This document shows positions 1 through 64,000 of a DNA stretch of 64,000 nt, in pieces. Source of the stretch: an uncultured Candidatus Saccharibacteria bacterium (GTDB lineage: Bacteria; Patescibacteriota; UBA1384; XYA2-FULL-43-10; 1-14-0-10-43-13); contig CAYOQP010000005.1 in the NCBI GenBank assembly GCA_964406145.1, positions 834-64,833 on the forward strand. The letters are read 5' to 3'. The number at the start of each line of letters is the position of its first letter. Position 1 is the stretch's first letter. The position numbers were made by a program, and so were the translations under genes. The notes beneath the pieces are model-generated. The model was not told the origin of the DNA. It saw only the letters and a list, made by a program, of their open reading frames with translations, and made no database searches.

Positions 1-900
1 ATAATCATCAGACCAAAATAATTTTGCTGTATTCATTCCTACCACTCCGCAAGCATTGATCAATGGCCCTCCGGAGTTGCCAGGATTAATTGATGCATCA
101 GTTTGGATAATATCTATGCCATCCTCGTTAATCCTTCTTGAAAAAATACCTTTTGTTATTGTTGCCTCGCCCGTAGAATCATTTGGCCAGCCAATTGCAT
201 ACAATGTCTCTGCTGGTTTTAGAGTGCTTGAATCTTGGAGATCGATTTTCCAGTAGAAGTTGTAATCAACTTGGAGTATAGCAATATCCTGATCTGGATA
301 AGCGGCAAAAATTGAGGCATTCATCCATTCTTTGCCATCATAGCCAATCCAAACTTTTATTGTCTTGGCTCCTTCAATGACATGATAATTTGTCATCACC
401 AATCCGCTTGTTGCTGGATCATTAACAGAAAAGCCGCTACCATAGCCGATGAACTGATCCCGCTTATCAAACTGGCCTACTAGATGAGTGCTTGCTTTTG
501 CTTTTCGAATCGTGTCTTGTTCGTCACAGCTTGTACTTGTATTTATTGAGCTGGCACTTGTATTACTGCTTGTCTGATTTGTTGTTTCTCTCGGAGTAGC
601 TACATAGTAGATCGAAATTAGTAAAATTAGTAAAGGGATGATATAGAACCAATTATTAAATCGCTTAGATTTTTTACCACAATATTTGCAGAAAATTGCA
701 TCACGATTGATGACTTCATGGCAATGAGGACATTTCTTTATTGGTAGGCTTTTTTTATCTTCGTCATGTCTGCTAGTGTCTTTATTTCCATTAGCAATAA
801 ATGCCGCTTTGGATTGCCAAAAATGATAACCACACTCTGGGCAAGAATAGACACTTGTGGTATCGATTTTGTGTTCACAACTAGGACACCTGTTTGCCAT
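1..900 (-). CDS. Membrane-anchored trypsin-like serine protease with N-terminal double zinc ribbon (partial; C-terminus beyond window start)
   Basis: Reverse-strand translation from ATG at 900 gives MANRCPSCEH..CPECGY..CPHCHE..CKYCGK (two CxxC pairs), then a TM helix (WFYIIPLLILLISIYYVA) and an S/T-rich linker. The protease domain follows with catalytic-triad-like TNYHVIEG, DIAILQVD and GNSGGPLIN. The ORF runs off the window start. Confidence 0.6.
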   Translation of the reverse strand, partial: MANRCPSCEHKIDTTSVYSCPECGYHFWQSKAAFIANGNKDTSRHDEDKKSLPIKKCPHCHEVINRDAIFCKYCGKKSKRFNNWFYIIPLLILLISIYYVATPRETTNQTSSNTSASSINTSTSCDEQDTIRKAKASTHLVGQFDKRDQFIGYGSGFSVNDPATSGLVMTNYHVIEGAKTIKVWIGYDGKEWMNASIFAAYPDQDIAILQVDYNFYWKIDLQDSSTLKPAETLYAIGWPNDSTGEATITKGIFSRRINEDGIDIIQTDASINPGNSGGPLINACGVVGMNTAKLFWSDDY

Positions 901-915
901 AATATTGCCCTTTGT

Positions 916-1368
916 TTAGTCTAACGGGATAAAAAACCAGATGCCGTTGGCAATTACAAATATAATTATTCCCCAAATATCCCAAGCTTTCTGATTGGCT
1001 ATGAATTCTTTTTTGCTCTCCCATTTCCTGCTCTCCCATGCTATCTGCCTGCCTTTTATGCCAAAAATAATTATCATAATAAACCAAACAATTAACCCTA
1101 TAGTGCCAAAAGCAGTATCATCACTCTTTAATAAACCATTCATAACCATCCCCAGAACGAATAACCATCCCCAAAACGGATATTTCATTCCGCAGAAATA
1201 AATCCATCCTAGACCAAATGCGCCCCAAGACCATCTCTCGTGCGGTCTTTTTGTTGTTTCGCCCTCTCCAGAACTATCAGCTCCATGGTTCAAATGCGAA
1301 GATTCTCCGCAATGGATACAAAATTTAGAATCATTATCAATTTCCTTGCCACAATGCCTACAATACAT
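916..1368 (-). CDS. Zinc-ribbon domain membrane protein
   Basis: N-terminus MYCRHCGKEIDNDSKFCIHCGE (CxxC-x11-CxxC zinc ribbon), followed by about 4 hydrophobic helices. Paralogous N-terminus to its two neighbours. Confidence 0.5.
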   Translation of the reverse strand: MYCRHCGKEIDNDSKFCIHCGESSHLNHGADSSGEGETTKRPHERWSWGAFGLGWIYFCGMKYPFWGWLFVLGMVMNGLLKSDDTAFGTIGLIVWFIMIIIFGIKGRQIAWESRKWESKKEFIANQKAWDIWGIIIFVIANGIWFFIPLD

Positions 1369-1375
1369 TTTTCTC

Positions 1376-1906
1376 CTATTCTATGCACAGTTTCTTTAAT
1401 TCATCGTTTTGAAATTTATTATTAATTTCAGCCTCAAAAAAATCTAGAAATGTTGAAAAACTCTTTTTTGAATAATTATCGGGATACCAAGAAGCGCATT
1501 GAATTGTTTCAAAATCAGGGGTGCTAAAATAAGTTATGATCGAGGCATTATTTAAATCATTTAGGATTCTGGTAAGATCATCTTTATTTTTCTCTGATTT
1601 CATCGTTTTGATAGTGTATACGGAAACGATTGTTATGACTGGAAATTGATGAAAATATGAGATAATTAAATTTGGATGGTTAACATGCGTTGCTGTAAAT
1701 AGAATACGGTTTTCCTCCTTCTGATCCTCACTCATTTCATAGCCGATAAATTCGAGGTGATTTCTTATTTCTTCCAAACTTTTGGAAGCATCCATTTTTA
1801 TCGGCTTGACTTCCTCGGTTGTTTCCTCGCTGTTTACCTTTTCACCACAATGTACACAAAATTTACTGTCCGAAGGAATTGTATTGTTGCAATTTTTACA
1901 TTCCAT
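1376..1906 (-). CDS. Zinc-ribbon domain protein with soluble C-terminal domain (YbjN-like?)
   Basis: N-terminus MECKNCNNTIPSDSKFCVHCGEKV (zinc ribbon), then a soluble domain of about 150 aa. The C-terminal assignment is weak. Confidence 0.45.
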   Translation of the reverse strand: MECKNCNNTIPSDSKFCVHCGEKVNSEETTEEVKPIKMDASKSLEEIRNHLEFIGYEMSEDQKEENRILFTATHVNHPNLIISYFHQFPVITIVSVYTIKTMKSEKNKDDLTRILNDLNNASIITYFSTPDFETIQCASWYPDNYSKKSFSTFLDFFEAEINNKFQNDELKKLCIE

Positions 1907-1935
1907 AATTAATCCTTTTCAATCTTAATTTTTAT

Positions 1936-2523
1936 TTATTTCTTCGGTAATCTTCCGCCAGAGGCCAAGCATGCATCGAGAGAATTATAAGGGGTATAGT
2001 TAGTAGTTCGGTCGTAATATGTGGTGCCAGGTGCATGGCAAATACTCGTTGAACTCTTTTTTACAACACCACCACTATTACTTTGCGTGATGACCTGAGT
2101 GGTCGATGCTGGAGCTGATACTTGGACAGTTTTTGTGCCGATGAGAACAATTTTGGTCACTGGTTGTACCGTAATAGACTGTGAGACAATTGCACGATTA
2201 GTTTCCTTGCCGTCAGTATAGGTAACTTTAGATACTGTTACCTGGGCACCGTTTTTGCCCTCTTGCTTGACTTTTGTCTGAGCTTTTTCGAGTGTCGGAT
2301 CATCTTGCTGTTGAGTCTCAAAAACGATCTCGTCAGTTTTGACATCTTCTTTAACTTCGATTTTTGGTGGTGCCACCGCTTCATTACTCGTTGAGCTTGA
2401 GACAGCATCAGTTTTCGTTGCATCGCATCCAGAAAGAGCAATCGAAAAGACGATCGCTATAATTGCATAGTTCAGTATCTTAATAAAACTTATGTTCTTC
2501 TCCCTCCCCTTTGAGTCAAACAT
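1936..2523 (-). CDS. Secreted lipoprotein with G5-like domain
   Basis: Signal peptide ending in LSGC (lipobox-like). The segment GKNGAQVTVSKVTYTDGKETNRAIVSQSITVQPVTKIVLIGTK resembles a G5 domain. The tail is Cys-containing. Confidence 0.4.
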   Translation of the reverse strand: MFDSKGREKNISFIKILNYAIIAIVFSIALSGCDATKTDAVSSSTSNEAVAPPKIEVKEDVKTDEIVFETQQQDDPTLEKAQTKVKQEGKNGAQVTVSKVTYTDGKETNRAIVSQSITVQPVTKIVLIGTKTVQVSAPASTTQVITQSNSGGVVKKSSTSICHAPGTTYYDRTTNYTPYNSLDACLASGGRLPKK

Positions 2524-2638
2524 TTTTATCCAGTTCTTGAGTAAATAAGCTACTTAATATATAACATAGTTAGCGGATTAGAGCAATTTTATGTTGGTTT
2601 TCTGACACGATAAAAAGATAAAAATTAAGATTAAAATT

Positions 2639-3742
2639 ATGAAAAAGTTTTCTACGGAACATTTTGAAAAAAAATATCGAACACTATATGAGAAACTTCT
2701 TTGTAAAGAAGGATTTTTAAATGATATTAAAAGCGCCAGAAAAACACTTGTATTGCCAGAAGAAGGATTTAGTGATGAGTACGAGTTTGCCTATCACATT
2801 ATTCATAATATGAATGATGATGAACTTTTTCACCTGACATTCTTTATTTATTTGGATCACGAAGCCAGCAAGAACCGAGAAGCTTTTTTCGACCTAGATA
2901 AGGAAGGGCGAGCCCCAATAATTGACGCCTTCATCAAAAGCTATAATAAAAAGAAAGAAAGATTAGAACTTATATCCAAAGCTGTGTTTGAGTTAGGCCG
3001 AGACATTGTTGATCATAACCAAATGATTCAATTAAATCCTAATCTCAAAGGAAGTAGAATTTATACGAAGCTTTCTCGGGAAACATCAAGTCTTCTTCAA
3101 AAATACTGGGGGCTTGATCTTCTTGATGAGCATATCTTTGGTCATTTGGTTGAGAAACATCTTTTTTTAGATAAATACGGGGTAAATAAATATATAAAGG
3201 AAAAAACAACTTGCCCAATGTGTAAATATATCGGGGTCACGCATTTTTCACCTGAAAGAAATCATATTGACGGAGAGATGAACGGGACTGGCAAGAAAAA
3301 ATACAGATTCAATAAAAATACCGTAGATCGACTCTCTCTTCACTTTAATAGTGTTTTCTTAATAATCAAACCATATGCCACCAAGGAAGAAACTATCCAG
3401 TATATAGAAGACAACTGGGATTGCTTAAAAGATCATATTATTGAAAAAAATACATATTACAAACAGTTTGAGGTCAATCCGAGCAAGATAAAGACGAGTG
3501 ATTTAGAGCGCAACAAATTGGTTTATGAGTTATACAAACTCTCAAAAAAAGAGGTATTAAAACGATATAAAGGGGAAGATGATTTTTCAGGAAAATATAT
3601 CTATAAAGAAACAATAATCAGTGCAATTCTAGGTGAACAATATGACATTAAAATGACAGCAGATGCAGTTAAAAAATCTGCTAGCAGATTTGCCAAAAGC
3701 ATAAAAATTAAAAAAGAACCTAAGGATATAAGGGACATTTAA
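2639..3742 (+). CDS. Hypothetical protein (island cargo)
   Basis: 367-aa ORF, AT-rich, no recognisable catalytic motif apart from CPMC..H. Followed by a clear terminator. Confidence 0.4.
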   Translation: MKKFSTEHFEKKYRTLYEKLLCKEGFLNDIKSARKTLVLPEEGFSDEYEFAYHIIHNMNDDELFHLTFFIYLDHEASKNREAFFDLDKEGRAPIIDAFIKSYNKKKERLELISKAVFELGRDIVDHNQMIQLNPNLKGSRIYTKLSRETSSLLQKYWGLDLLDEHIFGHLVEKHLFLDKYGVNKYIKEKTTCPMCKYIGVTHFSPERNHIDGEMNGTGKKKYRFNKNTVDRLSLHFNSVFLIIKPYATKEETIQYIEDNWDCLKDHIIEKNTYYKQFEVNPSKIKTSDLERNKLVYELYKLSKKEVLKRYKGEDDFSGKYIYKETIISAILGEQYDIKMTADAVKKSASRFAKSIKIKKEPKDIRDI

Positions 3743-3787
3743 ATTCCACTTTTTTTAAAGTAAGTATTTATAAAATTTCGATAAAGG

Positions 3788-3814
3788 CACACTGACATCA
3801 CAGTGTGTTTTTTT
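3788..3814 (+). terminator. Rho-independent terminator
   Basis: cacactg-acatca-cagtgtg stem-loop followed by a T7 run. Confidence 0.6.
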
Positions 3815-3846
3815 GTTACCAAATTAATATTAAAGAAAGGCATCTC

Positions 3847-4092
3847 ATGCAGAGAATCCAAGAAAATGATCTCTTTAGGTCAAGTGATCTGAGCTTGTCA
3901 GCCGTAATTTCAATGAGCTATCCGGTGGACACGCTCGATAAGTCGGACTCGAGCAAGGTCATCTTCCTGTTTCGTCGAGAAACAGGGCTTGATGAACTAG
4001 TACAAGCATTTTGGGACCGGCAACTTCAAGTAGAGCCAAGAGCTTATTTTGAGGCGATAAAAATGCTCAAGTCAAGAATTTATCAATACTAG
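3847..4092 (+). CDS. Small hypothetical protein (81 aa)
   Basis: ORF 3805-4092 is trimmed to the Met at 3847 (MQRIQ..). That Met lies after the terminator and an aaagaaagg RBS-like stretch. Confidence 0.3.
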   Translation: MQRIQENDLFRSSDLSLSAVISMSYPVDTLDKSDSSKVIFLFRRETGLDELVQAFWDRQLQVEPRAYFEAIKMLKSRIYQY

Positions 4093-4108
4093 TAATAATT
4101 ATAATTAA

Positions 4109-4297
4109 ATGGCCGATTTATCAGCAAAATGTATCAAAGAGTTTACTGAGATTTACCTGCAGGAATTTCAGGTTGAACTTTCGGAGGATGAGGCACAACG
4201 AATCGCATCCGATTTTTTGCGAACTTTTGCTCTGATTTATCGGCCACTGGAAGGAAACAATGAAAAAGAAAAAAATACGCTTGCCGATAACAATTAA
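4109..4297 (+). CDS. Small hypothetical protein (62 aa)
   Basis: ORF only; tandem with its neighbours on the same strand. Confidence 0.25.
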   Translation: MADLSAKCIKEFTEIYLQEFQVELSEDEAQRIASDFLRTFALIYRPLEGNNEKEKNTLADNN

Positions 4298-4529
4298 ATT
4301 ATGGCACAAGGGTAAATTGATCCATCGGTCGACTTGTACTAAAAAAACTCAAATTTTGATTTGGACACGAAGAGAAAAATGGGATAAGGCATATATTAAA
4401 GTAACTTACAAAAAAGATTACTGGAATGATTGCGACAGTTTCAACCAGTGCGGTCTGGAAAAAGCACTAAACGCTTATCTCGAAGAAAAAATGGTCCAAC
4501 ATGCACTTGGAGGCCCAGATGAATTATGA
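4260..4529 (+). CDS. Small basic hypothetical protein (89 aa)
   Basis: ORF only; K/R-rich; overlaps its neighbours in an operon-like way. Confidence 0.25.
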   Translation: MKKKKIRLPITIKLWHKGKLIHRSTCTKKTQILIWTRREKWDKAYIKVTYKKDYWNDCDSFNQCGLEKALNAYLEEKMVQHALGGPDEL

Positions 4530-4839
4530 AGAGATAGTTGGCAGGATTAAGATTGAGATAAGACTATATGAGGTGAAAATTCTCGCTCAAGTTAAGATTG
4601 ATATGGTTGATCCACCAGTGATAATCAAAGGATTAACAATAAAACGGAATGCAAAAGAAAACAAAGTCTTCGTCTCTCCTCCATCGTATTTTGCAAAGTA
4701 CAAAATGCATCCGATCATCTGGATGCCGAAAGACTTATGGACAATGGTCTGTAGCAAAATTCTCAAGGAATATTCGAACTTAACTGGCGAGAGCTTGTCG
4801 GAAGAAGAGATCGATATTTCAGAGATAGAATTTAATTAA
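4501..4839 (+). CDS. Small hypothetical protein, possibly SpoVG-like fold
   Basis: Loose pattern resemblance to SpoVG: IRLYEV..KILAQVKIDMVD..VIIKGLTIKRNAKENKVFVSPPS..HPIIWMPKD..KILKEY. Weak. Confidence 0.3.
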   Translation: MHLEAQMNYEEIVGRIKIEIRLYEVKILAQVKIDMVDPPVIIKGLTIKRNAKENKVFVSPPSYFAKYKMHPIIWMPKDLWTMVCSKILKEYSNLTGESLSEEEIDISEIEFN

Positions 4840-4840
4840 A

Positions 4841-4878
4841 TACTTATAGTTACTATAAGAAGATGTAACTATAAGTAA
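4841..4878. promoter_or_regulatory. Nested palindromes: 13-bp perfect inverted repeat tacttatagttac / gtaactataagta around a 12-bp spacer, plus internal palindrome cttatagt-t-actataag
   Basis: Seen directly. Three copies of the ACTATAAG motif (two direct, one inverted). Additional palindromes aacctt-tt-aaggtt and taact..agtta lie at 4882-4940. Confidence 0.5.
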
Positions 4879-4990
4879 TAGAACCTTTTAAGGTTAAGTA
4901 GGTATTAAATAAGTTAACTATGTAAACAGTTATCAGTAGCCCAATCGAATAGAATCTTTAATAATTTCGGTTATGTCTGGAGGTATAAAA

Positions 4991-5581
4991 ATGGGAAGAA
5001 ATTTAGCAGAACAATCAAACGCACTGAGTATATTTTGGCTCAAGAAAGAAGGAATTCTGGACTGTGAGTATAAATCAGGAGTCGTAACTTGGACGTTTGG
5101 ATTTTCAGAAAATAAAAGTAGCATCGGATATACCCTTGTTAAGAATTCAGACAATGGCAATTATATTCAGCTGAATTATACCCAAACCGATAGATGGAGT
5201 GGAGAAAAAACAAATCTTGACTACAGGATCGAGCTGACAACCACCCCATGCTATTTTGGAGGTAAGCGATATTGGTTTGTTTGTCCATTAAGCAAAAACG
5301 GTAAGTATTGTGGACGAAGAGTTGGGGTAATCTACAATATTGGCAAATATTACGGTTGTCGTCATTGCGGTAACGTTGCTTATTCGGCTCAGGCGGAGAG
5401 TAAAAAATTTAGAGGATGCACCTCAGTATGTGCTCCTGATATTGATAAAGCAGAGGCGGAAGTTAAGAGAAAGTATTACAACGGAAAAGCGACTCGAAAA
5501 TATAAAAGACTAATTAGATTGGAAGATAAATTTAATTACAATTTTTTCCGAGCCGCTGGTGTGTTCAGAAAAGAACTCTAG
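4991..5581 (+). CDS. Hypothetical protein with Cys-rich C-terminal region (putative zinc-binding)
   Basis: ORF 4973-5581. ATG at 4991 is preferred because a GGAGG SD sits 8 nt upstream. The C-terminal half has CYFGGKRYWFVCP..CGRR..CRHCGN. Confidence 0.35.
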   Translation: MGRNLAEQSNALSIFWLKKEGILDCEYKSGVVTWTFGFSENKSSIGYTLVKNSDNGNYIQLNYTQTDRWSGEKTNLDYRIELTTTPCYFGGKRYWFVCPLSKNGKYCGRRVGVIYNIGKYYGCRHCGNVAYSAQAESKKFRGCTSVCAPDIDKAEAEVKRKYYNGKATRKYKRLIRLEDKFNYNFFRAAGVFRKEL

Positions 5582-5735
5582 CTCTTTTGAAAAAGTTGAA
5601 AAAGTATTATAATTAAACTACTACACAAGACAACGAAATAGGAGTTTTTTGCAAAAGTGAGGTAACAGCCGTTTCTTGTGTAGTAACTAGAAACTTCTAT
5701 GCTGTTGCCTCGCTTTTTATAAGGAGAATATTAAA

Positions 5736-7349
5736 ATGGAACAACAATTAAGATATATCGCCTATTGTCGGAAAAGCTCGGAGGATAATCGGGAAAAGCA
5801 GGCACTCTCTATCCCTGCCCAGATCGATGAAATCACAAAACGATTTAGCGATCTAAAAATCGTCAAACATTTGGAAGAATCGCAAAGCGCTTTTGATGTT
5901 GGCAGACCAAAGTTTAATGAAATGATAAATGACCTCAAAGATGGTCGAGCAGATGGCATTATTTGTTGGCATCCTGACCGAATGAGCCGAAATCCAATCG
6001 ATGCTTCGATGATTATTCATTATCTCGACAAAGGATTTATAAAAGACCTCAAGTTTTGTTCCTATAGCTTTACCAACGATCCAGAAGGCAAGATGTTTCT
6101 AAATTTTACCTTGAGCCAATCAAAATATTTCTCTGATAAGCTCTCAAAGGATGTTAAGCGTGGTTTGGAGAAAAAAATCAGGGATGGCTATCCATCTGGC
6201 GTGGTTCCTGTCGGTTATCTAAATTCGAAATATAATGACGGCAAAGGCAAGCAAGAAGCATTTATTGACCCCGATAGATTTGACCAAGTCCGAAAGCTTT
6301 GGGAAATGCTCCTGACTGGCAGATATACCGTCCCAGAGCTCTGGCGGATCGCTGATAAAGAGTGGCACTTTTCAACCATCAAAAGAAACCGAACCGGAGG
6401 CACGCCGATTTCTCGTTCTGGCCTGTATTCCGTTTTTACCAACCCATTTTATTATGGTGAGATTGTCTGGAATGGGATAAGAGCAGATGGAAAGCATCAG
6501 CCGATGATAACGCCAGAAGAGTTTGACCTTGCTCAAGAAATTCTTGGCCGAAAAGGCAAGCCAAGACCTCAAATTCATAAGTTTGCCTATACTGGTCGAA
6601 TAGTTTGCGGTGAATGTGGGGCTATGGTTACTGCTGAAAATAAAAAGAAAGTTTTGGCTAATGGTGAAGTCAAGAGATACAAGCTCTATCACTGCTCACA
6701 TAGAAAAAAAGATACTGATTGCCGCCAAGGATCAGTGCAAGAGGACTATTTTGAGGATTTGATCAAAAAGGAACTAAAAAACATAACTATTCCGGCGAAG
6801 TTTCAGGAATGGGCAATCGAATATCTTCACGAACTAAACGAAAGCGAAGTTAAAGACAGATCAACTATTTATAAAAACACCGAGAAGAGATTTTCGGAAG
6901 TTCAAGATCAACTCGATCGCTTAACAAGCGCACTAATCAAAGGCCTGATTGAAGAGGATGAATTTAAAAAGAAAAAAGACGAATTGATGCAGGCCAAGGG
7001 CAGATTAAAAAGTGAGATTAATAATACTGACAAGAGAGCCGACCACTGGCTTGAGACAACACTAGAATATTTTGACTTTGCCAGACATGCGGCAGATCGC
7101 TTCAATCACGGCGACCTCGAAGAAAAGAAACAAATTTTTGCTACTTTTGGTTCGAGCTACATACTAAAAGACAAAAAGCTAACGCTGGAAGTGAAGAAGC
7201 CACTCGTAAGGATAAAAGATGGTCTCGAAAAAATAAAAGCCGCTTATCCTAGGTTCGAACTAGAAATAAACGGCTCTCACAGTCACAAAACACCTGACTT
7301 ATTGGCAATACAACAACTATGGCTCCCCGAACTGGACTCGAACCAGTAA
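5736..7349 (+). CDS. Large serine recombinase (resolvase/invertase N-domain + recombinase domain + zinc ribbon)
   Basis: N-terminus YIAYCRKSSEDNREKQALSIPAQ carries the catalytic-Ser motif of serine recombinases. The size is 537 aa. CGECG..C..H zinc-ribbon region at residues 290-320. The last 30 nt overlap the 3' end of the tRNA-Asn. Confidence 0.85.
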   Translation: MEQQLRYIAYCRKSSEDNREKQALSIPAQIDEITKRFSDLKIVKHLEESQSAFDVGRPKFNEMINDLKDGRADGIICWHPDRMSRNPIDASMIIHYLDKGFIKDLKFCSYSFTNDPEGKMFLNFTLSQSKYFSDKLSKDVKRGLEKKIRDGYPSGVVPVGYLNSKYNDGKGKQEAFIDPDRFDQVRKLWEMLLTGRYTVPELWRIADKEWHFSTIKRNRTGGTPISRSGLYSVFTNPFYYGEIVWNGIRADGKHQPMITPEEFDLAQEILGRKGKPRPQIHKFAYTGRIVCGECGAMVTAENKKKVLANGEVKRYKLYHCSHRKKDTDCRQGSVQEDYFEDLIKKELKNITIPAKFQEWAIEYLHELNESEVKDRSTIYKNTEKRFSEVQDQLDRLTSALIKGLIEEDEFKKKKDELMQAKGRLKSEINNTDKRADHWLETTLEYFDFARHAADRFNHGDLEEKKQIFATFGSSYILKDKKLTLEVKKPLVRIKDGLEKIKAAYPRFELEINGSHSHKTPDLLAIQQLWLPELDSNQ

Positions 7350-7394
7350 CCTTCGCGTTAACAGCGCGCTGCTCTGCCATTGAGCTATCGGGGA
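7320..7394 (-). tRNA. tRNA-Asn (anticodon GTT), CCA encoded
   Basis: Reverse complement TCCCCGATAGCTCAATGGCAGAGCAGCGCGCTGTTAACGCGAAGGTTACTGGTTCGAGTCCAGTTCGGGGAGCCA. Acceptor stem TCCCCGA/TCGGGGA, D arm GCTC..GAGC, anticodon loop CTGTTAA, T arm ACTGG-TTCGAGT-CCAGT. Confidence 0.8.
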
Positions 7395-7473
7395 ATAACA
7401 AAATAACAAAGCAATACTACCAAAATTAGGCTCATTTGTAAATAAATATAGATCTTATTTAATAGAGCAGGAA

Positions 7474-8856
7474 TTAGTCGAAACGATTGAATAGAAGCCC
7501 GCTAATAAGCATCACTGTGGCTTGTATAGCAACCCAGATAAAAATTAAAAACAGAATAATTCGTCCAATACCAAAACGTTGGCCAGATAATGCTTGATCG
7601 TCTTCCTCTACGCCCAATCCTAACCAACTTTGAGCAGTACCCTCTTCTTTGCGAAGTTTGGACATTTTCCTGATCAACAATCCAGCGCCGATGGCAATGA
7701 ATCCGACAATAAAGATAATTACCGGCCAGCCGAGTGAATTGGCGAAATACTTGCCAGTAAGAGCAACGATACTAACGATCAAAGAAAGGGCACCGACATA
7801 GGGCAAGGTGTAAATAAAAATTTTGGCAGCTAGAAGAATGAAGGCAAGGCCGACAATCGCTGTGAAATAGAAATATCCCTCTTTGTCAGAGCCAAGAGCC
7901 AAGAAAGGAATAAGCATAAGAAAAGGAGCAAATTCCTCAAAGAGTCTCTTTAGTACATAAAATGATCGATCTTTAAAAATATTTTTCAGATGATTGTAAA
8001 GAGACGCCAGACCAAGATATAACACACCGACCAAAGAAATTATGACTGCATATGATTCTGAACCAAGAACTAATGATTGATCAAGAGAAGTGATAACAGC
8101 AATAGGAAGCATGACTGCGGAAAAGATAGTGCCCACAGCAACAAATGCTCTCTTACTGTCGGAATTCATTACAAACATAACAAATCCTAGCGCCAATATT
8201 GCCAACGAAAATCCTAACATTAGCCAAGACGTCATGATTTCGCTTGGTTCTGCATTCGCCAATATTGAGAAAAATAAAGCGTAAGACGAAAGAATTGTAA
8301 GTCCAGCCAAGTGATGTCTTTTAAAAATAAATTCGGAAATAGCAAAGAAAATCAGTGCCGATAGAGCACAGATTATGAATAATATTGGATTGACTTCGTG
8401 ATAAATTTCAAATTGGTAAATAAGAGTTCCAATAACAAAAGGAATCATGAAGCCAGCAACACCAAATATTGCCTTCTCTGGCTCTTCATAGAGCTTATTC
8501 TTCTTGAGATACATCGAGATACCAAATAGTGCTAGCATCGGAATCGCCAGGAAAGAAACTCTGGCAAGAGGACCAACATTTGTCCAGTTGGCGGCAACAA
8601 CAATAATAGTAGCAACAAGAATGAGGATTGTGCCAATCATTATGAAAGCCTTGGTGGTATCAAAGTGCTTTCTAGCCGGCTTTGCGGCCTGTTCAACATT
8701 AGTATTTGTTTGCAAACGCTCGGCAAAAGCTCTGTTTATCTCATCATCAGAGAGGCCTTGACTCTTTAGCTCGGCGAAAATCTCGCCAACATTTTTACCC
8801 CCAGCGAGACCAGTCTGAATCTTTTCGACAATTGAATTGTCCATTTTGCTCCCCAC
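7474..8856 (-). CDS. Polytopic membrane protein of unknown function
   Basis: 460 aa with more than 10 predicted TM helices and a soluble N-terminal about 70 aa. No catalytic motif. Confidence 0.5.
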   Translation of the reverse strand: MGSKMDNSIVEKIQTGLAGGKNVGEIFAELKSQGLSDDEINRAFAERLQTNTNVEQAAKPARKHFDTTKAFIMIGTILILVATIIVVAANWTNVGPLARVSFLAIPMLALFGISMYLKKNKLYEEPEKAIFGVAGFMIPFVIGTLIYQFEIYHEVNPILFIICALSALIFFAISEFIFKRHHLAGLTILSSYALFFSILANAEPSEIMTSWLMLGFSLAILALGFVMFVMNSDSKRAFVAVGTIFSAVMLPIAVITSLDQSLVLGSESYAVIISLVGVLYLGLASLYNHLKNIFKDRSFYVLKRLFEEFAPFLMLIPFLALGSDKEGYFYFTAIVGLAFILLAAKIFIYTLPYVGALSLIVSIVALTGKYFANSLGWPVIIFIVGFIAIGAGLLIRKMSKLRKEEGTAQSWLGLGVEEDDQALSGQRFGIGRIILFLIFIWVAIQATVMLISGLLFNRFD

Positions 8857-8876
8857 TCCTTAATATTTGAAAATAT

Positions 8877-9998
8877 TTAACCCTGTAAGTATTCTTCAAG
8901 ATCAGTTGAGCGCTCGGCTTTCTTAAGCTTAGAAAGTGCCTTTGCCTCAATCTGTCGAATTCTCTCTCTAGTAACACCAAATTCCTGACCAACTTCTTCG
9001 AGAGTATGTGTCCGCCCGTCTTCAAGACCAAAACGCATTTTTAGAATTTTCTGTTCGCGTGGCTGAAGACCATTCAAAAATTCTTGAATCTTATCTTTGA
9101 GCAATGTCTGAGAGGTAGACTCCTCCGGCGAGACATGCTTGGTGTCCTCGATAAAATCACCAAGACGAGAGTCTTCTTCTTCACCGACAGGAGCTTCAAG
9201 AGAAACAGTTTCCTGAGAGATCTTAATGATATGCTCGACTTTGTCGACTTCCATTGCCATTTCTTGAGCAATTTCTTCTGGGGTTGGTTCGCGACCGAGA
9301 TCCTGAACAAGTTGACGCTGAACACGAATCAGCTTGTTGATAGTCTCGATCATATGAACTGGGATTCTGATAGTTCTGGCTTGATCGGCGATTGCTCGGG
9401 TAATAGCCTGTCTGATCCACCAAGTTGCATAGGTTGAGAATTTAAAACCTTTGCGGTAATCAAATTTATCAACTGCGCGCATTAAGCCAGTGTTGCCCTC
9501 TTGGATAAGATCAAGTAGAGAAAGGCCTCGACCAATGTATTTCTTGGCAATCGAGACAACAAGACGAAGATTAGCCTCGGCCAATCTCTTTTTAGCCCAG
9601 ATGTCACCCTTTTCAACCTTCTTGGCAAGTTTGACTTCTTCCTCATTTGTTAGAAGCGCGATTTTGCCGATTTCTCGAAGATACATTCGAACAGAGTCAT
9701 CGGCGATATCGCCAAGTCCAAGCTCTTCAAGAAGCGACTTCTCTTTCTTGGCTTGAAAAACAGAGGCGATAATTCCCTTGGGCTTTTCGACTTCTTCTTT
9801 GAACTCAATGCCTTTGCGATACATATAGTCAAAAATCTGATCAAGCTCGGCAACATTCTCTTCTGGTTCCTCGATAGCCTGTATCATTTCTTGCATCGAA
9901 ATATACCCATGCGCTCGACCTTTCATCAAAAGATCGTTAACAATGGGTGAAAATTCTAGTACTTCTTCTTGCTTGGGTACAAAAACCTTTTTAGCCAT
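8877..9998 (-). CDS. rpoD: RNA polymerase sigma-70 factor RpoD
   Basis: Region 2-4 motifs [54 protein letters not shown] and [22 protein letters not shown]. Confidence 0.95.
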
Positions 9999-10003
9999 CC
10001 AAA

Positions 10004-10060
10004 CTCCTTGGACAGTCCGCAGAGACGGGCGAATTTCCCGATGTCCGCAGAGAGCCTTAG
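10004..10060 (-). promoter_or_regulatory. rpoD 5' leader with a direct repeat of gtccgcagaga (twice) flanking hairpin cgggcgaatttcccg
   Basis: Seen directly between dnaG and rpoD. Confidence 0.3.
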
Positions 10061-10094
10061 TAATAAATATTAAATTGATTGTAACATTTTGAGA

Positions 10095-11816
10095 CTATTT
10101 TATCAAGCTCGAAAACTCTGACAGGAGTTTCTTAACCAGAGCCTTATCTCCCTTTGATTCTGCCTCGTGAATTTTTCTAGCATAAGTATCTTTAATGTCT
10201 TCTTTTTGATCCTGTTTGATACGGCCGATCAAATAAAGTAGCTCCGATGAAATGGTTTCTGTATTGTCAGAGTCGATATTTTCAAGAGCCGAGACAGCCA
10301 GCTGGTCAAGAATAAAAGCCAATTCTGGCTTAATTTTATCTCGCTCTATCTCCTTATCTTTGATCATTTTAGTAAAGACAGAAAATTTTTCATCAGAAAA
10401 AGAGAAATCGGCTGGAACATTTTTAACAAGTTCTGGATTAGCCCAGATCAGGCCAAGAATTCTCTCGGACACAGAAATTTTTTCGGGCGCGACCTCTTCT
10501 TCAGTCTTGTTATGAGAAAATTCACTGTCTGTCTTTGATTTTTCTAGGGCATCTATTAAAGAATTCTCAGAAATAGAAAGCTTTTCGGAAAGATATTTTA
10601 TATAATGCTCTTTTTCGATATCGGAGAGAATTATTTTAATTACTGGCAAAATTTCTTTGGCAATTATTTTTTTCTCAGAAACTCCAAGCTCTTTGCCATC
10701 TGTCAGTCCATCAATCCAATATTCCAACGACGGCTTAGCCCTTTTGACGGCTTGTTCCCAATTTTTGGGATCGGCCTTAATCGCTTCATCGGCGTCTTTG
10801 AATGGTGCGGTGGTGATAATTTTAGTCGAAATATCGTTTTGCAAAGCAACCCTAACAGCTCTCTTCATTGCCGTCTGGCCAGCGTTATCAGTATCAAAAC
10901 AAAGAGCAATCAGCGATGAATACCGAGACAGAGTTTTCAATTGATCCAATGTGAGCGCAGTTCCAGATGTCGCTACAACATTTCGAAATCCGGCCTGATG
11001 GCAAGCTATAACATCCATATTGCCTTCGACCATGATCGCGAGATTGGCTTCTTTGATCGCCGTCTTGGCCTTGTCCAAACCATAAATGGTTTTGCCCTTA
11101 GTATAGATTGGCGACTCTGCAGAATTGATATATTTGGCACTCTTGCCGTCATCTTCAAGTATTCGCGAAGTAAAAGCGACTGTTGCGCCCATCGGATTAT
11201 TAATCGGAAATATAATTCTGCCACGGAATCGATCATAGACCTTGCCTTGCTCGGCCCTGATCGCCACTCCAGCCTCAACAATCTCTGTTTCGTTATATTT
11301 TTTAGAAATTAAAAATCTGAGCAAAAAGTCCCAAGAAGCCGGAGCATAGCCAATTTCGAAAGTCTCGATTGTCTTGGCTGACATTCCCCTATTTTTCAAA
11401 TATTCCCTAGCCTTCTCAGCTTTGGGATGATCAACCAGAATCTTGTGATAGACCTTTTTGGCCCATTCGTTGATCTCGAATATCCTAGTTTTTTTGTCGG
11501 CTTTGTACTCCTTTTGACCAAAAGAGACCGAATTTGACTTAAGCTCCACTCCAGCCCTTTCAGCCAGAAGTTTCAGGGCGTTATAGAAGTCTAGTCCTTC
11601 CATTTTTTCGACGAAGGTAATGACATCGCCACCCTCACCACAACCGAAACATTTGAAAGTCTGACGTTCTGGCGAGATCATAAACGAAGGACTCTTTTCA
11701 TTATGAAAAGGACATGGAGCTTTATAATTAGTCCCGGCTTTTTTCAAAGTTAAATAGGTCGAAATAACTTCAACAATATCAATTCTGTCTTTTACTTCTT
11801 GTACCTGATCATTCAT
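10095..11816 (-). CDS. dnaG: DNA primase DnaG
   Basis: Zinc-binding CPFHNEKSPSF motif, TOPRIM region (MVEGNMDVIA), 573 aa. Overlaps alr by 4 nt. Confidence 0.95.
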   Translation of the reverse strand: MNDQVQEVKDRIDIVEVISTYLTLKKAGTNYKAPCPFHNEKSPSFMISPERQTFKCFGCGEGGDVITFVEKMEGLDFYNALKLLAERAGVELKSNSVSFGQKEYKADKKTRIFEINEWAKKVYHKILVDHPKAEKAREYLKNRGMSAKTIETFEIGYAPASWDFLLRFLISKKYNETEIVEAGVAIRAEQGKVYDRFRGRIIFPINNPMGATVAFTSRILEDDGKSAKYINSAESPIYTKGKTIYGLDKAKTAIKEANLAIMVEGNMDVIACHQAGFRNVVATSGTALTLDQLKTLSRYSSLIALCFDTDNAGQTAMKRAVRVALQNDISTKIITTAPFKDADEAIKADPKNWEQAVKRAKPSLEYWIDGLTDGKELGVSEKKIIAKEILPVIKIILSDIEKEHYIKYLSEKLSISENSLIDALEKSKTDSEFSHNKTEEEVAPEKISVSERILGLIWANPELVKNVPADFSFSDEKFSVFTKMIKDKEIERDKIKPELAFILDQLAVSALENIDSDNTETISSELLYLIGRIKQDQKEDIKDTYARKIHEAESKGDKALVKKLLSEFSSLIK

Positions 11817-12955
11817 TTATAGATTCGTTTCATCAAAGGATTTAGTTGTGTGATGATTTCATAATTATACGAATTAGACAGAAGAGCAAGCTCTTCCGCA
11901 GAAACAGTCTCGTTCCTTGAAGAACCTAGCAAGAAAACTTCATCACCAATCCGAACATTTTTAATATCAGTGACATCAATCGTAATCATATCCATTGAGA
12001 CTCGGCCCAAAACTCGACATCTCTGGCCATTTATCAAAACGTTGCCGACACTCGAGAGTGCCCATTTGTAACCGTGCCAATAACCGACTGGCAAGATCGC
12101 TACTTTAGTATCTCGGCGCAAAAGCTCAGTTAAGCCATAGCCGATCCGCTCACCCTTTTTAATGTTTTTTATCTCTGAAATAATCGTTTTCCATGATAAA
12201 ATCGGTTTCAAATTAATCGAATCTTCATAAGCTGATCTAGTTTCGGCCGATGGCCAGATACCCATCAATCCGATACCGACCCTGACCATGTCGAAATGTG
12301 ATTCTGGGAAAACGATTGTGCCACCAGTTGCGGCCGCATGTTTCAGGGGTGAAAAACCAGAATTTTTAAAAGTCTCAAAGATATCATTGAAAATTTTGAT
12401 TTGGTCTTCAGTGTCTTTTCTAAAAGCTGGATTTTTTGCAGAAGCAAAATGTGTATAGATACCCTGGAGATAGCAATCTTTGGATTTTTTTAATATCGAT
12501 ATGACCTGTCCTATTTCATCTCCCATAAAACCTTGGCGATGCATGCCGGAGTCTATTTTAATGTGAATATTTAACTTGCAATCAAGATTAAGATCCCTAA
12601 TACTTTTTAGCGATTCAAGATTCGAAATAGAAACACTGATATTTCTAAGCGCTGCTTCTCTATAATATTCTGGCAATGTATAGCCCAAGACCAATATCGG
12701 CTTGGAAATACCCTGATCCCGAAGCTTCTTTGCCTCGACTATAGAATCAACACCAAACCAGTCAACGCCAATTTTATCTAGAGTAAGAGAATAATCGATC
12801 AGTCCATGGCCATAAGCATTCGACTTTGTAATCGCCATGAGCATGCAATCTTTTTTGATTATTCGACGAAATTGTTCGACATTATTTTTGAGCAGTGACT
12901 TATCAATCTCCAACCAAGTCCTAATACCCTGATGATTGTTCTGATCATTCGACAT
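11813..12955 (-). CDS. alr: Alanine racemase
   Basis: PLP-lysine motif AITKSNAYGHG; 380 aa. Confidence 0.9.
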   Translation of the reverse strand: MSNDQNNHQGIRTWLEIDKSLLKNNVEQFRRIIKKDCMLMAITKSNAYGHGLIDYSLTLDKIGVDWFGVDSIVEAKKLRDQGISKPILVLGYTLPEYYREAALRNISVSISNLESLKSIRDLNLDCKLNIHIKIDSGMHRQGFMGDEIGQVISILKKSKDCYLQGIYTHFASAKNPAFRKDTEDQIKIFNDIFETFKNSGFSPLKHAAATGGTIVFPESHFDMVRVGIGLMGIWPSAETRSAYEDSINLKPILSWKTIISEIKNIKKGERIGYGLTELLRRDTKVAILPVGYWHGYKWALSSVGNVLINGQRCRVLGRVSMDMITIDVTDIKNVRIGDEVFLLGSSRNETVSAEELALLSNSYNYEIITQLNPLMKRIYK

Positions 12956-12957
12956 AA

Positions 12958-15318
12958 TTAATATCCTTTGTTTTCAATTAATTTCTCAAGTAGCTCGCGA
13001 GGATAAATTGGCGTCTTTTCGGCTAATGCTTGATGATAGAGCACAGTCGAAGGAGTCAATCCGGGCAAAGTATTAACCTCGATAATTATCAGATCTCCAG
13101 TCTTCGTATTGGCAAAAGTATCAATCCTCGAATATCCCTTGATGCCGATCTTCTTGGCAAATATTTCGATCAATTCCTTAATCCTTATTAGATTTTTGTT
13201 CTCGATTATCTCCTCTGGTGGCGGAGTAATATTGATACCAGTTCCGCCCTGAAACTTTTCCTCAACAGACAGGACTTCGCCTTCGGCAACCGTCAAACTT
13301 GGATTAAATGCTATTAATTTCCCCTTTTCTTCAACAACGCCAACGGTAATCTCGATCATGCTATTATTAACCTTATGGATAAGGTCGTTACCCTTGACTA
13401 TGACCTGATCGGTAACAATGAATTCTTCAAGAAGAAAGTGGCTTTTACCGTTTTGTGGTAGATCGACAATCTCCGGCTGATTTTTGAATGTGTTTCTAGG
13501 GATAAATGGTGATCCCTGAGTAACTAAATCCAGATATTTTTCCAAATCGTTAGCGCCGTATAGTCGGACGACTCCAGAAGAACAACCGTCATCCATTGGC
13601 TTGATAATAATTGAGTCTGATCCGAATTCGGACCTAACCTCTTTCCAAATATTTTTGATGGCATTTTTCTGTTTCAGGGTTTCGGTAGAAATTATTCTCT
13701 TCTTCGCTGTCGCAAGCCCTGGAATATTAACCTTCTCGACAACTTCCCCAGTTGCAAACTTATTCATGCAAAGTGCCGAAACCTTCGAATCAGGACCGTT
13801 AAACTTAACCTTATTTCTTTCCAACAAGGCTTGGAGCTTTCCGTCTTCACCAAAACCTCCGTGAAGACCGATGAAGATAAATTTCGAACGATTAATAAGT
13901 TCAGCGAGAGTCATCTTTCTGGGCAAGAAAAAATCTTCAACAGGAATCGAATCGTCGATAGACAAACGGACCTGAGCTTTTTTCTCATAAGAACGCAGTC
14001 TCTCTTCATCAGCAGGGGCCTTGAGACAATTTTCAACTATTTCCTCCACTGTATGATTAAGAGTAAGTGCATAGGGAAGCTCCCAGACATTGCCATCAAA
14101 ATCAAGAAGGTAGGGCTTCGGAGAATATTTCTTTGATTTGCGTAGTTTGAGCCAGATATTAGTACCACTCATTAGCGAAACTTGACGCTCAGAAGTACTA
14201 CCGCCAAATAATACTGAAACTTCTTTGCGATTTTTCTCATTTAATATTGCAGGAATCGCAAAATCAATATTGTTACGCTTGCAGGCATGAGCCAAAATAT
14301 ATAGAAGTATCGAACGATGAGATAAGCCAACTCTAGCGCCTTGTTGAAATAGAAAGCTATTTTGTTCCATACCACTGATCGGATTGAAGTCTGAAAACCA
14401 AATCTTTCCATCCGGCAGAACCCAACCATCGAAACGAGCGAAGTCCCTCATGCCGAGAGCCGAGAAAAGCTGTTCGGCTTGAACTTGAATCTCTTCGATT
14501 TTCTGATTACTGAAGCGAGGCGGACAATGATATGTCACCTGACGAGTCGGCAAATATTTTTTACGAAAGTCAAAGATCTGATGCTCGGTATAATCAGCCT
14601 CAATTTCGGTCGGTATTATTGCGACAGGTAGATCATATTTGTTTTGCAAAATTATAACGGTGAATTCACTTCCGGTCGCAAATTGTTCGATCACAACCCT
14701 GGTATCCATTCTTTTTGAGAAAAGAAATTCTGATCTTTCCAGAGCTTCTTGCGGAGTAGAAACCGAAAAAACACCAATGCTTGAACCGCCTGTTGCCGGC
14801 TTGACCACCGCCCGCTTGATATTATGCAGTTTGAAAAAATCATGAATAATATTCCCGTGGTCCTTCTTGTTTATTTTTAAAACAACTGAAGGCAAAGTGA
14901 AAAAACCCATTTTCTTGATCGACTCATTGGCGTTGAACTTATCAAAACTCTTTTTGCATGATTCCGATCCGGTACCAACAAAAGGAATTTTATTTTTTTC
15001 AAGAAATCCCTGAATGCCACCGTCTTCGCCATATGGACCATGCATTGCCGGGAAAGCAATGTCACATTTTTTTAGTTCGCTGACTAGCTCTTTTTCCGAA
15101 AGTGCACTTCCGGATTCCTGAAGTTTGAAATCAAAATCCGAAGGAGTATTCGAGTAAAGTTGAGACTTGGAAATCTTATAGGGATTTTTCTTGTGGTCAA
15201 AGTAGAATGGGACAATCTCGATCTCGGGCGATTCCAGATGATCCATCACTGATCTAGCCGAATTTAACGATATTCCTCTTTCTAACGATGGTCCGCCGCA
15301 CAACAATGCAATTTTCAT
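12958..15318 (-). CDS. ddl: D-alanine--D-alanine ligase, tandem-duplicated (two fused Ddl/ATP-grasp modules)
   Basis: Ddl N-terminal signature occurs twice (KIALLCGGPSLERGISLNSA and EVSVLFGGSTSERQVSLMSG). HGxxGEDG occurs twice (HGPYGEDGGIQG and HGGFGEDGKLQA). 786 aa, about twice normal Ddl. Confidence 0.85.
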   Translation of the reverse strand: MKIALLCGGPSLERGISLNSARSVMDHLESPEIEIVPFYFDHKKNPYKISKSQLYSNTPSDFDFKLQESGSALSEKELVSELKKCDIAFPAMHGPYGEDGGIQGFLEKNKIPFVGTGSESCKKSFDKFNANESIKKMGFFTLPSVVLKINKKDHGNIIHDFFKLHNIKRAVVKPATGGSSIGVFSVSTPQEALERSEFLFSKRMDTRVVIEQFATGSEFTVIILQNKYDLPVAIIPTEIEADYTEHQIFDFRKKYLPTRQVTYHCPPRFSNQKIEEIQVQAEQLFSALGMRDFARFDGWVLPDGKIWFSDFNPISGMEQNSFLFQQGARVGLSHRSILLYILAHACKRNNIDFAIPAILNEKNRKEVSVLFGGSTSERQVSLMSGTNIWLKLRKSKKYSPKPYLLDFDGNVWELPYALTLNHTVEEIVENCLKAPADEERLRSYEKKAQVRLSIDDSIPVEDFFLPRKMTLAELINRSKFIFIGLHGGFGEDGKLQALLERNKVKFNGPDSKVSALCMNKFATGEVVEKVNIPGLATAKKRIISTETLKQKNAIKNIWKEVRSEFGSDSIIIKPMDDGCSSGVVRLYGANDLEKYLDLVTQGSPFIPRNTFKNQPEIVDLPQNGKSHFLLEEFIVTDQVIVKGNDLIHKVNNSMIEITVGVVEEKGKLIAFNPSLTVAEGEVLSVEEKFQGGTGINITPPPEEIIENKNLIRIKELIEIFAKKIGIKGYSRIDTFANTKTGDLIIIEVNTLPGLTPSTVLYHQALAEKTPIYPRELLEKLIENKGY

Positions 15319-15419
15319 GGTTTTTGCGAAAATTAATTAAAAAACAAGTAAATATTAGCATTTTTTGCAAAAATAAACCACATTATTGCCTTATTGTGAC
15401 AATAAATATATTTTTAACA

Positions 15420-16571
15420 CTATTCTTCTAAACAGTCATCCAATATTTTTCTAATCTGAGAAGCAGTCAATGGGATTTCACCGATTCCTCTCTCAACCAG
15501 TCTCTCAACCATAACCGAAAAATATTCATCTGATATGTCCCATTCTTTCAAGCTCATCTTAACGCCAAGAGAGGCAAAAAATTTGTAAGTAGCATTAATC
15601 GCCTTTTTAATAATTTGGTCATCACTTCCATCTAGATTCCAAATTCTTTTTCCATATTGAACCATCTTTTTTGCTTTTTGATCTTTGACAACTTCCATCC
15701 ATCGCGGCGTGATGATCGCTAGCCCAGCGGCATGCGGAATATCATAAAAAGCACTAAGCTGATGCTCAATACCATGAGTCGCCCAATCTTCATCGACTCC
15801 CGATCTCAATAGATCATTCAATGCCATGCAAGCACAAAAGGAAATGTTTGCTCGAGCGTCATAATCAGTCGGATTTTTTAAAACTTTGTCAGCGTTTTCT
15901 ATCAGAGTCAGCATGATCCCCTCGCCGAATCTATCATGAAGCGGCACATTCTCCGTTGTGGTCATATATTGCTCAAGAACATGAGAGTAAGCGTCGATAA
16001 TGCCATAAGCTGTTTGATCTTTTGGCAGAGAAAAGGTGTTTTGTGGGTCAATGACTGAAAATGCTGGATAATTTTGCTCTCGACCAAAGAACTTCTTTTC
16101 ATGTTTTGTCCAATTGGTAATCACCGCACCCTTATTCATCTCGCTACCAGTCGCCGAAAGAGTCAGGACAACACCAAATGGGACATATTTTGCAGGCTCA
16201 ATCCCTGGCTTTGTCATAAAATCCCACGGGTCACCATCATAATGCATCGCGGCGGCTAGAAGCTTTGTGCCATCAATCACGCTACCACCGCCAACGGCCA
16301 AGAGAAAATCAGGATTAAAATCCTTAAATTTTTTAACGGCCTCCCTAATAGTCTCCACTCTAGGATTTGGCTCAATGCCGCCAAATTCTTCTACATCAAA
16401 ATCTTTTAACTGAGATATTACTTTTTGATAGACGCCATTTTTCTTGATACTGCCGCCGCCATAGGTAATGACCACTTTTTTGCCATATATCTTAACATTG
16501 GCGCCAATTTTATCCATAGCATCTGTGCCAAAAATGATTTTAGTTGGATTGTGTAATTCAAAATTATTCAT
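15420..16571 (-). CDS. Iron-containing (group III) alcohol dehydrogenase family protein
   Basis: GGGSVIDGTKLLAAA motif and conserved His cluster; 383 aa. Confidence 0.85.
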   Translation of the reverse strand: MNNFELHNPTKIIFGTDAMDKIGANVKIYGKKVVITYGGGSIKKNGVYQKVISQLKDFDVEEFGGIEPNPRVETIREAVKKFKDFNPDFLLAVGGGSVIDGTKLLAAAMHYDGDPWDFMTKPGIEPAKYVPFGVVLTLSATGSEMNKGAVITNWTKHEKKFFGREQNYPAFSVIDPQNTFSLPKDQTAYGIIDAYSHVLEQYMTTTENVPLHDRFGEGIMLTLIENADKVLKNPTDYDARANISFCACMALNDLLRSGVDEDWATHGIEHQLSAFYDIPHAAGLAIITPRWMEVVKDQKAKKMVQYGKRIWNLDGSDDQIIKKAINATYKFFASLGVKMSLKEWDISDEYFSVMVERLVERGIGEIPLTASQIRKILDDCLEE

Positions 16572-16594
16572 AGAAATATATCCTTCGCGCTAAT

Positions 16595-17410
16595 TTATTT
16601 TGGCAAGAGCGATTTCATCTGCTTGGCAATCAAATTTGTCGCAAAAGCAGGATTGAGACGATAAAATATGTTCATAAGCTTAGAATCTTTCCCGGTATAA
16701 ATGTAGAGTCTGTTTTTCTCGATCCCGTTTATTATGATCATTGCCGCTTCTTTGGCTGACAGCATAGTAATGTTTTGCTTTTTCGAGCCATCATCATCTG
16801 GCTGAGTAGATATTTTAGCGCCTGAATTTTCAGCAATGTTTGTCTTGGTCGCACCAGGAAAAACGATGGAAACCCGAACATTGGTATCTAAAAGCTCGGC
16901 ATACAAACCTTCGGTCAGAAGCTTGACGGCCGCTTTTGATGCTCCGTAGACACTCTGGCCAGGAACCGGCAAGAATCCGCCCATGCTTGAAACATTAACA
17001 ATGTGAGCTTCTGGTCTCTTAAGAAGTAAGGGCAAAAAAGACTTGACCATATACAATGTGCCATAAAAATTGACATTCATAACCTTGGCAACTGCCTCAT
17101 AATTAAGATCATTCACTCTGACAAAAGGCTGTATTATACCAGCATTATTGATAATGCCGTCAATATTGCCTTGCTTGGCAATAATATCTTGAGGCAAATT
17201 TTCGACTGCTCTCTTGTCGGTGATATCTAGAATATGAGTGGTTAGACTATTGGCCTTATCGCCAACTTGCTTGGACAGTTCGTCCAGACCTTCCTGGCGC
17301 ATATCAACGGCAGCTACTTTGGCCCCTCTCTCCAATAAACCAAGAGTCAGTTCCTTGCCAATACCACTTCCAGCCCCAGTAACCAAAAAAATCTTATCTT
17401 TTACGCGCAT
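16595..17410 (-). CDS. Short-chain dehydrogenase/reductase (SDR)
   Basis: TGAGSGIGKEL Rossmann motif, NNAG, and YGASKAAV catalytic YxxxK. Confidence 0.9.
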   Translation of the reverse strand: MRVKDKIFLVTGAGSGIGKELTLGLLERGAKVAAVDMRQEGLDELSKQVGDKANSLTTHILDITDKRAVENLPQDIIAKQGNIDGIINNAGIIQPFVRVNDLNYEAVAKVMNVNFYGTLYMVKSFLPLLLKRPEAHIVNVSSMGGFLPVPGQSVYGASKAAVKLLTEGLYAELLDTNVRVSIVFPGATKTNIAENSGAKISTQPDDDGSKKQNITMLSAKEAAMIIINGIEKNRLYIYTGKDSKLMNIFYRLNPAFATNLIAKQMKSLLPK

Positions 17411-17518
17411 ATATCCTCCATAAAATTAATACCCAACTATTATATCAAAACTTCATTGATCAAATGTTTATGAAATAAAAAACTCGCCAAAGCGAGTATT
17501 CATTAAAAATTATTGGAA

Positions 17519-17541
17519 TGGCGGAGAGACAGGGATCTCGA
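17519..17541 (-). repeat. Partial duplicate of tRNA-Ser 3' end (about 18-22 nt, att-like)
   Basis: tggcggagagacagggat is identical at 17519-17536 and 17676-17693. Similarity extends through (c)tcga with one indel. Confidence 0.7.
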
Positions 17542-17552
17542 GCGCCCTTTGG

Positions 17553-17578
17553 GCTTCTAAAAACCGACGGTTTTTAGT
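17553..17578. terminator. Bidirectional hairpin aaaaaccg-a-cggttttt flanked by T/A runs
   Basis: Perfect 8-bp inverted repeat with T5 on the + strand and T5 on the - strand. Confidence 0.5.
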
Positions 17579-17675
17579 GTTTTCCTTTACGGGAAACTCC
17601 CGTTTCCCGACCCCTTCCCGTTCGAATCTCCTACTTCTAGTCATTTCAAATCACCCAAAATTGGGCAATTTGAAA

Positions 17676-17765
17676 TGGCGGAGAGACAGGGATTCGAACC
17701 CTGGGTGGACTTGCGCCCACACACGCTTTCCAAGCGTGCGCACTAGGCCACTATGCGATCTCTCC
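17676..17765 (-). tRNA. tRNA-Ser (anticodon GGA), type II with long variable arm, CCA encoded
   Basis: Reverse complement GGAGAGATCGCATAGTGGCCTAGTGCGCACGCTTGGAAAGCGTGTGTGGGCGCAAGTCCACCCAGGGTTCGAATCCCTGTCTCTCCGCCA. Anticodon loop TTGGAAA, T arm CAGGG-TTCGAAT-CCCTG. Confidence 0.8.
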
Positions 17766-18008
17766 GTATTTTTTTGCTATATCTAATTTTTCCTTATAAC
17801 CCTTAGCGTGCTTTAGATACCACTCTCTCTTGCATGCTTCTTTCCTAGAATCAAACTCCTCAGTATGAATCATTTTCCAAGGCTTGAATGGTCGAGTTGA
17901 TCTTGTAGAACCAGAATTGTGCTCTACTAATCTTCTTATCGGATCGGTAGTGATGCCGATATAATGTCTCTTATCGGCATTTTCAAGCATGTATACGAAA
18001 TATTTCAT
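17751..18008 (-). CDS. GIY-YIG nuclease superfamily protein (YhbQ/YazA-like, UPF0213)
   Basis: FVYMLENADKRHYIGITTDPIRRLVEHNSG followed by REWYLKH. 85 aa. The 3' end overlaps tRNA-Ser nt 1-12. Confidence 0.8.
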   Translation of the reverse strand: MKYFVYMLENADKRHYIGITTDPIRRLVEHNSGSTRSTRPFKPWKMIHTEEFDSRKEACKREWYLKHAKGYKEKLDIAKKYGEIA

Positions 18009-18021
18009 ACCCCTATTTTAT

Positions 18022-18070
18022 CAGGCCACTACCCCGAAGGGGAGCCTTCGGCTTGCGATCTCTCCGTATG
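18022..18070 (-). repeat. Partial duplicate of tRNA-Ser 5' end (nt 1-21) carrying a 22-nt twin-tetraloop hairpin insert
   Basis: Minus-strand reading is GGAGAGATCGCA-[AGCCGAAGGCT][CCCCTTCGGGG]-TAGTGGCCT. Apart from the insert this equals the tRNA-Ser 5' acceptor and D arm. Confidence 0.7.
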
Positions 18071-18125
18071 GCAAATTGAATTCTATCAGTTTTGAGCGTA
18101 TTATTCAATAAATTGGAGAGCAAAG

Positions 18126-18950
18126 ATGAACGAAATTAAAAGTTTTGACAAGACCCTTATTAACTATTCGATTGAACGGAAAAAGAGCAAGACTTTTCTT
18201 GTTTTTGTTCACGGTGCTGGTGGCAGCTTAACCGCTTGGAAAAAGGAGCGGGATTTTTTTCATAGCAAGGATGTTTCAACATTGGCAATTGATCTACGGG
18301 GCCATGGACTATCTGGGAGGCCCAAAAAAATTAGAGATTATGGGTTGGATAATTTCGCCAAAGATATAAAGGCCGTATTGGATGTTGAAAAAATCGAGAA
18401 TTTCATTTTAATTGGTCACTGTTTTGGCGGAATGGTTACGATAGAATTTCAGAAACTTTATCCGAATTTGGCCAAAAGTTATATCTTGGTCGACACAACG
18501 TCAAAGGCGCCCCAGAAATTGAGAGCAGCGAGAATACTAAGCTCCCCAGTGTTTCTCATACTCAATTCTTTACTGACTATACACAGTCTGTTGCCCCTAA
18601 AGGGCCAGAATCATCAGGAGGATTTCGATAAATTTGCCGGAACAGGAGATTGGAATCTGCGCAGAATCTACTCTGATATTTCACACACCTCTCTCCGCTC
18701 ATGGTTTTTTACCTATCAGCACGTCGCTAGCTTTGATGGCTCAAAAGTTCTACAAGGTATTAAAGTTCCGGTTCTAATAATTCATGGCGAAAAAGACGGA
18801 ATCTTTAGTGTTGATAGAGCCAAAGAGACAAATGCATTAATCGAAAAGTCAATTCTTGATATAATTCCAGAAGAGAATCATATTATTGTGTTAAACAGTC
18901 CCATACTGGTAGCTGAAAAAATTTATACTTTTTGTAAAAATTTAATTTGA
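18126..18950 (+). CDS. Alpha/beta-fold hydrolase
   Basis: HGAGGS and nucleophile-elbow GHCFGG motifs; His near the C-terminus. Confidence 0.85.
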   Translation: MNEIKSFDKTLINYSIERKKSKTFLVFVHGAGGSLTAWKKERDFFHSKDVSTLAIDLRGHGLSGRPKKIRDYGLDNFAKDIKAVLDVEKIENFILIGHCFGGMVTIEFQKLYPNLAKSYILVDTTSKAPQKLRAARILSSPVFLILNSLLTIHSLLPLKGQNHQEDFDKFAGTGDWNLRRIYSDISHTSLRSWFFTYQHVASFDGSKVLQGIKVPVLIIHGEKDGIFSVDRAKETNALIEKSILDIIPEENHIIVLNSPILVAEKIYTFCKNLI

Positions 18951-18963
18951 GATTGCAATTATA

Positions 18964-19509
18964 ATGCAGAAGGAATTTGAAACACAAGTATTGAATATTG
19001 ACGAAGCCGACATCAGAGCTAAGCTGAAAAAACTTGGAGCCAAGGAAGAGCCTAAAAAATCTCATCGGCGCTGGGTCTATGATATCAACCCTCACGGTTG
19101 TTCAGAGTGGGTTCGCCTCCGCACAGATGGGAAAAAGACTACAATCTGTTATAAACTCAGGAAAGATAATTCACCAACCGGGACAGAAGAAATAGAGGTC
19201 GAAGTTGATGACTTCGAAAAAACTGCCGAGCTTCTCTCTAAGCTTAGTTTTTATTTCGAAAAATATTATCAGGAAAATATCAGTCAGATTTACCGGCTAG
19301 ACGATATTGAATTTAAGATCGACAAATGGCCGATGATTCCAACAATGTTTGAAATTGAAGCCAAAAGCGAGAAAGGTGTTGCCAGAGGACTGGAACTACT
19401 TGGCCTCACTGGTCGCGAATACGGTCATCATGGACATGTGAGAATTTACAAAGATTATGGTATCGACCTTCATGATCTTAAGGAATTGAAATTTGATGAA
19501 AAAAAATAA
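18964..19509 (+). CDS. CYTH-domain protein (triphosphate tunnel metalloenzyme, class IV adenylate cyclase/triphosphatase-like)
   Basis: N-terminus EFETQVLNIDEADIRAKLKKLGA matches the EXEXK-type CYTH start. Alternating charged beta-strands. 181 aa. Confidence 0.5.
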   Translation: MQKEFETQVLNIDEADIRAKLKKLGAKEEPKKSHRRWVYDINPHGCSEWVRLRTDGKKTTICYKLRKDNSPTGTEEIEVEVDDFEKTAELLSKLSFYFEKYYQENISQIYRLDDIEFKIDKWPMIPTMFEIEAKSEKGVARGLELLGLTGREYGHHGHVRIYKDYGIDLHDLKELKFDEKK

Positions 19510-20134
19510 GATAAAACTCTTAATATTTGACTTTGATTTTACCCTCGTCGATTCGATGAAGGCGATGCTTCGAGTTCGCAAAGACCTCAAGGATTTGTAT
19601 GGACTTGCTATGAGCGATCGACCCGAAAAAATAATATGGGGCAGTAATATTTCCCAAAATGCCCTCTGGCTCAAAGAGTGGAATCATTCCCCTCTTTCTG
19701 TTTCTGAAATTGCTGATCTTATCACAAAATATGTGAACATTTATTATCCAAAATTAGAAATAATCTATCCCGAATTATTTTTAGATTGGATGAAAGAAGA
19801 AAAACTTTTGGCTGTTGTTTCGAGCTGTAGCGACGAAGCCCTCAAGAAAACTTTTGCAAATCCAGCAAATAGAAAAATAAAATTCGAATTAGTCCTGCAA
19901 TCAGATAAAAATATTGATAAATCTCACTGCATCGAAAAATGCCTATCGGACTTGAAAATTTATAAGGACGAAGCAATATATATTGGCGATCATACCAATG
20001 ACATCCAGGCGGCGAAGAAAGCAGGAGTATTGTCTTGCGGTATCACAACTGGCTGGTGTGATAAAGAGGAATTATTAAGCGCAGAACCTGATATTGTTAT
20101 TGATAATTTGAAGGAATTAAATAAATTTATTTAA
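19493..20134 (+). CDS. HAD-superfamily hydrolase (phosphatase)
   Basis: Motif I LLIFDFDFTLVDS (DxDxT) and motif III YIGDHTNDIQAAKKAG. Confidence 0.85.
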   Translation: MMKKNKIKLLIFDFDFTLVDSMKAMLRVRKDLKDLYGLAMSDRPEKIIWGSNISQNALWLKEWNHSPLSVSEIADLITKYVNIYYPKLEIIYPELFLDWMKEEKLLAVVSSCSDEALKKTFANPANRKIKFELVLQSDKNIDKSHCIEKCLSDLKIYKDEAIYIGDHTNDIQAAKKAGVLSCGITTGWCDKEELLSAEPDIVIDNLKELNKFI

Positions 20135-20142
20135 GGAGAAAA

Positions 20143-20343
20143 ATGGAAAAAATAAATCCCTACGTTCACCCCGAGGCACCAGCCGTAACTCCACCGCCAC
20201 CAGCACAAAACATTGCTGATAAAGATCCGAGAAAAGAGCCGCCTGTTTCAGAAATAGATCCTCGAGATAAAATCGAAGAACCAACCAAAAAAGTACCTTC
20301 ACCAGATGAGAATATAGGTCGAAACTTTGATAGTTATGGATAA
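20143..20343 (+). CDS. Small Pro-rich hypothetical protein
   Basis: ORF with upstream aaggag RBS; 66 aa, P/E/K-rich. Confidence 0.3.
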   Translation: MEKINPYVHPEAPAVTPPPPAQNIADKDPRKEPPVSEIDPRDKIEEPTKKVPSPDENIGRNFDSYG

Positions 20344-20956
20344 ATTATCAATGAACAACCGTCTTAAAAAAATCTTTGATTTTCTTTGCGAAATAGAAAA
20401 ATTGAAACTCGTCGAGCGTATTCCCTATCTTTCCGATAAAAAAAGGCAAGAAAATGACGCCGAGCATTCTTGGCATTTAGCAATGATGTTGCTCGCCCTA
20501 GAGGGCGAATTTGAAAATAAATTTGATTTTTTTAGAACTCTCAAAATCATCCTTGTCCACGATTTGATAGAAATCCACACCGGAGATGATTGGGTTACAA
20601 CGAAAGAAGAAAAAGAGCTTAAAAGAGTTAGAGAAACAGAAGCAGCAGATAAAATATTTGCCATATTACCCAAAGATTTAGAGAAAGAATTCCGAGGCTT
20701 GTGGGAGGAATACGATCAAGGCAAGACAATGGAGGCTAAGATCGCCAAAGGGCTCGACAAACTTAGCTATTCACTCCAACATTCGCTGTCAAAAAAGATC
20801 AATTGGCACGAAAATGCTGACGCCATCGAATCAACCAGAAACTACGCTATGCCTTATATAAAAAATGAAAAAGCCATGATTGAAATGTTTGAACACTTGA
20901 TGACCGAAAGAGCCTCTCACCATGATGAATTTGAGTGGGTCAAACGAATTAAATAA
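20327..20956 (+). CDS. HD-domain phosphohydrolase (YfbR-like 5'-deoxynucleotidase family)
   Basis: HSWHLAMMLL ... LVHDLIEIHTGD (H..HD..D metal-binding motifs). Confidence 0.8.
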   Translation: MIVMDKLSMNNRLKKIFDFLCEIEKLKLVERIPYLSDKKRQENDAEHSWHLAMMLLALEGEFENKFDFFRTLKIILVHDLIEIHTGDDWVTTKEEKELKRVRETEAADKIFAILPKDLEKEFRGLWEEYDQGKTMEAKIAKGLDKLSYSLQHSLSKKINWHENADAIESTRNYAMPYIKNEKAMIEMFEHLMTERASHHDEFEWVKRIK

Positions 20957-20976
20957 GCAATAATTTTGCACCAATA

Positions 20977-21006
20977 AAAGATGTCACGCACAGGACGTCT
21001 TTTTTG
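20977..21006 (+). terminator. Rho-independent terminator
   Basis: aaagatgtc-acgcacag-gacgtcttt stem followed by a T6 run. Confidence 0.55.
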
Positions 21007-21094
21007 TATCTATCCACAGAGACAAAAGCATGGAATTAGAATATAATTTTGACAATTTGGGCCAGAATCTATCCCCGTTTTAGGAGGTTACCAT

Positions 21095-21313
21095 ATGTCT
21101 GATGTGTGCGTTCAGTGCGCAAAACGCAAAGAAACAGGCCCCAAGGCCTGCCTCTCCTGTGAAATCAGCGAGGCCGGGCACCACCGGTGCCAACACTGCC
21201 ACGCCGCAGTAAAAGACGGCGCGCTCCAGTGCTCAATCTGCTTCGCGATCCAACGCGAGCATTTCCCCAGTCCCGACCCCCTACTCTTGTCACAATTCAA
21301 TCCAGGAATGTGA
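21095..21313 (+). CDS. GC-rich small Cys-rich protein (4x CxxC)
   Basis: Perfect SD (ttaggaggttaccatATG). Motifs CVQC..CLSC..CQHC..CSIC. Codon usage is GC-rich, unlike the flanking genes. Confidence 0.45.
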   Translation: MSDVCVQCAKRKETGPKACLSCEISEAGHHRCQHCHAAVKDGALQCSICFAIQREHFPSPDPLLLSQFNPGM

Positions 21314-21325
21314 CCCGTGCCGGCG

Positions 21326-21352
21326 CGCGATAGATCTAATCTATCGCGTTTG
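21326..21352 (+). terminator. Terminator hairpin cgcgatagat-cta-atctatcgcg followed by TTTG
   Basis: 10-bp perfect inverted repeat. Confidence 0.55.
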
Positions 21353-21356
21353 CCAT

Positions 21357-22670
21357 TTGTTTTGCTTTGCAGAAGAAAAAGCTATACTTGTGATGCAGAT
21401 GAAAAATAAAGTTGAAAAAATATTTGATTTCTTGGAGATCTCCGAGCAATTAAAGAATACGAAACGTTGGAAAAACGTTCCACAGATGAAGAAAAAGGAA
21501 ACAAGCGCAGACCACACTTGGCATGTCGCCCTTTTGGCCTGTCTGTTCGATAAAGAATTAGATTTTGAAATTGATTTTCTGAAAGCGATACAAATAATTA
21601 TAATCCATGATCTGGTTGAGGCTATCACCGACGATATTGATTACGTCCAATTTTTTAAAGGCCTAGCCGATCCCAAAGATAAAGACAGAAATGAGAAATT
21701 AGCTATTGCAAAAATAAGAAGTGTGTTGCCAGAAAAAAGTGGCAAGATTATCTTCGATCTTTGGCAGGAATACGAAGATAAAAGTTCGAATGAGGGCAAA
21801 TTTGCTTACGCTATGGACAAAATCGAGGGCCTGCATCATATGGTCCATACCGGACACGAATGTTTTCACTTTGCCGAGATAATCGGAACATATCCCAATA
21901 AAGCTGTAGCAGGTTTTCCCAAACTCAAATCAGTCCTTTGTGAGCACAAGAAAAGAGCAAAAACAGAAATGGAAAAACACGGCTGGGATTGGAAAGGTGA
22001 ATATAGTCTAGATGGCACAAATGATACAAAATCGACTAAAGAAATAGAACAAATTTTTGACTTCATCGAGATTTCCGAAAACCTCAAAGATACCAGGAGA
22101 TATCTCAACACGAAGGAAATGAAACAAAAGGAATCTAGCGCTGAACATTCTTGGCATGTAGCCCTAATCTCGATGATTGTTTTTTATGAATTTGATCTTA
22201 AAGTCGATCTTTTGAAATCAATCAAAATGGCTTTGGTTCATGACTTACCAGAGTCGATAGCTGGCGATACTGACTATTCTCTAGTTGCTTGGGGCATTAA
22301 AACAAAAGAGGAAAAACACGATATGGAGTTGGCGGCAATCAAAGAAATAAGAAAAAGATTGCCCAAGAAATCTGGTCAAGAAATCTACAATCTTTGGCAA
22401 GAATACGAGCAATCCGAGACAGCTGAAGCCAAATTTATTAAAGCGGTAGACAAAATAGAAGGCATAAATCATATGCTTGTTTTAGGACATGAATGCTTTG
22501 ATCATCCAGAGCTAATAGCTCCATATCCAAATAAAGCTGTCAAAAAATTCCCTGAAATCAAAGCAATGCTTATAGAATTACACGATCGCTTGAAGCCAAA
22601 ATTTGAAAAACTGGGCTGGCCGTGGCTTGAAGAATATGCAAAATTCTTAAACAAGGAAGAAAATGAATAA
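21357..22670 (+). CDS. Tandem double HD-domain phosphohydrolase
   Basis: Two HD units: HTWHVALLACL..IIIHDLVEAITDD and HSWHVALISMI..LVHDLPESIAGD. The true start may be the Met at 21393. Confidence 0.8.
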   Translation: MFCFAEEKAILVMQMKNKVEKIFDFLEISEQLKNTKRWKNVPQMKKKETSADHTWHVALLACLFDKELDFEIDFLKAIQIIIIHDLVEAITDDIDYVQFFKGLADPKDKDRNEKLAIAKIRSVLPEKSGKIIFDLWQEYEDKSSNEGKFAYAMDKIEGLHHMVHTGHECFHFAEIIGTYPNKAVAGFPKLKSVLCEHKKRAKTEMEKHGWDWKGEYSLDGTNDTKSTKEIEQIFDFIEISENLKDTRRYLNTKEMKQKESSAEHSWHVALISMIVFYEFDLKVDLLKSIKMALVHDLPESIAGDTDYSLVAWGIKTKEEKHDMELAAIKEIRKRLPKKSGQEIYNLWQEYEQSETAEAKFIKAVDKIEGINHMLVLGHECFDHPELIAPYPNKAVKKFPEIKAMLIELHDRLKPKFEKLGWPWLEEYAKFLNKEENE

Positions 22671-23532
22671 CTTGGAACTTGGGATACTTTTGGGCTTAAT
22701 TGCTTTAATAAGCGGCGGACTTTCTAACGCCATGGTAAAGACACCTTCTCAAGTTGAGGGGGTAAATAAAACAATATTCTATAGAAATCTATTTATTACA
22801 ATTTTGCTTCTGGCTCTAGTCATATTAACACCAGATAAAACAAATTTCAGTTGGAAATATGCAATTTTTACTTTTCTCCTGGCAATTTTCGGCTACATCC
22901 CAATGTATTATTATTACAAAGCGACTACAGTCGGTAAAATTGGTGTCGTCTCACCAGTATCGTCAGGAAATATCTTAATAGCCATAATCTTAGCAACAAT
23001 ATTTTTCCATGAAAGACTGACATCATTGCAATACCTCGCTATTGCAGTCATTATTTTTGGCGTTGTTTTGATTTCTCTTAATGTTAAAGACTTCAAATCA
23101 TCAAAGATTTTTCAAGTTGAAAGCGGCATACCATATGCCCTTATTGCCGCTTTGGGTTGGGGAATTTGGATGGCTTTTGTAAAAATATCAATCGATAATC
23201 TGGGTCCATATCTTGCCTCATTCATCGGAGAACTAACTATTTTGTTGATTGCGACATTCCTGCTTATAAAATCCAAAGAAAATTTTGGACTGAAAACAAA
23301 TAAATCATTATATTTCTTACTTCCTATAGCAATTTTTCTTTTTGCCTGGGAAATCGGCTATTATACCGGATTAAAAGTAGCTAACGTCAGTATTATTGTT
23401 GCGCTCTCCTCTGCCAGCCCAATAGTTGTCGCTCTTTTTGGCCGATTTTTTTACAAAGAAAAACTGTCTTCAAAACAGTATATGGCAATAATGATTATAA
23501 TTATTGGAATGATAGCGCTCTCAATAAAATAA
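22663..23532 (+). CDS. EamA/DMT-family transporter
   Basis: 10 predicted TM helices; two EamA-like repeats; 289 aa. Confidence 0.75.
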   Translation: MNNLELGILLGLIALISGGLSNAMVKTPSQVEGVNKTIFYRNLFITILLLALVILTPDKTNFSWKYAIFTFLLAIFGYIPMYYYYKATTVGKIGVVSPVSSGNILIAIILATIFFHERLTSLQYLAIAVIIFGVVLISLNVKDFKSSKIFQVESGIPYALIAALGWGIWMAFVKISIDNLGPYLASFIGELTILLIATFLLIKSKENFGLKTNKSLYFLLPIAIFLFAWEIGYYTGLKVANVSIIVALSSASPIVVALFGRFFYKEKLSSKQYMAIMIIIIGMIALSIK

Positions 23533-23587
23533 CCGCCCCGAACCAAATGTGTGTATGGTTGGGGCGGGAAGGCTTCCCTGATGCTGG

Positions 23588-23785
23588 TCAGGAAAGGCGG
23601 ACGGTCGCCTGGCGTTCTTCGCCGGTATTCTGACCAGTCCAGGTGACGATGGCATGAACGCCGTCGAGTTGGCCGACAACTCGCACCTCGCCATCTTTCG
23701 GCGGATCAGTCGACAAGAAGTTGGTCTCAACTTCATCGGAGACATGGGCTGTGATACCCTTAACACGAAACGTCTGATCGGGCAT
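23588..23785 (-). CDS. GC-rich small hypothetical protein (65 aa)
   Basis: aaggagg SD followed by an ATG that begins MPDQTFRVKGITAHV. The ORF track extends the frame to 23860 but the SD supports 23785. Confidence 0.35.
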   Translation of the reverse strand: MPDQTFRVKGITAHVSDEVETNFLSTDPPKDGEVRVVGQLDGVHAIVTWTGQNTGEERQATVRLS

Positions 23786-23865
23786 GGCTTCCTCCTTTAT
23801 AGATGCCAAGAATTGGGAAGATTGTGCTTGCAGGATAACACTTATTATGAATTTGAGCAAGACTA

Positions 23866-23892
23866 AAATAGCCCCACTTAGTGGGGCTATTT
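23866..23892. terminator. Bidirectional terminator aaatagccccac-tta-gtggggctattt
   Basis: 12-bp perfect inverted repeat with T runs on both strands, immediately downstream of the PEP synthase stop. Confidence 0.65.
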
Positions 23893-23901
23893 TATATACA
23901 C

Positions 23902-26223
23902 CTATCTATCAATCACATTGGAAAGCAACAGCCTTCTCTCTACCGAAGCTATTAGCTTTTTGGTTGCGACAGCTACGTCTGGGGTTACAGAAACGCTAGT
24001 TGTGCCTGCTTTTACCATCATTTCGGTAATTTCCGGGTAAACACTTGGTGCTTGGCCACATATCGAACAAGTGACATTGTTCTTTCGACAGGTCTTAATC
24101 ACATATTCGATTGACATTCTGACTGCCTCGTCACGTTCATCGAAAAGCTTAGCCAGAGTCTGATTATCGCGGTCAACTCCGAGAGTCAGCTGAGTTAAAT
24201 CATTCGAACCGATTGAGACGCCATCAATACCAAGAGCAATAAATTTCTCAAGAAGAATCACATTTGAAGGAATTTCACACATCATCCAGATTTTGAAATC
24301 TGGCCCCTGCTTCAGTCCGCCCTGTTCGATCAATTTCATGCATTCTGTCATTTCGGTTATTGTGCGAACAAAAGGCACCATAATCCAAAGATTTTTCAGA
24401 TCATATTCTTCTCTAATCTTCTTAATCGCCTTCAATTCAAGGGCGAACATATCCGGTTCAGCAATATATCTTGAGGCACCACGGTAACCAATCATCGGGT
24501 TGTCTTCGACTGGCTCATACTTTTCGCCACCTTTTAAACCTTTATATTCATTCGTCTTAAAATCTGTTGCTCGATAAACCACCGGTCTTGGCGCGAAAGC
24601 AGAAGCTATTTCCTTAATCCCATCAACTAAAGCATTGACGTATTGTTCACTTCTACCAGCCGCGACCATCGCCTTGGGGTGCTCGCCAAGGTTCGCTATG
24701 ATAAACTCAGCTCGAAGTAAACCGACACCATCCACGGGTAATTTTGCTACCTCGGCGGCAAGTTGAGGCTCGCCTAAATTCACATAGACTTTTGTGCCAG
24801 TGACTGGAATCTCTTCAGAAATCATCGACCCGGAACCTTCGACCTTTCCGGCGACTTCCTTCTTTAGTTCTTTATTGGAGACTTTGCCCTTAAAGACCAG
24901 GCCTTTAGCACCATCAACGGTGATTATTTGGCCATTTTTAAGGACATGAGTCGCTGTGCCGGTACCAACAACACAGGGAATCCCCAACTCTCTTGAGACA
25001 ATCGAGGCATGACATGTCCTGCCGCCCGTGTCAGTGACAATTGCGACAGCCTTCCTCATCGCCGGAACATAATCAGGAGTCGTCATTTCAGTGACCAAGA
25101 CATCGCCGTCCTTGACCTTATCTATTTCAGTTGGTTTGTGAATAATTTTGACTGGACCAAAAGCGGCGCCAAGTGATGCGGCCGCACCTTTGAGTAAAAT
25201 CTCTGCCTTACTTTCATCAATTTCTCCGCCGCCTGATGAAACTGATTTCTGCTTATCTTTGCCTTTATTGAGAGTTGTGATCGGTCGAGATTGAACGAAG
25301 TAAACCTTGCCGTCTTCTATCGCCCATTCTGTATCCTGAGGCTTACCGTAATGCTTTTCGATTTTAACGCCGATTTCGGCCAACTTTAAGATTTGTTCAT
25401 CAGTAATTTTCTGAGTTTTCTGTTTATCTTTCGGCACTCGAATATGTTTGTCGCCATTTTTTCCATCTTTAACAATCTGCCAGATCTGCTCGTTGATTTC
25501 ACGGCTTACGATCTGCATCGTATTTTTATCGACGACATATCGATCGGGATTAATTTCACCCAGAACGACTGCCTCGCCAAGTCCGCAACCAGCATCGATG
25601 ACTAGATGATCGGGATTCTGGTCGACTGGGTCAACCGTGAATAAGATACCGGCATTATCAGAATCAACCATATTTTGAACTGGGGCGGATAGACCGACCT
25701 GCAAATGATCATACTTATTAATGACTCGATAATAGATTGCTCGAGCCTCAAAGAGCGAAGCGTAGCACTTTTGAACCGATTTAACGACCGCATCAGGAGT
25801 TTGAATATTGAGATACGTGCTTTGTTGACCAGCGAATGAAGCGTCTGGCAGGTCTTCCGCAGTAGCCGAAGATCTGACCGCCACAGGAAAACCACCCAAT
25901 TTGTGATAGGCCTCTTTGATTTCTTTGGCCAAATCCTCTGGCATCTTGGCGTTTACTATCGTTTTCTTAATCTCTCTAGCAACAGCATTTAATCTCTTGT
26001 TGTCTTCGGCGTTCAACCCCTTTAGCGCCTTAGCCAAACCATCCTTAATACCAGTTTGCTCGAGAAAATAATAGTAAGCTTGAGCCGTAACACAAAAACC
26101 ATTTGGAACAGGAATTCCAGCGTTGGTGAGCTCTCCTAGATTGGCACCTTTACCTCCAACCAAAGCAATGTCATTCTTGTGAATATCTTTAAACCACAAG
26201 ATGAACGGTTTCGTCTTCGCCAC
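23902..26223 (-). CDS. ppsA: Phosphoenolpyruvate synthase / pyruvate,water dikinase family
   Basis: N-terminal ATP-grasp region with VGGKGANLGEL. Phospho-His swivel domain GGRTCHASIVSRELGIPCVVG. C-terminal PEP-utilising TIM barrel. 773 aa. Confidence 0.8.
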   Translation of the reverse strand: MAKTKPFILWFKDIHKNDIALVGGKGANLGELTNAGIPVPNGFCVTAQAYYYFLEQTGIKDGLAKALKGLNAEDNKRLNAVAREIKKTIVNAKMPEDLAKEIKEAYHKLGGFPVAVRSSATAEDLPDASFAGQQSTYLNIQTPDAVVKSVQKCYASLFEARAIYYRVINKYDHLQVGLSAPVQNMVDSDNAGILFTVDPVDQNPDHLVIDAGCGLGEAVVLGEINPDRYVVDKNTMQIVSREINEQIWQIVKDGKNGDKHIRVPKDKQKTQKITDEQILKLAEIGVKIEKHYGKPQDTEWAIEDGKVYFVQSRPITTLNKGKDKQKSVSSGGGEIDESKAEILLKGAAASLGAAFGPVKIIHKPTEIDKVKDGDVLVTEMTTPDYVPAMRKAVAIVTDTGGRTCHASIVSRELGIPCVVGTGTATHVLKNGQIITVDGAKGLVFKGKVSNKELKKEVAGKVEGSGSMISEEIPVTGTKVYVNLGEPQLAAEVAKLPVDGVGLLRAEFIIANLGEHPKAMVAAGRSEQYVNALVDGIKEIASAFAPRPVVYRATDFKTNEYKGLKGGEKYEPVEDNPMIGYRGASRYIAEPDMFALELKAIKKIREEYDLKNLWIMVPFVRTITEMTECMKLIEQGGLKQGPDFKIWMMCEIPSNVILLEKFIALGIDGVSIGSNDLTQLTLGVDRDNQTLAKLFDERDEAVRMSIEYVIKTCRKNNVTCSICGQAPSVYPEITEMMVKAGTTSVSVTPDVAVATKKLIASVERRLLLSNVIDR

Positions 26224-26240
26224 ATTCCCTCCAATATTTT

Positions 26241-26684
26241 TTATAGTAACTCTTCTAAAATCTTCTTAGTGTTGTCGATCGAATAGCCTCGCCCAAGTAA
26301 GAAACGTCCTAATTTTTCATACCTTCTCTCTGGTGGAATGTTTTTCTTCTTGAGCCAGTTTTGAGCCAGTTCTTTCGCAGTCTCGTATTCAGAATCATTA
26401 TCAATATCGCCTAATTTTTCCTCAACCAAGTCTCGATCAAGACCAAATTTCTTAAGTTGATTCCTGATCTTATAGACACCCTGAGAACGGAACTGTAATT
26501 GCTTGATGTAATTTTCAGTAAATCTGGCATCATCAAGAAAATTTTTGTCTCTCAAAAAATCAATTGTCTTTGTGATTTCCTCTGGCAGGTATTCTCTATT
26601 CTTCATCTTCTGCTCTATCTCGGCGACACTTCTGTCTCGAAGCTCAAGAAGATAAAGGGCATACTCAAGCGGCTTCTTTTTCAT
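26241..26684 (-). CDS. recX: Regulatory protein RecX
   Basis: RecX-like helical repeats (ALYLLELRDRSVAEIEQKM); position immediately downstream of recA. Confidence 0.75.
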   Translation of the reverse strand: MKKKPLEYALYLLELRDRSVAEIEQKMKNREYLPEEITKTIDFLRDKNFLDDARFTENYIKQLQFRSQGVYKIRNQLKKFGLDRDLVEEKLGDIDNDSEYETAKELAQNWLKKKNIPPERRYEKLGRFLLGRGYSIDNTKKILEELL

Positions 26685-27229
26685 TACGCGGAATGTGTCT
26701 CTGGATTCGGGTCAATATCTTTTGGTTCTTCGACTTTAAGTGTGTCTTCTTCTGGATCGGTCGTTTCGGCCTCATTCCCTAGCGTAACTTCACCACCACC
26801 AAAGACAATTTCTTGATCCAACGAATACATCTGAGAAGGAGAATTCAAACTAGCCCTAACTTTGTCTCCGGGAAGAAACTCGAGCTCTACATTTTTTACC
26901 ATTGGCTCAGCCAGAGGATTAAAGCCTGCGGCCTTAAGACTATTAAAAAGTTCTGGAGATTCTGATCCAGGCGACCAGAGCTGTAATATAGGCACATTTC
27001 CACGTATACCATCTCTTAGCTCAGCTCTTAATGATTCAGCAAAAGAATCTATCTTCTGAACTTTTTGTTCAGCAACTTCAACTCCTCTTTGATGACCCTG
27101 AGCTTGATAAAACAATCTGTCTCTTTCATTGTGCGCTCTTAATAAATCAGAGAAAAATTGAACTGCTCTATCGATTTGTTCTGAAGTAAGCTTAATCCTT
27201 TGTTCGTCAACCATTTTTGCCTTTCTCAT
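26684..27229 (-). CDS. Hypothetical protein between recA and recX
   Basis: 181-aa ORF with host-like AT-rich codon usage and a coiled-coil-like N-terminus. Confidence 0.4.
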   Translation of the reverse strand: MRKAKMVDEQRIKLTSEQIDRAVQFFSDLLRAHNERDRLFYQAQGHQRGVEVAEQKVQKIDSFAESLRAELRDGIRGNVPILQLWSPGSESPELFNSLKAAGFNPLAEPMVKNVELEFLPGDKVRASLNSPSQMYSLDQEIVFGGGEVTLGNEAETTDPEEDTLKVEEPKDIDPNPETHSA

Positions 27230-27273
27230 CCGGAACGCCCCGGAGACAACAAATTATTTATACGAATATTTCT

Positions 27274-28329
27274 TCACTCATTGGCGGCTTCTTTTTCATT
27301 GTCCAATTTCACTTGTTGAATTTTTGCCAAAATTTTTGCCTTTATCTCTTCAACAATTTTGCTGTTTTTCTTCAAGAATGCTCTAGCACCCTCTTTGCCT
27401 TGACCGAGCTTCTCTCCCTCATATGAAAGCCAGCTGCCAGCTTTCTCGACAACATCAAACTTGACACCAAGGTCCAAAACTTCACCCTCGTAATCTATGC
27501 CTGTGCCATACATAATGTCGAATTCAGCCGTTTTAAAAGGTGGAGCAACTTTATTTTTAACTACTTTGACAACAACGTTGTTGCCGACTGTATCTTCACC
27601 CTTCTTAAGAGCCGCTTTACGACGGATATCAAGTCGAACAGAAGCATAAAATTTTAATGCATTGCCACCAGTCGTGGTCTCGGGGTTGCCAAACACAACA
27701 CCGATCTTCATACGAATCTGGTTGATGAAGATCAGCATTGTTTTAGACTTGGAAACTGCACCGGTTAACTTTCTGAGAGCTTGCGACATGAGTCTAGCCT
27801 GGACACCCATCATTGAATCGCCCATCTCTCCTTCGATCTCAGCTCGTGGAACCAAAGCCGCGACAGAGTCGATAACAATAACATCAAGTGCATTTGAACG
27901 AACTAGGGTCTCGCAAATCTCCAAAGCCTGCTCACCAGTATCTGGCTGAGAAATCAAAAGATTGTCCAGATCTACACCTAAATTCTTGGCATATTCAGGA
28001 TCAAAGGCATGTTCGGCATCAATAAAAGCAGCATTGCCGCCCTTCTTTTGAGCTTGAGCTACAACTGAAATGGCTAGCGTTGTCTTGCCAGATGACTCTG
28101 GTCCAAAAATCTCAATCACCCTGCCACGAGGCAAGCCACCGATACCAAGAGCCAGATCAAGAGAAAGAGATCCGGTCGAAATAGAATCGACATTAAGTGG
28201 AACCGAGTCAGCCAATGTCATGATCGCACCCTTGCCAAACTGTTTTTCTATTGTAAGAAGCGCTGATTTTAGAGCTTCGCTTTTGCCACTATTTATTTTT
28301 GTTTCTTCTGCTTCATTTTTCTTCGCCAT
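27274..28329 (-). CDS. recA: Recombinase RecA
   Basis: Walker [12 protein letters not shown] and RecA signature [18 protein letters not shown]; 351 aa. Confidence 0.97.
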
Positions 28330-28360
28330 GTTAACCCTTCATTATATGTAAAGCTTAAGA

Positions 28361-29071
28361 TTATTGATTGATTATCGTTTCGTCAATTTTTGCCGTCTTG
28401 GGTTTATATTCGACAGTAATAATTTCGCTTGTTTCTTTTTTGGCCCGATTCATCGCCTTAATCCGAACGACATTTATACCCTTCTGGAGCTTAAGATTGA
28501 TCTCGAAACGTCCGTCTGTAGTCACCGGAACCATTTCGTTGTTTATTGTTAGATAGGTATCATTATCAGTTATACCTCGAACCTCGACTGAATCAGCCTC
28601 AATAACAGAATTATTATTCGGAGTAACTAGCCTGAGATTCGGACTTCCGGCAAAATTAATAATCTGATAAGCGATATAACCAAACATTCCGACTAGAAAC
28701 ATTGAGAAAATCGCATAGCCAATTAGCTTTGGGGTGATCAGAACTTTTTTGTCTGGAAGTAATTTCTTGTATGTAATATCACTGTTTTTTTGTTTGCCAA
28801 CAAAGCTATATTCCTGCCAAAAAATATTCTCAATTTCTTTTTTGTCTAATTCGAGAAAATTAGCATAAGCCAAAACAAAACCGCGAACATAGACAAGTGA
28901 TGGCAGATTTTGCCAATCGCCCTCCTCAAGAGCCTGAAGATATTTAGAGCGGACCTTGCAGGAAACCTCAGCTTCATCCAAAGAAACCTCTCTCTTTAAA
29001 CGAGCAGATTTGAAAATCTCTCCCAAAGATTTGTCAGTTTGAATTTTTCTTTTTTTGAATCCTGATACCAT
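28361..29071 (-). CDS. RodZ-like HTH membrane protein
   Basis: N-terminal XRE-type HTH LGEIFKSARLKREVSLDEAE...VYVRGFVLAYANFLEL, one TM helix, and a C-terminal beta-rich domain. Confidence 0.6.
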   Translation of the reverse strand: MVSGFKKRKIQTDKSLGEIFKSARLKREVSLDEAEVSCKVRSKYLQALEEGDWQNLPSLVYVRGFVLAYANFLELDKKEIENIFWQEYSFVGKQKNSDITYKKLLPDKKVLITPKLIGYAIFSMFLVGMFGYIAYQIINFAGSPNLRLVTPNNNSVIEADSVEVRGITDNDTYLTINNEMVPVTTDGRFEINLKLQKGINVVRIKAMNRAKKETSEIITVEYKPKTAKIDETIINQ

Positions 29072-31351
29072 TTATGAATAATTATGTTTATCGTTGTCGA
29101 AATTGTTGTTGTCAAAATCGGCTTCGTTATTATAGGGTGAATAACCATTTGAAATCAAAACGTCTCTCGGTCTAGCTCCGTCAGCTGGCCCGATAACACC
29201 ATTCTCTTCCAGAATGTCCAAAAGTCTGGCCGCTCTAGCATAACCGACTTTAAGGCGACGTTGCAAGAGGGATGCAGAACCCTTGCCAGCATTCATGACC
29301 GTCTCGACAGCTTCGTTGTAAAGTTCATCCTCCGATGAACCATCGCCACCGACTCCACCATGACTGCGACTGGCGCCAAAAGACAAAATCGCATCTTCAT
29401 ATTGAGGCGCTGATTTTTCTTTCAAGAATCCAACAACATCTTCGATCTCAGGATCGGAGACAAAACAGCCCTGAACTCTTCTTGGCTTAATACCAGCCGC
29501 CATGAAAAGCATATCGCCAAAGCCGAGTAGTTTTTCCGAACCAGAAACATCAAGAATAGTACGGGAATCGACTTGAGAAGCTGTAGCGAAAGCAATTCTC
29601 GATGCGATATTAGCCTTGATAAGCCCAGTCAAAACATCAACGGATGGTCTCTGGGTTGCAATAACAAGATGTATGCCAGTAGCACGAGCCATCTGGGCAA
29701 TACGGACGATAGAACCCTCAACTTCTTTTGAGCTTGTCGCCATTAAGTCAGCTAACTCGTCAATAATAATGACAATATATGGCATTTTCCCTTCTGGACC
29801 AGGAGCTGAGTTGTAAGCAACAATGTTACGTTTGCCGAGATCTGAAAAAACTTTATAGCGTCTTTCCATCTCCCAAACCGCCCACTTGAGCGCTGAGACA
29901 GTCTTGTCTACCTCTGTGACAACCGGAGTTAATAAATGAGGGATATCATTATAACAAGTAAGCTCTACTCTCTTGGGATCGACAAGGAGCAACCTTAGGT
30001 CACTTGGAGCATTGTTGTAAAGAAGTGAAACAATGATTGAGTTGATACAAACAGATTTACCAGAACCAGTTGAACCAGCAATGAGCAAATGTGGCATTTT
30101 CTCAAGGTCAATTGCGACCGGCTCTCCAGCAACATCACGACCAAGAGGTAAGGCTAGTTTGCTCTTGACGGCCTTAAATTGGCTCGAAAGAAGAATTTCT
30201 CGAAGTGTAACTTTGGCTGATTTTTTGTTTGGTATTTCGACACCAACAGCGTTTTTGCCAGGAATTGGTGCTTCGATTCTAATACTTTTGGCCGAAAGTG
30301 CTAAGGCTAGATCATTCTGGCGAGCAACAATCTGGTTTAATTTAACACCATCATTTGGCTTAAGTGTATACTGAGTTACAGTCGGGCCAACATTAGCATC
30401 GCCCAGAGCAACATCAATACTAAAAGTCCTGAGACACTTCTGAATTGCTTCAGCATTTTTGAAGATGTTGCCAGGATCAGCGACTTCATCAAGCTCTTTA
30501 AGATAGTCAATTGATGGATATTCCCAATCAGTATCTTTTTTGGCGATACCGTTGCCCTGATGGGCCACTTCGATAACTGGGGCCTTGGTTTCTTCCTCAA
30601 ATTTTGTCTTACCCATGCCACTTAGTTTTCGGCGCATCGTCTCAAATACAGAAACTCTAGCTTCGTTCCTGTTGACATTAACTCTGCCCTCTTCGCCACT
30701 ATGATCTTTTTTCTTAATTCCAAGATATTCAAGTAATGAGAAGTCGAAGATCATCAGAAGCGAGATACCAATCATGACGACGCTCAAAAGGAAAGTTGGA
30801 AAAAGTCCTATTGCACTACGCAAGGGGCTAGATATTAAATAGCCAATAATTCCGCCGTTTTGGCCAATCATGCCAGCCTCTTTAGCAATTTCTTCTGGAA
30901 TAAATAAATGAAGAAAAGCTGGAATTGAAAAGATTAATAAAAATAATCCGACAAATTCGGCAAGACGATATTTCTTTTTGGGAACAAGCAATATGATGCC
31001 AACATAGAGGAGAACGAAATCAAAAATATAGGCATCAAATCCACCAAAAAGCTTCTTGATGAGAGAAGCAAAAAACTCGCCCAAAACCCCAGCTTTATCA
31101 ATAAAGCCAAGGAAGAAAGTAACTGAGAGAATTATTACAAAAAGCGAAAAAATTACTCGCCAAGTTTCCGCCTCAAGACCAAGAGACCAATCAAAAACAA
31201 AGTCTCCCCATTCATTCTCCTTTTGATACCACTTTTGTGTTGGTTTTCTCTTCGGATGAATTCTTTTTCTGCCCATTAATCTCCCTCCAGAATGGAGCTC
31301 AACATTAAATTGGAATGTCAGTGCATTCTCGTTAGAATTATTATAATTCAA
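29072..31351 (-). CDS. ftsK: DNA translocase FtsK/SpoIIIE
   Basis: N-terminal TM helices, Walker A LLIAGSTGSGKSVCIN, and a C-terminal gamma domain; 759 aa. Confidence 0.9.
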   Translation of the reverse strand: MNYNNSNENALTFQFNVELHSGGRLMGRKRIHPKRKPTQKWYQKENEWGDFVFDWSLGLEAETWRVIFSLFVIILSVTFFLGFIDKAGVLGEFFASLIKKLFGGFDAYIFDFVLLYVGIILLVPKKKYRLAEFVGLFLLIFSIPAFLHLFIPEEIAKEAGMIGQNGGIIGYLISSPLRSAIGLFPTFLLSVVMIGISLLMIFDFSLLEYLGIKKKDHSGEEGRVNVNRNEARVSVFETMRRKLSGMGKTKFEEETKAPVIEVAHQGNGIAKKDTDWEYPSIDYLKELDEVADPGNIFKNAEAIQKCLRTFSIDVALGDANVGPTVTQYTLKPNDGVKLNQIVARQNDLALALSAKSIRIEAPIPGKNAVGVEIPNKKSAKVTLREILLSSQFKAVKSKLALPLGRDVAGEPVAIDLEKMPHLLIAGSTGSGKSVCINSIIVSLLYNNAPSDLRLLLVDPKRVELTCYNDIPHLLTPVVTEVDKTVSALKWAVWEMERRYKVFSDLGKRNIVAYNSAPGPEGKMPYIVIIIDELADLMATSSKEVEGSIVRIAQMARATGIHLVIATQRPSVDVLTGLIKANIASRIAFATASQVDSRTILDVSGSEKLLGFGDMLFMAAGIKPRRVQGCFVSDPEIEDVVGFLKEKSAPQYEDAILSFGASRSHGGVGGDGSSEDELYNEAVETVMNAGKGSASLLQRRLKVGYARAARLLDILEENGVIGPADGARPRDVLISNGYSPYNNEADFDNNNFDNDKHNYS

Positions 31352-31402
31352 TCAAGGGCTTGATGCAACAAAAAAGCCCCCTTTTACAAGGGGGCTTTTT
31401 TC

Positions 31403-33268
31403 TTAGACCTCGATCACTACTGGGATAACCATTGGCTTTCTCTCTGTCTCTTTGAAGAGAAAATCACCTAGCTCATCTCGAAGCTTTTGTTTGACCATAG
31501 TCCAGTCAACTTTAGGAGAATTTTTATCTTTAGAACCATACTTTGCAAATATTTTCTTAACCTCAGCTCGAGCTTTGTGGACCAACTCTTCGCTCTCTCG
31601 CATATAAATAAATCCACGAGAAATGATGTCCGGAGAAGTTAGTATCTGATTAGTCTGATGATCAACAGTAACAATAACAACAAAGATACCTTCCTGGGCC
31701 ATCGCTTTGCGGTCTCGCAAAACAATATTGCCAACGTCGCCGATACCAAGACCATCAACCATGACATAAGCGGCCGGAATACGTTTGTTTGTGACTTCGC
31801 CCTTGCCCTTGCTAAATTCCATAATCTGACCGTCGTCGCCAACAAGACAGTGATCCTCGTCGACTATGCCCATTTCTCTAGCGATTCGGCAGTGAAGCAT
31901 AAGCTTATGACGTTGACCATGGACAGGGATAAGATACTGCGGGCGGATTAAAGCAAGCATAAGCTTGATATCTTCTTGATTGGCATGTCCCGAAGTATGA
32001 ACATCCATAAGTTTCTGATAGACAACTTGAGCACCAGCTCGAAAAAGATTGTCCATCAAGTTGGAAACAGAACGCTCGTTGCCTGGAATCGGTGACGATG
32101 AAAGTATAACGAAGTCACCTCTCTTCATCTTAACCTGACGATGTTCACCGTTGGCTATTCTAGTGAGAGCGGCATTATCCTCACCCTGTGAACCAGTACA
32201 GACGATGACAATTTTATCATCAGGATATTTGTTGAGATCTTTGGCATCAATAATTGTATCTCTCGGCACAATCAATGCTTCTAGAGAAATCGCGATTTCA
32301 ACCGTTGTCAGCATACTGCGACCAATGAAACAAACTTTGCGATTTAATTTGTGTGAAACGTTTAAGACCTGCTGAATACGAGAGATAAGAGTCGAAAAAG
32401 TCGAAACAAAGATTCGATTATTAGCATTCTCCATAATCGACATCAAGGACTCTTCAATCTCTTTCTCCGATACAGAAACACCTGGCTTCTCGATATTGGT
32501 CGAGTCGGAAAGCAAAGCTAGCGGCTTTCTAGCGCCAATTGCGGCGATAGCCGAGAAATCGGCTGGCTTCTTGTCGGCCGGAGTATGATCAAATTTGTAG
32601 TCACCAGTCAGAACAATGATGCCTTCTGGCGTCTCGACAACAATGCCCATAGACTGAGGAATACTGTGAGTTAGTCTGAATGTTGAGACCTTAAATACTC
32701 CGAGCTGAACAATGTCTTCGCCAATCTTCATTGGGGCAAGCTTAGCCGACTTATCAAGACCAAACTCTTCTAATTTGCTTTTGATAATGCCAAGACTTAA
32801 TGGTGAACCATATATTGTTGGGGCACCAATACGCTCATAGACATAAGGAATGGCACCGATGTGATCCAAGTGACCATGAGTGATCAAAAGACCACGAATT
32901 TTGGATTTGTTTTGTTCGAGATATGTGACATCAGGAATAACATAATCAACGCCTGGCATTGTCTCGTCTGGAAACATGAATCCCATGTCGACAACAATAA
33001 TGTCGTTTTTGTATTCGATGATAGTGCAGTTTTTACCACCAGTCTCTTCAACACCACCGAGCGGGATAATTTTTAATTTTGGTTCATAAAAAAACTTAGA
33101 TCTATAGTTGGGATCTACTTGTTGAGCCGTATATCTTGGCTCACTTGAAGTCATGTTTTTATGAGTTTTTTGTGGGAATCTAGCCTCAACACCGTCGTTT
33201 TTTAATGCGGTTTCGAGCTTGTTGGCTCTATCTGAGACTTCCCCTTGTTTTTTTTCTTTTTCGTTCAT
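31403..33268 (-). CDS. rnj: Ribonuclease J
   Basis: Metallo-beta-lactamase motif ITHGHLDHIG, beta-CASP and the RNase J C-terminal domain; 621 aa. Confidence 0.9.
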   Translation of the reverse strand: MNEKEKKQGEVSDRANKLETALKNDGVEARFPQKTHKNMTSSEPRYTAQQVDPNYRSKFFYEPKLKIIPLGGVEETGGKNCTIIEYKNDIIVVDMGFMFPDETMPGVDYVIPDVTYLEQNKSKIRGLLITHGHLDHIGAIPYVYERIGAPTIYGSPLSLGIIKSKLEEFGLDKSAKLAPMKIGEDIVQLGVFKVSTFRLTHSIPQSMGIVVETPEGIIVLTGDYKFDHTPADKKPADFSAIAAIGARKPLALLSDSTNIEKPGVSVSEKEIEESLMSIMENANNRIFVSTFSTLISRIQQVLNVSHKLNRKVCFIGRSMLTTVEIAISLEALIVPRDTIIDAKDLNKYPDDKIVIVCTGSQGEDNAALTRIANGEHRQVKMKRGDFVILSSSPIPGNERSVSNLMDNLFRAGAQVVYQKLMDVHTSGHANQEDIKLMLALIRPQYLIPVHGQRHKLMLHCRIAREMGIVDEDHCLVGDDGQIMEFSKGKGEVTNKRIPAAYVMVDGLGIGDVGNIVLRDRKAMAQEGIFVVIVTVDHQTNQILTSPDIISRGFIYMRESEELVHKARAEVKKIFAKYGSKDKNSPKVDWTMVKQKLRDELGDFLFKETERKPMVIPVVIEV

Positions 33269-33323
33269 TTAAAGTTTTGCTTTATCTGATTGCTAACCAA
33301 TAAAGCACCTTTTCTAATAATAA

Positions 33324-33959
33324 TTAAATTAATTTTTCTTGTTTAAATTGATCTTGTTCATCTTCTTTTTTGTTTTTGTTCTCTTCCTCGATCTTTTTTA
33401 ATATTCCAGTAATTTTTGAGAAATCATCTATTAAGGTCTGCCTTAAGCCACCATTGTGAAGCGCGGCGGCGGGATGATAAAGCGGCAAATAGACAATACC
33501 ATTGGGACGCTTCAAGGCCTTACCATGAATCTGAGAGATACTTGGCTGACCAGGAAGAAGTGAGGCAGCAGCATGACGACCAAGACAAACAATAATCTCA
33601 GGCGAAATCAGAGCAATTTGTTTCTCCAGATATGGTCGGCAAGCTACTTTTTCGTCATCCTCGGGATCACGATTTTCTGGCGGACGACACTTAACAACAT
33701 TAGTAATAAATACTTTGGAACGGTCTAGTCCGATGGAAACGAGCATTTCGTCGAGAAATTTACCGGCGGCGCCACAGAAAGGAATTCCCTTTTCGTCTTC
33801 ATTGGCTCCTGGGGCCTCGCCGATAAACATAATCTTGGTTTCGTAATCACCCACTCCAGGAACAGCGTTTTTCCTGGTTTTGGTAAGCTTACAACCAGAA
33901 CAATCTCGAACATATTGTCCGATATTATCGAGCTCAATCTTTTTCGATGATGCATCCAT
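33324..33959 (-). CDS. Uracil-DNA glycosylase, family 4
   Basis: GEAPGANEDEKGIPFCGAAGKFL motif. The ORF track extends to 34034. The Met at 33959 (MDASSKKIELD) is the more likely start. Confidence 0.8.
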   Translation of the reverse strand: MDASSKKIELDNIGQYVRDCSGCKLTKTRKNAVPGVGDYETKIMFIGEAPGANEDEKGIPFCGAAGKFLDEMLVSIGLDRSKVFITNVVKCRPPENRDPEDDEKVACRPYLEKQIALISPEIIVCLGRHAAASLLPGQPSISQIHGKALKRPNGIVYLPLYHPAAALHNGGLRQTLIDDFSKITGILKKIEEENKNKKEDEQDQFKQEKLI

Positions 33960-34474
33960 AGAAATCAAAAAGTATAAACCAAAAATCAATAAATAGCTGA
34001 GTCCATCCCCTAGATGTTGAGTAAAATATAACAAGTAACAAACATTTTGTCAATGAAGACTCTGCAATATTCTTGAAGTTCTTTGATGATTTTGAACAAA
34101 CAGCTAACTTTTTCCTTAAGATCTCGAAGTGCTTACAAGTGGCAAATTATATTGCCAGGAATTATGTAGGATTGAAAATCCGCCCGATTCGGGCCAGATA
34201 AATTAGCTTGTTTGTGCAGAAGCACAAGACATGAGTTGACTAATATATTGGATGACCTGCCTGCCGTTACCTGTCTGCCGATAGGTAGAGGCAGGGATTA
34301 GAGATCTTGCAAAAGTTGCAAATAAACCAGTCAAATACTTAAAACTCGGGCACAAGATAATTGAGTACAAATATTAAGTATCCTTACTATATCAGAGTAT
34401 TTATAATTTGTCAATAGATGAATATAAAAATCCGGTTTCCCGGATTTTTATATGAGCACCTATTTGTAAGAATA

Positions 34475-36628
34475 TTATTCCTTGGTTCGTTCCTGACCAT
34501 TATCAAGCATGGCTTTGATCGAAAGAGAGATGCGACCTTTCATCGGATCAACCTCGATAACTTTAACAGTCACAGTTTGTCCGACTTTCAATTTATCGGA
34601 AACTTTCTCAACTCTTTCATTAGCAATTTGAGAAATATGTATCATTCCGTCCTGTTTTGGCGAAATTGCCATGATAGCACCGATCTCTTTGCCAGTCATA
34701 CGATCTTTCTTGATGTCGATGATCTCGCCGGTGATGATCTCGCCGACTTTAATCTCTCGCATCATTGATTTGATGATCGCAATAGCTTTATCGCCCATTT
34801 CTGGATCAATCGATGAAACCATGACTGTACCATCATCTTCAATATCTATCGAGATAATCTCTTTACCGCCACAATCTTCAACGATTTTCTTAACATTTTT
34901 ACCACCTGGTCCGATCAATTCACCAATTTTGTCTGGATTGATCTTAACAGCTTCAATACGTGGAGCATATTTGGAAAGCTCTGCCTTCGGCGCAGGAATA
35001 ATGGCCAGCATTGCTTCCAATATTTCGGCTCTGCCCTTCTTGGCCTGAGCCAAAGTATCTCTAATAATGTCAAATGTTAAGCCTTCGATCTTTGTATCCA
35101 TCTGAATAGCAGTAACACCATCAGCAGTACCAGCAACCTTAAAGTCCATGTCTCCTGCAAAGTCTTCAAGACCCTGAAGATCAGAAAGAACTCTATATTT
35201 TGAGCAATCTTCGCTAGTGACAAGACCCATGGCAATACCAGAAACTGGCTTCTTAATCGGAACACCAGCATCCATCAGAGCTAAAGTCGAGCCACAAGTT
35301 GCAGCCATCGAGCTTGAGCCGTTGGAGCTTAAAATCTCAGAAACAAGACGGATGGTATATGGGAATGAATCAGGATCTGGAATCATTGGCTTTAAGGCTT
35401 TCTCAGCGAGATAGCCATGACCGATTTCACGTCTGCCAACTCCTCGGACAGGACGAACTTCGCCAGTAGAATAAGGTGGAAAATTATAGTGATGCATGAA
35501 ACGCTTGGTTGATTCCCCTTCCATTGTATCTATCAACTGCTCCATTCCAGGAGAAGCAAGAGTAGCAATAGTGAGCGCCTGAGTCTGGCCGCGAGTAAAG
35601 AGAGCTGAGCCATGTGGTCGAGGCAAAAGACCAACCTCGATATTGAGTGGTCTGATCTCTTCCATCTCTCGACCATCAGGTCTAATACCATCTTCAAGAA
35701 TAATGCGACGAATCTCTTTTTCGACAATCTTGGCAAAAGCCGTTCTGATATCGACTTGCTTGTAATTGCCCTCAAGAGACGAAAGAACTTCGTCTTCGTA
35801 AGCCTTAAGCTTAGCTTCGCGAGCGGTCTTATCAAGCTCAGCAAGTGCATCTTTGATCTTATCGGCAACTAGATTGTAAACCTCAGCATGGACGCCAACG
35901 ACCTTGTCGGCTGACTCGGCAACTTCACGAGCATGGTCTTCAGCAATTTTGTGTTGAATTTCGATGATTGGCTGCATTGCGGCATGACCAAATTTGATTG
36001 CCTCAAAGATCTTCTCTTCAGAAACCTCATTGGCCTCCGTCTCAATCATCATGACTCTTTCGGATGTTGCGGCGAAGCTCAAATTTAGTGAAGACTCTTT
36101 TTCATTATCTTCGTTGAGATTTAAGACAAACTCGTCATTAATAAGTCCGACATTAACAGCGGCGATCGGACCCTTGAAAGGAGCGTTGGTTTGCATCAAA
36201 GCGGAAGATGCGGCGATAGTGCCCAAGATGTCGAGACTGATTGAGCCATCATATGATAGAGCCGTGATAATGATCTGGACGTCGTTGCGATAGCTCTTTG
36301 GGAAAAGTGGTCTGATCGGACGATCAATCTTTCGACCAGATAGAATTGCTGAGTCAGAAGGTCGACCTTCTCTTTTAATAAAACGGCTACCAGAAATCTT
36401 GCCGGCAGCATAAAATCTCTCTTCGAATTCAACCATCAATGGGAAAAAGTCTGTGCCCTCTTTTGGCTCTGCAGCCAAACAAACAGTCGCCAAGACAACA
36501 GTGTCCTCATACTTCGCGACGATCGAACCATTGGCCAGACCAGCTAATTTGCCAGTCTCAAGTGTTAGTTTTTTACCACCGAAAAGAACCTCGTAGGAAC
36601 GGGTCTGGAATTCAAGTTTCTTCACCAT
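34475..36628 (-). CDS. pnp: Polyribonucleotide nucleotidyltransferase (PNPase)
   Basis: Two RNase PH domains, a KH domain and a C-terminal S1 domain; 717 aa. Confidence 0.95.
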   Translation of the reverse strand: MVKKLEFQTRSYEVLFGGKKLTLETGKLAGLANGSIVAKYEDTVVLATVCLAAEPKEGTDFFPLMVEFEERFYAAGKISGSRFIKREGRPSDSAILSGRKIDRPIRPLFPKSYRNDVQIIITALSYDGSISLDILGTIAASSALMQTNAPFKGPIAAVNVGLINDEFVLNLNEDNEKESSLNLSFAATSERVMMIETEANEVSEEKIFEAIKFGHAAMQPIIEIQHKIAEDHAREVAESADKVVGVHAEVYNLVADKIKDALAELDKTAREAKLKAYEDEVLSSLEGNYKQVDIRTAFAKIVEKEIRRIILEDGIRPDGREMEEIRPLNIEVGLLPRPHGSALFTRGQTQALTIATLASPGMEQLIDTMEGESTKRFMHHYNFPPYSTGEVRPVRGVGRREIGHGYLAEKALKPMIPDPDSFPYTIRLVSEILSSNGSSSMAATCGSTLALMDAGVPIKKPVSGIAMGLVTSEDCSKYRVLSDLQGLEDFAGDMDFKVAGTADGVTAIQMDTKIEGLTFDIIRDTLAQAKKGRAEILEAMLAIIPAPKAELSKYAPRIEAVKINPDKIGELIGPGGKNVKKIVEDCGGKEIISIDIEDDGTVMVSSIDPEMGDKAIAIIKSMMREIKVGEIITGEIIDIKKDRMTGKEIGAIMAISPKQDGMIHISQIANERVEKVSDKLKVGQTVTVKVIEVDPMKGRISLSIKAMLDNGQERTKE

Positions 36629-36778
36629 AACAACCTTTCTTTATGGCGCCGGAGTGCTAAGAAGCGGAAAGAATAAATAGAATTTATTTACTCTTCTCGC
36701 TCCTCTCAAACTTCTCCGAAGCGCGTTTTTTTATTAAGTTACAAAGCGTGAGCCAAGATTGGCACACGGCTTTGCAAC

Positions 36779-37057
36779 TTATCTCTTGAGGCCAAGGTCC
36801 GATACAACTTTGCTGTATTTTTCCTCTTCAGTCTTTTTAAGATAGTTGAGCAATCTTCTTCTTTTGCCAACCATCATCAAAAGTCCTCTTCGAGAATCAA
36901 AATCTTTCTTGTGATCCTTCAAATGCTTCGTTAGATCAGAGATTTTCTTGGTCAAAATTGCAACCTGAACTTCGGTTGAGCCAGTATCGTTTTTGTGAGA
37001 CTGATACTTTTTAACCAAGTCCTCTTTCTCTACTTTCGCCGTTTTCTTCTCTACCAT
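36779..37057 (-). CDS. rpsO: 30S ribosomal protein S15
   Basis: GSTEVQVAILTKKISDLTKHLKDHKKDFDSRRGLL..VGKRRRLLNYL; 92 aa; upstream of pnp. Confidence 0.95.
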   Translation of the reverse strand: MVEKKTAKVEKEDLVKKYQSHKNDTGSTEVQVAILTKKISDLTKHLKDHKKDFDSRRGLLMMVGKRRRLLNYLKKTEEEKYSKVVSDLGLKR

Positions 37058-37094
37058 TTTACCTTTCAGCCGGTAAACTGCAGCTACGCTGCAA

Positions 37095-37122
37095 GTTGAA
37101 AGTGAAAAGTTGAAAGTGAAAA
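37095..37122. repeat. Tandem direct repeat 2 x 14 nt (gttgaaagtgaaaa) in the rpsO upstream leader
   Basis: Seen directly; flanked by palindrome gcagc-tac-gctgc. Confidence 0.6.
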
Positions 37123-37138
37123 GCAGGATTATTCCTTT

Positions 37139-37169
37139 AACTTTATAACTTTACGAACTTTATAACTTT
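37139..37169. repeat. Direct repeat 2 x 14 nt (aactttataacttt) with 3-nt spacer, followed by palindrome gtgcgtg-c-cacgcac (37176-37190)
   Basis: Seen directly. Confidence 0.6.
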
Positions 37170-37258
37170 GAACTTGTGCGTGCCACGCACCGGTTTCTCC
37201 CCTTATTAATATTCTCATCTAGTTATAACCTAAAATGATCTTAAAATCAATCCTTCAC

Positions 37259-38407
37259 CTACTTGCCGGCCTTCGCTTGATAATCTTTAATCTTTTGAAT
37301 AATCATCGATGAAGATTGTTCGAGCGAAGAGTTGTCGATTTGAAAAGCGGCTGCCATCGCATGTCCGCCGCCACCGAATAACTTGGCAATGATCGAAACA
37401 TCTTGATTTTTGTTGGTGGCACGAAGCGAACCATGAACGTCACCGTTTTTTTCCGATAGAAGTAAGGCAAAATCGACGCCAGAGGCAGTCTTGAGAAGCT
37501 CGTCGATAACACCGCTAGATTCTGGTTCCGAAGCTCCGACTTCAAGATAATCTTTTTTATAAAGCTCAGTCCAAACGAATTGATAATCGCGCTCATCACG
37601 CAAATTAGATAAGGCTCGGCCCCACAATCGTAGAGTTGAAAGGGGCTTAGTTTTGTAAATATATTTAATAATATCTTGCTGACGTCCACCAGAAGCAACC
37701 AATTGAGCAGCAACCGTTAAAGACTTTGGTGTGGTATTGGTATTCTGGAAAGAATTTGTATCAGTAATAATACCAGTCAGCAATGAAGTAGCTATTTCAT
37801 CAGAGATAAATTTAGGATCTCCGGTTAAAGTTTCCAGAACAGAAACTAAAATTTCTGAGGTTGAAGTAGCAGTAATGTCAACAAGATTGATCTTACCAAA
37901 CTGGTCGTTACCAGCGTGATGATCAATATTAACAACAGGAACATCGTAAAATATTTCCGGATTTTTCTCGTATGGGGTGCCGATTCTTTCAAGATCGGTT
38001 GAATCGAGAACAACGATTACCTCGAAATGAAAATCGCCTTCTTGCGAAGAAATCATCTCTTTGTTGAAATGTCCGCCGTTCGGCGTGATAATAAAATTAA
38101 GCTTATTGTCATCAACTTTGTACATAACCTTATCAGCCTTAACCTTAGAGATATCGAGAGAGACTATAAAATCACGAGTGCTAATGAAGTTTTGAGAGAT
38201 TTCTTTGGTCTCGGGCAGATAATCAAAAATTGGCGGAGCTTTGTCACCACAAACAGCAGTCACATCCTTGCCCATTTTTTTCAGAGACAAATAAAGCGCC
38301 AAAATACTCCCTATCGCATCGCCATCGGGATTTTTGTGGGTTAAGAGAAGAATCTTTTGTTTATTCTTCAGTATTTCAACAACTTGTTGTTTAGGTGAAA
38401 GTTCCAT
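37259..38407 (-). CDS. nrnA: DHH/DHHA1 phosphoesterase (NrnA-like oligoribonuclease/pAp phosphatase)
   Basis: DHH motifs (HKNPDGDAIGS, NIDHHAGN) and DHHA1 GGGGHAMAAAF. Confidence 0.85.
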   Translation of the reverse strand: MELSPKQQVVEILKNKQKILLLTHKNPDGDAIGSILALYLSLKKMGKDVTAVCGDKAPPIFDYLPETKEISQNFISTRDFIVSLDISKVKADKVMYKVDDNKLNFIITPNGGHFNKEMISSQEGDFHFEVIVVLDSTDLERIGTPYEKNPEIFYDVPVVNIDHHAGNDQFGKINLVDITATSTSEILVSVLETLTGDPKFISDEIATSLLTGIITDTNSFQNTNTTPKSLTVAAQLVASGGRQQDIIKYIYKTKPLSTLRLWGRALSNLRDERDYQFVWTELYKKDYLEVGASEPESSGVIDELLKTASGVDFALLLSEKNGDVHGSLRATNKNQDVSIIAKLFGGGGHAMAAAFQIDNSSLEQSSSMIIQKIKDYQAKAGK

Positions 38408-38531
38408 TTTTTCTTTCTTTTGGAAACGGTTAAATATACCATATCGTGCGTAAATGTCAAGGTGAACGAGTCGGGACTTGATTTGTTTAGTAGGTTCGAT
38501 GATACAATAAGATGAATTAGAAAAGGATTAT

Positions 38532-39971
38532 ATGGATAAAGTTACAATAAGCCCGTATCTGTTTCGAAGTTTGGATATTCGAGGAGCCGATCCGGAGTAT
38601 GTCAAATCACAAAATATTACTCCTGGTTCGCTCAAAGAAAAGAGTGCACATGGTTGTCCACTAGGAGTCGACCAAGCTTATGTAATTGGCCGTTCGATAG
38701 CAGAACAATTTCGCCCCCAAAAAATAGTCGTCGGCCAAGATACTAGACTCTCGTCGCCAGAATTAGCCGAAGCACTAATAAAGGGCCTGACCGATCAGGG
38801 CGTCAACGTCGATTCCATCGGCCTCGTCACGACCGAGGCTTTTTATTTCGCCATTGGCAATTATAAATATGAAATGGGTGTCATGGTTACCGGGTCGCAC
38901 ACGATCAAATATCTAAATGGCTTTAAGATATCAAAATTCGATAACGGCAGAGTCTTTCCCATTGCTCAAGGTATTGGCATGGAAGAGCTCAAAGAGACAG
39001 CCCTGAATCAGGTCTTTTCTGAGCCAACCAATAAAGGTGATGTAAGAGAAATTAATATTCTGGATGATTTCAAGAATCATATTCTTTCTCTTTTTGATTA
39101 TAAAAATTTCAAAAAACAGAAAGTTGTTTTTGATGCCGCCAACAGTGTCGGCGGTAAGACAGCTGAAGGAGTGATTGACGCTTTGCCGATCGAAGCCGTC
39201 AAAATAAATTTCGATCTTGATGGCAATTTCCCAAATCATGAACCAGATCCGATGATTCCAGAAAATATCAAACAATTAGTCAGTAAAATGGATAGCGAGA
39301 AAGCTGATTTTGGCGTCGCTTGGGATGGAGACGCTGATAGGATGACTTTGGTGACGCCGGACGGAGAAATACTAACTGGTAGTTTTATCTCACCAATGCT
39401 TTTGCCCTGGGTTGCCGAAAAACACCCAAATTCAAATGTTATTGTTTCAATTGTAATGAGCTGGGCATCAAGTAGAGCGGCAGAAAAACTTGGCATGAAA
39501 GTGGTCTACTCTCGAGTTGGCAATTCATTTATCAAAATCGCCATGAAAGACAACGCTGCAGTTTTTGGCTGTGAAGAGGCCGACCATTTTATGTTTGAAG
39601 AGTCGTTCTGGGCCGAAAGCAGCACTATACCATTTATGATTGTACTTGATCGAATAGCCAAAAGCGGTAAAACATTTTCCGATCTTTTGTCTGAAGCCAA
39701 GGGAAATCTTTTAATCTCTGGGGATGTAAATATGGAAGTCAAAGATGCGACAAAAGTACTTCAAGCAGTAGAGGAAGTATACAAAAATGAAGGTGGCCAG
39801 ATTAATAAAATGGATGGCCTGACGATATCATTTGATGATTGGCATTTTACCCTAAGGCCATCGCTAAATGATCCTGTCGTTAGACTTAATCTTGAGGCGC
39901 AATCGCAGACAAAACTTGAAAGTGAAATTAAGAAAATTAAAGAAATTGTCGATAAAGCTAAAAATGATTAG
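38532..39971 (+). CDS. Alpha-D-phosphohexomutase family (phosphomannomutase/phosphoglucomutase-like)
   Basis: Active-site loop GVMVTGSH, metal-binding GVAWDGDADR, and sugar-binding loop; 479 aa. Confidence 0.8.
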   Translation: MDKVTISPYLFRSLDIRGADPEYVKSQNITPGSLKEKSAHGCPLGVDQAYVIGRSIAEQFRPQKIVVGQDTRLSSPELAEALIKGLTDQGVNVDSIGLVTTEAFYFAIGNYKYEMGVMVTGSHTIKYLNGFKISKFDNGRVFPIAQGIGMEELKETALNQVFSEPTNKGDVREINILDDFKNHILSLFDYKNFKKQKVVFDAANSVGGKTAEGVIDALPIEAVKINFDLDGNFPNHEPDPMIPENIKQLVSKMDSEKADFGVAWDGDADRMTLVTPDGEILTGSFISPMLLPWVAEKHPNSNVIVSIVMSWASSRAAEKLGMKVVYSRVGNSFIKIAMKDNAAVFGCEEADHFMFEESFWAESSTIPFMIVLDRIAKSGKTFSDLLSEAKGNLLISGDVNMEVKDATKVLQAVEEVYKNEGGQINKMDGLTISFDDWHFTLRPSLNDPVVRLNLEAQSQTKLESEIKKIKEIVDKAKND

Positions 39972-40045
39972 CTTGACTTTGTTGTCATATTTGATCTTTT
40001 AAGGTAATATTCAATGCTAGAAAATAATTATTGATCGGAAAAAAA

Positions 40046-41119
40046 ATGAAAATTGCAATTATAACTTGTACTATGCCCGATAGCATCAAACAAGCCCCTG
40101 TGGCTTAGAAGGCGAAAAGAAGAGGCCACCAAATCATACTCATTCATACCAATCAGCATTATGATAATGATCTTTTCCTCGGCATGTACAAATCAGTTGA
40201 ACTCAGAAATCCAGACCACATCCTTAATCAGGGATTTACACTCGGAACCGCAATAGAAAGTCTGACAAAACTGTTTGACGAAATTAAGCCGGAAATTGTT
40301 TTGGTCCATGGCGACACAAAAACAGCGATGGTGGCAGCGGTAGCAGCACATTTCCTTGGAATTCCTGTCGGTCACGTCGAGGCAGGACTTCGAACAGAAA
40401 CAAGGGAACCTTGGCCAGAACAAACAGACACTAGGATTGCTGATGCTTGCAGTAATCTTTTCTTTGCTCCGACTGAAAAAATGGCTTGTTATCTTAGAGA
40501 TGAAAAATTTCATAAAGACGATATCATTGTTTGCGGTAACACTGTCGTCGATATCGCCAGAGCTATGGCAAAAAGAAATCCTCGCAAAGAAACAAACAAA
40601 GTTTATTTCTCATCTCACCGAGAAGAAAATCTCAAGTCGAAGCTCAGATTTTCAAATGTCGTTAAATTCGCCAATTTCCTTGTAAACGAGGGTCTTGAGG
40701 TCAACTGGGTAATGAGACCAAAAACAATACAGAAAATTGAAGAGTATGATCTTGAATTAGACGAAAGAATTATTAAAATCGGCAATCTAAGTTACCCTGA
40801 ATCAATCAAACTTCTCAATGAATCGCGTTTCGCTTGTGTTGACTCCGGTGGCTTACAAGAAGAATCATCAGCCCTAAATGTTCCATGTCTTACAATGAGA
40901 TATGTTACTGATAGACCAGAAACAACCGAGATCGGTTGCAACAGATTAACGACACTTGAATTGCCCAAAATGATTGAAGCCTACAAATATCTTGTTGAGA
41001 ATTATAAGGAAATGAGTAGCAAAAAGTGTCCTTACGGAGACGGAGACTCTTCGGAAAAAATTGTTGAATTCATCGAAAAAAGAAAAGATAGTCTTATTCG
41101 TTGGGCCGGACAAATCTAG
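40046..41119 (+). pseudogene. wecB: UDP-N-acetylglucosamine 2-epimerase (WecB) interrupted by an in-frame TAG at codon 21 (40106-40108)
   Basis: ATG at 40046 gives MKIAIITCTMPDSIKQAPVA, the canonical WecB N-terminus, then TAG. The same frame continues ..GHQIILIHTNQHYDNDLF.. into the 40184-41119 ORF, which has LVHGDTKTAMVAAVAAHFLGIPVGHVEAGLRT. Confidence 0.6.
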
Positions 41120-41194
41120 TATTGAGCTCTTTAACCTTTACTTTTGTCGAACTCTATGGTAAGATAACCTACGACTTAATTAATCAGATTACCT

Positions 41195-41464
41195 ATGCCA
41201 ATTATCAAATCAGCCAAAAAGGCGCTACGTGCTAGCCTCAGAAAAAAAGAAAACAACGACCTAACGCGGTCCAAAATTAAAAGTGCCGTTAAGGGCGTCC
41301 GTGCTGCAGCCAAGACAGAAGACAAAAAGACTCCAGAGTTGCTCAGCAAAGCATATCGAGAGCTCGACCTGGCCGCCAAGAAAAACGTCATTCATAAAAA
41401 TAAAGCAAGCAGACTTAAATCTCGACTAACAAAACTGATTACAACATCAACCAAAAAGAAATAG
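41195..41464 (+). CDS. rpsT: 30S ribosomal protein S20
   Basis: MPIIKSAKKALRASLRKKENN... basic helical protein; 89 aa. Confidence 0.9.
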   Translation: MPIIKSAKKALRASLRKKENNDLTRSKIKSAVKGVRAAAKTEDKKTPELLSKAYRELDLAAKKNVIHKNKASRLKSRLTKLITTSTKKK

Positions 41465-41474
41465 GTACTATATA

Positions 41475-41507
41475 AAAAATACCCCCGAATAATCGAGGGT
41501 ATTTTTT
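41475..41507. terminator. Bidirectional terminator aaaaataccc-ccgaataatcga-gggtattttt
   Basis: 10-bp stem between convergent rpsT and lepB. Confidence 0.65.
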
Positions 41508-41515
41508 ATTCTCCC

Positions 41516-42079
41516 CTAGATATCTTTGGTCAAACGAAAGCGAGGATAAATAACGGAAATAGCCTTGCCAAGTAAAAATCTTTTTTTAACTAGTCCGAAG
41601 GCTCTAGAATCGCTTGAGTTTGCCCTGTTGTCACCAAGAACAAAGTACTGTTCACGACCCAAAACCCACGAACCATTATCTTTGTCGTACACTTTAGTGA
41701 TTGTATCCAATGGAAGATAATTCTCTGATTGTTTAATGTCATTAATAAAAACGGCGCCTTCTTTTATGTCAACTTTTTCTCCGGGCAAGCCGATGATCCT
41801 TTTAACATACTTTTTGTTGTTTGGGTCTCCGGGATAATTCATAACAACGATATCACCCCTTTTGGGAACTTCCTTGTCATAAATGTTTTTATTCCAAAAA
41901 ACCCATTCTTTTGTTTTGAGGCTTGGATCCATTGATTCGCCATCGACGATAAAAATACCAAAGAAGAAGGTATTTACGATCATAAAGACAACGATCACAA
42001 AAATAAACCATTTTGCTAGATCAAAAAGAACACCGCCGCCATATATAATCTTGCTAAAAAGTGAAAGTAAAAAATCCAT
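41516..42079 (-). CDS. lepB: Signal peptidase I
   Basis: Catalytic Ser (GESMDPS), KRIIGLPGE and GDNRANSSDSR boxes. Confidence 0.9.
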   Translation of the reverse strand: MDFLLSLFSKIIYGGGVLFDLAKWFIFVIVVFMIVNTFFFGIFIVDGESMDPSLKTKEWVFWNKNIYDKEVPKRGDIVVMNYPGDPNNKKYVKRIIGLPGEKVDIKEGAVFINDIKQSENYLPLDTITKVYDKDNGSWVLGREQYFVLGDNRANSSDSRAFGLVKKRFLLGKAISVIYPRFRLTKDI

Positions 42080-42094
42080 TTTTTGTTTTTATTA

Positions 42095-43582
42095 TTATTC
42101 AAATCCTGGCTCTCTTACGGCCGCTAAAGATCTAGCGACGTAAGAAACAAGTGGAAATAAAGACAAGCAAAAATCCTGTAAGCCAAGCCCTGATTGAGAA
42201 GAGACATACCAATCAGGAATGACAAAGTTTTGCTCCGAAAACCTCTTGGCCCAGGCAACTTCACAATCAAAAACTATTGCGTATGCCAAATATTTTTGGA
42301 AAAGATCCTGGCTTTCGTAAGAAAATGGTAGCTTTTCTGGATTGGAAAGATATTTACGAAAAGCCAACCAGTTACTCATAGCCTCCTGACCAAGAATTGT
42401 TCTCGATGGTATGTTCTTGGCTGTCAGCGTAATTATAATGCCAGAAACCATCATGCCGACCCAGAAGAAAGCAACATAAGGGGGGTTAGAAAAAATAAGT
42501 AAGCTCAAGATGAATCCACCAAGACCAACAAAAAAGCTTAAAATCCCCAGAAGCTGATATTTCAGGTGAAGCTTTTGTGGATTAACTTGGAAATAGCCTA
42601 GTCTGGTCGCTAATACATAAATTCCTGAAGAGACGAGGGAAATTTTTTTGCTGTAAAGATGATTATTTATTCTTTCTTCTATCTCGGCCTTATCAGAAAC
42701 TAAATTTTTGCGAAATATTTTTGATAGTAGTATTTTTTCGTAAGATAGCAATCTTTTGTCTAAACGATTCTTAGCAAAAGCAAAGTCTCTCTCTCGATCC
42801 AATATATAAATATCACCACGAAGAGCAAGATCAATTAATGTTGCAGCAATTTCCCTAGCGCCAACTTTCTGTTTGTAAAGTACCCCGACCAGTGCCGGAG
42901 GAAGCGCCATCGGTGGTGAATTTGTCTCCTCAGGAGGAACTTCAACCTTCTGTCTTCTGGCCTGATATGCAATAAAAAGAATCATGAAGGCTAATGTACT
43001 CAAAGGCAAGATAAGCGCCAGAAATAGCCAAAAGCTCGATTTAAGATTCTCAATAATTGAATAAATTTGATAAGAAAGTGGAAATTTGACCGTACCCTCT
43101 GGCATATCAACAGTTATAGAAAAAAGTGCCGTAGCATCAACATCTTTGGCAATATAGACTATAGTCGTGCCGTTCTTCATCAATGCGTCAGAAGATCCAA
43201 CACCATGAGAACCAGTCGAATTAAATGTTGAGCTTCCGGCCACAGACTTCGGCAGTTTTAGTTCAACATTGACTTCGCTATAAGACTGACCAACATTATC
43301 CAATATCGGCAATATCAGCTCATCTTTGCCATCAATTCTTTTAATTTTTTCTTTTATTTTTTGACCATCGACCAAAACAGAACCGTCAGGAGTGATTTCA
43401 ACTTTTACATTTAGTTTGTCCTGCGTCAAAGCCGGATCATAAAAATCAACATCGGCCTTGAAAAATTTGATACCAGAAAAGACTATTAGGCAAAGACAAA
43501 GAGTGAAGCCCAAAAAAGCCATCTTGCGCCAATATAAACCGAGCACAGGGCGACTGGTGCTGTTTTTTTCTTTTATTCCCAA
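42095..43582 (-). CDS. Membrane protein (DUF2207-like architecture)
   Basis: N-terminal TM, large extracytoplasmic beta-rich domain, then 3-4 TM helices and a cytoplasmic tail; 495 aa. Confidence 0.45.
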   Translation of the reverse strand: MGIKEKNSTSRPVLGLYWRKMAFLGFTLCLCLIVFSGIKFFKADVDFYDPALTQDKLNVKVEITPDGSVLVDGQKIKEKIKRIDGKDELILPILDNVGQSYSEVNVELKLPKSVAGSSTFNSTGSHGVGSSDALMKNGTTIVYIAKDVDATALFSITVDMPEGTVKFPLSYQIYSIIENLKSSFWLFLALILPLSTLAFMILFIAYQARRQKVEVPPEETNSPPMALPPALVGVLYKQKVGAREIAATLIDLALRGDIYILDRERDFAFAKNRLDKRLLSYEKILLSKIFRKNLVSDKAEIEERINNHLYSKKISLVSSGIYVLATRLGYFQVNPQKLHLKYQLLGILSFFVGLGGFILSLLIFSNPPYVAFFWVGMMVSGIIITLTAKNIPSRTILGQEAMSNWLAFRKYLSNPEKLPFSYESQDLFQKYLAYAIVFDCEVAWAKRFSEQNFVIPDWYVSSQSGLGLQDFCLSLFPLVSYVARSLAAVREPGFE

Positions 43583-43613
43583 ATTATCCCTCCGAGATTC
43601 AATAAGAGGATCT

Positions 43614-44603
43614 TTATCTTATTTTATCACTTTTACAAAAATCAACAAAGAGCATAACTAAGGCAGTTTCTATTTCTGACCGGCCAGTCTTAATCTGCCA
43701 ATCTATGTCTCCGAGTCTGGCGTAAAAAGATACTAGCTCACCCTTTTGGAACTTTGATAAGGAATACTCAATTTTTTTGACCACAAAAGGATGCAAACCA
43801 GAAAGTTTAGCAATATCGTTCTTTTTTCCTAGATTTATAAGATCTTCAACGATTAGCATATTCCTAACCTGATAAATAATCATATTAAAGACCAAGAATA
43901 AATCCTCGCCGGCGCGAACGAAATCATTGAATATCCCAATCACCTTTTTGCCATTACGGCTAGCTAAAGCGTCGGTTAAATCAAAAATTTTAAGTGTTAT
44001 ATTGGGCTCAATTAATTTCTCAACATTTTCTTCAGTTATTTCGGTCTGATTAATCGATTTTACGTACAATATTAACTTTAATAATTCGTTCTCGAGTTGC
44101 CACAAATCGGGACCAACATATTGAGAGACTTTTGATAAAGCCTGATTGGTAATCTTAAGATCACTTTGAGTCACTAAATCAGTTATAAACTGTCTGATCT
44201 TTATCTCGTTTGGCGGAGGAAAATTCTTAGAATTGATTTTTTCCAGAAATTTAAACAGTGCCCCTCTGGCATCTGGCTTGCCTTCTTCAACAAAAATCAC
44301 CTTCGATTTTTCGGGAATTTGTTCAAGATATTTTAAAATCTTTTTCTCCATTTCCTTGTTGTCACCATTAATAAGGAAATTTTTAATCACCGTTAACTTC
44401 TCTTCGCCCAAAAAAGGCGCTGACATGATCGAATTAATAAAAGCTTCAAGAGTAAGATCATTTGACTCAAAAATTTTAATATTTAGATCGCTCTTTTCCT
44501 TTTCGATAAAATTTGCCACTAATTTTCTAGTGACATTTTTGATAGAGTAGACGTCTTCGCCATAAATAAAAATAATTCTGTCTTTCATTTGCAAGACGCC
44601 CAA
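43614..44603 (-). CDS. holA: DNA polymerase III delta subunit
   Basis: Size and clamp-loader delta N-terminal pattern (IIFIYGEDVYSIKN); overlaps the polA polymerase-domain gene by 19 nt. Confidence 0.7.
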   Translation of the reverse strand: MGVLQMKDRIIFIYGEDVYSIKNVTRKLVANFIEKEKSDLNIKIFESNDLTLEAFINSIMSAPFLGEEKLTVIKNFLINGDNKEMEKKILKYLEQIPEKSKVIFVEEGKPDARGALFKFLEKINSKNFPPPNEIKIRQFITDLVTQSDLKITNQALSKVSQYVGPDLWQLENELLKLILYVKSINQTEITEENVEKLIEPNITLKIFDLTDALASRNGKKVIGIFNDFVRAGEDLFLVFNMIIYQVRNMLIVEDLINLGKKNDIAKLSGLHPFVVKKIEYSLSKFQKGELVSFYARLGDIDWQIKTGRSEIETALVMLFVDFCKSDKIR

Positions 44604-45850
44604 CTATCTCCCTTGCCAGTACTAACTTCTATCGGGACGCATAATTTAATTACGTTTTCCATTGTCTCTTTGAGCAACTGCTCAACTTTTGTTGAGACTG
44701 CTTTCGGCGCCTCAAGAACTAATTCATCATGGACAGTTAGAAGTATCTTTGCTTCTGGATATTCTTTTTCAAGTTTTTTCTCCAATTCGATCATCGCCAT
44801 TTTCAAAATTTCGGCCGCCGTTCCTTGTACTGGCATATTAATTGCCATTCTTTCCTCAGCCTCGGCCACGAATCTCATTTGAGAATTGATATTGGGCAAA
44901 TAGCGTCTAGTACCAAATAATGTTTCAACATAACCTTTGGTATGCGCTAGATCAATCATTTTATTAATGTAGTCTCCAATTCCAACATGGACATCAAAAT
45001 AATCTCGAATATACTTACCAGCCTCTTCAACGTCAATGCCCAACGCCTGAGAAAGACCATAAGGGGTTTGACCATAAACAATGCCAAAGTTGACTGCTTT
45101 AGCCTTGCGACGCTGATCACCAGTTACCTTGTTCTGCTCGATATGAAATATCTCGGCGGCAGTGCGAGCATGAATATCTTCACCATTCTTAAAAGCCTCA
45201 ATCATCGCCTTGTCCTGTGCCAAACACGCCACGACTCGAAGTTCAATCTGAGAATAATCTGCCGCAATTAAATCACAGCCAGAAGCAGGTATGAAAGCCC
45301 TTCGAATCTCTGTACCGTATGCCCCACGGATAGGTATATTTTGTAAATTTGGTTCAGACGATGTTAGACGACCAGTCGAAGTCTCCAAACTATAAGTTGT
45401 GTGCAATCTCTCATTTTCATCAACAAGCATCGGCAATGGTTTCAAGTAAGTCGAAATAAGCTTAGAGAGTTCGCGATATTCAAGAATTTCCGCAATTACA
45501 GGATGGCTTGCTTCGATCTTCTTGAGCTCGGCCGCCGCAGTTGAAAGACCTGATTTGGTTTTTTTGATACCATCTGATGACAATTTTAGATCGACAAATA
45601 GCACATCGGCCATCTGAGACGGTGAACTTATGTTGAATTCCCTGCCAGCAAGCTTAAATATTTTCTTTTCTAATTCTTTAAGCTTAAGAGATAGCTTTTG
45701 ATCTAGCTTCTTCAAAGCCAGACAGTCCACCCTAATTCCTGTTGCCTCCATCTTTCGCAAAACTGGCTCGATCGCCAAATCAATCTCACTAGAAGTAATG
45801 GAGGGAATTTTGATGCCTAATTTTTCAGCTTTTTCTATTAATTCTTTCAT
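44585..45850 (-). CDS. polA: DNA polymerase I, polymerase (family A palm/fingers/thumb) domain only
   Basis: Motif A LLTVHDELVLE-like (ADYSQIELRV), motif B RRKAKAVNFGIVYGQTPYGLS, motif C VHDELVLE. No 3'-5' exonuclease or 5'-nuclease domain in this ORF. Confidence 0.9.
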   Translation of the reverse strand: MKELIEKAEKLGIKIPSITSSEIDLAIEPVLRKMEATGIRVDCLALKKLDQKLSLKLKELEKKIFKLAGREFNISSPSQMADVLFVDLKLSSDGIKKTKSGLSTAAAELKKIEASHPVIAEILEYRELSKLISTYLKPLPMLVDENERLHTTYSLETSTGRLTSSEPNLQNIPIRGAYGTEIRRAFIPASGCDLIAADYSQIELRVVACLAQDKAMIEAFKNGEDIHARTAAEIFHIEQNKVTGDQRRKAKAVNFGIVYGQTPYGLSQALGIDVEEAGKYIRDYFDVHVGIGDYINKMIDLAHTKGYVETLFGTRRYLPNINSQMRFVAEAEERMAINMPVQGTAAEILKMAMIELEKKLEKEYPEAKILLTVHDELVLEAPKAVSTKVEQLLKETMENVIKLCVPIEVSTGKGDSWASCK

Positions 45851-46275
45851 TATATTTTTTTCCAGAAAAATCTAAATCGATCACCCTCAACAAAATCTTT
45901 GTTTTTATAAAAAGTCATGTCGAGATCATTTTCATGGGCAATTAACCAAATATTTTTAACACCTTTAATCTCAAATCGTTTGGTTATTTTGTTTAAAAGT
46001 TTTGTTCCTATCCCCCGATCTCTGAAATTCTGATCTACTACCAATAAATCTATATAACCACTCTGGCGACTTAGTATATAGCCCAGAACAAAACCTACTA
46101 CTTTTTTGTTAATTAGTGCAACTAAAAAAACTCCACTCTTGGAACCGCTTTTAAGTTCGGATTCGGTTGGATAAATATCAGGGCCAGTTTCAAGCTCCTC
46201 TAATCTTGCCAGCTTAGCACATGTTGCTAGTTCATCTTTCTTTACTTTTCTAATCTTAAGATTTATCTCATTCAT
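45850..46275 (-). CDS. GNAT-family N-acetyltransferase
   Basis: Acetyl-CoA binding motif VVDQNFRDRGIGTKLL; 141 aa. Confidence 0.85.
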   Translation of the reverse strand: MNEINLKIRKVKKDELATCAKLARLEELETGPDIYPTESELKSGSKSGVFLVALINKKVVGFVLGYILSRQSGYIDLLVVDQNFRDRGIGTKLLNKITKRFEIKGVKNIWLIAHENDLDMTFYKNKDFVEGDRFRFFWKKI

Positions 46276-46288
46276 TTTGAACCTTTTT

Positions 46289-47269
46289 CTACAAAAGTTT
46301 TAATTGTTCATCTTCTTTTTTTTGCTCTTTGGCTTTTTCAGTTTTGGGTTCGTTTGATGGAATTGCCCCAAAGCGACGCAGAAGTGAATTAAACTGCATT
46401 CTCTGAAAAAAACCAATCACGTCTTCTTTATCATAATCACCCCAGAGACAATCTTCAAGATTGAAATCAAGTGGCACGTCGCGACGGATTGTCGCCAACC
46501 TTTGAGAGAGAAAAGCTTGTTCCTTATAATCTTTCAATAATCCAATGATCCGAGGCTTAACATCAAGATCAGTCCCCTCGTCGATTATTTTATAAATATT
46601 TTTTAAAGTATCGTATTTTTGAAGCAAATCTATCGCTGTCTTGGGACCAATGCCGGGAACACCTGGAATATTATCAGAAGAATCTCCAGCCAAGGCTTTG
46701 AGATCGATAAAATCTTCCGGATCCAATCCCCACTCCTCCTTAATTACTCTGCGATCAACTATCTGACCTTGAGATAAGCCCTTTTTGAGATCATAGACAT
46801 GGATATTACCATCGACTAACTGGAAGGCATCTTTATCACCAGTCACTATATAAACTTCAAATCCTTCAAATTGTTGTTTTGGATTCCGGACTTCGAATTT
46901 ATCCGAGATCGTACCGATACAATCATCTGCCTCAAAACCTTCCTTGGCATAGATTGGAATATTTAAAACACCTAATAATTCTTTGACCTTAGGAATTTGA
47001 TCATAAAGCTCCTGATCAGCCTTAAGTCGAGTACCCTTGTATTCTTTAAATTCTTCATGACGAAATGTTGGTCCAGCTAGATCAAATGATGCGGCAATAT
47101 ATTCCGGCTTTAAGTCTTCCAAAACCTTAATCAATGTCGTCATATAACCATAGACGGCATTCGTCAATTCCCCTGTCGAAGTCGACATATTCTTGGGCAA
47201 AGCATGATAGGCGCGATGGATTATTGCATTAGAATCAATTAGGACCAAGGTTTTGGAATTCTTATTCAT
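46289..47269 (-). CDS. 5'-3' exonuclease (Pol I N-terminal domain / FEN-like), stand-alone
   Basis: TLVLIDSNAIIHRAYHALP, acidic metal-binding clusters and an H3TH region; 326 aa. Confidence 0.9.
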   Translation of the reverse strand: MNKNSKTLVLIDSNAIIHRAYHALPKNMSTSTGELTNAVYGYMTTLIKVLEDLKPEYIAASFDLAGPTFRHEEFKEYKGTRLKADQELYDQIPKVKELLGVLNIPIYAKEGFEADDCIGTISDKFEVRNPKQQFEGFEVYIVTGDKDAFQLVDGNIHVYDLKKGLSQGQIVDRRVIKEEWGLDPEDFIDLKALAGDSSDNIPGVPGIGPKTAIDLLQKYDTLKNIYKIIDEGTDLDVKPRIIGLLKDYKEQAFLSQRLATIRRDVPLDFNLEDCLWGDYDKEDVIGFFQRMQFNSLLRRFGAIPSNEPKTEKAKEQKKEDEQLKLL

Positions 47270-47360
47270 ATTCTGATATTAGCCCAAAGGAGTTTAAAAA
47301 GAAAGAAAAACAATCGGCCCCCGAATTGTAGTACGGGAGCCGACGGCTGGGTGAACGGCC

Positions 47361-47519
47361 TTATACGGCCTGACGCTGTTGCTGCTTGCGCAGTTCCTGG
47401 CGATGACGCCGGGAGCCTTGAGGCGCGGCCTTGACCTTACCGGCGTTTTTGCCGGTGACCTTTGCGCCCTTGGGGCAGTGATGACGAGACTTGCGCTTCG
47501 CGCCATTGGAACGAGACAA
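47361..47519 (-). CDS. GC-rich small highly basic ORF (52 aa); frame uncertain
   Basis: ggagg SD followed 6 nt later by TTG. Translation MSRSNGAKRKSRHHCPKGAKVTGKNAGKVKAAPQGSRRHRQELRKQQQRQAV. The alternative overlapping frames listed in the ORF track (47294-47548 minus; 47379-47588 plus) lack an RBS. Confidence 0.25.
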   Translation of the reverse strand: MSRSNGAKRKSRHHCPKGAKVTGKNAGKVKAAPQGSRRHRQELRKQQQRQAV

Positions 47520-47613
47520 GATGGACCTCCTCTGTGGCAAACGACCACTATGCGGGATGGAATATATTTACAGAAAATTTTAGATTAAGTCAAATTGTGC
47601 CATAAACGTAGCT

Positions 47614-47640
47614 GCGCCCCCCGAACAGGTCGGGGGGCGC
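47614..47640. terminator. Strong GC hairpin gcgccccccga-acagg-tcggggggcgc
   Basis: 11-bp perfect inverted repeat just downstream of the stop of the 47653-48840 gene. Confidence 0.5.
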
Positions 47641-47652
47641 AGGATAGCAGGG

Positions 47653-48840
47653 TCAGAGCCCTGCGTTGGACATGATACGGCGGATTTTGTCCTCGCCGAA
47701 AGGGTGGTCGAACGAACGCCAACCGGCGAGCTTCATGCCGCTTTCTTGCGCGATCAGGCGCAGGTGCTGAAGCCAGTCCAAATTGACATCACCGACCGAG
47801 TAGACGCCCTGGAAGTTGCCCATCAGAGCGATCAGGATCGTCTCGGCCATACAGGCGAAGAGCGTGCCCTTGTCGAAACCGAAGGTAAAGCTCTGCTTCA
47901 TGAAGGGACAGGACACAACACCGCCATCGACGACGAAGATGTCGTCCCGAGCCGAGACAAGCTGAAGAGCAATGTCACGAGGACGAGCAACGTCGACGAC
48001 GACAGTCCCTGGCAGGAGCCAGCGGGGATCAATAGCCAGAGTATCGGCCGAAGATGAGACAGCCAGGATCAGCTTGCTCTGACGGATAGCTCCCCCAAGA
48101 TCAGAGATGATCACTTTAGCATTCGTGTGCTTGTGCAGATCCTGTTTCAGCTCAGCGAGACGAGATGAGGTGTCACCAGCACGACCAACAAGATAGATAG
48201 TGTTGCTCCAATCAAGCTCGGAGGCAAGTAGAAAGGCGGAATTGCGTCCGACTAATCCGGCGGCACCGATCACGGCAACCGAAGCACCTCCGAGCCAGTG
48301 TCCAACGTGCCTAAAAAGCCCCAAAGCCCCAGACACAGCCATGACGCTGGTGAAGCCGTTACCAGAGGTAACCGCAATCTGTTTCCCGTACTCCGAACCA
48401 ATCGTCTTGGCCAGACCATTGATCGCTGTTGCGCCACCAAGGCCAACCACGTTAGCACGTAGTCCGCTGATAGAATGACGAACACTTCCTCGAATGCGAC
48501 GAAGAGCCTCATCCTGATTGTCAAGAATCTCTCGGGCCGACATCGGCACACCGAGATAGATCATCTCAATCTCCCGAATCATTCCTTCAAACGGGAGAAC
48601 AGTAACAAAGCTTCCCATCCTGAGAAGCGGCGGCGGCAATCTCTTGAGAGCTCCCAAGATGACCTTGCCGCTGAAAGGAGCAGTGAATGGATACTTTCGG
48701 ACCACCAAGTCTCTTACATAATTGGGGTCATCTGTATCCGGGTTAACGGTGAAAGCACACCTTGTGATGCTTGCGGGCAAGTCACTCATGTGGCAACCCT
48801 CCTTACAGAATATCGCTTGAGGCGACACCTGATAGTACAA
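47653..48840 (-). CDS. GC-rich Rossmann-fold (NAD(P)-binding) oxidoreductase-like protein, function unknown
   Basis: Glycine-rich dinucleotide-binding stretches GLGGATAINGLAKTIG and VIGAAGLVGRN; about 55% GC versus about 37% in the flanks. Confidence 0.5.
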   Translation of the reverse strand: MYYQVSPQAIFCKEGCHMSDLPASITRCAFTVNPDTDDPNYVRDLVVRKYPFTAPFSGKVILGALKRLPPPLLRMGSFVTVLPFEGMIREIEMIYLGVPMSAREILDNQDEALRRIRGSVRHSISGLRANVVGLGGATAINGLAKTIGSEYGKQIAVTSGNGFTSVMAVSGALGLFRHVGHWLGGASVAVIGAAGLVGRNSAFLLASELDWSNTIYLVGRAGDTSSRLAELKQDLHKHTNAKVIISDLGGAIRQSKLILAVSSSADTLAIDPRWLLPGTVVVDVARPRDIALQLVSARDDIFVVDGGVVSCPFMKQSFTFGFDKGTLFACMAETILIALMGNFQGVYSVGDVNLDWLQHLRLIAQESGMKLAGWRSFDHPFGEDKIRRIMSNAGL

Positions 48841-49011
48841 TCTTATTACATATTTGTCAATAAATATATTCGTATTTAATTCTTTCTTAAACCATTGACA
48901 ATAGAGACAAAAATTGCTACAATTTCATCTTGGAAAATTTGCAACTGTCGATCTGACGGTTTTTTTATTTGCCGCCAGATCAAACTGTTACAAGAGGAGT
49001 AACTAACGCCC

Positions 49012-49338
49012 ATGGTCATGCTAAATCAAGCAACCACCCCACCAGTCAGTACCAGCAGCATAAGTCATAGCAATCACAGCTTTGACCTGCGGGTGTTGCA
49101 AGTTAGAGAAACCCAGTGGCGCACCAGATTGGGCGCCGCCCTCGATATCATCGAGGAGGGCGACCTCGAATTGGTCAGTAAATACATCATCCCGATGTTG
49201 TCTGACCGCTCGAAAGTCGTCCGTCAAAAAGTCCATCGCGAGATGGTCTCACTGTTCGGAACCTATTTCCCCCCCTTCATCTCCTTCGCCCGGCGGGAAA
49301 TGTTCTGGATGAAAGAAAAAGAGCGAGAGCTCTTATAA
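49012..49338 (+). CDS. GC-rich hypothetical protein
   Basis: 108-aa ORF within the GC-rich island; no motifs. Confidence 0.3.
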   Translation: MVMLNQATTPPVSTSSISHSNHSFDLRVLQVRETQWRTRLGAALDIIEEGDLELVSKYIIPMLSDRSKVVRQKVHREMVSLFGTYFPPFISFARREMFWMKEKERELL

Positions 49339-49451
49339 ATGCGTGCCCTTCGGGGCCGCATACTACCGAAGACAGACGGCCAGCTGGCCGTCCTGAATCA
49401 TTTAAACCACAAAAACTCGTTTTTCAAGATAAAATTTGCTAAGATAGCCTC

Positions 49452-50537
49452 ATGAATTTAAAGATCGGCATCGTCGGCCTGCCTAATGTCGGCAAATCAA
49501 CCTTATTTAACGCCCTAATCAAAGGCTCTCACGCAGAGGCGGCTAATTATCCCTTCTGCACGATCGAGCCCAATGTTGGCATTGTCGAGGTCCCCGACGA
49601 AAGACTCAAGCCCCTCTCGGATATTTCAAAATCAGCCAAAATTATTCCGGCTATGATTGAGCTTGTCGATATCGCTGGCTTGGTCCGTGGCGCCTCACAA
49701 GGCCAAGGACTTGGCAATAAATTTCTCTCTCACATTCGAGAATGTGATGCTGTCGCTATGGTTGTCCGATTTTTTAATGATTCGAATGTTACTCACGTTG
49801 AAGGCAAGATTAATCCACTTGATGACATTTCAATCATTGAAACCGAACTCCAGCTCGCCGACATTGCTACAGTCGACAAAAGACTCTTTTCGCTTGAGAA
49901 AGAATTGAAATCTGGAAGCAAAGAATCAAAAATTGCTCATGATGGCCTACAGAAGATTAAAGACAAGCTCTATGCAGGACACAATGCTAGAGAAGCAGAG
50001 CTCGACGAAAAAGAAACTGGGCTTTTGAAGGGCTTAGGATTAATGACCCAGAAACCGATTTTGTATATTGCCAATGTTGACGAGAATCAACTCTCCGATG
50101 GATCATGGAAAGAGCTAGTCCCTGAGAACAAAAAGTCGTTTTTTGTGCCTATTTCGGCCAAACTTGAAGCCGAATTAAACGAACTAACTGGCGAAGAAAA
50201 GACCGAATACCTCGAAACTCTAGGGATGGACGACACTGGGCTTAATTTATTAATCAAAAAAGCTTACTCCACTCTCGGATTGGCGACATATTTCACCTCC
50301 GGGGAAAAAGAAACACGGGCTTGGACAATTGAAAATGGTTTCACCGGACCACAAGCCGCCGGTGTGATTCACACTGATTTCGAAAAAGGTTTTATCGCCG
50401 CTGAGGTCGTTCCTTGGGCCGATTTCTACGCTCAAGGTGGCTGGAGTGGCGCCAAAACACATGGTCTGGTCAAGACTGAGGGCAAAACCTATATCGTCAA
50501 AGACGGCGATGTTATAATCTTCCGCTTTAACGTTTGA
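49452..50537 (+). CDS. ychF: Ribosome-binding ATPase YchF
   Basis: G1 [17 protein letters not shown], with the TGS domain at the C-terminus. Confidence 0.95.
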
Positions 50538-50562
50538 CGATTGCATAATTTTGTGCTATTAT
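50533..50562 (+). promoter_or_regulatory. Sigma-70-like promoter TTGACG-N18-TATTAT for the rpsF operon
   Basis: Hexamers seen directly upstream of the structured rpsF leader. Confidence 0.45.
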
Positions 50563-50588
50563 CGAGCCACAATTAATTAATAACTTTT

Positions 50589-50636
50589 CTCCCTACTTGT
50601 TGGGGAGACCAAGTGTCCGGTCTCAAACGGACTTGG
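50589..50636 (+). promoter_or_regulatory. Structured rpsF 5' leader (two hairpins: ctccc..ggggag and ccaagtgtccg..cggacttgg)
   Basis: Seen directly. The position matches the known S6:S18 autoregulatory leader class. Confidence 0.4.
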
Positions 50637-50673
50637 CAGAAATGCGACAAAACTTGGGCCAGAAAGGAGCCAA

Positions 50674-51339
50674 TTGAGAAAGTACGAATTAACGTACCTT
50701 ATTTCTGATCAGGTACCAGAAAACGATTTAAACAAAGTTACCGGCAAGGTAGCAGGTTTTATTGATGACTTGGGCGGAAAAGTCACCAAGGAAGACATTT
50801 GGGGACGCAGAAAGCTTGTTTATCCTATCAAGAAACAGGATTTTGCAACTTATGTTACGATCTACTTCAATTTGGGAGCCGATAAGGTCTTCGAATTCGA
50901 AAGAGATTTACGTTTGACAAATACAATCATGCGACATCTCTTGATTGTTAAGGACATGGGCGACGAAGATATGTCTCTAACGGCTGAAGAAATTGCTGAA
51001 ACAGCCGAGATCGAAGAAGTTATCGGTGGAGAAAAATCCTTCGAAATGGTTGAGGGTGAAACCGAAGAAAGCAAAGATCTCATGGCTGTCAGAGAAGAGA
51101 AAAATGAAGAGCCGGCTGTCGAAGAAGAAACAAAAGAGGAAATTGTCGAGGAAAAAGTTGAAGAACCGGTTGTAGAAGAGGTCAAAGAAGTTAAAAAAGC
51201 TAAGAAAGTTGTCAAAGAAAAGGCCGCTCCCGCAGAAAAAGTTAAGCCTATCAAAAAAGCTGAGAAAAAAGAGGATGAAGCCGAAAGACTTTCTAAATTA
51301 AACGACGAACTTGACGATATCTTGAAAGACGAGCTTTAA
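50674..51339 (+). CDS. rpsF: 30S ribosomal protein S6 with about 120-aa E/K-rich C-terminal extension (TTG start)
   Basis: RKYELTYLISDQ..LGGKV..IWGRRKLVYPIKKQ matches the S6 core, then a low-complexity EEKVEEPVVEE/KKAKK tail. Confidence 0.9.
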   Translation: MRKYELTYLISDQVPENDLNKVTGKVAGFIDDLGGKVTKEDIWGRRKLVYPIKKQDFATYVTIYFNLGADKVFEFERDLRLTNTIMRHLLIVKDMGDEDMSLTAEEIAETAEIEEVIGGEKSFEMVEGETEESKDLMAVREEKNEEPAVEEETKEEIVEEKVEEPVVEEVKEVKKAKKVVKEKAAPAEKVKPIKKAEKKEDEAERLSKLNDELDDILKDEL

Positions 51340-51412
51340 AGCCGACTCCTCTATCTAGATTGTGGTGTATAATGCAATTGAAGATAGATTAAGACAATAA
51401 AGAAGGAGACAA

Positions 51413-51847
51413 ATGTTAAATTTAAATCGAGCACAAGTTCTGGGAAATATGACCAAAGATCCAGATATGCGCTTTACTCCTAACGGACAGGCTGTTGCTA
51501 ATTTCACAGTTGCCACAAATCGAAAATGGAAAAACCAAGATGGCACTGACGGAGACTCTACCGAGTACCATGATATCGTTGTTTGGGGTAAACAGGCTGA
51601 AAATGTAACTCCGATGTTGCAAAAAGGCGCACCAGTTTTCGTCGAAGGCAGACTTCAGACCAGAAGCTGGGATGGACAAGACGGCGTCAAAAGATACAAG
51701 ACAGAGATAATCGCCGAAAATGTCATCGCGCTTGGCTTAAAGGGCAAACCGATGTCTAGCAAGGCAGAAAATCCAATCGCTGAAATTACAAAGTCCGAGA
51801 AAAAGAAAGATGAAGAAGAAATAGATATTGAAGAAATACCATTTTAA
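51413..51847 (+). CDS. ssb: Single-stranded DNA-binding protein
   Basis: OB-fold NRAQVLGNMTKDPDMRFTPNGQAVANFTVATN and an acidic C-terminal tip EEIPF. Confidence 0.9.
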   Translation: MLNLNRAQVLGNMTKDPDMRFTPNGQAVANFTVATNRKWKNQDGTDGDSTEYHDIVVWGKQAENVTPMLQKGAPVFVEGRLQTRSWDGQDGVKRYKTEIIAENVIALGLKGKPMSSKAENPIAEITKSEKKKDEEEIDIEEIPF

Positions 51848-51859
51848 ACTAAGGAAAAT

Positions 51860-52078
51860 ATGTCAAAAAGAAGCAAATGCTTAATTTGTAAAGCAAGAAC
51901 AGAAGAAAAAGTTGAAGTTGATTATAAAGACGTGGCTACGCTTAGTCGCTATCTTGATCGTTGGAGTAAAATTTCTCCAGCTAGCCGCAATAACAATTGC
52001 GCCAGACATCAACGTCAGATTGTAACCGCAATCAAAAGAGCAAGATTTCTCGCCCTTTTGCCATTTATCAATAGATAA
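51860..52078 (+). CDS. rpsR: 30S ribosomal protein S18
   Basis: YKDVATLSRYL..GKI.P...TG conserved core; 72 aa. Confidence 0.9.
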   Translation: MSKRSKCLICKARTEEKVEVDYKDVATLSRYLDRWSKISPASRNNNCARHQRQIVTAIKRARFLALLPFINR

Positions 52079-52126
52079 GATTTTTAAGTTTATTTTCAAA
52101 CTTTTGACTCTATTTGAAGGAGCTTA

Positions 52127-52684
52127 ATGTTATCAATCACAGATCTCAAAATGGGCACAAAGATCACTCTTGATGGTGATCCCTACATAGTAGTTTCATA
52201 TTCACACTCGAAAATGGGGCGTGGTGGAGCTGTCGTTAAGACTAAATTGAAAAATTTAAGATCAGGTTCGACAATTGATAAAACCTTTCAAGGCGCAGAC
52301 CGAGTCGATGAAGCAAACTTGAGCAAGAAAACAGCAATGTATCTCTACTCTGATGCCGAAAATGCATATTTTATGGATAATGATAATTTTGATCAGTTTT
52401 CCATCCCAGTTTCAAAAATTGGTGATCAGAAGCAATATCTCGTTGAAAACTCAAATATCGATATTCTTTACTTTGGCAACGAAGCCCTAAATATCGAATT
52501 GCCAATCAAAATGACATTTAAAGTCATTTCTGCACCTCCGGCTGTGAAGGGCAATACTGCTAGCGCTGTAACTAAAAAAGTTACCATTGAAACAGGCAGT
52601 ATGGTAGACGCGCCAGTCTTTATCAAAGAAAACGATAGTATTGTTGTCGACACCAGAGATGGATCATACGTCGAAAGAGCCTAG
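52127..52684 (+). CDS. efp: Elongation factor P
   Basis: KMGTKITLDGDPYIVVSYSHSKMGRGGAVVKTKLKNLRSG; 185 aa. Confidence 0.95.
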   Translation: MLSITDLKMGTKITLDGDPYIVVSYSHSKMGRGGAVVKTKLKNLRSGSTIDKTFQGADRVDEANLSKKTAMYLYSDAENAYFMDNDNFDQFSIPVSKIGDQKQYLVENSNIDILYFGNEALNIELPIKMTFKVISAPPAVKGNTASAVTKKVTIETGSMVDAPVFIKENDSIVVDTRDGSYVERA

Positions 52685-52693
52685 AGCCAAAAT

Positions 52694-53266
52694 TTGATAA
52701 CTATAGTTATTCCAAGTAAAATTGAGCCAGATATTATCTGGCTCAATTTTATGATGGCATTATATTCAAAACTAATTGGAACACCAGTAGCTGAGCTCAA
52801 AAATCAGAGCAAAGTCGGCGAGATTGCTGATTTTATTGTTAATAACGAAGATATAACCATAGCTGGAGCAATCGTCAAAAAAGAAAATTGGCTTTTTTCA
52901 AAAAATAAAGTGGCCAGTTCTACTGATATTGTTTCGTTGCTTAAAAAAGGCATGATTGTCAACGATGAAAATGCAATCACCGAACTTTCGGAAATTTCAA
53001 AACTTGACACTCTCTATAAGAAAAAAAATTACGGAATTGCTCAGAAAGTGGTCACAAAATCGGGTCAGTATGTCGGCCATGTCTTCGATTATCTTATCGA
53101 CACCTCAACGCTATCGATTAGAAAGTTCTATATCAAAAGGCTATTTAAGGAATTATTGATTCCTGCGAATTCTATTGTCTCATTTGAAGGCAAAACCATT
53201 ACAATAAAGGAAGACAAAGGATTTTTATTTCAGCAAGAGGCATTCGAAACTGTAACATCTAATTAG
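52694..53266 (+). CDS. PRC-barrel-like domain protein (two repeats), hypothetical
   Basis: Repeated G-x-V-x-D-[FY]-[IL]-[IV] patterns (KVGEIADFIVNNEDITIAGAIV; YVGHVFDYLIDTSTLSI). Confidence 0.4.
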   Translation: MITIVIPSKIEPDIIWLNFMMALYSKLIGTPVAELKNQSKVGEIADFIVNNEDITIAGAIVKKENWLFSKNKVASSTDIVSLLKKGMIVNDENAITELSEISKLDTLYKKKNYGIAQKVVTKSGQYVGHVFDYLIDTSTLSIRKFYIKRLFKELLIPANSIVSFEGKTITIKEDKGFLFQQEAFETVTSN

Positions 53267-53294
53267 AAAAACCCTCCACTAAGGAGGGTTTTTC
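53267..53294. terminator. Bidirectional terminator aaaaaccctcc-actaa-ggagggttttt
   Basis: Between convergent genes (PRC-barrel gene and groEL). Confidence 0.65.
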
Positions 53295-53314
53295 TCTTAT
53301 ATTCGGACTAAAAA

Positions 53315-54952
<1,638 letters not shown>

Positions 54953-54964
54953 TCAATTATTAGA

Positions 54965-55243
54965 TTAGAGAATACCCAAGATATCTTCTTCATGCATTAT
55001 TTTGTATTCCTTGCCATCAATTTTGATTTCGTCACCCGAGTACTTCGAATAAAGAACTTTATCGTCAATCTTGACTGAGAATTCATACTTTTTGCCGTCT
55101 TTCATTTTGCCATTTCCTAGGGCAACAATCTTACCCTGAGCTGGTGCTTCTTTGGCGGTGTCAGGAATGAAAATACCACTTTTAGTCTTCTCCTCTGCGG
55201 CTAGAGGTGAAATTAAAACCCTGTTTGACAAAGGTTTAAACAT
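54965..55243 (-). CDS. groES: Co-chaperonin GroES
   Basis: [32 protein letters not shown]; 92 aa. Confidence 0.95.
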
Positions 55244-55311
55244 AATAATCTCCTTTTTCTTGCCATCTATTACTGAAGAGACAAGTTTCTTATTAATTAA
55301 TACACGAGTAA

Positions 55312-55340
55312 TTGTAAAGTAAACTTTACATTTTTGTCAA
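55312..55340 (-). promoter_or_regulatory. groES promoter (TTGACA-N18-TACAAT) overlapped by palindromic operator TGTAAAGT-AA-ACTTTACA
   Basis: Minus strand reads ttgacaaaaaTGTAAAGTttACTTTACAat. The -35/-10 hexamers and the 8-bp perfect inverted repeat are seen directly. It is not the CIRCE sequence. Confidence 0.5.
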
Positions 55341-55444
55341 GACTGCTTTTGCTCAATTTTGAGAACAAAAAACGGCAACAATCCAAGGGGGAAAGATCGT
55401 TGCCGCACATTCAATATATCTAATTTCAAGCACTAAAGTCAAGC

Positions 55445-55478
55445 TAAAAAACGATTGCCGGAGTCAGAAGACTCCGGC
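55445..55478 (-). terminator. Terminator gccggagtc-ttct-gactccggc followed by T6 (minus strand)
   Basis: Downstream of the Cys-rich two-gene unit. Confidence 0.6.
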
Positions 55479-55525
55479 GGACATGGACATTACTACTTGT
55501 ATACTTCAGCGCGAGTCTCAAGGAC

Positions 55526-55831
55526 TCACGCGACTCTTCTCGCTTTAATCTGTAGAGCCACCTCTTCTCCGTAAAGAATGACTTGGCAACTCGGACAGAT
55601 CGTCGTTGTCTCGCACTCCTCTTCGGGCATGCTAGACGTCGCTTGGAATTCACCAAGCTTGGCGCGACAATGGCCACAACGCAACTCCATCGTCACAATT
55701 CGAGGAATGCGACTTCGGAGCCCTTCGTCAATGGTTTTGAAGCATTGACCACAAAGACTGTTGGAACCACGGTCGAGGCCGATCAGGGCACCACAGTTGA
55801 CACAATTGTCCAATGCGATAGATTCGCTCAT
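55526..55831 (-). CDS. GC-rich Cys-rich protein (4x CxxC; double zinc-ribbon-like), 101 aa
   Basis: Perfect SD taggaggagaagtcgaATG at 55831. Motifs CVNC..CGQC..CGHC..CPSC. The ORF-track version (to 55936) overlaps the upstream gene; the SD-supported start avoids the overlap. Confidence 0.45.
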   Translation of the reverse strand: MSESIALDNCVNCGALIGLDRGSNSLCGQCFKTIDEGLRSRIPRIVTMELRCGHCRAKLGEFQATSSMPEEECETTTICPSCQVILYGEEVALQIKARRVA

Positions 55832-55844
55832 TCGACTTCTCCTC

Positions 55845-56120
55845 CTAGACGTCATGCACCAGCAGACGCTCTCCACTCCTTGCGAGAACCATAAGGACAT
55901 CCTCGTTGGAACATCCTGTCGGAGAAAGCAAGGCAAATTTCAGACGAACAGCGTACTCATCGGGCAAATAGACTTGGTACCTATGATCATTACCACAATC
56001 ACAAACAACGGAAAGACCGCTTGAAAGCATACGCTTACAAGACGGACAGACATCGTCCACTGTTTCGAAAGTTGCTGTAAATGCAAGCCGACAAAGCCGA
56101 CATCCACAGAGAACCTTCAT
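55845..56120 (-). CDS. GC-rich Cys-rich protein, 91 aa
   Basis: SD aatcaggaggtatctggATG. Motifs CGCRLC..CPSC..CDCG. Immediately upstream of, and co-oriented with, the 55526-55831 gene. Confidence 0.4.
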   Translation of the reverse strand: MKVLCGCRLCRLAFTATFETVDDVCPSCKRMLSSGLSVVCDCGNDHRYQVYLPDEYAVRLKFALLSPTGCSNEDVLMVLARSGERLLVHDV

Positions 56121-56413
56121 CCAGATACCTCCTGATTTTACTTATTACAACTTTTAATTGTTTCTGTCAAGTTTATTGCTTTGGCTTTTGATTATTAAAT
56201 CTAGGACTCTTTTTGAGCCTTGGGGATAAAAAATATTTGCAATTTTTTACATTTTTTACTATGATCTACTTAACAAAATCATAGTATCCTCAAAAAAAAC
56301 TCCACAAAAAATCCATCAGGAGTTTTTTGCTTGTTTGATTGCTCGAAAGCTGATAAGCAAGTACGTATTGAGACTAGTACCTATTAGCTTATCAACTTAC
56401 ATGCTGGAGTAAT

Positions 56414-58060
56414 ATGGCGTCTAGAAAGTTCATTTTCGTTGTTGGTGGTGTAATGTCTGGAGTCGGCAAGGGTGTTGCCGCCGCTTCTATCGGAGCAATT
56501 TTGAAGTCAAAAGGATTCAAGATTACTGCAATGAAAGCTGACCCATACATCAACGTCGACGCAGGAACGATGAATCCAACTGAGCATGGTGAAGTTTACG
56601 TTACTAAAGATGGCGATGAATGTGATCAAGACATGGGAAACTATGAAAGATTTCTCAATGAGGATCTCACCCGAACTAACTATATGACAACTGGCCGAAT
56701 CTATCAGTCGGTCATTAACAGAGAACGCAATCTTGAATATGGTGGCAAATGCGTTCAGGTTGTTCCGCACGTACCGGAAGAAATTATTAGAAGAATTAAA
56801 ACTGCCGCTCGCAAGGAAAAAGCTGAGATAACTTTAGTTGAGATAGGCGGCACAGTTGGCGAATATGAAAACCTCCTATTTCTTGAAGCCGCCAGAATGA
56901 TGAAACTTGATACGCCCAAGGATGTTATTATTGTTGTTGTCTCTTATTTGCCAATTCCGTCTAAAATCGGAGAAATGAAGACAAAGCCGACTCAACACGC
57001 CATTCGCGAACTCAACGCTTGTGGTCTACAGGCTGACTTCATTCTCTGTCGAAGCGAATATCCGATTGACGAAAAGAGACGTGAGAAGTTGGCAACATTC
57101 TGCTCAATAGAGCCAAGTAACGCCGTTTCAGCTCCGGATGTAGACTCTATTTATGAAATTCCTGTTAATTTTGAAAATGAAAAACTCGGCGAAAAAGTTC
57201 TAAAAAGATTACATCTAAAGCCGAGACAAAAGGATCTCGTCGAGTGGCGTGGTTTCGTTGAAAAGTCAAAAAATGCCAAGAAAGTTGTCAAAATAGGAAT
57301 CGTCGGCAAGTATTTCGAGACCGGCCAATTTGTTTTATCTGATTCCTACATATCGGTAATCGAGTCAGTCAAAATCGCGGCCTGGCATCAGGGATATAGA
57401 CCAGAAATGGTTTGGCTATCCTCAACTGAATATGAAAACGATCCTAATAAATTAAAGGAACTGAATAATCTCGATGGTATTATCGTTCCTGGTGGGTTCG
57501 GATCACGTGGAATCGAAGGTAAAGTTGCCGTAGCCAAATACTGTCGCGAACACAAAATCCCCTACTTTGGTCTCTGTTATGGTATGCAAATCGAAACAAT
57601 CGAGTTTGCCCGCAACGTCTGTGGATTAAAGGGTGCTCACACAGAAGAAATAGATCCCAAAACTCCTCATCCAGTCATACATATTATGCCTGATCAAAAA
57701 GAAAAACTTAGGAAGAAAGATTATGGTGGATCGATGAGACTTGGAGAGTATGCCTGCGAGCTTCAAAAAGACTCTATCTCATACGAGGCATACAAAAAAT
57801 ATGGAATTCCGGCAGGTGAATTTCCAGTTATCATGGAACGACACCGACACAGATATGAACTTAATAATGATTATAAAGATAAGCTCGAGAAAGCAGGATT
57901 AAGAATCGGCGGCATCAATCCTGAAAGAAATCTTGTCGAGATAGTTGAAGTTAAAAATCATCCATTTATGGTTGGAGTCCAATTTCATCCAGAGTTTGAT
58001 TCTCGTCCCCTACGACCTCAAGCGCTCTTCATGGCCTTTATAAAAGCCGCAAGTAAATAG
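56414..58060 (+). CDS. pyrG: CTP synthase
   Basis: N-terminal synthetase domain VTGGV-like (VVGGVMSGVGKG) and C-terminal glutamine amidotransferase GLCYGMQ..HPEF. Confidence 0.95.
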   Translation: MASRKFIFVVGGVMSGVGKGVAAASIGAILKSKGFKITAMKADPYINVDAGTMNPTEHGEVYVTKDGDECDQDMGNYERFLNEDLTRTNYMTTGRIYQSVINRERNLEYGGKCVQVVPHVPEEIIRRIKTAARKEKAEITLVEIGGTVGEYENLLFLEAARMMKLDTPKDVIIVVVSYLPIPSKIGEMKTKPTQHAIRELNACGLQADFILCRSEYPIDEKRREKLATFCSIEPSNAVSAPDVDSIYEIPVNFENEKLGEKVLKRLHLKPRQKDLVEWRGFVEKSKNAKKVVKIGIVGKYFETGQFVLSDSYISVIESVKIAAWHQGYRPEMVWLSSTEYENDPNKLKELNNLDGIIVPGGFGSRGIEGKVAVAKYCREHKIPYFGLCYGMQIETIEFARNVCGLKGAHTEEIDPKTPHPVIHIMPDQKEKLRKKDYGGSMRLGEYACELQKDSISYEAYKKYGIPAGEFPVIMERHRHRYELNNDYKDKLEKAGLRIGGINPERNLVEIVEVKNHPFMVGVQFHPEFDSRPLRPQALFMAFIKAASK

Positions 58061-58065
58061 ATTTT

Positions 58066-60666
58066 CTAATCGCTTTTATTTTTTTTGATTCTTTTGTCGT
58101 GGAGAAAACGAACAACTTCAGCAATCAGAAAAGCAAATACAACAAGAATTCCTAATGTTATGCTCTCACCAGCTGTTAGAGGAACTAGCTGGAATATTTT
58201 GGACATTGGCGGCACAAAAAGTAGGATCTGTAATATTGCTGCGAGACTGATAGCAGTGATCAAGTATCTATTTACAAAAAAACTTTTGGGAGACTGCCAA
58301 ATTCTTTTGTTTGAACGAATAGAGAGAGAATAAACCAAGGCCGCGAAAACAACAAAGCAGAAAATCATCGTTCTGGCCTTGGCAATAGAGAAATTTAGAC
58401 CCCAAAGATAAAGAGAGAAACCAAGAATGATAGCAATCACAGCCAGGGTGATTGCGTAGTACATTGATTTTTGGAGTGAATTGACAGCAGTTGTCCTCGG
58501 CTTCTCGTTGAGGACCTGATTGCTCGGCTTCTCGAAACAAAAAGACAAAGCCGCAAAGCTTTCTATGATTAAATTGATCCAAAGAATCTGAGCAGTCGTA
58601 AATGGGACTGGAAGGCCGAAAACAAAAGCCATTATCACCAAAAATACCAGATTCATATTTCCAGAGAACAATTGGACGATAACATTTTTGATATTGTCAT
58701 AGATGGTGCGACCATATTCAATCGCCGAGACTATCGTATTGTATTTATCGTCGGACAAAACAATATCGGCTGAATCCTTGGCCACATCAGTGCCCTTTAT
58801 GCCCATAGCAATGCCCACCTGTGCCTCTTTAAGGGCCGGAGCGTCATTTACCCCGTCACCAGTCATGGCAACAGAGAAGCCGGCGTCCTGAAGTGTTTTA
58901 ACAATGAGTATCTTGCCCTCCGGTGTGACGCGAGCGAAAATCTTAACCTTAGCCAAAGCTTGAAGCAATTCAGTTTTACTCATATTCTCTAAATCACTTT
59001 GAATCACAATTTCATCATTAGCAACATTAAGTCCAACCTTATTAGCAACGAATCTAGCTGTCTCAAAATGGTCTCCGGTAATTATGATCGAGCGTATTCC
59101 CGCTCGCATAGTTCTGGCAATTGCTTCTTTGATACCAGTCGTTGGCTCGTCTACCATCGCAAATAATCCACGAAATTTCATTCCGGAAAGCGCAGAGCTA
59201 TGGACATTACCAAGATGTTTATCCGCCAAAGCGATTACTTTGTAGCCTTCCCTGCCATATGACTCAGCCTGATCAATTATTTTTTCCTTTTCCGTCTTAG
59301 TCAAAGAACAAAATTCAACTATTTTTTCACAAGCACCTTTGACGATTAAAGATTTTTTGTTCTCTGATTCAACCAAAACAGCCATAAATTTCTTATCGGA
59401 ATCGAAGGGTATTTCCATCAATCTCTTGTAGTTCTTGGCTTCAAATCTAGCAAGTTTGTCCATGAGATCGGCTCGTTCTACGATTGCGATCTCGACTGGA
59501 TCGCCTGAGTATTCACCTTTTTCGTTAAGATTGAGATTGGAACAGGCCAAACCATGAGCAAAAAAGGCGATGAGTTTTTCATTATCGGTCGGCTTTTCAA
59601 AATTATATAAAGTTGATTTGCCATCATTAAATAAAAAAACTTCGTCAACAATGAGGTTATTATTTGTAATCGTTCCTGTTTTGTCGGTAACAATAATGTT
59701 AGTTGTGCCAAGTGTCTCAATCGCTGACATCTTCCTGACAATTGCTTTTTTCTTGGCCATTCTTGAAACACCGATAGCAAGTGCTAAGGTTATTGCCGTG
59801 GGTAGACTCTCCGGTACGGCCGCTACTAGAAGTGCAATCGTAAAAGTAAGCAATGGAAAAATATCGGATCCACGATAATAGCCAAGAATAAAAATCATAG
59901 AGGCCGTAATAAAGGAAAAAATCGTCAACATCTTGCCGAGATGACCAACCTGTCTTTCAAGAGGAGTTTTTTCCTCTGGTTTATCGATCAATTCTGCTAT
60001 TTTACCAAACTCTGTAGTTTCTCCTGTCGCAACTACAATTCCTCGTCCTCGGCCAACTACTACTATAGTCGAGGCAAAAAGCATATTGAGACGATCTGCT
60101 AGAGAAGTATCAAGCGGAAGAACCTTTACATTCTTACTCACTGGAACCGATTCACCAGTCAGAGAAGACTCATTTATCATTAGAGACTCTTCTTCGACCA
60201 AGCGCAAATCAGCTGGTATTTTGTCCCCTGCCTCAAAAATAACGACATCTCCAATAACCAGATCTTCACTATCGATCACTAATAAATTGCCGTCGCGAAT
60301 TACCTTGGCTTTGATTCTGAAATTATTCTTTAGCTCTGATAAAGCCTTTTCTGCTTTGTATTCTTGAAAGAAACCAAGACAGACATTAATGAGAATGATT
60401 ATTATTAAGATGAGCGACTGGGCTAGCCCGTCAACAAAATATGAGATTATTGAGGCAATAAAAAGAAGGATTATGAAAAAATTAAAAAATTGCCTGAAAA
60501 AAATCCTAGCTGGACTAATACCTCTTATTTTTTCAAGTGTATTTTTGCCATATTTTTCAAGTCGAAAATAGGCTTTTTCTCGTGTTAAGCCCTTCTGTAA
60601 ATCTGTCTCAAAATGTTTAGCAACATCAGAAACAGGCCATTGATGAAAACGAAAATTTTTATTAAT
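58066..60666 (-). CDS. P-type (type II-like) cation-transporting ATPase; probable non-AUG (ATT) start
   Basis: DKTGTITNN, TGDHFETA and MTGDGVNDAPALKEAQVGIAMG motifs. The track ORF starts at a GTG at 60279. The same frame stays open upstream for 129 codons with clear ATPase N-terminal homology (FHQWPVSDVAKHFETDLQKGLTREKAYFRLEKYGKNTLEK..LINVCLGFFQEYKAEKALSELKN..VIRDGNLLVID), back to an in-frame TAG at 60676-60678. No ATG/GTG/TTG is in that stretch. A perfect SD AGGAGG lies 5 nt before ATT at 60664-60666. Confidence 0.75.
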   Translation of the reverse strand: MNKNFRFHQWPVSDVAKHFETDLQKGLTREKAYFRLEKYGKNTLEKIRGISPARIFFRQFFNFFIILLFIASIISYFVDGLAQSLILIIIILINVCLGFFQEYKAEKALSELKNNFRIKAKVIRDGNLLVIDSEDLVIGDVVIFEAGDKIPADLRLVEEESLMINESSLTGESVPVSKNVKVLPLDTSLADRLNMLFASTIVVVGRGRGIVVATGETTEFGKIAELIDKPEEKTPLERQVGHLGKMLTIFSFITASMIFILGYYRGSDIFPLLTFTIALLVAAVPESLPTAITLALAIGVSRMAKKKAIVRKMSAIETLGTTNIIVTDKTGTITNNNLIVDEVFLFNDGKSTLYNFEKPTDNEKLIAFFAHGLACSNLNLNEKGEYSGDPVEIAIVERADLMDKLARFEAKNYKRLMEIPFDSDKKFMAVLVESENKKSLIVKGACEKIVEFCSLTKTEKEKIIDQAESYGREGYKVIALADKHLGNVHSSALSGMKFRGLFAMVDEPTTGIKEAIARTMRAGIRSIIITGDHFETARFVANKVGLNVANDEIVIQSDLENMSKTELLQALAKVKIFARVTPEGKILIVKTLQDAGFSVAMTGDGVNDAPALKEAQVGIAMGIKGTDVAKDSADIVLSDDKYNTIVSAIEYGRTIYDNIKNVIVQLFSGNMNLVFLVIMAFVFGLPVPFTTAQILWINLIIESFAALSFCFEKPSNQVLNEKPRTTAVNSLQKSMYYAITLAVIAIILGFSLYLWGLNFSIAKARTMIFCFVVFAALVYSLSIRSNKRIWQSPKSFFVNRYLITAISLAAILQILLFVPPMSKIFQLVPLTAGESITLGILVVFAFLIAEVVRFLHDKRIKKNKSD

Positions 60667-60685
60667 TTTCCCCTCCTAAGATAAA

Positions 60686-62578
60686 TCAGGAACACTGATT
60701 GGGACAACTGCCACCACAATCTACTCCGGCCTCATCACCGTTCCGCACACCATCATTACAGGCTGGCACGACTACTGGCTCAACAACTGGAGCGGCCTTG
60801 CCAATAAGCCATTGTTCCGCAATGGCCTTATAGACTGAAGTAAATGTTTTGTCCTGCAAGACCGTGCCAGCACTATCAGTAACTTTATAATGAAAATTAG
60901 CTGTTGCACCCTGATGAGCCTTGCCAGTTTGTTTCTTTTCGCCAGGACCAAGAGTATCGGTTTCAATGTAAACAGGAGATGGTGGATTCACAATCTCGGT
61001 TGTTACTGGAGTCGATATTTCTATCTTACGATCATCTTTTGTGCCATAGAAATCAAAAGTTATTTTATTGCCGACAATTTTTGATTGAACCAGAAGATGG
61101 CTCTTGTAATTATTAACAAATTTAAAGTCAGGCGCTGGATCGTAGATCGTTGCATCCATACCAATTGGTGGCTCGTAGTAGCTCACCCTATAACTATGAT
61201 TTGATCGCTGCGTAATCTTCATGCCGGCATTTAGTGCAGCGCGAAATAAGGTCGAGGAGACCTGACATAAGCCCCCACCGAATTCTGGAACCGTTTTGTT
61301 ATCTTTGATAACAAGCTCTTCAAGATAGCCAGTAGTCCCGTCTATTGTGCCGAGATGGGATAGCGTCGAAAACTCTTCGCCCGCACCAAGCAACGTACCA
61401 TTGATGGCCGACGCACCGATCTGAATATTGTGAATGCGATTAGCCGGGGAACCGGCAAATGACGTTGTCGCCGTTCCGATCAATTCATTAATTCCGAGGG
61501 AGCTGATATCGGTATTACTAACATCTGGTTTTTTAATAGCTACCTTTAAATTAATAACTATTGGGTCAACCGCAGTCGCTGTTAATTGAATCCGCGAGAA
61601 AAGAGCATCTTCAATACTATTCAAAGTCTCAGTTACGTCTAGCGTTCGTCCATCAACCGAATTTTGGAAGACAGTCACCTTGCCATCAACAATGGTCAGT
61701 TTGGCACTAACTGAATTAACATCAATGCTTTTAGCTAGGGACTCAGCATATTTCTGTGCTCTTTCGGTGTTAAAGACCAGATCTAAATCATCTTTGTTTG
61801 TTCTGGAAGAAATAAACCCGCCAATTGTGTCAACATCAACTTTATAGTCCTGACCGTTGTATTTTAAGACCAATTCTCCAGCTGCTAAGATTTTGTTTGC
61901 CAAATCTAATTTCACCTGAGCCTTATCTGGGTTAACTTGAGGTTTAAATGACTCAAGAGAAAAAGAAATTAAGTCTGATCTGACATTGGCAAAATTATTC
62001 TTAATCTCTAACTCAATTTTCTCTTGGTTTATTCTCTTGCCCTCGACTCGATCATTTGAAAGTTCGTATTTGCCATCTTTGTAAATAATTGAATAATCTT
62101 TCTCTGGCTGATCAAGTTCGGCAGATATTTGTTTTATTTTTACCCTAAGGCTATCCTCATTTACCGAATAAATAGCCTGATGACGAGTCTTAGTAAAAAT
62201 AACTTTGATCTCTTCGCCTATAGCCAAAAAAACATTATTATTTCGCCCTTTTGACCAAATTTCGTTAACTGTTGCATCAACATCATAAGAAAGTCCCACT
62301 TCCATCGGACCGACCTCATAATTCTTATTTTGATCAGAATTATTGAGGACCAAATTTGTATTGAGACTTTTTTCTGTTTGAGATTTTATAAGGGATGTTA
62401 GATCGCTTTTCTTGTATCCACTCACTTTTGTGCCGCCAAAATATTGATGCGGTAGAACTCTGCTAGCATAAGCAAAGGAATAAACACCAAGTGATAATAG
62501 AATTAAAACACAAAAACCAGCAACGCCAAGCGCTACTCGCCTAGTAAGAACTTTTTTACTTATTTTTACTTTCCCCAT
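60686..62578 (-). CDS. VanW-family protein with G5-like region and Cys-rich C-terminal tail
   Basis: VanW core GGGLCQVSSTLFRAALNAGMKITQRSNHSYRVSYYEPPIGMDATIY. N-terminal TM. C-terminus CNDGVRNGDEAGVDCGGSCPNQC. Confidence 0.8.
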   Translation of the reverse strand: MGKVKISKKVLTRRVALGVAGFCVLILLSLGVYSFAYASRVLPHQYFGGTKVSGYKKSDLTSLIKSQTEKSLNTNLVLNNSDQNKNYEVGPMEVGLSYDVDATVNEIWSKGRNNNVFLAIGEEIKVIFTKTRHQAIYSVNEDSLRVKIKQISAELDQPEKDYSIIYKDGKYELSNDRVEGKRINQEKIELEIKNNFANVRSDLISFSLESFKPQVNPDKAQVKLDLANKILAAGELVLKYNGQDYKVDVDTIGGFISSRTNKDDLDLVFNTERAQKYAESLAKSIDVNSVSAKLTIVDGKVTVFQNSVDGRTLDVTETLNSIEDALFSRIQLTATAVDPIVINLKVAIKKPDVSNTDISSLGINELIGTATTSFAGSPANRIHNIQIGASAINGTLLGAGEEFSTLSHLGTIDGTTGYLEELVIKDNKTVPEFGGGLCQVSSTLFRAALNAGMKITQRSNHSYRVSYYEPPIGMDATIYDPAPDFKFVNNYKSHLLVQSKIVGNKITFDFYGTKDDRKIEISTPVTTEIVNPPSPVYIETDTLGPGEKKQTGKAHQGATANFHYKVTDSAGTVLQDKTFTSVYKAIAEQWLIGKAAPVVEPVVVPACNDGVRNGDEAGVDCGGSCPNQCS

Positions 62579-62648
62579 TTTATAGTGTTCCCGATGACAA
62601 CTTAATCATACAGAGAAATTATCTTTTTTTTAAGATCTAGGCACTAAT

Positions 62649-62891
62649 TTAGAAATCTTTTGGATTCAAAATTTCATTCAAAAGATCCTTGGCCTTTTGT
62701 TCGCGTTGTTTCTTCTCGGATTCAAGAGTTTGAATCGACAAAACTAGTATTTCGCCTTCTTTCGCGTTCTTGGGCAAGTAAAAAGACGGCAAAACAAGCT
62801 GTTCATCATTTTCGTCAAGCAAAACCGCTTTGTCCCCTTCAAAGCGATCGAGAGTAAATTCTTTTTTTACTTGATCTGTTTTCATGAACAA
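62649..62891 (-). CDS. Small hypothetical protein (DUF3006-like)
   Basis: 80-aa ORF, charged, host-like codon usage. Confidence 0.35.
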   Translation of the reverse strand: MFMKTDQVKKEFTLDRFEGDKAVLLDENDEQLVLPSFYLPKNAKEGEILVLSIQTLESEKKQREQKAKDLLNEILNPKDF

Positions 62892-62952
62892 ACAAATTAT
62901 TAGAAATAAATCTTTGGAATATCCTCCCGAAAAATCAGGAGGATTTTTTCAA

Positions 62953-64000
62953 CTATTTAGAACTCTTAGCTGTTTCTTTTTTTCCGCCGAAGATCATCCA
63001 AGCGGCAATACCGATAATAAGAGCCGCGACAATGGCAATCTTGGCAGTTGCAGGAACTTCAACCTTGATCAAAGTTGTCGCAATCAATAGAGCAATGATG
63101 TTGACGACCTTGATAATTGGATTGATAGCTGGACCAGCAGTATCCTTGTAAGGGTCACCTACAGTGTCGCCGGTAACAGCAGCAGCATGTGCAATCGAGC
63201 CTTTGCCACCAAATGCACCATCTTCGATGTACTTTTTGGAGTTGTCCCAAGCACCACCGCCAGAAGTCATAGAAATAGCAACAAAAAGACCTGTAACGAT
63301 TGTGCCGATCAAGAAACCTCCGAGAGCAACTGGGCCCAATAGGAAACCAACGAGGAGCGGTGAAGCAACAGTAATAGCAGCCGGAAGAACCATCTCACGA
63401 ATAGCGGACTTGGTCACGATATCGACAGCCTTGCCATACTCTGGCTTGGTCTTGCCTTCCATAATCCCTTTGATCTCTTTGAATTGTCGACGAACTTCGG
63501 TTACAACAGCACCAGCAGCCTTGCCAACAGCTTCCATAGCAAGAGAACCAAAATAGTATGGAAGTAATCCACCTAAGAACAGACCAACCAAGACATATGG
63601 ATCCTTAAGATCAAAGGCGACTTGCAAACCACCATTGTTCAACTTCTCGGTATAGTCAGCAAACAAGACCATGGCAGCCAAAGCAGCGGAACCGATGGCA
63701 TAACCCTTGGTTACGGCTTTAGTTGTATTGCCAACTGAATCAAGAGCATCTGTGTGAACTCGAACATCAGATGGTAACTCTGACATTTCAGCGATACCGC
63801 CAGCATTATCAACGACTGGGCCAAAAGCATCAATAGCAACGATGATACCAGCCATTGAAAGCATGGCCATAGCGGCGATCGCAATACCAAATAGTCCAGC
63901 AAGAGAATAAGCACCAAGAATAGCAGCACCAATAACGATAACAGGAGCAGCGGTCGATCTCATGGAAACTGCTAAGCCAGTAATAATATTTGTGCCATGA
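62953..64000 (-). CDS. hppA: Membrane-bound proton-translocating pyrophosphatase (H+-PPase), C-terminal part; gene continues beyond window end
   Basis: [22 protein letters not shown] and [12 protein letters not shown] motifs; many TM helices. The Met at 63963 is internal because H+-PPases are about 650-800 aa. Confidence 0.9.

Follow-up and report, generated by a model that had tools for sequence, protein, structure and literature searches.

A large serine recombinase (LSR) appears to have put an integrative element of about 4.8 kb (2524/2560-7325) into the 3' end of a tRNA-Asn gene of a Patescibacteria (CPR) host with Berkelbacteria among its relations, a reading to which we give a probability of roughly three in four. 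Throughout, the window is the whole 64-kb stretch of DNA that was analysed. The status of the element is based on related elements of about 5 kb at tRNA-Asn, on unoccupied tRNA-Asn genes that occur in relatives, on one relative that is bounded on both sides, and on low GC content. The first-pass annotation, which had proposed an integrated element with a recombinase at its tRNA-proximal edge and cargo without assigned function, is supported in this respect.

The integrase gene (5736-7349, plus strand) encodes a protein of 537 amino acids whose domain matches place it among the LSRs. Pfam detects the Resolvase domain at residues 8-151 (E 2e-21), Recombinase at 223-271, and Zn_ribbon_recom at 285-348; PHROG 95, named integrase, covers residues 1-492 (E 5e-73), and a phmmer sequence alignment matches residues 229-417 to the A118 integrase structure 4KIS. 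The protein has the N-terminal resolvase-type catalytic domain with its nucleophilic serine and the recombinase domain, zinc ribbon, and coiled coil of the LSR class. R12 and the catalytic S14 are invariant in an alignment of 47 sequences, and the ORF is intact with all of its domains. The sole recombinase in the element is of the serine type, and a tyrosine recombinase (Phage_integrase) is absent from it. The best NCBIfam matches, CcrB and XisF, are partial (101 bits against a cut-off of 900), and the closest deposited phage and plasmid LSRs are about 25-26% identical to this protein. As had been described, the ORF ends inside an opposite-strand tRNA-Asn(GTT) gene: its frame meets no stop codon ahead of the att site, and the TAA (7347-7349) lies within the tRNA, giving an overlap of 30 nt (7320-7349). 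The tRNA gene itself (7320-7394, minus strand) is intact and encodes CCA (ARAGORN and Rfam, 67 bits).

This arrangement characterizes a large clade of LSRs that is not described in the literature we searched and whose genes enter their target tRNA in a fixed frame. The LSR stop falls within an antisense tRNA gene in 39 of 83 related loci, covering 14 amino-acid specificities, and one reading register is common to 37 of these 39 (binomial P about 1e-15 against 1/3, a value that ignores relatedness). Because the same architecture and register recur in 37 related loci, the overlap between ORF and tRNA is not due to chance. At six more loci (L086, L111, L117, L136, L160, and L165), a minus-strand tRNA gene precedes the first in-frame stop counted from the LSR match; read-through is least certain in L086, where that stop is 956 nt beyond the tRNA. 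Among the 120 closest homologs, 88 (~73%) have tRNA-type C-termini and 25 have a tail of the form ..V.DVRT... The overlap measures 30 nt in the window and 42 nt in L002, its length depending on the sequence of the tRNA.

Comparison with relatives places the attachment site of the element inside the 3' end of the integrase ORF, with a probable crossover in the final ~5 nt of the tRNA (CCA plus the discriminator and first acceptor base). The related locus L166, whose LSR is 59% identical, has an attP-type (un-recombined) junction that reads TGGCTC|GCGAAATGG.. and encodes an alternative tail of 30 amino acids; the window and L166 share TGGCTC and diverge after it. LSR-A of L155 provides a second attP-type junction, likewise with an alternative tail after TGGCTC, and perfect inverted repeats in relatives stop 4-8 nt inside the tRNA. 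In the window, the crossover is predicted at about 7323-7325, corresponding to the discriminator base and the first acceptor base pair, so the element-side half of attR (P arm) would be 7279-7325. The relatives used for the predicted crossover and tail swap are mostly 32-46% identical to the window LSR. The host-side half-site, B', would comprise the 3' part of the tRNA, namely its acceptor and T arm, and contains the T-loop motif TCGAAC (7338-7343) at nt 19-24 counted from TGG, matching the tRNA arms of the clade. In 13 of the 14 loci read, YCGAAC is found at nt 25-29 in element-type arms versus 20-24 in tRNA arms. Serine-integrase sites show a shift of the ZD motif, which in attB is closer to the centre by 5 bp than it is in attP (Rutherford et al. 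2013, PMC3783163), and the 5-bp offset of YCGAAC in the relatives matches this shift. In a sister clade, the whole integrase gene lies between perfect inverted repeats of 55-188 nt whose ends coincide with the crossover; such an integrase cassette may be invertible or regulate itself.

A second copy of the tRNA-Asn 3' end was not found anywhere in the 64 kb (up to 3 mismatches in 25 nt; blastn-short). The earlier remark that no copy was visible near 2524-2640 holds across the whole window. The direct-repeat search proposed along with it, for 15-45 nt of the tRNA 3' end, is a test suited to tyrosine integrases; the distal 15-50-nt repeat by which classical tyrosine-type islands are recognized is absent from the 64 kb searched. 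A 2-bp crossover is all that a serine integrase requires, and here it is placed in the final ~5 nt of the tRNA, so the absence of a repeat is expected and is no argument against integration.

The 3' end of the integrase gene also holds an intrinsic terminator of the tRNA-Asn transcript (KIKAAYPRFELEINGS; 7228-7278, minus strand), antisense inside LSR codons. On the minus strand, this segment forms a fold of -22.7 kcal/mol (z -6.2) ahead of UUUUAUUUUUU, whereas the plus strand reaches only -12.5 kcal/mol and has no U tract. The terminator is conserved in L002 and L003 and is kept in L166 with paired changes; the clade mean for the best hairpin with a U run is -14.4 on the minus strand versus -4.9 on the plus strand. 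Folding and strand asymmetry thus show that the element brings a replacement terminator for the tRNA, placed antisense in the last ~100 nt of the LSR ORF. The unoccupied tRNA-Asn of L085 has a terminator of its own. Between L002 and L003, conservation of the LSR gene is highest in its final 120 nt (92-97% versus 53-87% elsewhere).

The element differs from its surroundings in composition and orientation. Its GC content is 36.5% versus 40.7%, below that of all 260 equal-sized segments outside it in the 64 kb, and every gene in it reads on the plus strand, in a region of minus-strand genes. The first-pass annotation allowed for an extension leftward to 1-1906. This is not supported: the G5 lipoprotein gene (1936-2523), which starts at 2523 on the minus strand immediately left of the element, heads a minus-strand gene run in both the window and L002, and its homologs are located among ordinary host genes. 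The left junction and promoter region span 2524-2638, with attL expected somewhere from 2524 to about 2560; no P'-type half-site with a matching core was found near 2524-2640, and thus no attL was identified in the window. Two blocks, TATATAACATAG (2560-2571) and ATTAAGATTAAAAT with the adjoining ATG (2624-2641), recur in L003 and L002, in the DNA that precedes the first large gene there, and the conserved promoter block lies ~37 nt from the host G5 start codon in the window. The Logan contig L001 spans the left junction without a break, so that sample gives no sign of an empty-site variant. Both L002 and L087 have an HTH_3 gene that is missing from the window copy, whose left part may be truncated.

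Among the relatives, L002 carries a related ~5-kb element at tRNA-Asn with the same flanks and different cargo, and L003 has the same type of element at tRNA-Asn beside a different right flank, again with other cargo. The elements of L002 and L087 are complete, ~5 kb long, and carry an HTH_3 gene; in L087 this gene comes first, and the left neighbour is an Ltp-type lipoprotein gene. The element of L110 is bounded on both sides (1049-6403) by 49-nt direct repeats. An identical gene order in related genomes had been named as evidence against integration. On the one hand, L002 shares G5, the element, tRNA-Asn, one gene, rpoD, and dnaG with the window. On the other hand, its cargo differs, identity of the LSR gene among the window, L002, and L003 is mosaic along its length, and the right flank changes in L003. 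Between the window and L002, the core genes LSR, DUF5659, and p62 are 77%, 80%, and 83% identical, versus 60% for host dnaG and 48% for G5. No syntenic empty site was found: of the retrieved genomes closest to the window, with an rpoD that is about 90% identical, L084 and L172-L175 have no tRNA-Asn next to rpoD, and in L085 it is ~4 kb away in another context.

Six plus-strand ORFs were described upstream of the integrase gene, and all of them are present. The first, p367 (2639-3742, 367 aa), is the variable first cargo gene; its product is all-helical with an invariant CxxC (C192, C195), and a fold search against BFVD gave no structural match. The claim that the cargo has no recognizable domains fails for the second ORF (3805-4092), a DUF5659 protein (Pfam PF18903, E 7.8e-6). 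Translation probably begins at the ATG at 3847, which yields 81 aa, the length seen in L002 and L003; the protein is 80-88% identical in these two loci and is found upstream of the LSR in 10 related loci. The small helical protein p62 (4109-4297) represents an unnamed family linked to the LSR clade: an HMM derived from 21 members detects the family in 42 of the 82 related loci, where the gene either precedes the LSR in the same orientation or converges on it with an overlap at the LSR 3' end. It matches no Pfam family, and its PDB sequence matches are weak (best E 0.02). The small ORF p89 (4260-4529) has homologs in L003, L166, and L002 and no family matches in Pfam, PHROGs, PADLOC, or NCBIfam; p112 (4501-4839) is 76% identical to a 105-aa ORF in L003 and has no Pfam match. 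Nothing supports the SpoVG-like fold suggested for one of the small ORFs. The Cys-rich protein reported at 197 aa does exist, its length being 202 aa from the first ATG: p202 (4973-5581), a zinc-ribbon protein (CPx..C...CRxC) without a Pfam family, is encoded directly upstream of the LSR, as are its homologs in L087 (E 5e-43), L003, L088, and L159. Judging by linkage to the LSR, p62 is a candidate accessory or directionality factor and p202 a candidate directionality factor, and the conserved small cargo proteins are most likely regulators or recombination accessory factors. No replication genes were recognized in the element with Pfam or NCBIfam.

The window copy could instead be a fixed, immobile remnant of an ancient insertion at tRNA-Asn that lost its left att site and HTH_3 gene, was inherited vertically, and kept its recombinase by chance or for another role. 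The presence of an element at the same locus in L002 makes vertical inheritance of an old insertion possible, and the missing attL and HTH_3 gene, the proximity of the promoter block to the G5 start codon, and the continuity of L001 point in the same direction. We consider this explanation unlikely, if worth serious attention: the LSR ORF retains Ser14 and every domain, no other DNA of the gene is as well conserved as the att arm and terminator, cargo has been replaced among the window, L002, and L003 against a mosaic integrase, and the right flank of L003 differs. Moreover, the 237 nt that can be read ahead of the first gene of L003 contain no HTH gene either, and the element may therefore not require one.

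The first-pass suggestions of a prophage (or phage-satellite) remnant or a defence island, in which the recombinase would serve only as an integrase, seem improbable to us. The integrase matches PHROG 95, L087 combines a leading HTH_3 gene with a neighbouring lipoprotein gene of the Ltp-type family known from prophages, and tRNA-adjacent islands often carry defence genes. However, no capsid, terminase, tail, lysis, or replication matches were obtained with PHROGs, Pfam, or NCBIfam; in PHROGs the integrase alone was significant, with no cargo ORF below E 0.05, and p367 again has no counterpart in BFVD. Relatives with the same layout of 7-8 genes are also only ~5 kb, and the size and gene order of the window element fit the complete relatives L002 and L087. 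A PADLOC run gave no match below E 0.01 for any cargo ORF. An incidental overlap, with an integrase gene that merely has no nearby stop and an att site elsewhere, would agree with a tRNA-encoded tail that is short and varies in length with the tRNA. It is very hard to reconcile with a register shared across 14 tRNA specificities, with repeat ends and attP-type junctions that map to the first 5-8 nt of the tRNA, and with a motif offset that suits att-site geometry, and we regard it as highly improbable.

An integrative element whose att site lies within its integrase gene resembles several known systems in part. The phage LSRs (A118/LI, Bxb1, phiC31, and SPbeta) have the same catalytic N-terminal domain, recombinase domain, and zinc ribbon with coiled coil, and their half-site logic appears to hold in the window clade. 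However, they target a protein-coding gene or an intergenic site, whereas the window LSR targets a tRNA 3' end, has its att site inside the integrase ORF, and carries a C-terminal extension of ~50 aa that overlays DNA signals. The Ccr proteins of SCCmec are LSRs that place their element at the very 3' end of a conserved housekeeping gene without abolishing its function. Their insertion site, the 3' end of rlmH/orfX, is protein-coding, whereas the target here is a tRNA, and the window LSR scores well below the family cut-off. In Mx8 (IntP/IntX) and SSV1-type elements, as is probable in the window clade, the attachment site is within the integrase coding sequence, and integration therefore alters the gene; myxophage Mx8 targets the 3' end of tRNA-Asp and changes the C-terminus of Int. 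These are tyrosine recombinases with long segments of attP/attB identity and a duplicated tRNA fragment, whereas the serine recombinase of the window shares only ~5-8 nt and duplicates no tRNA fragment. A recombinase beside a tRNA had been called a classic signature of integration; that signature belongs to tyrosine integrases, and the TIGER survey counts 14 of 297 serine-integrase elements at tRNA/tmRNA genes and states that no earlier report of such sites was known to its authors (Mageeney et al. 2020, PMC7192596). Tycheposons are tRNA-adjacent cargo elements of marine cyanobacteria with replication genes and a tyrosine recombinase, rarely an LSR. An LSR is carried by 27 of 937 tycheposons and cryptic elements (bioRxiv 2020.12.28.424599). 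In both accounts a serine integrase adjoins a tRNA gene, as in the window; compared by description, the available portions of these two reports give counts, without an in-frame ORF run, T-loop geometry, or embedded terminator.

With an att site in the integrase ORF and strand exchange in the terminal ~5 nt of the tRNA, the inserted element would supply those tRNA nucleotides, and the ORF would cross the junction and continue until a chance stop in the antisense tRNA. The invariant T-loop YCGAAC would lie 5 bp nearer the crossover in the host half-site than in the element half-site, a difference equal to that known between attB and attP where the zinc-ribbon domain of a serine integrase binds. 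The T-loop may thus act as a universal anchor, which would explain the spread of the clade over at least 14 tRNA specificities. The last ~50 LSR codons would be shaped mainly by DNA-level functions (att arm and terminator) and less by protein function. We tentatively read these features together as a multi-phylum LSR clade, not described in the literature searched, that may be specialized on tRNA 3' ends, with T-loop DNA as the zinc-ribbon anchor, target switching among at least 14 specificities, and a single stretch of ~100 nt that encodes attP, a replacement tRNA terminator, and the C-terminal end of the integrase. Excision would swap the tRNA-encoded tail (LPELDSNQ) for one encoded at the left end of the element. 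If this is true, the integrase would occur as two isoforms that differ in their tails, one made by the integrated element and one by the free element.

The LSR gene (5736-7349, plus strand) is complete, and its 537-aa product matches the Pfam models Resolvase, Recombinase, and Zn_ribbon_recom, as well as PHROG 95 "integrase" over residues 1-492 (E 5e-73); residues 229-417 align with the A118 integrase structure 4KIS. These matches identify it as a bona fide large serine recombinase (LSR). Its last codons, TGG CTC CCC GAA CTG GAC TCG AAC CAG TAA, run 30 nt into a tRNA-Asn(GTT) gene on the minus strand (7320-7394; CCA encoded); read in reverse complement, they are the CCA, discriminator, acceptor strand, and T arm of the tRNA. 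Six ORFs lie 5' of the LSR on the same strand: p367, a DUF5659 protein, p62, p89, p112, and the zinc-ribbon protein p202 (numbers denote length in aa). Both flanks are on the minus strand: to the left is a gene run with a G5 lipoprotein, and to the right follow the tRNA, the gene of a 460-aa membrane protein, rpoD, and dnaG. Domain matches in Pfam and PHROG, the tRNA call, and the 30-nt overlap thus confirm what the first-pass annotation had described, an LSR overlapping tRNA-Asn with same-strand ORFs upstream. No other RNAs from Rfam were found in the window or in L002 and L003, the loci with the closest LSRs. The host is a low-GC (40%) candidate-phyla-radiation bacterium, whose rpoD is nearest to those of "Berkelbacteria" and Patescibacteria metagenome genomes. 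The DnaG proteins of two close relatives (rpoD 88-90% identical; L172, 6955-9849, and L175, 6852-9755) are 964-967 aa long and carry intein-type domains (Hint_2; Hom_end in L172); the window DnaG (10095-11816, 573 aa) has none.

The overlap is a trait of the clade. The LSRs of L002 and L003, 76-77% identical to that of the window, also terminate inside tRNA-Asn, with overlaps of 42 and 30 nt, respectively; the lengths differ as each tRNA sequence determines where a stop codon occurs. A scan with the LSR alignment, taking one genome per species, yielded 80 loci, or 83 once the window, L002, and L003 are counted. Some of the 80 belong to Patescibacteria, and the others come from genomes with labels such as Gammaproteobacteria, Acidobacteriota, and Abditibacteriota. 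In 39 of the 83 loci, an antisense tRNA gene contains the stop codon of the LSR, the targets being tRNAs for Asn, Asp, Gly, Lys, Ser, Phe, Gln, Tyr, Val, Glu, Leu, Trp, Ala, and Cys. In six further loci (L086, L111, L117, L136, L160, and L165), reading on from the LSR match passes a minus-strand tRNA gene before meeting an in-frame stop; read-through is least certain in L086, where this stop is 956 nt beyond the tRNA. A single reading register relative to the tRNA is used in 37 of the 39 loci (P ~1e-15 against an expectation of one-third, relatedness ignored), with the CCA complement TGG read as Trp, and tRNA genes without CCA leave the register unchanged. This shared register accounts for C-termini that recur among the 120 closest homologs: in 51 the ending is W-x4-[D/E/G]-S-N..., where GAC TCG AAC is the T loop, and 37 stop within the acceptor strand (e.g., ..FPIMSG*). 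A distinct conserved tail, W-x-x-[I/V]-V-x-D-V-R-T, is found in ~25 of the 120. The idea that such "..V.DVRT.." tails always represent excised circles was dropped, as many of them sit in contigs of 0.1-4.5 Mb. In another related locus, L089 (11585-11744), the LSR ends in a ~40-nt tRNA-Asn 3' pseudo-fragment, and an intact tRNA-Asn begins 87 nt beyond; the fragment could be a trace of successive insertions.

Three independent observations on the sequences, namely, un-recombined junctions, repeat ends, and half-site geometry, place the crossover within the first ~5-6 nt from the tRNA 3' end. The LSR gene of L166 (59% identical protein) has ...TTA TGGCTC in common with the window and then continues with GCGAAATGGAACGATTTTAGAGCG, coding for a 30-aa alternative tail. 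In L155, where two LSR copies occur, the upstream partial copy reads TTTGGCTCC followed by CTATATTGTACCAAATCCGAAC, and the downstream copy reads TTTGGCTCC followed by GGCGGTAGGATTCGAACC, which is tRNA-Asn; the junctions of L166 and of the upstream copy in L155 are of the un-recombined type. Counted beyond the repeat end, the motif YCGAAC occupies nt 20-24 in the tRNA arm and nt 25-29 in the other arm, a 5-bp shift present in 13 of the 14 loci read, including L110. The same offset separates the zinc-ribbon-domain (ZD) motifs of serine integrase half-sites, which occupy positions 16-24 in attP but 11-19 in attB (Rutherford et al. 2013, PMC3783163). Counted back by this rule, the central dinucleotide falls at about nt 4-6, or window 7323-7325. 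In the mechanism that we propose, the zinc-ribbon domain would read T-loop DNA, which is near-invariant in all tRNA genes, and specificity would come from the acceptor-stem part; reading the T loop would offer the clade a simple route to spread over many tRNAs. In the ORF frame, TCCGAAC is translated as (V/I)RT in element arms; shifted 5 nt closer, as in tRNA arms, it yields DSN. One DNA motif read 5 nt apart thus explains both "protein motifs," and the LSR tails look like passengers of DNA constraints.

Serine integrases exchange strands at a 2-bp overlap. Since only ~5 nt of the tRNA would be replaced by identical element nucleotides, nothing detectable would be duplicated. A direct repeat of the tRNA-Asn 3' end had been suggested as a check on integration; the window contains no second copy, and for this enzyme class none is expected. 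A complete relative, L110, is a 5.35-kb element (1049-6403) between 49-nt direct repeats (1000-1048 and 6356-6403) that consist of the native terminator of tRNA-Asp and the first 5 nt of the tRNA. At the left junction of this element lies a P'-type arm (the element half-site expected at the left end). The LSR of L110 stops ~146 nt short of the tRNA, with no overlap.

The LSR 3' end also carries a predicted antisense terminator. A minus-strand hairpin of ~20 bp (7228-7278), located 45-100 nt beyond the 3' end of tRNA-Asn, is followed by UUUUAUUUUUU; its folding energy is -22.7 kcal/mol (z -6.2), compared with -12.5 kcal/mol on the plus strand, where there is no U tract. The hairpin is kept in L002 and L003, and L166 retains it via paired changes (CUAG/CUAGG to CCAG/CUGGG). 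Across the 39 overlapping loci, the best hairpin-plus-U-run 3' of the tRNA averages -14.4 kcal/mol, against -4.9 on the plus strand and -6.8 in shuffles, and energies of -10 kcal/mol or lower occur in 29 loci, against 7 on the plus strand. In L085, a relative with 90% identical rpoD, an unoccupied tRNA-Asn has its own terminator immediately after the tRNA. Taken together, the hairpins and L085 suggest that insertion displaces the native terminator and that the element brings a predicted replacement, laid over the LSR codons KIKAAYPRFELEINGS. As an explanation for the palindrome GGTTCGAAC (7252-7260), the loop of this terminator is preferable to an att core or a tRNA-like T arm. Within the LSR gene, conservation peaks in the last 120 nt (92-97% in L002 versus L003, compared with 53-87% elsewhere), which is consistent with selection at the DNA level.

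A sister clade of more than 15 loci (L131, L135, L138, L140, L141, L144, L147-L153, L155, L160, L161, L164, and L165) has the last 48-188 nt of the LSR ORF repeated in inverted orientation just 5' of the LSR start, mostly with 100% identity (e.g., L135, 4686-4832 and 3195-3049), and the repeat ends 4-8 nt inside the tRNA. The second, inverted arm, found a few tens to ~340 nt 5' of the LSR start, has an attP-type half-site next to it; this layout implies an intact inverted attP 5' of the integrase and an attR at its 3' end. An LSR bracketed in this way raises the possibility of an invertible integrase cassette. The two LSR copies of L155 are in tandem at one tRNA-Asn (1-1129, 2785-3073, 3131-4672), and the upstream partial copy, with its un-recombined attP-type junction, has the tail WLPILYQIRTFF; the junction recurs 1.65 kb downstream as a near-identical 172-nt inverted copy.

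The reading of the window copy as an element integrated at tRNA-Asn is supported. The element segment has a GC content of 36.5% versus 40.7% for the rest, below all 260 equal-sized windows elsewhere in the 64 kb, its genes are on the strand opposite to the flanks, and the identity of the LSR gene is mosaic along its length. Elements of the same type occupy tRNA-Asn in L002, which shares the flanks but has an additional HTH_3 gene, and in L003, whose right flank differs; each begins with an unrelated first gene, of 345 and 281 aa, respectively. L087, from a Saccharimonadales genome, has a ~4.9-kb element with the same layout. In the core proteins of the element, window and L002 are 77% (LSR), 80% (DUF5659), and 83% (p62) identical, which exceeds the 60% and 48% of the host DnaG and the G5 protein. 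The left neighbor of the L087 element (6196-6693, minus strand) encodes an Ltp-type surface lipoprotein, a family known from prophage superinfection exclusion, and may belong to that element. Prophage and defence-island readings, also raised in the first-pass annotation, found no support: the cargo ORFs have no family matches in PADLOC, NCBIfam, or PHROG and only DUF5659 in Pfam.

The recurrence at tRNA-Asn in L002 and L003 with different first genes and the mosaic LSR weigh against the window copy being a fixed remnant, which we regard as the less likely reading. On the other side, attL was not found in the window, none of the candidate P' arms having a core that matches; the copy lacks the HTH_3 gene; and no syntenic empty site was recovered via rpoD, G5, or the 460-aa membrane protein. 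By the rpoD route, a metagenome scan matched only distant bacteria, and the neighborhoods recovered from relatives with 88-93% identical rpoD were rearranged, without tRNA-Asn beside rpoD; G5 homologs were at most 50% identical and in unrelated host contexts, and for the membrane protein no record was found. Candidates for attL that were rejected, having neither a matching central dinucleotide nor support in L002 and L003, comprise the tail DNA of L166, a TTAGAGC match (2578-2584), TCCAGTTC (2529-2536), TGGCTCC (366-372), and a "YRT" coincidence in the p367 N-terminus. L001 (Logan SRR12261225), in which this sequence was assembled independently, ends at window 7349, exactly 30 nt into the tRNA, which is presumably k-1 for k=31, as in Logan assemblies; this position implies a graph branch at the tRNA 3' end. 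Since the L001 contig is unbroken across the left junction, the branch is probably another tRNA-Asn copy in the sample and not an empty site.

For the integrated element, the block conserved among relatives begins ~37 nt from the start codon of the G5 gene (1936-2523, minus strand). From its context, this gene is most likely host DNA, which places the left end between 2524 and ~2560. A larger leftward extent is unsupported, as the G5 gene heads a minus-strand run in both the window and L002, and its homologs occur amid housekeeping genes. The run includes two zinc-ribbon membrane proteins and a trypsin-like protease; the G5 protein itself has a lipobox (LSGC) and a C-terminal domain resembling DUF3761-type domains, which secreted nucleases carry as well. 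A 25-nt AT-rich inverted repeat (1917-1941 and 2612-2636, 88% complementary) surrounds the G5 gene and its upstream region and may be due to chance in AT-rich DNA.

Among the cargo, p62 stands out. p62 (4109-4297) belongs to a ~60-aa helical family without a Pfam model (motif MxLTxxxxxEFxxLYxxEFGxELSxxEA...) that accompanies the LSR clade in 42 of 82 loci, across phyla, either on the same strand 5' of the LSR or convergent with and overlapping its 3' end. p202 is found directly 5' of the LSR in L087, L003, L088, and L159. This linkage makes both candidate recombination accessory or directionality factors. The single-sequence structure prediction for p367 was unusable (pLDDT 37.6).

Attachment sites inside the integrase gene, with a C-terminus altered by integration, are known from tyrosine recombinases, such as Mx8 IntP/IntX at tRNA-Asp and the SSV type; the window system would resemble them in this respect, but its enzyme is a serine recombinase, whose identity to any LSR of deposited phages or plasmids is ~25%. 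To our knowledge, serine integrases are thought to avoid tRNA genes. The open-access papers searched give only rare counts of their using such genes: one survey places 14 of 297 serine-integrase elements at tRNA or tmRNA genes (Mageeney et al., PMC7192596), and another reports an LSR in 27 of 937 tycheposon-type elements (Hackl et al., bioRxiv 2020.12.28.424599). In the open-access literature, we found no description of the combination of a serine integrase ORF running into a tRNA in a fixed frame, T-loop half-site geometry, and an embedded antisense terminator.

The interest of the locus lies mainly in this clade-wide architecture and not in the cargo, which has no identifiable function. A single stretch of DNA that serves at once as att arm, antisense terminator, and protein tail would make a clear case of DNA-level constraints giving rise to apparent protein motifs. 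Serine integrases are important genome-engineering tools, and enzymes of this clade, if the proposed reading is true, would be natural integrases for sites present in every genome. Targeting tRNA 3' ends via the invariant T loop would explain how the target can change while half of the recognition is retained. The mobile elements of Patescibacteria are, as far as we know, poorly charted, and the clade would add to them an unrecognized class of small mobile elements.

Follow-up and report, generated by a model that had tools for sequence, protein, structure and literature searches.

Does a short GC-rich block between two HD-hydrolase genes mark a newly inserted cassette, or is it a resident gene of unusual composition? 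We examined this question in a 64-kb stretch of a Saccharibacteria genome (the whole of which is called the window here), where a small gene with its own promoter and hairpin lies between two such genes. A first-pass annotation had placed an islet at 21060-21352 and taken it for a self-contained, horizontally acquired expression cassette; all the elements that it described were found at the positions it gave. The same unit, composed of a promoter, a Shine-Dalgarno (SD) sequence, a small Cys-containing ORF and a hairpin, was found upstream of HD(-HD)-EamA genes in five Saccharibacteria lineages, namely that of the window and those referred to as L021, L022, L024 and L001. We consider it rather likely that the islet is a monocistronic micro-gene on the chromosome of a Candidatus Saccharibacteria lineage, with the origin and function proposed below.

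Layout and composition of the GC-rich unit

The features of the locus are as follows.

20327..20956, + strand: upstream neighbour, single HD_3 / YfbR-like phosphohydrolase, 209 aa (Pfam PF13023, E 8.9e-39)
20976..21009, + strand: terminator-like hairpin and T-run closing the upstream HD gene (terminator scan)
21010..21018, + strand: upstream box CTATCCACA, 8/9 match to the DnaA-box consensus TTATCCACA
21019..21047, + strand: promoter-like site of sigma-70 type, GAGACA, 17 nt, TATAAT (10/12 consensus match)
21048..21067, + strand: conserved leader start TTTGACAATTTGGGCCAGAA (alignments with relatives)
21082..21087, + strand: Shine-Dalgarno sequence AGGAGG, 7 nt before the ATG at 21095
21095-21313, + strand: 72-aa ORF with two Cys4 zinc-ribbon halves (predicted) and a 23-residue tail
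21322..21354, + strand: 3' hairpin, 10-bp perfect stem and outer pairs, then an interrupted T-tract (folding)
21376..21388, + strand: probable -10 of the HD-HD gene's own promoter, AAAAAGCTATACT (conserved in the window, L021 and L022)
21393..22670, + strand: downstream neighbour, double HD (HD_3 x2), 425 aa in public records (Pfam, E 1.6e-70)
22663-23532: EamA transporter gene, directly after the HD-HD gene (Pfam)

Both flanking genes do encode HD-domain proteins of the HD_3/YfbR-like type, the second with two HD domains, and P0001 is 100% identical to the downstream HD-HD gene. The hairpin at 20976..21009 separates the upstream HD gene from the small unit; on the other side, AAAAAGCTATACT is kept in the window, L021 and L022 amid sequence that diverges, and is probably the -10 region of a promoter belonging to the HD-HD gene itself. 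The small unit has a promoter and a hairpin of its own.

The reported GC spike was reproduced, with values of 0.55-0.61 in 150-nt windows across 21050-21349 versus 0.33-0.41 on either side. In 120-nt windows the peak reached 0.65, about 3.8 sd above the window mean of 0.404 (sd 0.065), and GC exceeded 0.63 at only three places in the 64 kb, the islet peak included. GC-rich codons had also been claimed, and the GC3 of the 72-aa ORF was indeed 0.66, compared with a mean of 0.377 (sd 0.054) for 52 long ORFs of the window; it exceeds that of the window's genes by more than 5 sd, a deviating composition of the kind by which islets are recognised. When the protein was re-encoded with the codon usage of the window, the observed GC3 was reached in none of 5000 trials (expected 0.37 +/- 0.055). 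By the same procedure a total GC of 0.475 was expected for the ORF and 0.582 was observed, with about half of the excess due to amino-acid composition and about half to codon choice. The composition of the ORF is therefore foreign-like; the L022 and L024 versions showed ordinary GC3 in the same test (P 0.16 and 0.27, respectively). GroEL and GroES show nothing unusual in their GC3, so expression-linked codon bias does not account for the high value and translational selection was rejected. The noncoding parts of the unit, that is, the leader and the hairpin, are likewise GC-rich. Elsewhere in the window, other GC-rich patches bear orphan ORFs.

In the alignment of the five loci, the invariant positions of the promoter region were T.TCCACA / ACA / TATA.TT.T.A.AATTTG.GC / AGGAG, with the -10 and its surroundings unchanged throughout and a conserved TATCCACA box preceding the promoter. 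This conserved DNA block, TATAATTTTGACAATTTGGGCC, shows 92% identity to both L022 and L021, even though the genes beside it are close to saturation at synonymous sites. The GC-rich, hyper-divergent block begins immediately after the conserved leader start, which ends at 21067. As for the SD sequence, described at first pass as perfect, it is a full AGGAGG 7 nt ahead of the ATG, of which AGGAG is kept in the orthologous loci. The upstream box, scored against the DnaA-box consensus TTATCCACA (TTWTNCACA), matches at 9/9 positions in L001 and reads TTGTCCACA in L024 at the same site, its T.TCCACA core being invariant in all five loci; DnaA-box-like 9-mers in the window as a whole numbered 16 against 15.4 expected, which is the chance frequency. 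Small genes controlled by DnaA boxes exist, for example sda of Bacillus subtilis. The present unit resembles sda in that a small-protein gene is preceded by a DnaA-box-like 9-mer beside the promoter, and differs in having a single box, predicted only, and a product with no similarity to Sda. The box may possibly tune expression of the small gene. Another motif, AGAGACAAAA, common to the islet promoter and a promoter-like region upstream of 49012, was dropped because its 21 matches in the window (10.7 expected) are scattered with no tie to GC-rich islets.

The proposed terminator stood in part. Its 10-bp stem is present, with arms CGCGATAGAT (21326-21335) and ATCTATCGCG (21339-21348) that are 100% complementary around a 3-nt loop, and with the outer pairs the hairpin at 21322-21354 folds at -20.7 kcal/mol (z = -2.7); the T-tract that follows is interrupted (GTTTGCCATTTGTTTTGCTTTG). 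The tail GTTTGCCATTTGTTTTG, although T-rich over ~20 nt, falls below the 5 T in 8 used by the terminator scan, which is why the hairpin was not listed by it. All five loci carry a stable hairpin of differing sequence that begins within ~21 nt of the stop codon. The element probably serves as an intrinsic terminator or else stabilises the mRNA.

The 72-aa protein and its coding evidence

The ORF contains four CxxC pairs, as first described (CVQC at residues 5-8, CLSC at 19-22, CQHC at 32-35 and CSIC at 46-49). Between its versions in the window and L021, 13 synonymous and 6 non-synonymous differences were counted (93% aa identity), giving a dS of 0.353 (S = 46 sites), a dN of 0.036 (N = 170 sites) and a dN/dS of ~0.1 (binomial P 1.4e-5), values which indicate purifying selection. 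The L022 ortholog has 46% aa identity (tblastn E 3.3e-15). All eight Cys are invariant across these three orthologs, and the 72-aa frame is the sole frame open in all of them. The small protein evolves much faster than its neighbours and yet retains its eight cysteines, and the ORF is very likely a real coding gene.

It is far less credible, indeed very improbable, that the region acts chiefly as a structured RNA, non-coding or of dual function, with an incidental ORF. Such an RNA would fit a GC-rich patch in an AT-rich genome with a folding z of -3.5, an ORF that no gene finder called, and codons 29-62, which are almost invariant between the window and L021, synonymous sites included. It fits poorly with the dN/dS, with the perfect SD at ideal spacing, and with eight Cys and a frame kept at 46% protein identity where nucleotide identity is 47-62%. 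In Rfam 15, no match reached the gathering score, and in 20900-21500 nothing but noise appeared at E up to 10.

The gene is missing from the gene tables of L019, L020, L021, L022 and L024-L026, and it was found in none of the gene tables or protein sets checked (the gene tables of three assemblers; the NCBI, JGI and Logan protein sets). The exact sequences of the three orthologs have no entry in a collection of 15 billion proteins; the window's other small ORFs are present there. A search for homologs, the check proposed at first pass, yielded no relatives by protein search, profile libraries, the PDB or scans of viral contigs. Specifically, a word-indexed protein search found none with either the single protein or a three-sequence profile, and exhaustive phmmer against 1.84 billion representative proteins gave no match to the 72-aa protein, an outcome explained by the omission of the gene from the retrieved gene tables. 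The PDB sequence search returned noise only (E at least 0.2), the 72-aa protein and its L022 ortholog matched nothing in PADLOC or PHROGs at E <= 0.1, and scans of viral contigs with the promoter DNA and the protein profile found no homologs. The parallel drawn earlier with the 101-aa protein at 55526-55831 proved generic: each has four CxxC, with no detectable homology between them (BLASTP E 0.034; hhalign probability 17%).

The four CxxC knuckles are spaced 10 residues apart and make up two predicted Cys4 sites, C5/C8/C19/C22 and C32/C35/C46/C49, followed by the 23-residue tail with a conserved IQxE[HY]FP motif; neither a signal peptide nor a membrane segment was found by inspection. The Pfam double zinc ribbon model DZR (PF12773) aligns over its positions 1-44 of 45 with each of the three orthologs that have four CxxC pairs (E 0.0017-0.0098), at scores of 16.5 (window), 18.9 (L021) and 17.5 (L022) bits, which are below its gathering score of 27.3 bits. 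Similarly, Zn_Ribbon_1 (PF13240) scored 19.1 bits over residues 32-49 against a cut-off of 25 bits. A weak NCBIfam match (E 0.042) aligned residues 4-53 with a serine/threonine phosphatase model over its first 51 positions. An AlphaFold2 single-sequence model of the protein (pLDDT 56) was too poor for a fold search. The protein shares with DZR and Zn_Ribbon_1 the arrangement of four CxxC knuckles as two consecutive zinc ribbons in ~45 residues, which is the tandem pattern that defines PF12773. DZR is usually an N-terminal module of larger proteins, whereas the 72-aa protein stands alone and carries the IQxE[HY]FP tail. From this pattern, a stand-alone double zinc ribbon is the likely product, and metal binding is predicted for it.

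Comparable small proteins are known from Haloferax volcanii, whose C(P)XCG micro-proteins, such as HVO_2753 with four motifs, are shorter than ~70 aa, contain little besides CxxC knuckles, frequently escape annotation and act in regulation or stress (PMC11241148, PMC10716476, PMC6562870). The 72-aa protein is likewise small, CxxC-rich and missed by annotation; in contrast, the Haloferax proteins are archaeal and share no sequence similarity with it. The C(P)XCG motif itself is absent, since the pairs read CVQCA, CLSCE, CQHCH and CSICF, with no G after any pair and no P at position 2. Metal occupancy cannot be read from a sequence, as HVO_2753 binds only one zinc and CxxC motifs can be metal-free (PMC11241148).

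The site in relatives and the origin of the GC-rich allele

The view of the islet as a newly inserted cassette did not hold when related genomes were compared. L021 and L022 have the unit at the same position, while L024 and L001 have analogous units there. HD-EamA synteny was seen in L001, L022 and L024, and the HD-HD gene always follows the small gene. For L024 and L001, position and the shared promoter suggest that these loci probably carry the same unit, although homology of their ORFs to the 72-aa protein was not detected by sequence (hhalign probability 30% and 0.7%, respectively). The small gene is absent from more distant relatives, in which the HD-HD protein is at most 57% identical (L023, L027-L031 and L033), and is therefore clade-restricted. 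Taken together, these comparisons suggest that the unit is very probably a resident, positionally conserved one. What stood of the cassette claim was a self-contained unit of expression, here seen to have a promoter-like site besides the SD, ORF and hairpin, and a foreign-like composition of its coding body; what fell was the recent insertion.

In the same slot, a second small Cys ORF is present in L022 and L024 and absent from the window, and the L024 and L001 slots also hold GC-elevated small ORFs. Identity to L022 is 47-62% in 21068-21355 compared with 70-88% in the flanks, and this hyper-divergent block coincides with the GC-rich one. The HD-HD gene is a mosaic, in which the window groups with L021 in the second quarter and L021 groups with L022 in the 3' half. 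The tract of high identity between the window and L021 takes in the promoter, which is AT-rich, as well as 5' sequence of the HD-HD gene, so that this recombination tract does not end at the islet borders.

On this basis we propose that the sigma-70-type promoter (GAGACA-17-TATAAT) behind the TATCCACA box would drive a ~300-nt transcript with a leader of ~40 nt, a consensus SD, a 72-codon ORF and a strong 3' hairpin end. The GC-rich allele, shared by the lineage of the window and L021, would be a variant of the resident gene that was brought in by homologous recombination, most likely from a GC-richer relative, with the conserved promoter block on one side of the exchange and the start of the HD-HD gene, likewise conserved, on the other. 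Such a replacement of the allele within conserved flanks is favoured by the match of the GC-rich with the hyper-divergent block together with the HD-gene mosaic, and we hold it tentatively, somewhat short of an even chance, as the source of the high GC; a GC-rich donor for the allele was not found. Gene exchange in Patescibacteria is reported to take place mostly between Patescibacteria (PMC12455944), in agreement with replacement by a relative's allele. The islets described in that group resemble the present one in their atypical composition within a streamlined CPR genome (PMC12455944), but here the block is only ~290 bp without mobility genes, and in relatives its site already has a homolog, which implies replacement rather than gain.

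Three other accounts of the composition were weighed against allele replacement. An assembly chimera or contamination, for which the abrupt GC change alone would speak, can practically be set aside, because two Logan assemblies from different runs (L019 and L020) have identical sequence over both junctions and an independent JGI metagenome contig (L021) has the GC-rich allele in the same context. Recent horizontal acquisition of the complete cassette between two host HD genes is unlikely: foreign-like GC3, sharp compositional borders, the other GC-rich patches with orphan ORFs in the window and the frequency of HGT in Patescibacteria (PMC12455944) agree with it, yet L022 has a homolog of ordinary composition at the same site, similar units occur in L024 and L001, and all relatives' units sit behind the conserved promoter. 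The slot also shows no signatures of mobility, the unit being single-copy in the window with no integrase or recombinase gene and no conserved target-site repeat, and no phage, defence or viral-contig relatives emerged. An 8-nt direct repeat flanking the islet, AATCTATC, was not accepted as a target-site duplication, since L021 has changes in each copy and the second copy is the 3' arm of the hairpin. The remaining account, in which a weakly constrained resident gene drifted to high GC in place, either by GC-biased gene conversion, the slot being prone to recombination, or because a stable GC-rich mRNA was favoured by selection, seems to us doubtful, if less so than acquisition of a cassette. 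The recombination mosaic, the GC-elevated ORFs in the L024 and L001 slots, the GC-rich leader and hairpin, and a 311-nt transcript that folds better than shuffles (z -3.5) are all compatible with such a change; on the contrary, it would need a GC3 shift of ~0.3 against the genome's AT bias, L022 kept ordinary GC3 over the same evolutionary distance, and within the ORF no conservation with L022 is seen at the nucleotide level.

Possible role of the small protein

The product would most likely be a small metal-stabilised module, serving as a regulator or adaptor that binds protein or nucleic acid. The adjacent deoxynucleotidase-like HD / EamA module would be its most plausible partner, adjacency being the link. 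That such a function is tied to the HD module is conceivable, though we give it well below an even chance. The fast evolution and lineage specificity of the gene, together with the gain and loss of another small Cys ORF in its slot, could instead suggest a small protein of anti-defence, toxin or immunity type in an accessory slot of variable content. This is a remote prospect, given the lack of PADLOC or PHROGs matches and viral homologs, the absence of a partner gene and a strongly conserved promoter of housekeeping type. Returning to the resident micro-gene, a bolder version of this reading, which we judge improbable, is that of a hypervariable gene whose promoter with the DnaA-box-like site stays fixed while its ~290-bp body, made up of leader, double zinc-ribbon ORF and hairpin, is swapped between Saccharibacteria lineages as whole alleles that differ in composition; the protein would then be a regulator of the HD / EamA module responsive to replication status, and the gene may be one of several GC-rich micro-genes in fixed intergenic slots of these reduced genomes.

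These findings do not overturn current knowledge, and their value is modest. If the proposed reading is true, small genes can vanish from databases despite a perfect SD, purifying selection and a conserved position, and the absence of a homolog in 1.8 billion proteins would be an effect of annotation and not a true absence. Likewise, a patch of atypical GC need not be an insertion; here it would be a resident gene's allele, with borders that coincide with conserved recombination flanks. For Saccharibacteria, the locus would provide a testable candidate for a small zinc-ribbon regulator beside HD hydrolases of the nucleotide-salvage type, with a promoter that may be DnaA-responsive.

A coding gene missing from the databases

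The window has a GC content of 40.4% (120-nt windows: mean 0.404, sd 0.065), and this value rises to 0.55–0.61 in 150-nt windows across 21056–21373, with a 120-nt maximum of 0.65 and flanks at 0.33–0.41. The genes on both sides of this islet encode HD_3/YfbR-like hydrolases, the downstream one (HD-HD, 21393–22670) having two HD domains and being followed by an EamA transporter gene. The first-pass annotation had reported the GC rise, a Shine-Dalgarno (SD) sequence, a four-CxxC ORF, a 10-bp stem and the HD flanks, and we saw every one of these details in place. The features are:

20976–21003, plus strand: canonical terminator of the upstream HD gene (terminator scan)
21019–21047, plus strand: promoter-like site GAGACA-17-TATAAT (same scan)
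21082–21087, plus strand: Shine-Dalgarno AGGAGG, 7 nt ahead of the ATG at 21095
21095–21313, plus strand: 72-aa ORF, product MSDVCVQCAKRKETGPKACLSCEISEAGHHRCQHCHAAVKDGALQCSICFAIQREHFPSPDPLLLSQFNPGM, with CxxC at residues 5–8, 19–22, 32–35 and 46–49
21326–21335 and 21339–21348, plus strand: 10-bp perfect palindrome with loop CTA, 3' of the ORF stop codon

The palindrome, extended by outer pairs, has a folding energy of −20.7 kcal/mol (z = −2.7). The terminator scan passed over it because the T-tract behind it is interrupted. The upstream terminator, conserved promoter, consensus SD and conserved 3' hairpin position show that the 72-aa gene is an independent transcription unit.

The 72-aa protein found no match in a word-indexed protein search and none in an exhaustive phmmer search against 1.84 billion representatives. 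Neither its exact sequence nor those of its orthologs in L021 (JGI metagenome contig) and L022 (ENA contig) are on record in the protein collection, and the ORF is missing from the gene tables of the comparison loci L019, L020, L021, L022 and L024–L026. The gene thus has no entry in any gene table or protein collection checked, and the protein databases are blank because annotation omitted it. Entries as hypothetical proteins do exist for all of the window's other small ORFs (65, 66, 91, 101 and 108 aa). For the HD-HD protein there is a database entry with 100% identity, along with relatives sharing 82%, 78% and 56%. Orthologs were sought by taking the contigs of these relatives and reading the DNA upstream of each HD-HD gene.

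Two Logan assemblies from different runs (L019 and L020) contain an identical islet, with both junctions unchanged, which speaks against the suspected assembly chimerism. In L021 (HD-HD 82% identical), the ORF differs at 19 nucleotide positions, 13 of the changes being synonymous and 6 non-synonymous (46 and 170 sites, respectively; dS 0.353, dN 0.036); at least 13 synonymous changes among 19 would arise with P = 1.4e-5 without coding constraint. At the same place, L022 (HD-HD 78% identical) has a 69-aa ORF, MTDECANCTSRQISGTIACKLCNITVPAGFHRCGNCNTMIEDGTFQCSQCSGIQPEYFPKYVEELVRQA, which is 46% identical to the 72-aa protein over 59 residues (tblastn E 3.3e-15). The frame is the only one open throughout the three orthologs, and all eight cysteines are invariant among them, as is the tail motif IQxE[HY]FP. 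These data show purifying selection on a fast-evolving protein whose sole invariant core is the eight cysteines and the short tail motif. It is very probable that the ORF is a genuine protein-coding gene. A structured RNA in its place is highly improbable: the 311-nt region does fold better than shuffles (z −3.5) and codons 29–62 hardly differ between the window and L021, but the Rfam search of the region was negative, dN/dS is low and no nucleotide conservation with L022 exists inside the ORF. The invariance of codons 29–62 is explained more simply by a recent recombination tract.

Protein type and codon composition

The Pfam double zinc ribbon model (DZR) aligned end to end (model positions 1–44/45) with the three four-CxxC orthologs at E 0.0017–0.0098; the scores of 16.5–18.9 bits lie below the gathering score of 27.3, so certified PF12773 membership was rejected. 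NCBIfam gave a single weak match (E 0.042), in which residues 4–53 align with positions 1–51 of a serine/threonine phosphatase model. A PDB sequence search with the 72-aa protein returned only noise, its single-sequence AlphaFold model was unreliable (pLDDT 56), and inspection revealed no signal peptide or hydrophobic segment. The closest functional analogues are the archaeal C(P)XCG micro-proteins of Haloferax; however, their defining motif is absent here, so the protein is not of that type. The CxxC pairs of these micro-proteins need not all bind zinc (PMC11241148), a caution that extends to the pairs here. The protein's kind is known, but its sequence family is new; judging from its sequence, it likely works as a stand-alone double zinc ribbon.

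The GC3 of the 72-aa ORF is 0.66, against a mean of 0.377 (sd 0.054) for 52 long window ORFs; values above 0.5 otherwise occur only in two other GC-rich patches. When the same protein was re-encoded with window codon usage (n = 5000), the expected GC was 0.475 ± 0.019 versus 0.582 observed, and the expected GC3 was 0.373 ± 0.055 versus 0.662, a value reached in 0/5000 simulations. Therefore, about half of the GC excess reflects amino-acid composition (Cys, Ala, Gly, Pro, His, Arg) and about half codon choice. GC3 is ordinary in the L022 (P 0.16) and L024 (P 0.27) versions and intermediate in L001 (0.52, P 0.004), the latter two being more distant Saccharibacteria loci. Expression-linked codon bias was ruled out as the source because the GC3 of GroEL and GroES is ordinary.

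A probable resident gene and the possible origin of its GC-rich version

The islet had been read as a horizontally acquired, self-contained cassette. Its composition is indeed foreign-like, but a fresh insertion is contradicted by the orthologs at the same site in L021 and L022, by analogous units in L024 and L001, by the lack of a second copy of the islet or the 72-aa protein within the window, and by an unconserved repeat. This 8-nt repeat, AATCTATC, brackets the islet and was rejected as an insertion mark: both copies are altered in L021, and the second is the 3' hairpin arm. No relatives were found among viral contigs, PHROGs or PADLOC, a further point against an insertion.

L024 (HD-HD 56% identical) has the complete synteny CYTH-HAD-small ORF-HD-[slot]-HDHD-EamA-[slot]-PEP synthase, the slots being the intervals that hold small genes; L001, a GTDB representative labelled Candidatus Saccharibacteria, has an HD protein 64% identical. 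Both carry a promoter, SD, small Cys-rich ORF and hairpin immediately upstream of the HD(-HD)-EamA pair. In L024 the ORF product is 53 aa long and has a single zinc ribbon; in L001 it is 76 aa long. Homology to the 72-aa protein is not demonstrable by sequence (hhalign probability 30% and 0.7%, respectively), and the L001 ORF has the motif CxxC-x3-IQxEY-x-P in common with it. Alignment of the upstream regions of five loci revealed invariant T.TCCACA, ACA (−35 region), TATA.TT.T.A.AATTTG.GC (−10 region and leader start) and AGGAG. This block is present in L001 although the upstream gene there is CYTH rather than HD; therefore, the unit and the HD-EamA pair travel together. Relatives further away (HD-HD at most 57% identical) have other upstream genes, and the small ORF was not found there. 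With considerable confidence, we regard the 72-aa gene as a resident of a Saccharibacteria clade in which its position is conserved.

A second small Cys-containing gene lies on the opposite strand in L022 (876–1196, minus) and L024 (2097–2363, minus; pairwise E 2e-5), on different sides of the zinc-ribbon unit, and is absent from the window; the HD to HD-HD slot therefore gains, loses and rearranges small genes. A 66-aa Pro-rich ORF (20143–20343) between the HAD and HD genes, overlapping the HD start, probably represents a further conserved micro-gene, since L024 has a 56-aa gene call in the same position.

Between the window and L022, the promoter block is 92% identical and the flanking HD genes 70–88%, whereas 21068–21355 is only 47–62% identical, and this hyper-divergent block coincides with the GC-rich one. 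The islet is 82–98% identical to that of L021 (95–98% in the C-terminal half of the ORF and the hairpin), while the HD-HD gene drops from 85–90% at its 5' end to 60–70% further along, its synonymous sites being close to saturated across the whole gene (pS 0.74). Over the second quarter of the HD-HD gene, the window pairs most closely with L021 (88% aa, versus 70–73% for L022); over the 3' half, the closest pair is L021 and L022 (89–90%, window 67–78%). By these alignments, the HD-HD gene is a recombination mosaic in which the closest lineage pair shifts along the gene, and homologous recombination among the three lineages is thus evident. We favour, still tentatively, the view that the resident gene received its GC-rich version through allele exchange. 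The exchanged stretch would lie between the promoter block and the HD-HD start region (AAAAAGCTATACT), both of them conserved, and the ultimate source would be a GC-richer relative; no such donor was found. A serious though less probable rival is GC enrichment in place, driven by selection or, at a slot prone to recombination, by biased gene conversion.

Other GC-rich small genes and a possible role

The EamA/PEP synthase interval holds a GC-rich mini-unit (23498–23870; 120-nt GC up to 0.63) with AGGAGG, a 65-aa orphan ORF (MPDQTFRVKG..., 23588–23785, minus; GC3 0.61 versus 0.37 expected; a singleton hypothetical protein) and a hairpin at ~23533–23567; in L024, this slot contains different GC-rich small ORFs of 71 and 137 aa. 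The largest GC-rich patch, 47278–48840 (GC 0.53–0.58), is likely foreign DNA. It carries a 395-aa gene (minus, GC3 0.60) resembling the PigE N-terminal reductase part and acyl-ACP reductases (NCBIfam E 3e-34 and 3e-12), and a possible, very basic 52-aa ORF (47361–47519, minus; TTG start behind GGAGG) with no entry in the protein collection. At 49006–49410, a GC-rich 108-aa orphan ORF (49012–49338, GC3 0.66; a singleton in the protein collection) has a TTGACA-17-TACAAT promoter-like site ~115 nt upstream and a hairpin downstream. A GC-elevated patch upstream of GroES/GroEL (55526–56120, minus) contains adjacent Cys-rich orphan ORFs of 101 aa (four CxxC pairs) and 91 aa, from tiny clusters of 2–3 members. 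No homology of either to the 72-aa protein was found, and the proposed parallel with the 101-aa protein (55526–55831) does not extend to common descent. Elsewhere, a large serine recombinase gene (5691–7394; Resolvase, Recombinase and zinc ribbon domains) has its end within or beside tRNA-Asn (7320–7394, minus), a junction that may mark the border of an integrated element, and an 85-aa ORF (17751–18008, minus), by eye a putative GIY-YIG-type protein, overlaps the 5' end of tRNA-Ser (17676–17765, minus) by ~15 nt.

A conserved box precedes the −35 region of the 72-aa gene: CTATCCACA in the window, TTATCCACA in L001, which is the textbook DnaA-box consensus, and TTGTCCACA in L024, the DnaA-box variant described from high-GC Gram-positive bacteria. 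The distance to the −35 region is ~9–10 nt longer (roughly one helical turn) in L024 and L001. DnaA-box-like 9-mers occur in the window at chance frequency (16 versus 15.4 expected); conservation alone argues for function, and the box is a candidate DnaA site offered as a lead.

The 72-aa gene is constantly adjacent to the HD-EamA pair. Its product would be a small metal-stabilised module binding protein or nucleic acid, for which the neighbouring HD enzymes (deoxynucleotidase-like) and EamA transporter would be the most obvious partner or target candidates. A role as regulator or adaptor linked to the adjoining HD module is a speculative suggestion drawn from this arrangement. More doubtful still is a broader picture, in which alleles would be exchanged like cassettes under a fixed, possibly DnaA-responsive promoter and the 72-aa gene would be one of several GC-rich micro-genes occupying fixed slots.

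Follow-up and report, generated by a model that had tools for sequence, protein, structure and literature searches.

The GC-rich islet between groES and pyrG in the 64,000-nucleotide stretch of DNA analysed here (the window) contains two tandem genes, zr1 and zr2, which we interpret, with a probability of about 0.6, as a lineage-restricted and vertically maintained operon for two small zinc-ribbon proteins, located in an accessory slot. Both are real genes on which purifying selection acts, and in a second, much more diverged lineage they again occur as a pair in this slot. The encoded proteins are predicted to be cytoplasmic zinc-ribbon proteins of small size, which would be inherited together. 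Their slot would belong to Berkelbacteria-like CPR (Patescibacteria) genomes, bounded by the conserved pyrG leader and, at its other end, by a conserved hairpin RNA and the groESL promoter.

The zr1-zr2 unit is flanked by groES, on the same minus strand, and by pyrG, on the plus strand (Table 1). The elements listed in the preliminary description, a GC-rich islet with two tandem cysteine-rich open reading frames (ORFs), two AGGAGG Shine-Dalgarno (SD) sites and a terminator with a 9-bp stem and a T6 run, are all present on the minus strand, and the cassette proves to be self-contained: it carries a promoter-like site and a terminator of its own, and both SD sites are strong. Over positions 55440..56130 the GC content is 0.498, against 0.321 in the left flank, 0.300 in the right flank and a window mean of 0.404; relative to segments of equal length this corresponds to z = 2.4, a value reached by only 2% of them. 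The composition of the islet, originally called foreign, is atypical in this GC content and in the GC3 of zr2 (0.53, z = 3.6 against 59 native ORFs), but it is uneven: the GC3 of zr1 is 0.42 (z = 1.2), so that much of the GC excess of zr1 is located at codon position 1. Plus-strand ORFs overlap the islet.

Table 1. Features of the zr1-zr2 operon and of its boundaries, from the pyrG side to the groES side (positions are those of the window).
Feature	Position	Strand	Description
pyrG	56414..58060	+	flanking gene
pyrG leader hairpin	56292..56328	+	boundary, outside the cassette; A8CTCC-N15-GGAGT6; conserved in L003, L007-L011 and L168
pyrG promoter-like site	56237..56265	+	TTGCAA-17-TATGAT; upstream of the leader hairpin
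Promoter-like region of zr1-zr2	56140..56170	-	-35 TTGACA at 56170..56165, spacer of ~17-18 nt, -10 region TGTAATAAG; read from the sequence
SD site of zr1	56128..56133	-	AGGAGG, 7 nt ahead of the zr1 ATG; kept in L165, L166 and L167
zr1	55845..56120	-	91 aa; N-terminal CxCxxC...CPSC zinc ribbon (residues 5-28); core CDCGxxH...C (residues 33-91)
SD site of zr2	55841..55846	-	AGGAGG, overlaps the zr1 TAG stop; reads taggaggagaagtcgaATG
zr2	55526..55831	-	101 aa; double zinc ribbon, C10/C13 with C27/C30 and C52/C55 with C79/C82; conserved motif ETTTIC
Intrinsic terminator of the operon	55446..55478	-	GCCGGAGTC-TTCT-GACTCCGGC at 55478..55457 (9-bp stem, 4-nt loop), AATCG, T6 at 55451..55446
Small hairpin RNA gene	55365..55442	-	boundary, outside the cassette; promoter TTGACT-18-TATATT at 55442..55413, hairpin and U-run at 55412..55365
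groES	55243..54965	-	flanking gene

The promoter of zr1-zr2 is a predicted site. Its TTGACA and TGTAATAA are identical in the sister lineages L165 and L166, in which the bases around them have diverged by about 13%; a consensus scan misses the site because the -10 hexamer lacks a T at position 6. The two genes are separated by 13 nt (55844..55832). Downstream of zr2, the segment 55478..55365, which holds the terminator, shares 96.5% identity with L165 and L167; for the preceding 3' untranslated region (55525..55479) the figure is only 65%.

In two sister lineages that have diverged to 88-90% DNA identity, both ORFs remain intact (the set compared consists of the window, L165/L167 and L166). 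For zr1, dN/dS is 0.13-0.17, with 3/3/15 and 4/2/17 substitutions at the three codon positions, and for zr2 it is 0.075-0.15, with 8/4/28 substitutions. All 17 cysteines are retained among the sister lineages, eight in zr1 (which contains the motifs CGCRLC, CPSC and CDCG) and nine in zr2 (CVNC, CGQC, CGHC and CPSC). The four CxxC motifs of zr2 are reached in none of 20,000 nucleotide shuffles and with P = 0.0015 when residues are shuffled; the cysteine pattern of zr1 on its own is weaker against chance (P = 0.02). Two CxxC-type knuckles with about 10-25 residues between them and conserved ligands, the hallmark of a zinc ribbon, can be read in the sequences: the spacing is C7xxC10-x14-C25xxC28 in zr1, and C10xxC13-x13-C27xxC30 followed by C52xxC55-x23-C79xxC82 in zr2, where every ligand is kept in the proteins P0005 and P0021. 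The isoelectric points are 6.0 for zr1 and 5.4 for zr2.

Profile searches place these proteins in no described family. Against Pfam, zr2 scores 13-15 bits, versus cut-offs of 25-27, with DZR (PF12773), DZR_2 (PF18912) and Zn_ribbon_6 (PF07191), and zr1 and P0021 have no match; all zinc-ribbon matches to zr1 and zr2 in Pfam and NCBIfam are below threshold, and none of the matches indicates a function. Searches of PHROGs, PADLOC and the PDB sequences, with single sequences as well as profiles, give nothing above threshold. AlphaFold2 models made without an alignment have a pLDDT of 42 for zr1 and 52 for zr2, too low for a meaningful fold comparison, and Foldseek returned no PDB match at E <= 0.001. 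A relationship of zr1 to zr2 was considered and rejected, the profile-profile probability being 0.8%; the N-terminal ribbon of zr1 is weakly similar to the second ribbon of zr2 (E 0.008).

Homologues are extremely scarce. In a word-indexed search of 5.8 billion proteins, zr1 and zr2 each return themselves only, and a full HMMER search of 1.84 billion representatives adds a single genuine homologue, P0021, matched by zr2 at E 1.9e-9 and 37% identity; all four CxxC pairs are preserved in it. P0022 (E 2.8e-7) was discarded: it is a 2376-residue repeat protein, in which the repeat GALExLDGIDNDCDGTIDEGL aligns without matching cysteine ligands. P0023, a repetitive protein of 533 residues, also matched (E 6.8e-4). 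The core of zr1 is homologous to an ORF of 66 amino acids (L168:1033..1233; BLASTP E 1e-5), which does not have the N-terminal ribbon. In locus L168 the order is pyrG leader, nucleotidyltransferase (NTase), the 66-residue homologue of the zr1 core and P0021; the last two overlap by 4 nt (ATGA), which suggests that the pair is translationally coupled. This copy is also GC-rich, with a GC content of 0.52 and a GC3 of 0.58 next to a flank of about 0.42. As P0021 is located beside a zr1-like ORF and a pyrG leader, zr1-zr2 constitutes a conserved, very rare two-gene module. All its copies (in the window, L001, L002 and L165-L171) sit between pyrG and groES, and neither the rest of the window nor the remaining 160 loci nor the phage, plasmid and viral collections yielded another. 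We regard zr1-zr2 as a new family, though one of a well-known type, confined essentially to a few CPR lineages.

Among 15 distinct relatives with groES-pyrG synteny, the slot is occupied by a Pol-beta nucleotidyltransferase in 11 and by unrelated GC-rich ORFs in four (L003, L004, L005 and L094). Conservation of the islet across relatives, raised in the preliminary description as the mark of an ordinary gene, is not what these loci display: no match to zr1-zr2 was found in any of the 15. The slot measures 0.8-2.7 kb. No remnant of the NTase gene is present in the slot of the window, no integrase, tRNA or att site was seen at the slot, and tblastx and blastn comparisons among the islets of the window and the inserts of the relatives detect no shared sequence. 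On the groES side, the slot is bounded by a small hairpin RNA gene that is previously unrecognised, conserved and covarying, and that matches no Rfam family above threshold (a single weak match, to CcsR1, coincides with it, at 22 bits where the gathering score is 65). Its alignment A1 contains 11 pairs, eight of them with compensatory changes, and the loop motif UCCCCCUU is near-invariant. With the covariance model R1, each related groES-pyrG locus gives exactly one copy (23 matches, 25-57 bits), and loci that are more distant give none. The loop looks complementary to Shine-Dalgarno sites; the AGGAGG sites of the module are unusually strong.

Under the reading that we prefer, a vertically maintained zinc-ribbon operon, the two proteins are expected to fold round three or four structural zinc sites, with one Cys4 ribbon and one Cys3His site predicted for zr1 and two Cys4 ribbons for zr2. 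They may act jointly, as a putative complex. Our best guess for their mode of action is the binding of a protein or nucleic acid partner and not catalysis, because both are too small and show no enzyme-like similarity; the slightly acidic isoelectric points would favour a protein partner. The high GC content may be explained by a composition rich in cysteine, glycine, arginine and alanine plus GC-rich codons. It would best be accounted for if the genes arose in a GC-richer pool ahead of the split of the three sister lineages, with the GC excess now presumably decaying slowly under the AT-biased mutation of the host. Polarised substitutions in zr1 and zr2 amount to 39 from G/C to A/T versus 22 from A/T to G/C, a modest asymmetry in which one of the three branches is ambiguous. 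For the vertically maintained operon, turnover of the slot would probably take place by homologous recombination via the highly conserved flanks, with no dedicated mobile-element mechanism.

Two lineages with no more than 37% identity both retain a high GC3, which is difficult to square with simple vertical descent combined with decay of the GC excess. The high GC3 could alternatively result from separate acquisitions out of a GC-rich pool or from selection acting on the composition of the mRNA.

Several other explanations were weighed against a vertically maintained operon, beginning with those that concern the nature of the DNA itself. If the islet were non-coding, as a GC-rich structured RNA or a set of spurious ORFs, or if it were an assembly chimera, the overlapping plus-strand ORFs and the scarcity of stop codons in GC-rich DNA would be in keeping with spurious ORFs, the somewhat better folding of the minus-strand RNA compared with shuffles (z = -3.2, from only 20 shuffles) with a structured RNA, and the ends of the Logan contigs of four samples at 55311..55339 with a chimera. 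However, the third-position bias and the dN/dS values well under 1 apply to exactly the zr1 and zr2 frames, the CxxC statistics and the distant protein-level homologue argue for proteins, and no Rfam match is present inside the islet. Independent contiguous assemblies, from other samples and studies, cross both junctions in sister lineages: the order pyrG leader-zr1-zr2 is reproduced in L166, L001 and L002, and zr1-zr2-hairpin RNA-groES-groEL in L165, so that the chimeric assembly of which the preliminary description had warned is not found. Both the non-coding and the chimera readings are refuted, and we give them practically no probability. It is hardly more probable that the islet is a mobile mini-element, one of a recurring family of GC-rich, cysteine-rich cassettes that would include the islet at 21.1 kb, as had been proposed. 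Two of the five GC-rich islets of the window do encode small CxxC-rich proteins behind AGGAGG SD sites, but the islets share no DNA or translated similarity, and the others (at 23.6 kb and 47.3-49.4 kb) code for proteins that are not cysteine-rich, one of an ordinary dehydrogenase-like family. The 72-residue ORF of the 21.1-kb islet (21095..21313) gives no alignment with zr1 at E <= 100, aligns with zr2 only through CxxC residues (E 0.034) and is not retrieved by the family HMMs of zr1 and zr2; as it is not homologous to either, the recurring class fails, and what the two islets have in common is limited to a high GC content, CxxC knuckles of a generic sort and an SD site reading AGGAGG. A repeat search over 55244..56413 revealed matches of 10-13 nt only, at chance level and none of them at the edges, no terminal inverted repeats or target duplications and no recombinase ORF. 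With the position of zr1-zr2 stable and purifying selection evident in diverged lineages, the mobile-family reading is largely refuted.

The remaining explanations accept two real genes and assign them another role. A horizontally acquired conflict module, that is a toxin-antitoxin, anti-phage defence or anti-defence pair caught in a hot spot, would agree with two small adjacent genes (a 13-nt gap here, a 4-nt overlap in L168) that have their own promoter-like site and terminator, with atypical GC and a patchy distribution, with a variable slot that repeatedly holds GC-rich genes without detectable homologues elsewhere, and with the adjoining Pol-beta NTase in L168, whose motif is weakly like MntA/HalB (23 bits, far under the cut-offs). 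Toxin-antitoxin and defence families are usually multi-copy and widespread, whereas the zr1-zr2 family is made up of just two clusters among the 1.84 billion representatives. PADLOC, PHROGs, phage genomes, plasmids and viral contigs are all without a match: tblastn against the phage and plasmid collections and four scans of viral contigs detect no relative, the single phage match having an E of 0.2, and the toxin-antitoxin profiles of NCBIfam, Pfam and PADLOC are blank for zr1, zr2 and the L168 homologues. Neither protein is like any toxin fold on record or like an antitoxin that binds DNA, and both are acidic to neutral; since the NTase occurs in 11 of the 15 related loci without the module, the two do not form an obligate system. 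We consider a conflict module unlikely; the suggestion that the proteins are toxins or anti-defence proteins finds no match in these collections, although such a role keeps some small probability. Somewhat less likely still is a link with the stress response, in which zr1 and zr2 would be redox or metal proteins functionally tied to groESL, serving as zinc buffers or as thiol/zinc switches that resemble rubredoxin or Hsp33. In its favour, the knuckles (CxxCG, CPxC) are like those of rubredoxin, the CxC-x27-C spacing of zr1 recalls that of the Hsp33 zinc centre, and the module adjoins groES-groEL and the hairpin RNA in the same orientation; but neither rubredoxin nor Hsp33 nor any family of metallochaperones is significantly similar, a terminator lies between the operon and the RNA gene and groES, and most relatives with the same groESL arrangement are without the module, so that the adjacency looks positional and not functional. 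Of similarly low probability is the more far-reaching proposal that the slot of Berkelbacteria is a dedicated capture site beside a clade-specific hairpin RNA, repeatedly taking up GC-rich genes without detectable homologues elsewhere, and that zr1-zr2 is a new two-component system. It might, for instance, be a zinc-dependent module by which episymbiotic CPR engage in conflict or interact with a host, its expression perhaps tied to the hairpin RNA by way of the loop of that RNA and the strong AGGAGG sites of the module.

The cassette is a clean case of a real, selected gene pair nearly without public relatives, in a reduced CPR genome, and zr1 and zr2 merit a place in catalogues of small predicted zinc-binding proteins. 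The wider context of the slot may outweigh the cassette itself in importance: this 1-kb slot between very conserved genes is a tractable site for studying the gain and loss of accessory genes in streamlined symbionts. Neither zr1-zr2 nor the slot overturns current understanding.

When the locus is compared with known systems, the slot resembles flexible islets and replacement islands in having conserved flanks and unrelated, often GC-deviant cargo, but it is very small (0.8-2.7 kb) and, as noted above, shows neither an integrase nor a tRNA or att site. Like type II toxin-antitoxin systems, zr1-zr2 is an operon of two small genes, adjacent or overlapping, and has a patchy distribution; unlike them, it has no similarity to toxin or antitoxin families and no DNA-binding domain, is extremely rare and is single-copy. 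A likeness of zr1 to the CSL zinc finger (Dph3/Kti11) can be seen when CDCGxxxYQVYLPDEY is set against CPCGDRFQIYLDDMFE and VCPSCxxML against VCPSCSLMI, but the order of the knuckles is reversed and the short homologue in L168 does not have the CPSC knuckle. Membership of zr1 in this family was rejected (E 0.66-1.5, about 13 bits, non-collinear knuckles, Pfam zf-CSL not reported), and the likeness is treated as a coincidence of zinc-knuckle motifs. A further parallel is with the small prokaryotic zinc-finger and zinc-ribbon proteins (DZR, PF12773; Zn_Ribbon_1, PF13240; PMC6562870), such as the one-domain zinc-finger micro-proteins of Haloferax volcanii, for which that study reports deletion mutants with condition-specific phenotypes. 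Scores against the Pfam and NCBIfam profiles reach about 15 bits, versus gathering scores of 25-28. Like these proteins, zr1 and zr2 are small, have CxxC knuckles that come in pairs at ribbon-like distances, lack an enzymatic domain and presumably act by binding; they differ in being larger, in having two sites and in forming a fixed pair.

The small cysteine-rich genes zr1 and zr2, located in the GC-rich islet at 55440..56130 between groES and pyrG, are a real module of two zinc-ribbon genes that is very rare and sits in an accessory slot of variable content. The two ORFs are 13 nt apart and AGGAGG precedes both; that of zr2 overlaps the TAG stop codon of zr1, in a sequence (taggaggagaagtcgaATG) matching the text of the preliminary description. 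The length of zr2 is counted from an ATG within a longer, TTG-initiated ORF. With the hairpin at its end, the unit has the two-gene cassette layout originally proposed.

Features of the groES-pyrG slot and of other GC-rich islets (window positions)
Feature	Position	Strand	Remarks
groES	55243..54965	minus	neighbour of the islet
groES promoter	55311..55340	minus	TTGACA-18-TACAAT; palindrome TGTAAAGT-N2-ACTTTACA between hexamers
Small hairpin RNA gene	55365..55442	minus	directly upstream of groES promoter; groES-side slot edge
Terminator-type hairpin	55478..55457	minus	9-bp stem, 4-nt loop, then AATCG + T6; closes zr1-zr2 unit
zr2	55831..55526	minus	101 aa
zr1	56120..55845	minus	91 aa
pyrG leader, whole	56237..56328	plus	promoter-like TTGCAA-17-TATGAT, then hairpin
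pyrG leader hairpin	56292..56328	plus	A8CTCC-N15-GGAGT6; conserved in relatives; pyrG-side slot edge
pyrG	56414..58060	plus	neighbour of the islet
72-aa ORF	21095..21313	plus	double zinc ribbon by motif; four CxxC motifs
Short GC-rich islet	23530..23900		GC ~0.54; 90-aa ORF, minus strand
Largest GC-rich islet	47270..49450		GC 0.54-0.59

Both zr1 and zr2 are genes. Compared with diverged copies from two sister lineages, their dN/dS ratios (Nei-Gojobori) are 0.13-0.17 for zr1 and 0.075-0.15 for zr2, and differences concentrate in the third codon position (3/3/15 and 4/2/17 for zr1, 8/4/28 and 7/3/13 for zr2). All cysteines are unchanged in the sister lineages, eight of eight in zr1 and nine of nine in zr2. 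The four CxxC motifs of zr2 occurred in none of 20,000 nucleotide shuffles, and residue shuffles gave P = 0.0015. Rfam has no match within the islet.

Chimeric assembly, the artefact that the preliminary description named, is excluded, because independent assemblies reproduce the islet. The window belongs to a metagenome contig of 140.8 kb (JGI 3300059473). Independent Logan assemblies of four sequencing runs differ from its sequence by at most three mismatches, and contigs from other studies, at 88-90% DNA identity, run unbroken from zr1 through zr2 and the hairpin RNA to groES and groEL (L165) and from the pyrG leader through zr1 to zr2 (L166). The contigs of the four Logan runs all stop at 55311..55339, inside the groES promoter, which suggests co-occurring strains that share this 29-nt stretch and differ on either side of it. 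By pyrG (71-83% amino-acid identity), the nearest genomes were assembled from metagenomes and belong to Candidatus Berkelbacteria and other Patescibacteria.

The composition is atypical, as first described: the GC content is 0.498, versus 0.32 and 0.30 in the flanks and a window mean of 0.404 (z = 2.4 against equal-length windows, 2% of which are as high). The deviation is uneven: relative to 59 native ORFs, GC3 is 0.53 in zr2 (z = 3.6) and 0.42 in zr1 (z = 1.2). As the GC2 of zr2 is 0.49, versus about 0.34 in native genes, the surplus is part amino-acid content and part codon choice. When substitutions in zr1 and zr2 are polarised across the three sister lineages, 39 go from G/C to A/T and 22 from A/T to G/C; this fits GC-rich sequence slowly relaxing toward the AT-rich equilibrium of the host, the signal being modest and the rooting uncertain.

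The slot was surveyed in 15 distinct related loci with the groEL-groES and pyrG arrangement, and neither zr1 nor zr2 is in any of them, in line with the restricted distribution anticipated for the cassette. A Pol-beta-type nucleotidyltransferase (NTase) gene of 212-245 aa and ordinary GC is the usual occupant in the clade, present in 11 of the 15, among them the most closely related ones (pyrG 85% and 83%); three of these (L088, L097 and L098) hold an additional GC-rich piece. The other four (L003, L004, L005 and L094) contain unrelated GC-rich, ORF-bearing DNA without the NTase. By contig, the carriers of the NTase are L007-L011, L085/86, L088, L093, L095, L097-L100 and L168. The window's lineage has lost this gene, for which no specific family match was found beyond a 30-residue catalytic motif. 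The GC-rich inserts show no similarity to each other or to the window's other GC-rich islets. Terminal repeats or duplications were sought at the islet edges and none were found, which speaks against a mobile mini-element. Proteins encoded by the cargo at L005:3853..5295 and L094:1413..1916 have an IDLVIVNF-type motif, reminiscent of the MGS-like N-terminal domain of PurH; in Pfam this cargo reaches only E 0.09. A small four-helix-bundle-like gene adjoins pyrG in L004 and L005.

In a word-indexed search, 5.8 billion proteins contained no match besides the queries themselves, and HMMER, run in full over 1.84 billion representatives, yielded one true homologue of zr2 (P0021, 115 aa, E 1.9e-9, 37% identity), with the four CxxC pairs and the ETTTIC motif kept. 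The next match, P0022, is a repeat protein and spurious. P0021 lies on short contigs (L168), in the order pyrG leader, NTase gene (231 aa), promoter-like site, 66-aa ORF and P0021, the last two overlapping by ATGA. The 66-aa ORF, a homologue of the carboxy-terminal core of zr1 (E 1e-5), retains CDCGxxH...C. Since both homologues are side by side, zr1-zr2 is a conserved two-gene module, which in a much more diverged lineage occupies the same slot. The amino-terminal ribbon of zr1 (residues 1-32) is an addition, missing from the short homologue; its weak similarity to ribbon 2 of zr2 (E 0.008) hints at a domain duplication. This diverged copy is also GC-rich (0.52, with about 0.42 in the flank; GC3 0.58), a feature that may stem from independent acquisitions out of a GC-richer pool, or from selection acting on composition.

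The zinc-ribbon matches in Pfam and NCBIfam are all sub-threshold. A CSL zinc finger (Dph3/Kti11) was considered for zr1 and rejected, the motif-level likeness being insignificant and the knuckles in the wrong order. Structure predictions without alignment were of low confidence, and a fold search on them was uninformative. zr1 and zr2 are slightly acidic (pI 6.0 and 5.4, respectively), and neither a signal peptide nor a membrane segment is evident from their sequences. They are predicted to be two zinc-structured small proteins that would act together, the genes being adjacent and likely co-transcribed in the window and the ORFs overlapping in L168; their action would rest on binding to a partner, for which a protein is likelier than a nucleic acid. 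A conflict system (toxin-antitoxin, defence or anti-defence) is a less likely role, against which stands the absence of matches in PADLOC, PHROGs, phage genomes, plasmids and viral contigs; PDB sequences gave none either. Involvement in stress or redox processes, suggested by nearby groESL, is another possibility of low probability.

The proposed class uniting this cassette with the 21.1-kb islet does not hold, the 72-aa ORF there having no homology to zr1 or zr2. That ORF (GC 0.58; GC3 0.66, z = 6.4) has an AGGAGG Shine-Dalgarno (SD) sequence upstream, is flanked by two HD-domain-like genes and scores 19 bits with Pfam Zn_Ribbon_1, under the cut-off; its exact sequence was not found in the protein collection. 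In the largest islet, a minus-strand ORF (378-395 aa) weakly matches Rossmann-type families PF01488 and PF01118 and is annotated by JGI as a fatty aldehyde-generating acyl-ACP reductase. It shares 85%, 65%, 44% and ~30-36% identity with its relatives; its product is dehydrogenase-like, with ordinary relatives, and not Cys-rich. A plus-strand 108-aa ORF there has no known relatives, and a GC-rich 84-aa ORF is of doubtful reality. The 90-aa ORF of the short islet is not Cys-rich, has no SD sequence or family match, is absent from the protein collection and may be non-coding. Rather than a Cys-rich family, the recurring theme of the genome is intergenic slots that hold lineage-specific, GC-rich DNA. 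On the minus strand of 1..1906, three consecutive ORFs of ordinary GC, unrelated to the islet genes, have classic zinc-ribbon amino-termini (MANRCPSCEHK..., MYCRHCGKEIDNDSKFCIHCGE... and MECKNCNNTIPSDSKFCVHCGE...).

Conserved non-coding elements border the slot. The pyrG leader hairpin looks like an attenuator or bidirectional terminator. The hairpin RNA gene has a promoter (TTGACT-18-TATATT), an 11-bp covarying stem with compensatory changes in 8 of 11 pairs, a loop whose motif (UCCCCCUU) hardly varies, and a U-run. Its covariance model has a single match in every related locus and no match in Patescibacteria loci that are more distant; besides the window, the gene occurs in L003-L011, L085-L100, L165 and L167, flipped in L007, L088 and L093. 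In Rfam the hairpin RNA matches CcsR1 alone, and weakly (22 bits, the gathering score being 65). With a C-rich seed that looks complementary to Shine-Dalgarno sites, it is a candidate small RNA specific to the clade. The groES promoter palindrome, conserved in relatives, is probably a heat-shock operator; a CIRCE element was rejected.

The turnover of the slot and the adjoining conserved hairpin RNA are more promising leads than the zr1-zr2 module itself, which represents a new family among proteins of a familiar type.
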